Assembly: GCA_015523565.1 (NCBI GenBank) | Contig: WAKA01000161.1 | Location: 1 to 25,791, forward strand | DNA from: Candidatus Heimdallarchaeota archaeon | GTDB taxonomy: Archaea; Asgardarchaeota; Heimdallarchaeia; Heimdallarchaeales; Kariarchaeaceae | Direction of reading: 5' to 3' | Length of the DNA stretch: 25,791 bases | Shown here: positions 1-25,791 of the stretch, piece by piece | Numbering within the stretch: position 1 is the first letter of the stretch | Layout of the letters: each line of letters opens with the position of its first letter | Notes under the pieces: generated by a model | Databases searched by the model: none | What the model was told of the DNA's origin: nothing | Seen by the model: the letters and a program-made list of their open reading frames with translations, nothing else | Translations under genes and position numbers: made by a program

Positions 1-2
1 GC

Positions 3-1097
3 ATTGCAGAAGAGGTCACAATAGTTTCCCTCGTTATGGGTGCGGCATCTGTCTTGATTGATATGGGTCGGTTGGATCGTGCACAGCATATTGTAATTTA
101 TGGTAACATTACTTCTCCATTAGTTTGGGATGTTATCTCTATTACCTTTTATCTTACTGGTAGTTTGATTTTCTTCTATACCCCGATTATTCCTGATTTT
201 GCATACTACCGTGATAATCTTGATCCTGAAAGGCATAAAATCAGGCAACGAATTTACAAAATATTGGCCTTAAATTGGAAAGGAACTCCTGAACAATTCG
301 ATAAGCTTGAACATGGGATTATGGAAAGATTGAAATGGTTCATTCTTCCAATTGCTCTTTCAGTACACACTGTTGTCAGTTGGATTTTTGCAGTTACATG
401 GAGACCAGGGTGGAACTCAACAATATTTGGTCCTTACTTTATTTCTGGTGCCATTTTCTCAGGAACCGCGGCACTGCTTACTGCACTGGTTGTTTTTACT
501 TGGTATTATGGCTTTCAAGATTATATTACAGTTTCCCATATACAGTCTACAACAAAAATTCTTTTGGCAACTAATTTTGCGTATGCGTATTTCACTCTTA
601 ACGAATATTTGATTCCTGCTTATAAACGCGAAACTGAGGAAATGGAATATTTATACCAGGTATATTACGGTGATCTTGCCCCCACTTTTTGGTTTATTAT
701 GATTGGAACTATGCTTGTGCCTTTTATCATGAACATGAAGATGCTGTCTATGAAAGAGGATGAACAGACAAAAGTTTATTGGTATGGCTTTATTTCTAGT
801 GTCCTGGTAAATATTGGTGCTTGGTTAAAGCGATATGTGATTTTGGTTCCAACTTTAAGAATCCCTGTAATTGATGAAAGTGAAGGTATCTATCCTTACA
901 ACCCAACTGCAGGGGAAATCTGGATTACCATTGCACAAGTCGCATTTTTCATTTTCTTCTATTGGTTTATCAACAAGATTGTTCCTCACATTCCTCTTTG
1001 GGAAGTTGAATTGGAATGGGAAAAAGATGGTTTGGTTGATGGTGAAACTCCGACTCGAAAGCATCTAAAAAGCATGGGATCAACATTTCACCATTGA
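3..1097 (+). CDS. NrfD/PsrC/ActC-family quinol-interacting membrane subunit (5'-truncated)
   Basis: Frame is open from base 3 (IAEEVTIVSLV-MGAA...), so the start lies outside the window. Motifs DMGRLDR, SPLVWD, SVHTVVS, RPGWNSTIFGPYFISGAIFSG and GAWLKRYVI, plus many TM segments, fit the NrfD family. Confidence 0.85.
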   Translation: MAEEVTIVSLVMGAASVLIDMGRLDRAQHIVIYGNITSPLVWDVISITFYLTGSLIFFYTPIIPDFAYYRDNLDPERHKIRQRIYKILALNWKGTPEQFDKLEHGIMERLKWFILPIALSVHTVVSWIFAVTWRPGWNSTIFGPYFISGAIFSGTAALLTALVVFTWYYGFQDYITVSHIQSTTKILLATNFAYAYFTLNEYLIPAYKRETEEMEYLYQVYYGDLAPTFWFIMIGTMLVPFIMNMKMLSMKEDEQTKVYWYGFISSVLVNIGAWLKRYVILVPTLRIPVIDESEGIYPYNPTAGEIWITIAQVAFFIFFYWFINKIVPHIPLWEVELEWEKDGLVDGETPTRKHLKSMGSTFHH

Positions 1098-1183
1098 ATT
1101 GATTTTTTAACTTCAATATACAGGGGATAACAAATTCTTCTTCTCTCTTTATATATTTGATATCAATTAATTAATTGAGGTAA

Positions 1184-1810
1184 ATGAAAATTCCCATGGT
1201 TCGGATATTTCTTATAACTTTATTATTTTTTTCCCTCTTCCATTTGCTCAGCGCTACAAGTACTGAAACACCAGAAAACAAAACAATAATTTATCAGTCA
1301 TCAACTTCTTCACCCCCTGGTGTTGAACCAATAGCATCTCAAAATTTAATTTCTGTTTCTTCACAGTCAAAAATAACTTCCCAATTAAATGCTATTACAT
1401 TAAATAATTCATACACCAGTTCATTAACTATCCCCTTTTTGTATTTTGTTTCATATCTTCCATTAATCCCATTCTTAATCTACATCCCCTTTCTCTTCCT
1501 TTCATACAAAAATAGACCACAAAAAAACAAAATAGACAAAGATAACTTTCAAACTTTCTTTGATATTCTTAATTTCACTGAAAATGCCATTACTCTTCAA
1601 AAGATTGTTTTTGCCTTTACTGGTTTTTCGATTTTAATCCTGATTTTTATTCTTATTTCATTTCAACCTTTTCAATGGCAGTTCTATCTTTCTTACCCAG
1701 TAGCCGCAATTATTTTTTATTTAGGGAAATCCAGCGGGGAATTTCATTTATCTAAACAATCTGTTGAAAAAAAACTTGATCCATTAAAAAATCATATTGA
1801 TAAGCTCTGA
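1184..1810 (+). CDS. Hypothetical membrane protein (signal peptide, S/T-rich linker, about 3 TM helices)
   Basis: 208-aa ORF preceded by tttatata and a gaggt SD-like site. Hydrophobic N-terminus and hydrophobic C-terminal segments. Confidence 0.6.
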   Translation: MKIPMVRIFLITLLFFSLFHLLSATSTETPENKTIIYQSSTSSPPGVEPIASQNLISVSSQSKITSQLNAITLNNSYTSSLTIPFLYFVSYLPLIPFLIYIPFLFLSYKNRPQKNKIDKDNFQTFFDILNFTENAITLQKIVFAFTGFSILILIFILISFQPFQWQFYLSYPVAAIIFYLGKSSGEFHLSKQSVEKKLDPLKNHIDKL

Positions 1811-1818
1811 AATGCCTT

Positions 1819-2199
1819 TCAGGACAATAGCCTTTGAAGGGCAATTTCTGCACTTTCTGCAACATCTGGGTGCGGATGTTTCAATAACTTTCTAATTGGC
1901 ATTTCTGCGCGTTTATCCCCTAATGTTGCTAATGCAAGTGCTGCCTCATGAATGACAAAAATATTTTCATCTTCCTCCAACACTCTGATAAGATTTGGAA
2001 CGGCTTTTGGTGATGCAGTCTCTCCCAATGAAAACGCAATCTCATGTCTCACAATTGGTGATGGCTCTGAAAATAATGCCTTAATGAGACAATCCACTGC
2101 TTCTTCACTTCCATCATTCATTAATGCGAAACTCGCTTGAATTCTATTTTCTTTCGTTTCGTTCAAATCAAAAATGACTGATTTAGGGTCTTTTTCCAT
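1819..2199 (-). CDS. HEAT/PBS-lyase repeat protein resembling one half of deoxyhypusine hydroxylase (DOHH)
   Basis: 126 aa with about four HEAT-like repeats. Contains two His-Glu motifs (VRHEIAFSLGE, VIHEAALAL) and a C-terminal VAESAEIAL. Confidence 0.8.
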   Translation of the reverse strand: MEKDPKSVIFDLNETKENRIQASFALMNDGSEEAVDCLIKALFSEPSPIVRHEIAFSLGETASPKAVPNLIRVLEEDENIFVIHEAALALATLGDKRAEMPIRKLLKHPHPDVAESAEIALQRLLS

Positions 2200-2248
2200 A
2201 TGTTGTTTTGAAGATTTTAATTTATATTCTTAACTTAATATTCTTCAC

Positions 2249-2398
2249 TTAATCGCACTCTGAGAAAATGATAGGATAACTAATGATGCAAGCTGATCCG
2301 CTTCGAATACTTGCGGCGAATATTCCCATAAGAGCGGGCACTAGTGCGATAGCCAATTTCTTTGCAGAAAGTTTGAAAAAGCTGGTTGTTGTATTCAT
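2249..2398 (-). CDS. 49-aa putative secreted peptide precursor (MNTTTSFFKLSAKKLAIALVPALMGIFAASIRSGSACIISYPIIFSECD)
   Basis: Translated by hand; not in the ORF track. SD GAGGAGGT (2408-2415, minus) sits 9 nt from the ATG. TATA-like cttaaataa at 2447-2455 (minus). Signal-peptide-like n/h/c layout. Confidence 0.7.
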   Translation of the reverse strand: MNTTTSFFKLSAKKLAIALVPALMGIFAASIRSGSACIISYPIIFSECD

Positions 2399-2407
2399 GA
2401 TACCTTT

Positions 2408-2455
2408 ACCTCCTCAATTTTGAGGTGTTATCATATGCTGAGTCAATTATTTAAG
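2408..2455 (-). promoter_or_regulatory. TATA-like box and Shine-Dalgarno site for the 49-aa peptide gene
   Basis: Minus strand reads cttaaataa ... acctcaaaattgaggaggtaaaggtatcATG. Confidence 0.55.
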
Positions 2456-2513
2456 GTCAGATTGCAATTTTCCATATGAAAAGGGAAATTAATGTGATCG
2501 ATAATATAAATCA

Positions 2514-2663
2514 ATGAAAAACAAAAACCACAATGATTCTGAAAAAATAGACACATCTCCTCAATCTTTTGATTTTCTTTCATTTTTGATAAGATTTGCA
2601 ACCCCATTAGGCTTACTTATCTTTTCAATTGGAACAATAATACAGATTTTTTCAAGACAATAG
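2514..2663 (+). CDS. 49-aa putative small membrane protein with a C-terminal TM helix
   Basis: Hand translation: MKNKNHNDSEKIDTSPQSFDFLSFLIRFATPLGLLIFSIGTIIQIFSRQ. It fills the gap and stops 4 nt before the convergent wHTH stop. AT-rich box aaattaat lies 20-28 nt upstream. Confidence 0.4.
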   Translation: MKNKNHNDSEKIDTSPQSFDFLSFLIRFATPLGLLIFSIGTIIQIFSRQ

Positions 2664-2667
2664 GGAT

Positions 2668-2967
2668 TTATTCCAAATCATTTATCCCAAAAAAATCTTT
2701 GAGTAAATGCTCTGCTGTCATCAAAAAATCCATTCCTTTCTCAGTAAGATAAAATAAAAAAGTTGTTCCTCCTTCTGATTGATGCCTTTCAATTCTTTCT
2801 TCTTTAACAAATCCTTTGTCTAACAGTTCTCCCAATAGCAAATTCAACTGTTTTGATGTTGGGATATTTAGCTGTTTTTTCATTTTGTACTTTGAAACTC
2901 CTTTATTTGACGATTTTATCAATTGCAAGATTGAAAATTTCAATTGGCTTTTATCACGTTTTTTCAT
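2668..2967 (-). CDS. Winged-helix DNA-binding protein (MarR/PadR/ArsR-like fold)
   Basis: 99 aa, basic. Pattern LLGELLDKGFV...FYLTEKG is typical of wHTH wings. Confidence 0.8.
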   Translation of the reverse strand: MKKRDKSQLKFSILQLIKSSNKGVSKYKMKKQLNIPTSKQLNLLLGELLDKGFVKEERIERHQSEGGTTFLFYLTEKGMDFLMTAEHLLKDFFGINDLE

Positions 2968-3076
2968 TAAATGAACTCTTTTCTTTTCTTCCTTTGAAAA
3001 TTAATAATCTTTTCTTGAAAATTTTGGTTATTGCCCCAATCATTTCACTGAAATATGCACTAACGGTTTAAAAATC

Positions 3077-4063
3077 ATGAAATACCGCTATCTAGGCAAA
3101 CACGGATTACGCATCTCTGAAATTTCTCTTGGTGCTTGGTTGACTTTTGGAGGATCAATCAATAAAGAAAAATCAAAAGAGATTATCACGACCGCTCTTG
3201 ATGAAGGAATCAATTTCATTGACATAGCTGATATTTACTCAAAAGGAAATGCAGAGAAAATCGTTGGTGAAATAGTGTCGGATGGAACATATGATAGAAA
3301 AGATTTAGTCATATCTTCTAAGGTTTTTTGGCCTATGTCTGACAATCCAAATGATATGGGTCTGTCACGAAAACATATCCTTGATTCAATTGAGGGATCC
3401 CTCAATCGATTAAATATGGACTACCTTGATATTTACTATTGTCATCGTTTTGATCATTTCACTCCACTTCGAGAAACCATAGAAGCAATGGACGACCTTG
3501 TTAGGTCAGGTCAGGTGAGGTATTGGGGTACCAGTGTCTGGAACGCTGCTCAATTGGAACGAGCCATTGGCATTGCAAAAGAAATTGGAGCACGTTTGCC
3601 TTCTGTTGAACAGCCACGGTATAACATGCTAGATCGATTTATAGAATTGGAAATTATTGATACTGCAAAATATCATGGTTTGGGTTTAACCGTCTGGTCT
3701 CCATTGGGTCAAGGAATATTGACTGGAAAATACAACAATGGAATCCCTGAGGGTAGTAGAGGTCAAACTTCTGAATTTTTAAAACGGGAATTAACTGATG
3801 AAAATATTGAAAAAGTAAAAAAACTTTCTGAAATTGCATCTGAACTAGAAATAACAATGTCCCAATTGGCTTTGGCGTGGGTTTTGCGAAAAGATGTAAT
3901 TTCAAGTGCAATCACAGGGGCAACTTCTGTAGATCAACTTCAAGAAAACATTGCTGCCTCAGATATTCGTCTCTCAAAAGAAGTTTTGGAGCAAATCGAG
4001 TCTATTTTGCTGAATGCTCCTGATCACCATCCAATTTATCGTATTGCCGTTCCAAATCGGTAG
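3077..4063 (+). CDS. Aldo/keto reductase (Kv-beta/Tas-like subfamily)
   Basis: MKYRYLG...SLGAWLTFG start. Catalytic tetrad contexts DIADIY, SSK and YCHR. WSPLGQGILTGKY. Confidence 0.93.
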   Translation: MKYRYLGKHGLRISEISLGAWLTFGGSINKEKSKEIITTALDEGINFIDIADIYSKGNAEKIVGEIVSDGTYDRKDLVISSKVFWPMSDNPNDMGLSRKHILDSIEGSLNRLNMDYLDIYYCHRFDHFTPLRETIEAMDDLVRSGQVRYWGTSVWNAAQLERAIGIAKEIGARLPSVEQPRYNMLDRFIELEIIDTAKYHGLGLTVWSPLGQGILTGKYNNGIPEGSRGQTSEFLKRELTDENIEKVKKLSEIASELEITMSQLALAWVLRKDVISSAITGATSVDQLQENIAASDIRLSKEVLEQIESILLNAPDHHPIYRIAVPNR

Positions 4064-4132
4064 TTTCTATTTTTCGAGAAAATTTATGTTGCACTAGTGA
4101 TATATTTTTATTTATTCTGAAAATTACAACAT

Positions 4133-4414
4133 ATGGTAAAATCACCCTATCTTATTTTCGCTATTTTATTTTCAGTTCCCTTTTTAATTGCGGGGATTGT
4201 AGCTCAAGCTTTTCAATCAGTAGCCCAAGGAATCGCCATTGATGGAAGCTTGGACATCCACCTTTGGAGAACTTTCGCTTTAGAGGACGACACACAAGAA
4301 GTTGCCGCTGTTTCAATAACATTACTTCTTTTTGTGGTATTTGCACTTGTAGGTGTTGTCATCCGTAATGGCATGGAATTATATGATGAAGAAGACCTTG
4401 GGCTTCTCAATTAA
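4133..4414 (+). CDS. Small hypothetical membrane protein (2 TM)
   Basis: 93 aa, two hydrophobic segments, acidic tail. Confidence 0.6.
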   Translation: MVKSPYLIFAILFSVPFLIAGIVAQAFQSVAQGIAIDGSLDIHLWRTFALEDDTQEVAAVSITLLLFVVFALVGVVIRNGMELYDEEDLGLLN

Positions 4415-4431
4415 TTTTTGCTAGATTGATT

Positions 4432-5157
4432 TTATTGCTCAATTGAAGAAAATGACTTAATTAGGTCATCTCTATTTTTCATTCCATTAAGTTCCGCAAT
4501 CCTGTCCAATGTAAGCCCTGCATCCCTTTTTAGCATAGGTGTTCTTCTCGTTATCAAGGTATGGATTAATTCTGGAACTAGCACAGTGCTACCTATTTCC
4601 CCAATTGCATTCATTGTTGTCGTTTTTATGGCTGGATTTGCCTGCTTTTGCATTAGTTCCCAAAGTCTCTTTGCAACCTTGTCATTCTTTGAATTATAAT
4701 AGTTATTGGCAATGGCTCTTATGCAGTTTACCCGTACTGGCAAGGAATTATCCTTTTCCGCCATTTCCCAAAGGGTCTCAACTTGTTTGTCTGAAAGGGA
4801 ATTTGGGGGATATCTTGCCAATGCATCCGCGGCAAACCCTCTTATATTTTCCAATATATTTTCATTTTCTAGCAAAGAGAAAATATAGTCATGTGCTGGC
4901 TTATATTGTAAAACACCTAGCGACAAAAGAAAATGCCATGCTGGACGGAATGAACCTGTAAAGTTTTCTGGAATTGAATTTATTGCATCTTTCAATAATT
5001 GTAAAAGTTTTTCTCCCAAATCTGCAAATTTCTCTTTCTCTTTCCATTGCTCCCAAAAAGTCCAAAGATTCCTTGCTGCAACTGTTATTTCTTCAAAATC
5101 ATCTGAATTTATCATTTCTATGATTTCATCTTCGGTATATGCTGATTGCTGAACCAT
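4432..5157 (-). CDS. HEAT-repeat protein
   Basis: Repeats IRGFAADALA, VRVNCIRAIA, IKTTTMNAIGEIG and LKRDAGLTLDRI. Confidence 0.75.
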   Translation of the reverse strand: MVQQSAYTEDEIIEMINSDDFEEITVAARNLWTFWEQWKEKEKFADLGEKLLQLLKDAINSIPENFTGSFRPAWHFLLSLGVLQYKPAHDYIFSLLENENILENIRGFAADALARYPPNSLSDKQVETLWEMAEKDNSLPVRVNCIRAIANNYYNSKNDKVAKRLWELMQKQANPAIKTTTMNAIGEIGSTVLVPELIHTLITRRTPMLKRDAGLTLDRIAELNGMKNRDDLIKSFSSIEQ

Positions 5158-5208
5158 GATTTAAATTCATTGATTTGCCATTTATATTCTATGATAATTC
5201 TATTGTTT

Positions 5209-7539
5209 TTATTTATCTGGCGTGTGGTGAACTATTACAGCACTGTTGACTTTTTCCATAATCCTATATGCAAGCTTCGTACGCAATTTGTTTAATAGAC
5301 CTTTATCTTTTGTATGACCAATCAGCACTGCATCAGGTTCCCTTTTTTCAGTAGCTTGAACCAATGCCTTTACCAAATTGTGTCCGTACAGTAAAATCGG
5401 TGTGACATCCAAACCCATTCTTTCACATAGTTCTTTGGCATACTTTTCAAATTCTTCTGCACTCCTTTTTACTTCTGGAAACTCTGCTGCATCCTCTAAC
5501 GAAATTGTCTGTGGAATTTGAATAATATGGTATGCATATATGTGGCTTTTTGGTCCTGTTGATGAAATTATGCTTGCCCATCTTGCTAAATAGGCATCCC
5601 TTTCTGTCCCATCCATTAAAATAAATAAATCTCCTATTTCTTGTTTCTTGATCCCGTAATTTGGTGGATGGACTTGTAAAACTGTTGTATTGACACGTTC
5701 TACAACTGTTTTTGAAATGCTTTCCGTAAATAGCCTGTCTATTAACCCTTTTCTCCTTTTTGAGGAAAGAACCACCAATTGATAATCTCCTTTTTTACAG
5801 GTTTCTACAATTGTTTCTGATATTTTTGATGAAGAATCTATGATTACATTGTAGTTTTTCACTCGAAATTCCTTGAAAATGCTTAATGGTTGCGACAGAT
5901 CATCTTCTGGATTCCCTATATGCAAAATATCAACTTCCACATTGTATTTTCGTGCAATAGTTGCCGCAATTTGCCATGTTTTCGTTTCAAATGTCTCTCC
6001 TGATATTGGGACAAGCATTCGCTCTAAATCAACAAAATACTCGTCTGTATATCGGTACATTGGTGTAAACTCCTTTATCAGTTCTTTGCCCAATGGCTCT
6101 AGATCATATTTCCTTATTTCTTCTTCCTTGATTCCTCCCTTTCTGCTATAATAAAGATGCGTAATTAATGAAATCCCTAAAAAGATAATCAAAACACCCA
6201 ATGTAAGTTTTGATTTATCCAAATTGGCACCAATAAACAGAAAAACAAGAAATAGATAAAATAAAATCAAAATGGTTGCAATATATGCTAAGATCGGTCT
6301 TTCTTTCTTGAATACATGAATTACTGCAAAATTAATGGAAAGAAAAATCCCTAAGAAAATTACAGATCCAACTTCTGCAATTTCCTCTGCATTCCCAAAG
6401 AATGTGAAAAACCAACTGACTCCACTTGTGATGATAATCGCCATGTATGGCACTTTTGTTTTCTTGCTTATTTTTGCAATGCTTTTGGGAAATGCCCCAT
6501 AATCCGACATTACATATGCCAATCTTGAGGAGCCTAGCAAAGTTGCGTTAATTGCCGACGTTGTACTTGCCGCAGCACCAAATGCCACTAAGAAGACTGC
6601 CCATCCTCCTAAAAATTTCACAGCATCAATTAATGCGTCTTCCTCAATATGGTGGGGATTGTCAACAAGGCTGAATGTTGCAATTGTTACCGCACAATAT
6701 GTGAAAGTTACAACAACCACGGAAATTATCATGCCCAATTTGACATCTCTTGCGGGATTCTTCAATTCCTCAACCGTATTTGCAATAACTTGAAACCCTT
6801 CATAACTAACAAAAATTACTGCACTTCCAATAATCATCCCGCTTAATCCTCCAAAAATTCCTAGGTCTTCTCCGCTTGTTGGATTCAAGGGATTGACATC
6901 TATGAAAAATGGAACATAATTCTTTGGATTAAAAAGAATGAACCCAACTACTGCAACGAACATTAAGACAGACACTTTGAACAACACGATGGCATTTTGA
7001 ATTGTTCCTGTTTCCTTCACCCCTTTCAGATTAATGAGCATAAATGTTGCAATCGCCAAAAAAGCAAGTACCTTTCTTCCAGTTATCTGGGTGTTAAATC
7101 CTCCAACAATCCATCCCTCATAGTCTAATCTGAAAAAATCAATCCCTGTAAACATATTCAGGAAACTGCTCATATATAGACCAAATGTAAAGGCATACAA
7201 TGCAATAGTCACTGAATATCCCAACCAAAGCATCATGCCCACCATATTTCCAAAAATCGGCTTGTCTTGGAATCCTTTTCTCAAAATCACAAATTCTCCC
7301 CCCGCTGAGGGATATTTTGCAACAATCTTATAATATGACGTTGCAGTTAATAATGCTATAATCCCTCCTAAAAAAAAACTAATTACTGAAGAAGGTCCTG
7401 CCATCCTTGCAAGCCTCCCCAACACTGAAAATATCCCTCCGCCGATCATTGCTCCAACCGCTATGGAAACGGCCTCTTTTAACCCTAACTCTTTTGCAAA
7501 CTCCGTATGGGTTAATTGATCTTCTACTTTTACATCCAT
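5209..7539 (-). CDS. APC-superfamily amino acid/cation permease with C-terminal universal-stress-protein-like domains
   Basis: GAMIGGGIF TM1 motif, YPSAGG, FVSYEGFQ and about 12 TMs. The soluble C-terminal ~280 aa has two USP-like units (MLVPISG...DYQLVVL...ISKTVV; ILMDG...PDAVLIG...AVIVHH). Confidence 0.88.
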   Translation of the reverse strand: MDVKVEDQLTHTEFAKELGLKEAVSIAVGAMIGGGIFSVLGRLARMAGPSSVISFFLGGIIALLTATSYYKIVAKYPSAGGEFVILRKGFQDKPIFGNMVGMMLWLGYSVTIALYAFTFGLYMSSFLNMFTGIDFFRLDYEGWIVGGFNTQITGRKVLAFLAIATFMLINLKGVKETGTIQNAIVLFKVSVLMFVAVVGFILFNPKNYVPFFIDVNPLNPTSGEDLGIFGGLSGMIIGSAVIFVSYEGFQVIANTVEELKNPARDVKLGMIISVVVVTFTYCAVTIATFSLVDNPHHIEEDALIDAVKFLGGWAVFLVAFGAAASTTSAINATLLGSSRLAYVMSDYGAFPKSIAKISKKTKVPYMAIIITSGVSWFFTFFGNAEEIAEVGSVIFLGIFLSINFAVIHVFKKERPILAYIATILILFYLFLVFLFIGANLDKSKLTLGVLIIFLGISLITHLYYSRKGGIKEEEIRKYDLEPLGKELIKEFTPMYRYTDEYFVDLERMLVPISGETFETKTWQIAATIARKYNVEVDILHIGNPEDDLSQPLSIFKEFRVKNYNVIIDSSSKISETIVETCKKGDYQLVVLSSKRRKGLIDRLFTESISKTVVERVNTTVLQVHPPNYGIKKQEIGDLFILMDGTERDAYLARWASIISSTGPKSHIYAYHIIQIPQTISLEDAAEFPEVKRSAEEFEKYAKELCERMGLDVTPILLYGHNLVKALVQATEKREPDAVLIGHTKDKGLLNKLRTKLAYRIMEKVNSAVIVHHTPDK

Positions 7540-7631
7540 AGCTTTTCTATCCTTAAATATTTATGAATTATTGCAAAATGCCACTTCATTTTTCTTGTAT
7601 TTCTAAAGATCGGTTCTGATATATGACCCCC

Positions 7632-8384
7632 TTATTTTGCAGACATCGCCTTTTTGCTTACCACTTTCCGTGTCAACTCAAAAATCGGCTGAATTAGCCT
7701 TTTGACTGGCTCTGGTCGCATTTCTTTCCTGAACCTTCCCTTCTCATCAAAAAACTTCTTGCGATCTTCGCTTTGTATGATCTCAAGTAAAGCATCTTTT
7801 GCATCTAAACATGAAATGCCATACACCTCTTCATTTTCAAACCCTTCTGATCTAATTATTTCTTTGATTTCTTCAATTTTCATTTTCTCCGTTTCAGGCA
7901 AATCCATCTTGTTCACTGCAAAAACAATGGGGGTGTCTTCTGGGATTACCCTGCCCATGTTTTCTTTTAGCTCCCTCAATATTGCCTTCGTCCTTTCACG
8001 CTGGACTTTATTAAAATCCAGTAGAACCAAAATGCCTTCTGTTCCATTCAACACTACTTCCCGTGTCTTTCGATATCGGTCTTGTCCCGCAACACAATAG
8101 ATTCTGTACTTCAATAAAGGTGTATCCTTGGTACTCCGACCATCCACTGTAAATGTATTCTGATCAAATAGTGCAGTCTCTTCAAATGGATTTTTTATTG
8201 AAGTAAGCTTTCCACTGGAGTGGGGATTTTCCATTTTTTTTAATATTGAATAAAGCTCAATTAATGTACTTTTCCCAGCTTCCGCTGGACCGTAGATGAC
8301 AAGTTTGATGGTTGGTATCCCCTCTATATCTGTCTTAAATGTAGAAACTTCATTCATGTAATCCTGATAGGCTAGATTATTCAT
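7632..8384 (-). CDS. Small Ras-superfamily GTPase, MglA-like
   Basis: G1 GPAEAGKST, switch-I ETALFD, G3 CVAGQ, G4 NKMD, G5 SCL. Confidence 0.85.
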   Translation of the reverse strand: MNNLAYQDYMNEVSTFKTDIEGIPTIKLVIYGPAEAGKSTLIELYSILKKMENPHSSGKLTSIKNPFEETALFDQNTFTVDGRSTKDTPLLKYRIYCVAGQDRYRKTREVVLNGTEGILVLLDFNKVQRERTKAILRELKENMGRVIPEDTPIVFAVNKMDLPETEKMKIEEIKEIIRSEGFENEEVYGISCLDAKDALLEIIQSEDRKKFFDEKGRFRKEMRPEPVKRLIQPIFELTRKVVSKKAMSAK

Positions 8385-8445
8385 TATTAATAGAGTTTAT
8401 TCTCTCTTAAGGTTCCAACGAACAAAATTGTTCCCAAAAAAATAT

Positions 8446-9429
8446 TCAACTTTTTCTGTATGTCTGTTCTAACATTTCTCTAATTTTTGTTGCTATCGGC
8501 TTTGCCTCTTCAAGTCCATCATCATAAGCTTCTTCAAGCCATTTCAACGCCATGAATGGGGAATCTTCCATTAGATATAGGCCTAAATTGTATTTTGCTT
8601 CGCTTATTCCCTCTTCTGCTGCTTCTTCCAATAATTTCATCCCTCTTTCAAAATTTCCACTTTCTATGTGAATTACCCCTAAGTTGACTTTTACTTCAAC
8701 TAATCCCAATTTTAATGCCTCTTCAAGCAATTCAATTGCTTTCTCATTATTCCCTTTTGAAAAATGGTATAGGGCTAAATCAGAAAATGATTCTGGATCC
8801 CCCATATTTTTTGCCTTTTCCAGACAACGAAGCTGCCGTTTCTCATCCCTAAGCTCCCCAAACAGTAAAATCAATTCCTTAATTTCCCCAATTGTCAAAC
8901 TCCTCAATTGGATTTCTAACACCTTGTCCAATTCTTCATCTAAATCAAGGTTTTCCAATGCCTTTATGTATCGTTTTGTAGCTGTGAAATCTCCCTGTTT
9001 TGATGCTCTTGAATACCATGTAACTGCTTTTCTTAAATCCCCCTTTTCTTCAATCAGTTCTCCTAAAATGGTCAAAGATTCATTAATTAAGTTCCTGTCA
9101 CTGCTCATCTCAATTGATTGTTTCAAATACCTTTCTGCCTTCTCATAATCCCCCTTTTTAAAATAGTAGTTTCCTGCAATCTGCATTGAAAAATCTGTGT
9201 TGGCATTTATGGCTTGCTCAATCAATGCCGCAGCATCATTCAATCTCCCCTGATTTACATACAAATCGCATAAATGCAATATTGCATCCTTGTGACCATA
9301 TTTGGATGCTTTAGTTAGCCATTCAATTGCTGGTTCAAAAAATCTCTGTTCTTGGAATGACTTGCCCACCTCAAACATGGCGTCAGGATTCCCTTTCTGT
9401 GCCTCATTATATCTTTGTGCACTAACCAT
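8446..9429 (-). CDS. Sel1-like/TPR repeat protein
   Basis: Repeats such as AQKGNPDAMFEVG, AIEWLTKASKYGHKDA, KAVTWYSRASKQG and EAKYNLG. Confidence 0.85.
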   Translation of the reverse strand: MVSAQRYNEAQKGNPDAMFEVGKSFQEQRFFEPAIEWLTKASKYGHKDAILHLCDLYVNQGRLNDAAALIEQAINANTDFSMQIAGNYYFKKGDYEKAERYLKQSIEMSSDRNLINESLTILGELIEEKGDLRKAVTWYSRASKQGDFTATKRYIKALENLDLDEELDKVLEIQLRSLTIGEIKELILLFGELRDEKRQLRCLEKAKNMGDPESFSDLALYHFSKGNNEKAIELLEEALKLGLVEVKVNLGVIHIESGNFERGMKLLEEAAEEGISEAKYNLGLYLMEDSPFMALKWLEEAYDDGLEEAKPIATKIREMLEQTYRKS

Positions 9430-9475
9430 TTCTCATTCATTATTTGTTTTCATCCATCAAAACTTTTTATATAGG

Positions 9476-11416
9476 TTATAATTTCTTAATTGTAGGATTT
9501 AAATCATCAACCCCAGAATATTCAACCTTGACAATCCCTGCTTTTTCCAATTCTGAAATCGCCTCAAGTGCTTTGTAAGGGGCTACTCCTGCACTCATTG
9601 CCAATGTTCGCAACTTAATCTCGTTTTCCGTTTCCAATATTTCCTCTACACTAGAGGCTAACTTCACTGCAACAGGAGATGATAATTGTTGAATTGGTCT
9701 TGGTTTTATTTTGTGCACTGTCTTTTCCTTCTCTCTTCCTTCCCTGCTCTCTGATATTATTTCACCTAACTCCATGTTCTTCCTTTCCAATTCCACAATT
9801 TGTAATTTTAGTGCTTCAATGCGATCCAGTGCCTCACCTAGACTCAAAACTGCTTGATCCCTCTCTTTTTCCAGATCACGAATTATTGATGTTAGTGTCT
9901 CAATTCTTCCTTCTTGATTCTTAAGCATGAGATCTTTGCTTTCCACTCTTTTTTCAAGGGTCTCTCTTCTTTCCTCAAGCCTCTTGATTTTCTCCTTAAG
10001 CTTATTTACTGCATCCAACTTCTGTGCTAAATCTTCCCTTGAACTTAACTGTTTCATTCTTTCCATTTCATGTTTGAGGCTCTTTACCTGATTTTGATGT
10101 TCCTGTAATTGCTTTTGCAACTCTTCAATCTGTTTTTCTTTCTCCAAAAGTTGCTGTCTTTGTTTTTCTAGTTTATTCTCAAAATAACTAAGCTCCTCAC
10201 GTTGACCCAATATTAATTCATCAATGTCTTTTTTATGTTCCATTTCGATTTTATCAAATTTTTGCCTATATTCTTCAATTTCCCTCTCTTTCTCTTTAAG
10301 TTGTGCTTTGTATGTGCTTCGCTCCTTCTCTGCTTCTTCCAATTTCCTCTCAAGCTGTACAAGGTTTTCTTTGAGATGATGTATCTCTTCTTCTTTTTCC
10401 TTTAATTTTGTTTCCAGGATTTCAATTTCATTTGTTCTATCAACTGCATTTAGTTGTTGCACCAAATTTTCAATCTCACTTTCTTTGACCGCTAACTTTT
10501 CCTCCAATTCTTTCAATCTTGTTTCCTTATTCTCTCCTCTTTCTGTCCATCCTTGTGTCGTGGAATTCAACTCAAACTCCAAACTAAATATTTTCTGCTC
10601 TAACTGTATTCTCTCGCGATTTAATTCTTCAATCTCCCTATTGAGACGTGAAATGATTTTTGCAGATCTTATCAATTCATTTTTTAATCGAACCCTGTCA
10701 TCTAGTTCTTTTTTCTTTTGAACATAGATGAATGCCATGTCTTGGTCTCCCTTATGTTGATGGATTTCTTCCAATGAACTATAAACTCCTGCCATTCCCT
10801 CATAATAGTCTAACTGCTCAAAAATATGAAGGGCTTGTGTTAAGTATTCTATTGCCAAATCCATTTTTCCAAGGAGACGATATGTTGTCCCTAATTGATA
10901 TGCGGTCAATCCCAAATTTCTCCGCAAATTCAATTGCTTGCAAACTCCATAGTAATGTTCGAATTCTTTAACTGCACTCTCCAATTCTCCTTTTCTCGAA
11001 TGCAAGATCCCCTTCTCATAATGCAAAAATCCAATTTCTTCTGCCAGTTGGTTTTTTTGCCGATCCAACAATTTCTCATATTCCTTTTCAAATGTATCTA
11101 TCAGCAAATATGCCATGTCAAAATTCCCTTGAAGTATTTCTAAGCCAATTTGAAGCGTATAGGCTTTCAATAGATGCACTTTCTTGTCTTTGGCTTTGCA
11201 CAACATAACTACATTGTCGACGGTTTTTTTTGCCTCTTCAATCTCGCCCAATTCTATCGCTAATTTCCCCTTTAAAATGTCCAACTCTAACTTCTCTTCC
11301 AAACTCAGGTCTTGTCCAGAAAATTTCTCCAATTCAGTCAATGCATCCATGAATTTGCCAGAGTTTATGTACAACTTGATCTGATGAATAAAACCTTCGA
11401 AACTCACAACTCTCAA
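9476..11416 (-). CDS. TPR + long coiled-coil + C-terminal winged-helix protein
   Basis: N-terminal ~240 aa of TPRs (YQLGTTYRLLGKMDLAIEYLTQAL), then ~320 aa of E/K/Q/L heptads, then a C-terminal wH-like segment (IKLRTLAMSAGV...ALEAISELEKAGIVKV). Start codon (TTG or nearby GTG) is uncertain. Confidence 0.75.
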   Translation of the reverse strand: MRVVSFEGFIHQIKLYINSGKFMDALTELEKFSGQDLSLEEKLELDILKGKLAIELGEIEEAKKTVDNVVMLCKAKDKKVHLLKAYTLQIGLEILQGNFDMAYLLIDTFEKEYEKLLDRQKNQLAEEIGFLHYEKGILHSRKGELESAVKEFEHYYGVCKQLNLRRNLGLTAYQLGTTYRLLGKMDLAIEYLTQALHIFEQLDYYEGMAGVYSSLEEIHQHKGDQDMAFIYVQKKKELDDRVRLKNELIRSAKIISRLNREIEELNRERIQLEQKIFSLEFELNSTTQGWTERGENKETRLKELEEKLAVKESEIENLVQQLNAVDRTNEIEILETKLKEKEEEIHHLKENLVQLERKLEEAEKERSTYKAQLKEKEREIEEYRQKFDKIEMEHKKDIDELILGQREELSYFENKLEKQRQQLLEKEKQIEELQKQLQEHQNQVKSLKHEMERMKQLSSREDLAQKLDAVNKLKEKIKRLEERRETLEKRVESKDLMLKNQEGRIETLTSIIRDLEKERDQAVLSLGEALDRIEALKLQIVELERKNMELGEIISESREGREKEKTVHKIKPRPIQQLSSPVAVKLASSVEEILETENEIKLRTLAMSAGVAPYKALEAISELEKAGIVKVEYSGVDDLNPTIKKL

Positions 11417-11597
11417 TAATCTCTTTGTTATACTTGCTCTAAAATTTTCTCCATTCCCTGTGAATTTTGTTCTTATAATTCCATCCCCTCTTTCCCAAAC
11501 TCTCTCATCTATGAAGTGAAAAAAAGATGTTTGGTTCTGTCATGATGCATCATCCCAAAATATTTTGTTTCCTCCCTCTTTTGTTCCTTTAATTACT

Positions 11598-11611
11598 TTC
11601 ATATAAATATA
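11598..11611 (+). promoter_or_regulatory. TATA-like box of rpoB
   Basis: ttcatataaatata just upstream of the tandem ATGs at 11625/11628 with no SD; consistent with a leaderless transcript. Confidence 0.5.
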
Positions 11612-11624
11612 CGTTCAAGAAAAT

Positions 11625-14600
11625 ATGATGAGTGATCGATCAACTTTTTCCCCCTCATCAGAAGATGAGATTGACCCTTATATGGACGAAAACTATGACT
11701 TGACGCCCGATGATAAATGGGTCATCTTGAATGCAATGTTCCGGGAATTGGGTTTGGTTCGGCAACACTTGGATTCTTATAACTCCTTCATCAATCATGG
11801 ACTTAAGCAGGTCGTCTCTGAAGAAGCAGAAATTAGACCTGAAGATAAAAATGGCATGTACGTCATCCTTGATGAAATCTCTGTAGGTGAACCTGAAATT
11901 AAAGAGGCAAATGGCTCACGAAGTGAAATCTGGCCCATGGAAGCAAGAATTCGAAATTTGACCTATGCTGCTCCGATATACTTGACAATGACGGCTGTTT
12001 ATCCCGACGCTGTTCAAGGTGAAACAAGAAAAACCCCTAAAGAAAAAGTGTTCATTGGACATCTCCCCATTATGCTTAACTCCATTAAATGCAGACTTTA
12101 CAAGGCTGACGATGAAACAAAGATAAAACACGGTGAAGACCCTCTTGACGAAGGAGGGTATTTTATTGTAAATGGATCTGAAAGAGTATTGGTTACACAA
12201 GAGGATCTCGCACCAAACAGGATACTTGTCGAAAAATTGGAAAACAAGACTGCAACATCCCTTGCTAAAGTGTTTTCCACAATGAAGGGATTTAGGGCAC
12301 CTGTCACCCTTGAAAGAGCAAGGGACGGAAATCTCCGTGTCTCATTCCCTAGCGTCGCCAGAAAAATATCATTGATTGTCTTACTAAGGGCCTTGGGAAT
12401 GGAAAAAGACGGTGAGATCGCACGTCGAATCGGTTCCACCCCTAAAGTTCGTGCAAAACTGCTCCCCATCCTCCAAGCAGAAGAAGTGAGAAAAGAAGAA
12501 GAGGCCCTTGACTTTATCGGAAAACGTGTCGCCGTCGGTCAGACCAAGGAATACAGAATGAGTCGAACACAACAGGTACTTGATAGGTATTTATTGCCAC
12601 ACTTGGGAAATGAAAAATCTGATCGAAAAAAGAAAGCCATCTTCCTCTGTCAAATGGCTCAAAAGGTTCTAGAAATGGAAACTGGTGAACGAACTCCTGA
12701 TGACAAGGACCATTATGCAAACAAAAGACTCAACCTTGCAGGAGACTTGCTCCTTCTCCTCTTTAGAAATGCATTCCGAAGTCTTATCCGTGATATCAAA
12801 TATCAACTTGAAAGAAACTTCAACAGAAACCGTGGGTCTGTCCTAAAAACTGCTGTAAGGGCAGATGTCATTTCTGAAAGACTTAGGCATGCTTTGGCCA
12901 CTGGGAACTGGGTCGGCGGAAAAGCTGGCGTTTCACAACTTTTGGATAGAACTAATTATATGTCCTCTCTTAGCCACTTGCGGCGTGTCGTTTCTCCTTT
13001 GGGAAGGTCTCAACCACATTTCGAAGCCAGAGACCTCCATCCAACTCATTGGGGTAAGATCTGCCCCTCAGAAACCCCTGAAGGGCCAAACTGTGGACTT
13101 GTAAAAAACTTGGCATTACAGGCTTACATCTCAACAGAAGGTGATGAGGATCACGTCCGACAAGAAACCTATGAATTGGGGGTAGATCCTGAAGGAAATG
13201 AAAGTGATCCCAATCTCACAAAAGTTTACCTCAATGGTGCTTTTATTGGAACCCATCCAAATGGTGAGCATTTGGTCTATAAAATTAGGCAAGGAAGAAG
13301 AAACAGGATTTTTGATCCAGGTGTAAATGTTGCATATTACCCTGAAACCAAGGAAATCCAAATCAACTCTGACAGGGGTAGAGTCAGACGACCTCTCATA
13401 ATTGTCAAGGAGGGCCGTCCACTCTTAACGAAATATCACGTTGAAAAGGTCATTTCTGGAGAGTTGCAATGGAGAGACCTTACAAGGCAAGGTATCATTG
13501 AATATCTTGACACCGAAGAAGAGGAAAACTGCTATATTGCTTTAACATATGACGACATAACCAAAGAACATACCCATGTGGAAATTTCTCCTGCGGCAAT
13601 CCTTGGCATTTGTGCTTCACTTATTCCATTCCCTGAACATAACAGGTCCGACAGAAATGTTTACGAGGCAGGTATGGCTAAGCAATCTCTCGGTATCTAT
13701 GCCGCAAATTTCAGGCTCAGAATGGATACTCGTGCCCACATCCTCCATTACCCACAAGTCCCAATTGTCAAAACCCACGGAATTGATGCCATCAGATTCA
13801 ATCTAAGACCTGCTGGACAAAACTTTGTAGTTGCAGTACTCTCGTATGGTGGCTATAATATGGAAGATGGTCTGATCATGAGCAAAGGGGCAATCGACAG
13901 GGGATTGGGACGATCAACCTTCTTCAGGGCGTATGTCAGCGAAGAAAGACGATATCCTGGTGGACAGGAAGACCGTTTCTGCATCCCTGACGATAGTGTC
14001 CGTGGTTATAAAGACCCTGAGGTCTATAGGCATCTCGCTGAAGATGGTATTGTTGAACCTGAAACATTCATCGACGGAAAGAAAGGGGAAGTTATTATTG
14101 GTCGAACCAGCCCTCCGCGTTTTATTGAAGAACAGCAGGACTTCGACTTTGGAAATGAACAAAGAAGAGAAACAAGCCAAGCAATGAGATTCGGTGAATC
14201 TGGAATCGTCGACTCTGTGATTCTGACCGAAACTCAAGAAGGGCATAAACTCGTGAAAGTCAGAATGAGATCCCTTAGAATTCCTGAATTGGGCGATAAA
14301 TTCGCCAGCCGACATGGACAGAAAGGTGTACTTGGAAATTTGATCAACCCCGCTGATATGCCATTTACTGAAAACGGTCTTGTCCCCGACCTTATCATTA
14401 ATCCACATGCCATCCCCTCACGGATGACTATCGGTCAGCTTATTGAACTGCTTGCAGGAAAACTTGCATCTGTCACTGGCAGATTTATCACCGCAACTCC
14501 TTTCGAAGGTGAAAAGGTGGATGATATCACTGAAGCCCTCCATGCCGCAGGATACCAACGATACGGTCGTGAAAGAATGTATGACGGAAGGACGGGCGAA

Positions 14601-15029
14601 ATGCTGGATACCGACGTGTTTATTGGCATTGCATTTTACCAAAAACTCCATCACCTTGTCAATGACAAAATCCATGCACGGGCAAGAGGTCCTGTTCAAA
14701 TCCTCACTCGACAACCAACTGAAGGACGATCCAGAGAGGGTGGACTCAAATTCGGTGAAATGGAAAGAGATTGCCTTATCGGTCATGGAACCGCCCTTGT
14801 CCTTAAAGAAAGACTTCTTGACGAATCTGATAAGTCTGAAGCCTTATTCTGTGAACAATGTGGTTTCCTTGCATATTACAACCGAAAATTAGACAAGATG
14901 CAATGCCCTCTATGCAGGGACGAGGTGAATGTCAGCAGGATTGTTGTGTCCTATGCGTTTAAACTTCTCTTGCAAGAACTGATGTCAATGGGGATTGCAC
15001 CGCGTATTAGACTTAAGGAAAAAACATAA
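11625..15029 (+). CDS. rpoB: DNA-directed RNA polymerase subunit B (Rpo2), unsplit
   Basis: GLVRQHLDSYN, GGYFIVNGSERV, ETPEGPNCGLVKNL, GDKFASRHGQKG, GGLKFGEMERD, and C-terminal zinc ligands CEQC/CPLC. Confidence 0.98.
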   Translation: MMSDRSTFSPSSEDEIDPYMDENYDLTPDDKWVILNAMFRELGLVRQHLDSYNSFINHGLKQVVSEEAEIRPEDKNGMYVILDEISVGEPEIKEANGSRSEIWPMEARIRNLTYAAPIYLTMTAVYPDAVQGETRKTPKEKVFIGHLPIMLNSIKCRLYKADDETKIKHGEDPLDEGGYFIVNGSERVLVTQEDLAPNRILVEKLENKTATSLAKVFSTMKGFRAPVTLERARDGNLRVSFPSVARKISLIVLLRALGMEKDGEIARRIGSTPKVRAKLLPILQAEEVRKEEEALDFIGKRVAVGQTKEYRMSRTQQVLDRYLLPHLGNEKSDRKKKAIFLCQMAQKVLEMETGERTPDDKDHYANKRLNLAGDLLLLLFRNAFRSLIRDIKYQLERNFNRNRGSVLKTAVRADVISERLRHALATGNWVGGKAGVSQLLDRTNYMSSLSHLRRVVSPLGRSQPHFEARDLHPTHWGKICPSETPEGPNCGLVKNLALQAYISTEGDEDHVRQETYELGVDPEGNESDPNLTKVYLNGAFIGTHPNGEHLVYKIRQGRRNRIFDPGVNVAYYPETKEIQINSDRGRVRRPLIIVKEGRPLLTKYHVEKVISGELQWRDLTRQGIIEYLDTEEEENCYIALTYDDITKEHTHVEISPAAILGICASLIPFPEHNRSDRNVYEAGMAKQSLGIYAANFRLRMDTRAHILHYPQVPIVKTHGIDAIRFNLRPAGQNFVVAVLSYGGYNMEDGLIMSKGAIDRGLGRSTFFRAYVSEERRYPGGQEDRFCIPDDSVRGYKDPEVYRHLAEDGIVEPETFIDGKKGEVIIGRTSPPRFIEEQQDFDFGNEQRRETSQAMRFGESGIVDSVILTETQEGHKLVKVRMRSLRIPELGDKFASRHGQKGVLGNLINPADMPFTENGLVPDLIINPHAIPSRMTIGQLIELLAGKLASVTGRFITATPFEGEKVDDITEALHAAGYQRYGRERMYDGRTGEMLDTDVFIGIAFYQKLHHLVNDKIHARARGPVQILTRQPTEGRSREGGLKFGEMERDCLIGHGTALVLKERLLDESDKSEALFCEQCGFLAYYNRKLDKMQCPLCRDEVNVSRIVVSYAFKLLLQELMSMGIAPRIRLKEKT

Positions 15030-15057
15030 AATCATATCATCCGTTCTTTTATTTGTA

Positions 15058-15600
15058 GTGACTAAAAACTGGAAATTTAAACTCCAACAACTTGACGAAG
15101 CTCAACTGATCCAGTTTGCTTTGACCTCTCCCATATCAATATCCCGTTTCTACGCAATCGAAATGATAAATGACCAACAGGCTCTCTGCAAAATCGCAAT
15201 GAATGACTCCAATGCAGACAATAAAAAACTTGCTATCCGCAAATTACAATCTGATACACTATTGTTCAAGATCGCAAAAGAATCCCCGGATTGGTGGCTT
15301 AGAAAACTTGCAACCCAGAAAATATACAACCCTTCCCTCGTCACGAAAATCCTTGAAAATGAAAAAAACAAATATGTTCATCTTGAAGGACTTCCAAAAA
15401 TCAAAAGTCAACAACAACTTATCGATCTCTTCCTTATGGAACCCCATCATGAATGCAGATCCTTGATCCTCGAAAAACTCACTCTTGAATCACTCCTCAC
15501 GCTTAGACTCCTGGCAAAGGAAGAGCACCAACCCCTTATTGCAAAAACCATTAAAAAACTAAACCGCAGTCAATCGTTCACCTGTCTGGACTCTCCATAG
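15058..15600 (+). CDS. Short helical (HEAT/leucine-rich-variant-like) repeat protein
   Basis: About 24-aa repeats (RFYAIEMINDQQALCKIA, KKLAIRKLQSDTLLFKIA, RKLATQKIYNPSLVTKIL). GTG at 15058 is preferred over the TTG inside rpoB. Confidence 0.6.
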   Translation: MTKNWKFKLQQLDEAQLIQFALTSPISISRFYAIEMINDQQALCKIAMNDSNADNKKLAIRKLQSDTLLFKIAKESPDWWLRKLATQKIYNPSLVTKILENEKNKYVHLEGLPKIKSQQQLIDLFLMEPHHECRSLILEKLTLESLLTLRLLAKEEHQPLIAKTIKKLNRSQSFTCLDSP

Positions 15601-17406
15601 GGCGGCATATACTCCACCAAATGCCAACAACTCTGTATGTGTCCCACTTTCCACTATACGACCTTTTTCCAATACATGGATAATATCTGCATTTCTGATG
15701 GTTGAAAGCCTATGGGCAATCATCACTGTTGTCCTGCCAACAATGATACGTTCCAACGATCGCTGAATCGCCGCCTCTGTCTCATTATCTACAGATGACG
15801 TGGCCTCATCAAGAATAAGGATTGGGGGATTCTTCAATACCGCCCTGGCTATTGCAATACGTTGCCTTTGCCCTCCTGACAGTTTGTGCCCACGTTCTCC
15901 TACCAACGTCTCATATTTGTTTGGAAGACTCATCACAAAATCATGTATCTCTGCAACTTTTGCCGCTTCAATAATCTCCTCATCTGTTGCATCCAATTTC
16001 CCATACGCAATATTCTCCCTTACTGTTCCATCAACCAAAAACGTACTCTGGCTGACGTAACCAATGGCATTGCGCAAATCCTTCAATCGCAGTGTTGACA
16101 ATTCATTCCCATCAAGATATATATGCCCCCCTGTTGGATCATAAAACCTAAGCATCAGTTTTACAATCGTGGACTTTCCCGCTCCTGTTGAACCCACAAA
16201 GGCAACAGTCTCCCCCTGATTGACTGTAAAGTTCAATCCTCGCAATATGTTCGGTCGACTGGGATAATCAAAATCTACATTCTCGAAAATGATCTCCCCT
16301 TTCACATTTTCTTTCCTTAATTCCCTCTCCCCATCCTCCAATAATTTCGGACGATTGAGCAGGGAAAATATCCGATTGGTTGATGCCATCGATCGCTGAT
16401 AGAGATCAAATGTCTCCCCCAATCTTGTCAAGGGCCATAATAACCGTTGGATCAAAAAAATCGCAACACTATAGGCCGCAATCTCAATGTTCCCCTTGAT
16501 TGTCTCCACTCCCCCAATCACTAACATCCCTATAAATCCTGCAACAATGATTATTCGTATCAATGGTGAAAATGAAGAACTAAGTATTATCGCTCTCCTG
16601 TTGCTTAACTCATAGGCTTTTGACGCCTCTGCAATCCTTCTCGCCTCATAATCCTCCGTCCCAAAACTCTTAATGGTCATAATGCCAGAAAGATTGTTGG
16701 ACAACTCCGCATTTATTATCCCGACCTTTTCCCTTACATCCCTATAACGTTCTTCCAGCTTCTTCTGGTACTTGATCGAAAAAAACAAGATGATTGGCAT
16801 TGGAATTGTCGCAATCACCGCCAATGGAACGTTGATTCCATAAAACATTGCTGTAATGGCCACTGCTGTTGTGGTCACCTGTATCAAATCATTGGCTCCC
16901 ACATCCAGAAAACGCTCCAATTGGTTCACATCGTTGTTTATCACTGCCATCAACGAACCCGTGTTGTTTTCCTCGAAAAATGCCAACTCCAAGTCTTGGA
17001 CATGCCTGTATGTGTCCAACCTCAATTCATTCTGGATCGCCTGCGCTAAATTCCTCCACTTCACCTTGTACGCAAATTCAAAAATGGACTCAAACCCCCA
17101 AATAATGAACGTGAGCACTGCCAACACAATCAACTGCCTTGTAAGCCCCAAAATTCCAAAATCCCCTATGATTGAATTCTCCCGTCTCACTACTATGTCA
17201 ACTGCAATTCCAATCAGCAATGGTGGCGCCAAATCAAACAGCTTGTTCAAGACTGAATACAATGAGGCAAGAAAAAAATCCAAACGATATTGCTCTCCAT
17301 ACCTGAAAAGTTTAATCAAGGGATGTGTGTCCTTCACACCTCCTCTCTTGTCTCCCGCTTTGAAAGCTTTGGCAATTAACCTAACTTCATTTCCCCTTTT
17401 TTTCAC
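15559..17406 (-). CDS. ABC exporter, fused permease + ATPase (MdlB/MsbA-like)
   Basis: N-terminal TMD. Walker A GSTGAGKST, signature LSGGQ, Walker B ILILDEATS, H-loop IAHRLSTI. Confidence 0.95.
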   Translation of the reverse strand: MKKRGNEVRLIAKAFKAGDKRGGVKDTHPLIKLFRYGEQYRLDFFLASLYSVLNKLFDLAPPLLIGIAVDIVVRRENSIIGDFGILGLTRQLIVLAVLTFIIWGFESIFEFAYKVKWRNLAQAIQNELRLDTYRHVQDLELAFFEENNTGSLMAVINNDVNQLERFLDVGANDLIQVTTTAVAITAMFYGINVPLAVIATIPMPIILFFSIKYQKKLEERYRDVREKVGIINAELSNNLSGIMTIKSFGTEDYEARRIAEASKAYELSNRRAIILSSSFSPLIRIIIVAGFIGMLVIGGVETIKGNIEIAAYSVAIFLIQRLLWPLTRLGETFDLYQRSMASTNRIFSLLNRPKLLEDGERELRKENVKGEIIFENVDFDYPSRPNILRGLNFTVNQGETVAFVGSTGAGKSTIVKLMLRFYDPTGGHIYLDGNELSTLRLKDLRNAIGYVSQSTFLVDGTVRENIAYGKLDATDEEIIEAAKVAEIHDFVMSLPNKYETLVGERGHKLSGGQRQRIAIARAVLKNPPILILDEATSSVDNETEAAIQRSLERIIVGRTTVMIAHRLSTIRNADIIHVLEKGRIVESGTHTELLAFGGVYAALWRVQTGERLTAV

Positions 17407-18277
17407 ATCTTTCCTCTAAAACCTTTGGTGTCTCTATTGACGTAGAATAGTATATCTTTCCCTCAACTGAAACATTCTCTCCGAGTTTGATGCTGTCACC
17501 AATTATGTCTCCTTCTACCTTCACTCCATCCAGCTCTATCAATTCCCCCTTTATACTCCCCTTGACCCGAAACCAAGGTTCTGTGCTTATCCCCATGAAT
17601 GAACGGACCAGTTTGGTCACAAGCTCCCCAAAATCATCCCTCCTCTGCCATCCAATTCTTATCTCCTTTCCCTTCACATCCCCCTTGATAATGGAATCTC
17701 CTCCTCTAGGGCAACTGATCCGCTCTGCAGTCATGTCCCCATTGACCTTCACACTCCCCAATATCACAATGTCCTTCGTACATTCCAGCACACCCGCCTT
17801 TACTTTGCCCAATACCTTCAATTGATTCCCGCAAACCAATTCATCCTGCAATGTAAGCTTCCCTGCAATCGTCATCCGCCCTACAGAATAAACCGAACCA
17901 CCGCAATAGCATTTGCCCGTGATTGTGCATTCTCCCCCTGATTTCAATGCTCTCCCAACATCCAACTTCCCGTTTATAGATACTTTCCCACCTACCCTCA
18001 CCTCTCCGGAAATATGCCCTGACCCCGCAATCCCCAATCTCTCACAGCTTAAGTCCCCCGATACCCTCAAGATACCTGCCACAAGAACAGGACCATTGAC
18101 TGTCAATCCCTCTTGATATATTTTCCGACCATTAACCGTCAATGATTTCAATACTTTCGATTCAGGTTCAAGCAATCCCAGCCTCTTGAACTTTGAATAC
18201 AGCTCCCTGTATTCTGCCTCTGTTATCTCCCCTGAATCCAACTTGGCTTTTAACCGCCCCTCTAAGCTTTCAACCAT
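17387..18277 (-). CDS. Bactofilin/polymer-forming beta-helix protein with an N-terminal SHOCT-like domain
   Basis: Many short V/I-x-G repeats (VRVGGKVSINGKLDVG, VEGDIIGDSIKLGENVSVEGKIYY). N-terminal LKAKLDSGEITEAEY. Confidence 0.75.
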   Translation of the reverse strand: MVESLEGRLKAKLDSGEITEAEYRELYSKFKRLGLLEPESKVLKSLTVNGRKIYQEGLTVNGPVLVAGILRVSGDLSCERLGIAGSGHISGEVRVGGKVSINGKLDVGRALKSGGECTITGKCYCGGSVYSVGRMTIAGKLTLQDELVCGNQLKVLGKVKAGVLECTKDIVILGSVKVNGDMTAERISCPRGGDSIIKGDVKGKEIRIGWQRRDDFGELVTKLVRSFMGISTEPWFRVKGSIKGELIELDGVKVEGDIIGDSIKLGENVSVEGKIYYSTSIETPKVLEERCEKKGK

Positions 18278-18495
18278 ACTTATCCATCTTTAAACACCTG
18301 AACTTAAATAATCTCCCTTAACTTTAACTGAAACCCCTTAAACCATAAGGTGTATCTATAACCAAAATTCCCTTCATTTATTCCCTAAAATCTCCCATGC
18401 ATTGTTTCAAAATTTTGTTGACTTCGCGATAAATGTTCTCGTTTGTTTAATGAAGAATCAAATTTCAATATGTTTCCGATACTTTTGTCAAAGAG

Positions 18496-18503
18496 TTTAA
18501 ATA
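18496..18503 (+). promoter_or_regulatory. TATA box with a purine-rich BRE-like upstream segment
   Basis: caaagag-tttaaata, ending about 20 nt before the first hairpin. No plus-strand CDS follows. Confidence 0.5.
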
Positions 18504-18522
18504 TACCTAATCTATACATTAG

Positions 18523-18636
18523 TTTAACTGCATAGAAATTGGAAGGAAACTTCCTACTTAACTATGCAATTAAAGGCGTTGTCAAGGATCCGTTCGAACC
18601 TAACATAACCACCTACTTGGCGACGCTTTTTTTTTT
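18523..18636 (+). ncRNA. Candidate structured small RNA (two hairpins + U-tract), family unknown
   Basis: Stem 18523-18535/18562-18574 encloses ggaag-GAAA-cttcc. A second 12-bp stem, 18575-18586/18616-18627, has three G-U pairs. T10 run at 18627-18636. Confidence 0.6.
18627..18636 (+). terminator. Oligo-T terminator
   Basis: Ten consecutive T at the 3' end of the second stem. Confidence 0.5.
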
Positions 18637-18760
18637 AAAGTTCCATTGAGTGGACACTATACCCTGTGCATTTTTTCAAGTCCAATCTCTCATCAATTTC
18701 AAAAAATGCCGATTTACGGACACAATCCCCCCTGCTTTTTTTTTAAGTGCCAATAAACAC

Positions 18761-19402
18761 CTATGCATTTTCCCTAGATACCCATTCAATCAGGTCTTCC
18801 AAACCCATGATGTCCCTCCCTAAAATAATCCCCCTGACCCCCGCATCAACTGCCGCCATGAAGTCACTCTCTGTATCCCCAACCATCCATACCTCCCTTG
18901 ACCTGTCCGAGATCTCAATATCAAGCTTTTTGCAAATTCTTGAAATTGCCAGAACAATCCCCTCTCCAGAAGGCTTGGGTTGACTTACCTCCCGAAACCC
19001 AACCACCTCAGCAAACTCACTATCCAAACCAACCTGTTCCAACAAGCTGATCGCATTTTTTCTCTCATTAGAGGTCACAACCCCCAATGCAATCCCAAAA
19101 GCCCTCAATTGCCTGATGACTGCTGGCGTTGTGCCAAAAACATCTCCTCCAACTCTCGAACGGCTGAACTCAGAAAACCCTTGCCAAAAATGACGGTCTA
19201 TCTCCTCTAACCGCTGTTCTGGAACTCCCAATCGCCTTCCTGTCTCATGGGTTGACAACCCAGAAAGGGACTTGATATATTCATGCCCAGGAACATCCAA
19301 CCCCATCCGCTGTAACCCCTCTGCATAAATTCTCGCAACTACATCCTTCGTGTCTATCAATGTCCCATCCAAATCAAACAACATGATCTTCGGAATTCCC
19401 AT
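18761..19402 (-). CDS. HAD-superfamily hydrolase (phosphoglycolate phosphatase-like)
   Basis: FDLDGTLID motif I, VTSN, KP and MVGDTESD. The ATG of MGIPK is taken as the start. Confidence 0.92.
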   Translation of the reverse strand: MGIPKIMLFDLDGTLIDTKDVVARIYAEGLQRMGLDVPGHEYIKSLSGLSTHETGRRLGVPEQRLEEIDRHFWQGFSEFSRSRVGGDVFGTTPAVIRQLRAFGIALGVVTSNERKNAISLLEQVGLDSEFAEVVGFREVSQPKPSGEGIVLAISRICKKLDIEISDRSREVWMVGDTESDFMAAVDAGVRGIILGRDIMGLEDLIEWVSRENA

Positions 19403-19465
19403 TATGACATCTCCCCATCCCCCCAATCAAAAGCATTTATTTACATCACCTCGTGTAATTACATA

Positions 19466-21076
19466 ATGGCTCAAGTGCCTTATGCCGGAATCCCAGAACA
19501 GGATCACGGAAATGTTGAATATAAACTTAAAATAAAGGCTGACGACAAACGTGCTGATCAGCTTGCCTCCCAAATGAAATTCAGGCTTTTCGAAGGAAAT
19601 GGGGAAGCCATCTATGTCCTCGGAATAACTGATGACGGAATCCCCGAAGGAATATCCCCTGATGAAATGAATGCAACAATTGAACAACTCAACAAAATCG
19701 CAGAGAAAATAAACGCAAAAACAACAATCCTCAGAAAAATAGAAAATGAGGGAAGAGAGATCGCTGAAATCCTCGTCAGAAAAATCAAGGACCCCGAAAA
19801 ACTCCCTGTGGATATCCCAATCGTCTCACTCGGAAATGTTGACGCCGGAAAATCCACTCTTATCGGCGTACTCAAAACTGGAAAGCTCGATGACGGAAGG
19901 GGAAGCGCTAGAACCGCTGTCTTCAGGCACAAACATGAGCTGGAAACCGGAAGAACCTCTTCCATAAGCTCAACAACCATCGGAATCGATATCGACGGAA
20001 ATATCATAAACCAAGACCCAATTGCCCCACCATCTGACCTTGTCCTGCTCGAAAAATCAATCAAGACCATATCTTTCCACGATCTCGCAGGTCATGAAAA
20101 ATACCTGAAAACAACCATCTATGGACTCTCTGGACTGTCTCCAAAATATGCAATGCTTGTCGTCGCAGCGAACCAAGGGATACTGCGAATGACAAAGGAG
20201 CATATGGGACTTATCATCGCCCTCAAGCTCCCTATGTTTGTCGTCATAACCAAAATCGACCTCACCCCTCAAAATGTCTTAAACAAGACAAAAAACGACC
20301 TCAAAAAACTCTTCAAAATTCCTGGCGTAAACAAGGTGCCCCTCATTGTCAAAAACAACAATGACGTCATCCTCGCCGCACAGCATATGGAACACGGAAA
20401 TGTAATCCCTGTTTTCATGGTCTCAACCACCAATGGCCAAAACCTGAACTTCCTTCAGCAATTCCTCAACCTGCTCCCTGCAAAAAAACCAATGACACAA
20501 GAACAGTCCAAGGACTTCGGAGCTTATATAACTGAAATATTCTCCGTTCCTGGCGTCGGAACTGTCGTCTCTGCCTCAATCTACTCAGGATCCGTCAGCA
20601 CCAACGAAAAAATCTATGTCGGACCTTTCGAAGGAGGAACCTTCAAGCTCGTCAGAATCAAATCCATCCACTACAAAAGGGTCAATGCAGAAAGGGTCTT
20701 CGCAGGACAATCCGCAACTTTTGCCCTCCATACCATCAAGAAAGACGAGGTTCGAAAAGGAATGGTTCTCCTCTCAGCAAGGCAAACCCCCGGCGCAAGC
20801 TTCAGATTTGACGGAGAGGTCTATGTACTCTACCACAGCACAACTATCAAAATTGGATACTCCCCTGTCATCCATACCCAAAGCATCCAACAAAGCGCCA
20901 AAATCATTGCGATCTCTCAACCCGTGCTTAGAACTGGTGATAAGGCAACTGTCTCCTTCCAGTTCCTCTACAGGCCTGAACATGTCTCTGTAGGACAACG
21001 ATTCATCTTCAGGGAAGGACGAACAAAAGGAATAGGGACAATCACCAAAATTTATCCAATTGACCCCACAGAATAA
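19466..21076 (+). CDS. GTPBP1/GTPBP2-family translational GTPase
   Basis: N-terminal GNVEYKL...QMKFRLFEGNGEAIY. G1 GNVDAGKS, RHKHELETGRTSS, DLAGHEKY, TKID. EF-Tu-like domains II/III ending FREGRTKGIG. Confidence 0.92.
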   Translation: MAQVPYAGIPEQDHGNVEYKLKIKADDKRADQLASQMKFRLFEGNGEAIYVLGITDDGIPEGISPDEMNATIEQLNKIAEKINAKTTILRKIENEGREIAEILVRKIKDPEKLPVDIPIVSLGNVDAGKSTLIGVLKTGKLDDGRGSARTAVFRHKHELETGRTSSISSTTIGIDIDGNIINQDPIAPPSDLVLLEKSIKTISFHDLAGHEKYLKTTIYGLSGLSPKYAMLVVAANQGILRMTKEHMGLIIALKLPMFVVITKIDLTPQNVLNKTKNDLKKLFKIPGVNKVPLIVKNNNDVILAAQHMEHGNVIPVFMVSTTNGQNLNFLQQFLNLLPAKKPMTQEQSKDFGAYITEIFSVPGVGTVVSASIYSGSVSTNEKIYVGPFEGGTFKLVRIKSIHYKRVNAERVFAGQSATFALHTIKKDEVRKGMVLLSARQTPGASFRFDGEVYVLYHSTTIKIGYSPVIHTQSIQQSAKIIAISQPVLRTGDKATVSFQFLYRPEHVSVGQRFIFREGRTKGIGTITKIYPIDPTE

Positions 21077-21149
21077 ACATCCCTCTCCCCAAAAAATTAT
21101 GAAACCCTATGGTGGATTATAAAACCCTACTGCATAAGATTATAGAATC

Positions 21150-21749
21150 CTACAGCAGATGACCCATCATGACCTTCTTCGTCTCCAAATAAAAACGATT
21201 GAACTCATTCGGGTCAACATGGTGGTCAACCCGTCCTGTAATCTTCACCCCAAGCCGACGCAATGCCGATAACTTCTCTGGATTGTTCGTCATCAACCGT
21301 ATTGACTTGACCCCCAAAGCATCCAATATCATGGGAACAACCGAATAATCTCGCTGGTCTGCCTTGAACCCCAACTCCAGATTTGCATCCACCGTGTTAT
21401 ACCCATGATCCTGCAATTCATATGCCTTGATCTTGTTCGCCAACCCAATGCCGCGACCCTCTTGGCGATGATAAATCACAAGACCCTCTCCCTCCTGCTG
21501 AATTCGCTCCAATGCCATTTCCAACTGCTCTCGGCAATCACACCGAAGACTTCCCAATACATCCCCTGTCAAGCACTGCGAATGCACCCGCGTCAAAACA
21601 TCTTCCTTGCCCTCTATGTCCCCTGCAACTATGGCTATATGATCCTTCCCATCCGGTGTGCCCTCGAAACTGTATATCTTGAACATCCCATATCTTGACG
21701 GCAACTTGGCAGAACCATATATCCTGAAAGATGGCTCATCTGAAACCAT
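21150..21749 (-). CDS. ribA: GTP cyclohydrolase II
   Basis: RVHSQCLTGDVLGSLRCDC zinc motif, QEGRGIGL, DQRDY, LMTNNPEK, YLETK...MGHLL. Confidence 0.96.
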   Translation of the reverse strand: MVSDEPSFRIYGSAKLPSRYGMFKIYSFEGTPDGKDHIAIVAGDIEGKEDVLTRVHSQCLTGDVLGSLRCDCREQLEMALERIQQEGEGLVIYHRQEGRGIGLANKIKAYELQDHGYNTVDANLELGFKADQRDYSVVPMILDALGVKSIRLMTNNPEKLSALRRLGVKITGRVDHHVDPNEFNRFYLETKKVMMGHLL

Positions 21750-21933
21750 GAGTCAAAATCCTCTTCCAGTTTTTTAATACCTTGCTTCTGGACTAAAAAT
21801 CAATCCCCTTTTCCGTAATTTTTATGCGTATTTATTCAATATCCAGTTGCATTGTGCAACTCCCCATAACCCAAGGATGGTCGTAACCGACTCTGAAACT
21901 CATGCTTTTTGTACAAAAATGACATCTCTCTTT

Positions 21934-23223
21934 TCAATCAAATATGTCCTGTGACAATTCACCTTCCAGCTTTTCCCCCTCTTTACCTTCAGTCTCTTCC
22001 CCTTCCATCTCTTCCGCCTCTTCAGCCCCTTGGTTCAGCAGAAGTGGAAAGTCTATGTGGTGTGCAACATTGTTGTACGAACGATAATAACGCTCCTCCC
22101 CTGTCACCTTCAATGGAAGCCACACAATGAACAACGATCCGACGGGGTAAATCAATTTCATGTCGCGATTGCACATGACTGGAAGCTCTTGATATGGGTC
22201 TTGACCTGGAATCACCCGAAGAATATAATTGTTCCCCTGTTTCTCGGTTACCCCAATAACTCCCATATATCCTGGTGGAGCACGCGTCCGCTTTGAAAAT
22301 GTGTTCCGTCTCGCACGTATGATCATTCTCGCCAACTTCTGCACAATACGCCTCCCTAATTGACCATAATGGGGCTCCAACACGTCTGCCAACATGTTGA
22401 TGTCAAGGGCAGGCCGTCGACTCAGTATCTCCTCTCTCCTTGACTCTGTCGATGAAATAAATTGGGGCAAACGCTTGAGCTGGGCAACTATGAATTCTTC
22501 CAATTCTGGATACTTGTGCCGCAACTTATACAGTGTCTCCGCCCGCATGATGTGTGAAATCGCACGCCGCCGGATTTCCTTGGAGAGATGGATGCCACTT
22601 ACAACTTTCTCAAAAAAAGGCTCCTTTTTTGGCTTTCTCCCTATTTGATTATAACGATCCAATAACAGCACAAAGATGTCTTCCAAAACTGTGTCGTTAT
22701 GTGTTAATCCCTCCATCCATGAAACTGCCATGCGCTCCATCTCCCGTACTCCTGGCGGAGCACTCCTCATATCTCCCAATAATGCCCCATTCATATTATA
22801 ATGCAACCAAAAATCATCAAGTACACCCACAAATGATCGAAACTGATTCAAAAACCGAAAAAAAGGGTTGACTGTCAAACTGATACGAACATCAAAAATG
22901 ACTGACAATTCAAGAACTTGGGGATGAACCAACTTGACACTTTGTCCTGTCGAGTTATATAGTAATCGCAAATATTCAAAATTGAACCGATCCCACTCCT
23001 TTGGGATCTTATTTGCATAATAATATTCCATCTCACGCAAAAATGAGCCTGCTGTGGGGGATATCACCGACTCCTTCACCCTTTTATGCACTCGATCCGT
23101 TTCTTCATGCTGGCGGGCAAATCTCTGCCACAACTCCAATGAACGCTTCGCTGAATCGGCATCTGTTTCCTTCTTGAAAAATGCAAACCCTCTGTAGTTC
23201 CCTGAAATGGTTGGCCCACTCAT
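21934..23223 (-). CDS. Hypothetical protein (helical body, small beta-rich C-terminal domain, acidic tail)
   Basis: 429-aa ORF filling the gap; no recognisable catalytic motif. Confidence 0.7.
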   Translation of the reverse strand: MSGPTISGNYRGFAFFKKETDADSAKRSLELWQRFARQHEETDRVHKRVKESVISPTAGSFLREMEYYYANKIPKEWDRFNFEYLRLLYNSTGQSVKLVHPQVLELSVIFDVRISLTVNPFFRFLNQFRSFVGVLDDFWLHYNMNGALLGDMRSAPPGVREMERMAVSWMEGLTHNDTVLEDIFVLLLDRYNQIGRKPKKEPFFEKVVSGIHLSKEIRRRAISHIMRAETLYKLRHKYPELEEFIVAQLKRLPQFISSTESRREEILSRRPALDINMLADVLEPHYGQLGRRIVQKLARMIIRARRNTFSKRTRAPPGYMGVIGVTEKQGNNYILRVIPGQDPYQELPVMCNRDMKLIYPVGSLFIVWLPLKVTGEERYYRSYNNVAHHIDFPLLLNQGAEEAEEMEGEETEGKEGEKLEGELSQDIFD

Positions 23224-23277
23224 TAAACTGCATTATTGCATTCCCCTAAAAAAAGTCTCTTACCTGCCCCTGCTTAT

Positions 23278-23450
23278 CCATGTGCCTTGATGTGTATTGT
23301 GTGTATTCATTGTATATATTGTGTTCTTTCTATGTATCGCGTCCATTCTTTTGTGATTGTTATCTTTGTGAACATTGTGTTTCCTGACATAGATTGATTG
23401 TGTGCGGTGTTGTGATACAATGTGTTCATTGTGCTGTTCTTTTCCTGTTA
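23278..23450. repeat. TG-rich degenerate repeat / low-complexity intergenic tract
   Basis: Recurrent (c/g/t)attgtg, ttgtg and tgtgt words. The plus strand is T/G-rich, unlike the C/A-rich flanks. Confidence 0.45.
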
Positions 23451-23486
23451 CCAAAAAACAATAAGTCATCGTTTCCTATCTCTCTT

Positions 23487-24317
23487 GTGAACAAAGAAAA
23501 CTTCCTGAAAGCCAACTACATCCCCGACGAACAAACAATAACCGTCACTAAAATGGCTGAAATACTCAAAAAACCAATTCTAGTCGAAGGATCACCTGGA
23601 ACTGGAAAAACTTCCCTTGCAAAAGCTATTGCAACCGCAAGGAATACTCCCCTTTTCAGAATTCAATGCTATGAGGGAATAACGGCTGAGCAGGTAATCG
23701 GGGAATTCAATTACACAAAACAACTCCTCGCCATTGAAAACGCCAAAAATGAAAAAAAACCATTCGACTTGGCAAATGTGTTTACTCCTGAATATTTCGT
23801 AGAAAGACCATTACTGAAGGCATTCAGACAAAAAAAACCTGTCGTCCTCCTAATCGACGAAATAGATCGGGCTGACGAGGAATTTGAAGCATTCCTCCTT
23901 GAGGCATTGGGTGAATATCAAATAACTGTCCCAGAACTTGGAACAATCAAGGCACTTTCGACCCCTATCATCATCCTTACTTCAAATGCAACAAGAACCC
24001 TTTCGCATGCCCTACGGAGAAGATCATTGTATCTTAACCTAGAATACCCCTCTCAACAAAGAGAACTTGAAATAATTCGTATCCATGTGCCTGATCTCCA
24101 AAAACAAATTGCCGAAAAAATAATCTCTATTGCCTCCAAGTTGCGAAACTCTGAAAAAATTGCACAGCCTCCCTCTGTTGCTGAAACAATCGACTTCGCA
24201 AAGGCTATCCTTACTCTCGGAAATGATTACCTCGAAAATCAAAAAATCATGAGCCTCTTGGGGATACTCATTAAAAATCAATCTGATATGGTTGAGGCAC
24301 AAAATCTATTGTCATGA
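23487..24317 (+). CDS. MoxR-family AAA+ ATPase (CoxD-like)
   Basis: Walker A EGSPGTGKT, RIQCYEG, Walker B LLIDEIDRADEEFEAFLLE, ILTSN, ALRRR. GTG at 23487 is the likely start. Confidence 0.92.
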   Translation: MNKENFLKANYIPDEQTITVTKMAEILKKPILVEGSPGTGKTSLAKAIATARNTPLFRIQCYEGITAEQVIGEFNYTKQLLAIENAKNEKKPFDLANVFTPEYFVERPLLKAFRQKKPVVLLIDEIDRADEEFEAFLLEALGEYQITVPELGTIKALSTPIIILTSNATRTLSHALRRRSLYLNLEYPSQQRELEIIRIHVPDLQKQIAEKIISIASKLRNSEKIAQPPSVAETIDFAKAILTLGNDYLENQKIMSLLGILIKNQSDMVEAQNLLS

Positions 24318-24344
24318 ATTTTTCTGAAACCAAGCATATATAGT

Positions 24345-25781
24345 ATGCAACATAATTATTTAATTGTGCTTACCCAACTGCTTAGACAATTCGGTTTTGA
24401 AATCAGTGTTGACCAAGCAATCGATGTGGCACGTGTCTTGACTTTGGTTGATTCTTTGCTTGAACTGAAAATTGCTGTTAGATCGATCGTTGTTAAGTCT
24501 CCAGAACAAATTAAACTGTTTGACTTTGTCTTTGACCAATACATCGCAAAAACAACAAGTTGGGAAAAAACCCTTGAAGAACTGAAACACAATGCATTGA
24601 ATGAGTGGGGAATCAAACCTCAAAGTAAATTTAAACCTCGGTTGGGAAACAATCCTGCATGTCCAAACCCTATTGGTGGTGCCGCTATTGGCGCAGGAAC
24701 GGGTTTGGCTACTGTCTCTGGATTGACAAAACCTGAAACTTTACTCTCTTTTCATTCTGATTTTAAATTCATTATCAAAAAAATGATTAATGAAAGCATT
24801 GACGAAGCTGCCGATACCCTTGTGACAAGATACCTCCTTGCTATGCGAACCAACTTCAATGAGGTTATGCACAGAAAAGAAAAAGCCCTGAAAGAAATAA
24901 GGCATGTTTTGGAAAATCAGTTCCCATCTGTTGCCAATCATGTCTCTCAACTATTTGAAAAAGCTGTAAACCAAAAACTGATTGAACATGCAAAAGAATC
25001 GCCTAAAGATACTTTTGCACTCTATTCCATCGAAGAAAGGGATTTTTTTGAATTGGAAGAAACTCCTGAATTAAGAGAGGCATTGAAAAAAATGGCGCAA
25101 AGATTGGCTGTCAAGAGAAAACGTCGTTTGATAAAGGGACCCCGAAAAATTAACATGAGAAAAACCATCCGTCATAACATCCAAAATGGTGGTGTTCCTA
25201 TCAACCTCATAAGGGCTGAGCCTCGAAAAAGGAAGCCTAAACTCATTGTCCTTACTGATGTCAGTCCATCAACCATTTATGCAACAAAATTGTTTCTTAT
25301 GTTGCTTTGGGAACTCAAAGAAATGTTTGATTCTGTCCGATTTTATGAGTTTGTAGGTTCTTGCATCGATGTGACTGATGCTTATGTGGATGGAAAATCC
25401 CTCTATGAAAGCGTAAATGCAGCATTGGAAAAATGGTCTAATACTATTGGTGGGAAGCAAAGTAGCAATTATGAACGTGCTCTTTCCGACTTTCTGAAAA
25501 TGGCTAAATCAAGGCTTGATCCTGACACTACCGTCCTTTTATTGGGGGATTTGCGTGATTGGCTTGGATCTCGAATAGATGGTTTTCCCCTTTCTGTGAA
25601 ATCAATGAAAATTGTAAAACAACTCTCCAAAAAATTTTTTGTATTAAATCCTGAACCTAGACGATATTGGAATACTGCTGACAGTATTGTATCTTATGTT
25701 AAGGCTATTGGCGTTGAAGTTTATGAAGTTACTAATTTAATACAGTTGGAAAATATTCTTTCTGAAATAATTATTTCCTGA
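24345..25781 (+). CDS. CoxE-like VWA-domain protein (MoxR partner)
   Basis: N-terminal LRQFG, INMRKTIRHNIQNGG, MIDAS-like DVSPS, LLGDLR and LNPEP; lies 27 nt downstream of the AAA gene. Confidence 0.88.
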   Translation: MQHNYLIVLTQLLRQFGFEISVDQAIDVARVLTLVDSLLELKIAVRSIVVKSPEQIKLFDFVFDQYIAKTTSWEKTLEELKHNALNEWGIKPQSKFKPRLGNNPACPNPIGGAAIGAGTGLATVSGLTKPETLLSFHSDFKFIIKKMINESIDEAADTLVTRYLLAMRTNFNEVMHRKEKALKEIRHVLENQFPSVANHVSQLFEKAVNQKLIEHAKESPKDTFALYSIEERDFFELEETPELREALKKMAQRLAVKRKRRLIKGPRKINMRKTIRHNIQNGGVPINLIRAEPRKRKPKLIVLTDVSPSTIYATKLFLMLLWELKEMFDSVRFYEFVGSCIDVTDAYVDGKSLYESVNAALEKWSNTIGGKQSSNYERALSDFLKMAKSRLDPDTTVLLLGDLRDWLGSRIDGFPLSVKSMKIVKQLSKKFFVLNPEPRRYWNTADSIVSYVKAIGVEVYEVTNLIQLENILSEIIIS

Positions 25782-25791
25782 TGCCTAATTC

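Follow-up and report, generated by a model that had tools for sequence, protein, structure and literature searches.

The window analysed here, a stretch of 25,791 nucleotides from a Heimdall-group archaeon, contains a gene for a small HEAT-repeat protein that, judged by its sequence, is a conserved and selected one-lobe member of the deoxyhypusine hydroxylase (DOHH) lineage. An apparently oxygen-respiring archaeon encodes exactly one lobe of the two-lobed iron enzyme that completes the hypusine modification of translation factor 5A in eukaryotes, and its gene is a testable candidate for an activity reported to be absent in archaea. In our assessment the half-size protein is a candidate homodimeric diiron DOHH, a reading that we consider somewhat better than even. 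It draws on a predicted dimer, on a pattern in which related genomes have a one-lobe or a two-lobe gene but never both, on the presence of deoxyhypusine synthase (DHS) and aIF5A in the host, and on indications of oxygen respiration.

The reading frame of the half-size gene opens with the ATG at position 2199, which is the first start codon past the upstream stop (Table 1). An earlier sequence-only reading had described a protein of 126 aa with about four HEAT repeats, the His-Glu motifs H52-E53 and H84-E85, an N-terminal motif (R19-x-x-A22-x-F24-x-L26) and a C-terminal motif (V113-x-E115-S116-x-x-x-A120-L121), and all of these were found in place in the ORF and in an AlphaFold2 model. This model, built with 38 homologues, reached a pLDDT of 97.8 and is all-helical, with seven long helices and one short helix forming approximately four HEAT hairpins.

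Table 1 Features of the half-size DOHH-like gene and of its upstream region, with positions in the window.
Feature	Position	Strand	Basis
Single-lobe (half-size) DOHH-like HEAT protein gene, 126 aa	1819..2199, stop codon included	(-)	ORF and translation
H52-E53 codons (CATGAG), first His-Glu motif	2041..2046	(-)	Read from sequence
H84-E85 codons (CATGAG), second His-Glu motif	1945..1950	(-)	Read from sequence
E115-S116-A117-E118 codons, invariant C-terminal block, last helix, predicted dimer interface	1846..1857	(-)	38-homologue alignment and dimer model
R19 to L26 codons (R-I-Q-A-S-F-A-L), first conserved helix	2122..2145	(-)	R19, I20 and F24 invariant
Intergenic stretch, 468 bp, 5' of the half-size gene	2200..2667	.	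No second (N-terminal) lobe remnant

Human DOHH was the best natural relative of the half-size protein by both sequence and fold. A sequence search of the PDB returned its structure 4D4Z as the best natural match (E 2e-22, query residues 10-124, both lobes matched), and Foldseek gave the same structure the top TM-score (0.88, rmsd 1.5 Å over 122 columns) as the sole natural protein among the top matches. Residues were mapped via P0154, a eukaryotic DOHH database entry that is collinear with 4D4Z and matches the half-size protein twice, with 35% and 33% identity. Through this mapping, H52/E53 align with human H56/E57 or H207/E208, and H84/E85 with H89/E90 or H240/E241. The proposal that the protein equals one half of DOHH was thereby borne out, as its His-Glu pairs can be aligned with either lobe. 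By this correspondence H52 is a predicted iron ligand, E53 being the counterpart of human E57/E208, and H84 and E85, which correspond to human H89/E90 and H240/E241, are likewise predicted to bind iron. Furthermore, the R19-L26 block aligns with the R-F/Y-R-A-x-F-x-L-R that opens each eukaryotic DOHH lobe.

The four-hairpin HEAT lobe, the R-x-x-A-x-F-x-L opening, the E-S/T-x-x-x-A-L ending and the motif positions are common to the half-size protein and eukaryotic DOHH (human 4D4Z/4D50, yeast Lia1, EC 1.14.99.29), with a His-Glu spacing of 32 residues in the former and 33 in the latter. In contrast, the eukaryotic enzyme has about 300 aa, eight HEAT repeats and four His-Glu motifs in one chain, whereas the half-size protein consists of one lobe with two such motifs in 126 aa, and the first motif is followed by L-G-E in the half-size protein and by L-G-Q in eukaryotic DOHH. 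The sequence-only reading had made its assignment dependent on the conservation of the His-Glu motifs in homologues, and this conservation is nearly complete: the first pair is kept in 125/125 and the second in 124/125 half-size homologues, and the S-P-I-V-R-H-E, F-V-x-H-E and E-S-A-E blocks are invariant in the alignment of 38 homologues. Several of the half-size homologues bear the JGI automatic name 'deoxyhypusine monooxygenase'.

These homologues are 125-147 aa long and share the invariant residues of the window protein. Their identity to it is 84-85% within its own genus and 63-68% in two other Heimdall families, and homologues with 47-62% identity occur in approximately 35 DPANN genomes (Pacearchaeota, Woesearchaeota, Nanoarchaeia), which are tiny (0.5-1 Mb). 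Considered jointly, the DPANN and other Heimdall half-size homologues fall into the same length class (125-140 aa), with the same invariant residues and approximately 50-70% identity to the window protein. Among 400 Asgard genomes, DOHH-like genes were present in 12, namely the host genome (G000) and members of the families f1 (8/11 besides G000), f4 (2/3) and f6 (1/2). A thirteenth Asgard match turned out to be a generic HEAT protein. Weak matches in G004 (genus g2) and G083 were generic HEAT proteins without His-Glu pairs. A profile search against 1.8 billion representatives retrieved mostly long multi-repeat HEAT proteins and yielded few extra one-lobe or two-lobe sequences.

Open frames of 250-300 aa with two tandem lobes and four His-Glu pairs are present in four other genera of the window's family; those that were read encode 251 and 254 aa. 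One Asgard family therefore holds both the one-lobe and the two-lobe architecture, and the two are mutually exclusive by genome: the related Heimdall genomes that carry a DOHH-like gene contain one half-size or one full-size gene, and none contains both. For the full-size protein P0135 (G008), a template-free model (pLDDT 97) had human DOHH as its sole whole-chain match with a TM-score of 0.85. As the next match reached only 0.46, the modelled full-size form has the DOHH dyad and is not a plain solenoid. The full-size Heimdall forms (P0135, and P0121 and P0150, which are labelled Kariarchaeaceae by NCBI) are of the same order and carry the same invariant blocks as the half-size protein, which is 49-55% identical to their C lobe and 38-48% identical to their N lobe. 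They differ from it in having two lobes in one chain of approximately 250-265 aa and in their loci, which are non-syntenic with the half-size gene.

Two further forms were seen outside the Asgard archaea. Metagenome-assembled genomes (MAGs) of DPANN archaea contain two-lobe DOHH-like genes of approximately 275 aa with four His-Glu motifs (L053, L056, L057, L058); L058 stems from a MAG titled 'uncultured Methanosarcinales archaeon', and the close likeness of its copy to those of Woesearchaeota/Nanoarchaeota suggests a binning error. A one-lobe form of approximately 165 aa, with two His-Glu motifs and L-G-Q/K like eukaryotic DOHH, was found in two Marsarchaeota/Thermoprotei MAGs and on one gammaproteobacterial MAG chromosome (L060:3860-4375, L061:3902-4417, L062:3818-4306). 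When this Marsarchaeota/Thermoprotei-type form was searched for in other genomes, only the two MAGs were found to carry it. Hypusine is known in Sulfolobales.

The host genome (3.57 Mb, 90% complete) encodes a deoxyhypusine synthase (G000:C121:10253-11116, E 1e-92) and, on contig C219, an aIF5A with the target-lysine loop K-A-G-K-H-G-H-A-K. It also contains three genes for haem-copper oxidase subunit I (G000:C109, C37 and C232), one of which lies within an 823-aa frame. Together with an NrfD-type membrane subunit encoded in the window (3-1097, +), these oxidase genes point to a respiratory chain that operates aerobically or microaerobically. Within the order, DOHH-like genes were confined to the same two families as haem-copper oxidase, i.e., f1 (oxidase 10/11, DOHH-like gene 8/11, besides G000 itself) and f4 (2/3 for both), and neither gene was detected in families f2 (oxidase 0/25, DOHH-like gene 0/31) and f3 (0/1 for both). 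Because approximately two independent lineages stand behind this association, it is to be read as a hint and not as a statistic. DHS was present in 5/5 DPANN genomes of the checked set that carry the half-size gene. Many DPANN archaea are thought to be anaerobic, and the fact that most half-size homologues occur in this group fits badly with an O2-dependent enzyme.

The half-size protein could instead be a DOHH-family metal (probably diiron) HEAT protein with a substrate other than aIF5A, which would function in amine or side-chain hydroxylation or in the handling of O2 or peroxide. The abundance of the gene in small DPANN genomes would agree with such a role, as would the departure of the half-size forms from the eukaryotic lobes at conserved sites such as L-G-E, and the gene is not linked to the hypusine pathway: aIF5A was found within 4 kb of it in 1/40 loci and DHS in 0/40. 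Peroxiredoxin-like and glutaredoxin-like genes are each located at most 4 kb from the half-size gene in 4/40 loci (e.g., the DPANN loci L019, L028 and L029), which would suit O2 or peroxide handling but is too rare to indicate linkage. No gene family recurred as a neighbour in more than 5/40 loci, and synteny of the half-size locus was kept within the genus only. A different substrate is harder to reconcile with the retention of the DOHH-defining residues, including Glu in the first His-Glu pair and a Gly located six positions after it, with the mutual exclusion between the half-size gene and a full-size form showing the complete DOHH dyad fold, and with the occurrence of the substrate pathway in every genome checked. 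We regard this alternative as unlikely, and the hydroxylation of aIF5A-bound deoxyhypusine as the preferred reading.

A second DOHH-like gene was sought across the 90%-complete host genome and was not found; a match on contig C207 proved to be a generic HEAT protein. With one DOHH-like gene in the genome, a metal site composed of four His-Glu pairs could only arise through homodimerisation, which is also what the sequence-only reading had envisaged. A complex prediction with two half-size copies and two Fe scored 0.88, whereas none of three controls exceeded 0.01. The lobe-lobe packing of 4D4Z resembles the predicted dimer and has been solved, so that the high score may reflect a structure already known to the predictor; it shows likeness, not binding. 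In a benchmark, the mark of 0.88 was reached by 20/30 proteins solved as one-chain pairs and by 1/23 proteins solved as single chains. The contacts in the dimer model were 100% identical across three runs, with a partner pLDDT of at least 95. The predicted interface is symmetric and comprises residues 15-18, 20, 47-50, 79, 81, 84, 112, 115-116, 118-119, 122-123 and 126. The family keeps 11 of these 20 residues without variation (hypergeometric p = 0.0014), including H84, F81, S47-V50, E115, S116 and E118, as a conserved dimer with an on-axis metal site would predict. The envisaged homodimer was thus obtained as a symmetric, high-confidence model with an interface that is rich in invariant residues and includes H84.

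According to mutagenesis of DOHH and the 4D4Z structure, two His and one Glu from the same lobe coordinate each iron, and the first-motif Glu acts in substrate binding. DOHH consists of two arms with four HEAT repeats each, which are arranged as a symmetrical dyad and between which four His-Glu sites form a binuclear iron centre that binds O2 (PMC8153317). By analogy, two copies of the half-size protein would pair head-to-head about a two-fold axis, and each chain would contribute H52, H84 and E85 to one iron, so that the dimer would rebuild the diiron centre. DHS would provide the substrate by converting the conserved aIF5A lysine (loop G-K-H-G-H-A-K) to deoxyhypusine. The diiron centre would then bind O2 and hydroxylate this residue to hypusine, with E53 possibly helping to hold the substrate amine. 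The diiron site of the half-size enzyme, with its four His-Glu pairs, would arise between two chains and be fully symmetric, whereas that of eukaryotic DOHH lies within one chain.

The half-size protein might also form a heterodimer with another protein, in which only one lobe would bind iron. One such partner could be a HEAT-repeat protein of 241 aa, which is encoded in the window at 4432-5157 (-), 2.2 kb from the half-size gene. Within the genus, two other genomes carry the half-size gene and have a homologue of the 241-aa protein (74% and 56% identity) encoded close to it, at a distance of approximately 0.9 kb in G003. However, this protein lacks any His-Glu motif and was not retrieved with DOHH queries, its gene was not seen beside the half-size gene outside the genus, and the homodimer is itself predicted with high confidence and a conserved interface. 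We therefore deem a heterodimer very unlikely and retain the homodimer as the preferred form.

Pfam assigned generic HEAT_2 (2e-18) / HEAT_PBS to the half-size protein and nothing else, and its weak PBS-lyase-like matches in NCBIfam (21-26 bits) remained far under the equivalog cut-offs of 300-600, so that membership in the phycobilin lyase / NblB group (CpcE, CpeY, NblB) was rejected. PBS-lyase HEAT-like proteins (CpcE, NblB) resemble it in repeat type and fold, as do the synthetic alphaRep consensus proteins, whose design derives from these repeats, but they have no His-Glu pairs and form a continuous solenoid instead of a two-lobe dyad (TM ≤0.46 to the full-size Heimdall form). As a control, 558 four-repeat segments were taken from 132 long generic HEAT proteins that were the best matches to the same profile, and both His-Glu pairs were present in 3/558. 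Within the genus, pN of the half-size gene (0.11-0.13) is low compared to a saturated pS (0.78-0.89), which indicates strong purifying selection. A decayed N lobe was sought in the intergenic stretch upstream of the gene by tblastn with the N lobes of five full-size relatives (best E 0.3); stops fill all three frames of this stretch, and its GC content is 0.32 as compared to 0.39 inside the half-size gene. It is consequently extremely improbable that the protein is a non-catalytic HEAT scaffold of the PBS-lyase/alphaRep type or a functionless leftover of a full-size form, as the generic Pfam and NCBIfam similarity (26 bits versus cut-offs of at least 300) and the scores of synthetic consensus alphaRep proteins, the sole PDB entries above human DOHH, could be taken to imply: the His-Glu pairs are invariant in the family and rare in generic HEAT segments, the gene is under purifying selection, no trace of a lost lobe exists upstream, over 120 homologues share its size, and the alphaRep scores are inflated by summation over many consensus repeats.

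The sequence-only reading had further proposed that the half-size gene represents a pre-duplication form of the eukaryotic enzyme, to be examined by a phylogeny of split lobes. Two-lobe proteins were split into their lobes and analysed together with the half-size proteins in a quick tree of 121 rows and in a maximum likelihood (ML) tree of 73 rows. The latter and the approximately unbiased (AU) tests were calculated with IQ-TREE under LG+G4, and the AU figures derive from longer constrained searches. In both trees, the eukaryotic N and C lobes clustered together (99/100), as did the N and C lobes of the DPANN two-lobe proteins (95/97), and the Heimdall N lobes formed a long-branched clade (100/96). 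A tree with all N lobes as one clade was rejected by the AU test (delta lnL 160, p = 1e-5), as was the joining of Heimdall and eukaryotic N lobes (p = 0.007). The tests rejected neither a clade of Heimdall N and C lobes (p = 0.32), nor one of all half-size proteins (p = 0.25), nor the pair P0001 and P0005 (p = 0.057). As the lobes cluster by lineage, one duplication common to all two-lobe forms is rejected. Separate duplications of a one-lobe unit in several lineages agree best with the data, as does gene conversion or co-evolution among lobes, which would mimic such a pattern. Contrary to this clustering, two alignment columns distinguish N from C lobes in archaea and eukaryotes alike, with Thr (N) versus Ser (C) in the E-S/T block (position 116) and Tyr versus Phe after the first motif.

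The window protein grouped with the Heimdall C lobes (aLRT/UFBoot 92/96) and not with the eukaryotic lobe clade, the tree neighbours of which were DPANN full-size and Marsarchaeota-type half-size forms; the ~165-aa forms were nearer to the eukaryotic clade than the Heimdall forms, with weak support. Nothing ties the window protein specifically to the eukaryotic DOHH clade. In a single-gene RpoB tree, the closest neighbour of the window genus was one that has the two-lobe form (aLRT 100), in a family where this form prevails, and the window protein is 63-68% identical to the one-lobe proteins of other Heimdall families but only 54% identical to the C lobe of the sister genus. The AU tests do not separate a relic from a C-lobe-like descendant or a transferred gene. 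A replacement by transfer, or the differential loss of two old paralogues, fits the window gene better than a simple relic or a fresh truncation. Hence, the pre-duplication proposal stands insofar as a shared duplication is rejected and lobes cluster by lineage, and it is not supported for the window protein as a form specific to the eukaryotic enzyme, given the different neighbours of the eukaryotic lobes, its own grouping with Heimdall C lobes and the two-lobe genus beside its host. We tentatively put forward, as a possible but doubtful scenario, that the one-lobe homodimer is both a working DOHH and the ancestral form, with separate duplications in at least three lineages (the Heimdall group, DPANN and eukaryotes).

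Eukaryotes cannot do without the hypusine of factor 5A, and reports of hypusine in some archaea date back a long time. The conserved one-lobe DOHH homologue provides a concrete gene for expression and assay. If the proposed function is true, it would be a natural symmetric homodimeric version of an enzyme that is known only as an internally duplicated chain. The occurrence of both forms in one Heimdall family, and in oxygen-respiring families only, bears on the timing of O2-dependent hypusination relative to the origin of eukaryotes. Should the one-lobe homodimer indeed be ancestral, oxygen-using relatives of the eukaryotic ancestor would already have made true hypusine, and one Asgard family would preserve both architectures. 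According to papers of 2016, 2018 and 2021, no DOHH homologue had turned up in archaea and the archaeal pathway was unsolved, and a literature search combining DOHH with Asgard, Heimdall and archaeal terms returned no report of an archaeal DOHH from the searched collection, beyond which further papers may exist. The statement that no canonical archaeal DOHH is recognised thus agrees with the published record but does not hold for sequence data, as two-lobe homologues occur in the Heimdall group and in DPANN archaea and DOHH-type genes are therefore not missing from archaeal sequences.

Several other genes in the window and its relatives were recorded. A Ras/Arf/Roc-like small GTPase gene at 7632-8384 (-) is followed by genes for two TPR proteins at 8446-9429 (-) and 9476-11416 (-), a set that is typical of Asgard archaea. 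An amino-acid permease is fused to two universal-stress-protein domains in a 776-aa protein encoded at 5209-7539 (-). The window also contains an unsplit RNA polymerase B subunit. In genus g9, this subunit is encoded as a single frame of approximately 1625 aa (L096/L101 in G018:C216 and L097/L102 in G014:C165, the G014 copy having one internal TAA), in which an in-frame insert of approximately 1.5 kb between two matching parts looks like an intein.

Follow-up and report, generated by a model that had tools for sequence, protein, structure and literature searches.

The window analysed here, a 25,791-nt stretch of a Heimdallarchaeota contig, very probably contains a stand-alone small RNA gene of approximately 110 nt, as judged by its sequence signals. 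From comparison of related genomes, the locus is a conserved and previously undescribed RNA gene that is limited to one Heimdallarchaeota genus. The apical loop of its second hairpin is complementary to the Shine-Dalgarno (SD) sequence, the start codon and the first codons of a single gene located on another contig, which encodes a protein of 201 aa. It is probable, though well short of certain, that the product is a trans-encoded sRNA that would block translation initiation of this gene.

Genomic location, sequence elements and predicted fold

The RNA gene is located on the plus strand between an upstream gene encoding a bactofilin/SHOCT-like protein (17387–18277) and a downstream gene encoding a HAD hydrolase (18761–19426). 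Both neighbours are encoded on the minus strand, so the structured region is not an untranslated region of either gene, as the earlier note had argued. The product of 17387–18277 is composed of an N-terminal SHOCT-like segment joined to a bactofilin domain. This gene is syntenic with the RNA, the HAD gene and genes for an EF-Tu-like GTPase and an ABC exporter in five of the six assemblies that carry the RNA. An unsplit RpoB is encoded at 11625–15029 of this archaeal window. The region from the T10 run to the HAD stop codon (18632–18760) features additional plus-strand T-runs, namely T6 near 18672 and T9 at 18736–18744, and an A6 stretch at 18701–18706 that is likely the minus-strand oligo-T terminator of the HAD gene.

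The putative promoter of the RNA gene is composed of a BRE-like purine stretch (aaagag, 18490–18495) directly before a TATA box (tttaaata, 18496–18503). Downstream of the TATA box and ahead of the predicted start is the heptamer CTATACA (18512–18518), the columns of which are invariant in four genomes (alignment A1); it is a candidate promoter-proximal or initiator region. The transcript is predicted to extend over 18522–18636 on the plus strand, giving approximately 110–115 nt. Its start was placed by the TATA spacing (approximately 24–28 nt downstream, following archaeal promoter geometry) and its end by a T10 run (18627–18636), which resembles an archaeal oligo-T termination signal and would provide a U-tail.

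The minimum free energy (MFE) fold of the plus strand contains two hairpins. Hairpin 1 (18529–18568) is composed of a 7-bp lower stem (18529–18535 with 18562–18568), an internal loop, a 5-bp upper stem (18541–18545 with 18550–18554) and a GAAA tetraloop (18546–18549); pairing of 18523–18527 with 18570–18574 could extend the lower stem to 13 bp with one mismatch. Hairpin 2 (18572–18630) has a 15-bp stem formed by 18572–18586 with 18616–18630, including three G-U/U-G pairs, and a 29-nt apical loop (18587–18615) that is predicted to be single-stranded, with a mean P(unpaired) of 0.80–0.90, and is near-invariant across homologues. The TATA box, the GNRA-capped first hairpin, the second hairpin with its large loop and the T10 run are all found where the earlier note had placed them, with hairpin 2 reaching 15 bp in the MFE fold. 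The plus-strand MFE is −34.1 kcal/mol versus −18.4 ± 3.0 kcal/mol in 200 dinucleotide shuffles (z −5.2), and 0 of the 200 shuffles match it. A good fold is likewise obtained for the minus strand (z −4.4), as the symmetric hairpin 1 is kept on that strand; hairpin 2 is not formed there, and its three G-U/U-G pairs make it specific to the plus strand.

Hairpin 1 is probably a 5′ stabilising or scaffold hairpin, and together with the U-tail it probably stabilises the RNA. The U-tail may additionally bind an Sm-like protein. The loop of hairpin 2 starts (18587–18599) with two self-complementary motifs, GGAUCC and GUUCGAAC, which could let two copies of the RNA dimerise through their loops or, at the DNA level, provide a palindrome for a regulator.

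Distribution and conservation of the RNA unit

A BLAST search against 60 related genomes identified the RNA unit in three other species of the genus, with 82% identity in G001, 83% identity in G002 and a match to hairpin 2 only in G003. Together with G000, the genome that carries both the reference RNA and the target contig C1, these represent four species of one Heimdallarchaeota genus. A covariance model (R1) built from the four sequences matches 18515–18637 at 137 bits and finds exactly one copy per genome in each of G000–G003. The same model found no copy in 43 other genomes of the order, and the regions flanking the HAD gene in six other genomes of the family contained no RNA by either model search or duplex scan. 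Two more assemblies (REYS20 and DRR684994), reached through the neighbouring HAD protein, also carry the RNA; the assemblies containing the genus include DRR684993–5 and those of the REYS20 samples. Collecting homologues, a check suggested in the earlier note, thereby recovered the unit in five other genomes or assemblies, and all six homologous sequences exhibit one layout, with the BRE/TATA at constant spacing, followed by hairpin 1, hairpin 2 with its loop, and a T-run.

The conserved promoter motif AAAG(G/A)GTTTA(T/A)A(T/A)A is located at the same distance from hairpin 1, approximately 28 nt upstream, in all homologues. The position of hairpin 1 is kept in every homologue, its upper-stem sequence is replaced by lineage, its internal loop is not conserved, and a GNRA apex (GAAA, GUAA, GCAA, GAAA) is present in four of the six distinct sequences. 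The loop of hairpin 2 is invariant in five of the six homologues while hairpin 1 and the flanks diverge, and the sixth homologue, G003, has a 1-nt deletion in the loop (alignments A1/A6). The T-run of the homologues is T11, T10, T9 or T8, is interrupted in G002 (T5CCT4) and is weak in G003 (T3). These conserved signals, together with the G-U pairs that favour the plus strand, agree with the proposal of a stand-alone, plus-strand structured RNA gene made in the earlier note.

The RNA unit of G003 is inverted relative to the HAD neighbour and is otherwise intact, and an intact inverted block fits a self-contained gene. This copy (L004, G003:C8, approximately 1493–1627, minus strand) is located directly upstream of the HAD gene on the same strand, and with only T3 after the hairpin there may be read-through into the HAD mRNA.

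The covariation analysis that had been suggested alongside the homologue collection gave a divided result. In the seven distinct rows, both partners change in six pairs, a count reached by 3 of 500 shuffles; against this stand the near-invariant arms of hairpin 2 and the poorly alignable upper stem of hairpin 1. In hairpin 2, 95% of the cells are paired over the seven distinct sequences, and in the upper stem of hairpin 1 all five of five pairs are changed on both sides, in a region where the alignment is uncertain. The covariation score is 0.122 versus 0.092 (11 of 500 shuffles), with only 6–7 distinct sequences, and the shuffle controls are not decisive. Given so few sequences and so little variation in the arms of hairpin 2, formal covariation support is weak.

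Complementarity of the loop to a single gene start

The BLAST search of the related genomes also returned a weak second match, to the loop alone, at another conserved locus in G000, G001 and G002, in which a block of 28 nt is invariant. Read on the opposite strand, this block consists of GGTGGT as the SD, 3 nt of spacer and codons 1–6 (MLGSNG), ATG included, of an ORF encoding 201 aa. The ORF is located on the minus strand of a contig other than that of the RNA (G000:C1:14038–14640; positions 2536–3141 of locus L034) and has its own conserved TATA box approximately 50 nt upstream.

The predicted target-recognition segment of the loop (18588–18613) is antisense to positions −9 to +19 of this mRNA. 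Residues 18588–18607 form 20 consecutive pairs, one of them G-U, with mRNA positions −1 to +19, and residues 18608–18613 (ACCACC) pair with the SD GGUGGU at −9 to −4, leaving two mRNA bases bulged. ACCACC resembles the archaeal 16S anti-SD. The SD was assigned by the general archaeal anti-SD sequence, the 3′ end of the 16S rRNA not being assembled in this MAG. The earlier note had supposed that the C/A-rich loop could pair with a purine-rich target, and the sequences point to such a target in the SD and AUG region of one mRNA. Its description of GUUCGAA in the loop as T-loop- or B-box-like does not hold, as the heptamer has no flanking T-stem and is the complement of target codons 3–5 (Gly-Ser-Asn).

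A seeded duplex scan of both strands of the 3.57-Mb G000 genome identified C1:14613–14658 (minus strand) as the best trans site for the loop at −44.8 kcal/mol, followed by a site at −37.6 kcal/mol. The best sites of 60 shuffled loops have a mean of −29.7 kcal/mol (sd 2.8), with the best at −36.1 kcal/mol. Secondary target candidates in G000 (on C36, C177, C54 and C42) were rejected, being ORF-internal, at the starts of tiny ORFs or rich in G-U pairs, and within the range of the shuffled loops. Each of G000, G001 and G002 has exactly two copies of the 18-mer shared by loop and target, one at either locus, and an exact-pattern scan of GTDB genomes and JGI metagenomes with this 18-mer recovered, apart from matches by chance or in bacterial coding sequence, no loci beyond those already known from Heimdallarchaeota.

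The conservation of the two loci is also linked. The target region from −11 to +19 is identical in five assemblies except for one base of the spacer, and the adjacent codons diverge at both the DNA and the protein level. In the target of G003, the SD, the AUG and three codons are kept, so that 6 + 10 (+3) bp of the pairing remain; the 5′ half of the loop is invariant in this genome though the target pairing there is lost. This half of the loop may be constrained by another target, by a protein or by the motifs GGAUCC and GUUCGAAC. The RNA and a complementary target start are found together in six of six genomes or assemblies, with reduced pairing in G003. The MLGSN N-terminus is restricted to the RNA-bearing genus, and orthologues in other genera, where the RNA was not found, start differently. 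A BLAST search of the target start of G007, which belongs to another genus of the family, against its own genome gave one weak match (E 0.83) without features of an RNA gene.

The 5′ UTR of the target contains a conserved ACTCT approximately 20 nt upstream of the ATG that can pair with AGGGT overlapping the SD (L034, approximately 3150–3175, minus strand). The small hairpin that would result, in which ACUCU is paired with part of the SD, can form in G000, G001 and both extra assemblies, and may represent a second layer of control or an initiator region.

The predicted target protein

The target belongs to a family of proteins of approximately 175–215 aa with orthologues in 11 of the 11 genomes of the family that were searched and in some genomes of the order. 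Within genus g1, the gene is located between genes encoding a LON-N-domain protein and a cytidine deaminase. Searches of Pfam, PADLOC and PDB-sequence profiles with the protein returned no match. An AlphaFold model built from 21 homologues (pLDDT 85) exhibits a soluble alpha/beta fold, and according to this model residues 78–201 have a PD-(D/E)xK (Mrr-like) nuclease fold. VIA-align superposes these residues on AF1548 (1y88) with a Z-score of 10.1 (rmsd 2.7, 111 aa), on the Can2 nuclease domain with a Z-score of 9.2 and on NucS/EndoMS with Z-scores of 8.4–8.8. The Foldseek E-values for the model are all above 0.001, and usable Z-scores come from VIA-align only; the Atlas pointed weakly to Mrr_cat and PDDEXK_3. 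E121 and D134 hardly vary, and most of the 21 homologues have a K/R residue after D134. Residues 78–201 also resemble the Rpb5 N-terminal domain (Z 8.5, rmsd 2.2, 95 aa, 17% identity), the eukaryote-specific "jaw" domain, a likeness that is not specific, given the equal or higher scores of AF1548 and Can2. For the target gene, neither a methyltransferase partner nor a defence-system signature was found. The predicted nuclease-like nature of the product would give a rationale for tight translational control.

Proposed mechanism and alternative explanations

In the mechanism considered probable here, the RNA would be transcribed from the plus strand by its own BRE/TATA promoter, with transcription ending at the oligo-T run. 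The long stem of hairpin 2 would hold the 29-nt loop open and present it for pairing in trans with the 5′ end of the mRNA for the 201-aa nuclease-fold protein. A duplex of 6 bp on the SD and 20 bp on the AUG and codons 1–6 would keep the 30S subunit off the mRNA, resulting in translational repression. The RNA gene itself may have originated by inverted duplication of the first ~28 nt of the target, as suggested by 26 of 28 shared bases. A mini-ORF on the minus strand of the RNA gene (18562–18606), composed of an SD-like GGTGG, an ATG and 14 codons starting MLGSNG, is the mirror image of the 5′ end of the target gene and would be a probable relic or scar of that duplication. Counting against a reading as sRNA and target is the weak terminator of G003, which is followed by the HAD gene on the same strand, and the complementarity would be equally expected if the locus were a mere relic of a duplicated gene start.

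A further-reaching version of this mechanism is unlikely as a whole, with an appreciable chance nonetheless. It states that inverted duplication in the ancestor of the genus gave rise to the RNA gene, which now acts as an antitoxin-like RNA brake on a potentially harmful PD-(D/E)xK nuclease, with the 26-bp duplex, once the loop has made first contact, perhaps also marking the mRNA for cleavage. If true, the archaeal lineage nearest to eukaryotes would possess a silencing module made of a single RNA and dedicated to a single gene, born in a manner similar to the one proposed for young plant miRNA genes.

The invariance of the 5′ half of the loop in G003 despite the lost target pairing, an invariance shared by the 5′ arm of hairpin 2, would also be expected of a structured plus-strand RNA whose main job is a different one, such as a protein-binding scaffold or a regulator of other targets, with the complementarity being a historical trace. 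The self-complementary motifs GGAUCC and GUUCGAAC could serve such an RNA in dimerisation or protein binding. This explanation is improbable, with a modest chance of being correct: it leaves unexplained why 28 nt of the target are frozen in five assemblies amid diverging codons and why the RNA and target loci continue to match, and no better complementary site is present in G000.

The mini-ORF raises the question of whether the minus strand is the functional one, either as a duplicated gene start encoding a 14-aa peptide or as a decoy that titrates a binder of the real 5′ end. The arrangement GGTGG-TT-ATG is followed by 14 codons, the first six of which match the target protein, and an A/T-rich TATA-like stretch (the complement of the T10 run) is located approximately 30 nt upstream. 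In G003, however, a deletion has removed the ATG and the frame closes after seven codons. Neither G002 nor G003 has conserved the TATA-like stretch, whereas all homologues have the plus-strand BRE/TATA. Peptide residues 7–14 only mirror the hairpin arm, and the plus-strand specificity conferred on hairpin 2 by its three G-U pairs also speaks against a function of the minus strand, which is considered quite improbable.

The shared 28 nt could in principle be a DNA operator for one transcription factor at both loci, with the hairpins being incidental. Palindromes of the type bound by dimeric regulators do occur, namely GGATCC (confined to the RNA locus) and GTTCGAAC (which reads GTTCGAAT at the target), but the target copy is not perfectly palindromic. 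The shared stretch lacks symmetry and extends from the SD across the ATG into the coding sequence, as fits recognition of a translation start at the RNA level, and an operator would not explain the conserved promoter, the G-U-containing stems or the T-run. This reading is very improbable.

The RNA was finally compared with known families, beginning with the Infernal search against Rfam that the earlier note had suggested. Across the whole window, no Rfam family was matched at its gathering score. A permissive search (E ≤ 10) of 18280–18780 gave the SR6 antitoxin (RF02892) as the best match, at 20.2 bits (E 0.57) versus a gathering score of 55, and membership was rejected as the match reflects a general likeness of shape only. 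On the minus strand, a SNORD69-like Rfam match within 18632–18760 (18 bits) has a C box and lacks a D box, and is not considered a C/D RNA. ARAGORN identified no tRNA or tmRNA. A tRNA or other T-loop RNA was rejected on the blank ARAGORN and Rfam results, and also since the bases beside GUUCGAA cannot pair and there is thus no T-stem. Likewise, an H/ACA guide RNA does not fit, with no ACA box after the hairpin, no internal loop in hairpin 1 of G002 and G003 and no Rfam family; neither does a C/D guide RNA, with no box C/D pair in the sequence and no Rfam family. Type I toxin-antitoxin systems are expected to have a hydrophobic toxin of fewer than 60 aa that is adjacent or overlapping, and the target here is a 201-aa protein with a predicted soluble alpha/beta fold encoded on another contig. 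The supported conclusion is that the RNA belongs to no described family, in line with the earlier note, which had not recognised one. What speaks for a known class, whether tRNA-like, T-loop, H/ACA guide, C/D guide or type I antitoxin of the SR6 kind, is the T-loop-like GUUCGAA, the internal loop of hairpin 1 in G000 and the weak SR6 shape match. Set against an internal loop that is not conserved, the missing ACA/ANA and C/D boxes and T-stem, the blank Rfam and tRNA searches and a target that is not an adjacent small hydrophobic toxin, these leave a known class with almost no probability.

Significance and comparison with known systems

In the literature found, regulatory sRNAs with validated targets are restricted to a few euryarchaeal and crenarchaeal models, and the search, which was not exhaustive, returned no described sRNA–target pair in Asgard archaea. 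The RNA and the 201-aa gene would constitute a predicted, testable pair of RNA regulator and target in a close relative of eukaryotes. Its target is evident directly from the genomes, as a 26-bp match over the SD and AUG that is unique in the genome and kept in both partners across the six assemblies (partly in G003), and the pairing can be tested without culturing the organism. The sequences also suggest that Heimdallarchaeota use both SD-dependent initiation and RNA that occludes it. The restriction to one genus would further make this a dated example of a new sRNA gene and its target site arising and then freezing together.

The closest archaeal comparison is sRNA162 of Methanosarcina mazei, a trans/cis antisense sRNA that masks the ribosome-binding site (RBS) of an mRNA in trans (PMC3510493). 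Both are archaeal intergenic RNAs in which a single-stranded region pairs, or in the Heimdallarchaeal case is predicted to pair, with the RBS of a remote mRNA, with translational repression as the proposed outcome. sRNA162 uses an unstructured linker (PMC3510493), the Heimdallarchaeal seed is a 29-nt hairpin loop, and the two share no relation in sequence or structure. The predicted Heimdallarchaeal pairing is also much longer (6 + 20 bp) and spans the SD, the AUG and six codons. The two RNAs belong to different lineages, Asgard archaea and Methanosarcinales respectively, and sRNA162 has been validated experimentally whereas the Heimdallarchaeal RNA is a prediction from sequence.

Among bacteria, many sRNAs occlude the SD or AUG of their targets, and trans-encoded or loop-presented antisense RNAs include the OxyS–fhlA loop contacts and the kissing initiation of CopA/CopT. 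The Heimdallarchaeal RNA resembles bacterial trans-encoded sRNAs in having its own promoter, a 3′ hairpin with a U-tail and a conserved, accessible seed over the SD and start codon of its target. It differs from them in its BRE/TATA promoter, its oligo-T termination signal and its one apparent target, and no Hfq is expected to take part, at most a putative Sm-like archaeal protein. The near-perfect, long complementarity is that of a cis-antisense RNA, yet the gene is located in trans. The likeness to SR6 (RF02892), from a Bacillus type I toxin-antitoxin system, is one of architecture, in which a small hairpin at the 5′ end is joined by a linker to a long, terminator-like hairpin that has a loop of approximately 30 nt and is followed by a U-tail. 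SR6 comes from a different domain of life and has no sequence in common with the Heimdallarchaeal RNA, whose gene lies apart from the predicted target gene and whose target is no small toxin of the membrane.

In restriction-modification systems, restriction endonuclease genes can be under the control of antisense RNAs, which are cis-encoded. The Heimdallarchaeal pair is similar in that a gene with a predicted nuclease fold would be restrained by an RNA complementary to its 5′ end, and differs in that the RNA is trans-encoded and no methyltransferase partner was found. Plant miRNA genes can originate by inverted duplication of their target, and the Heimdallarchaeal RNA gene is comparable in this respect, as the putative regulator contains part of its target in inverted form, with the mirror-image mini-ORF as a component.
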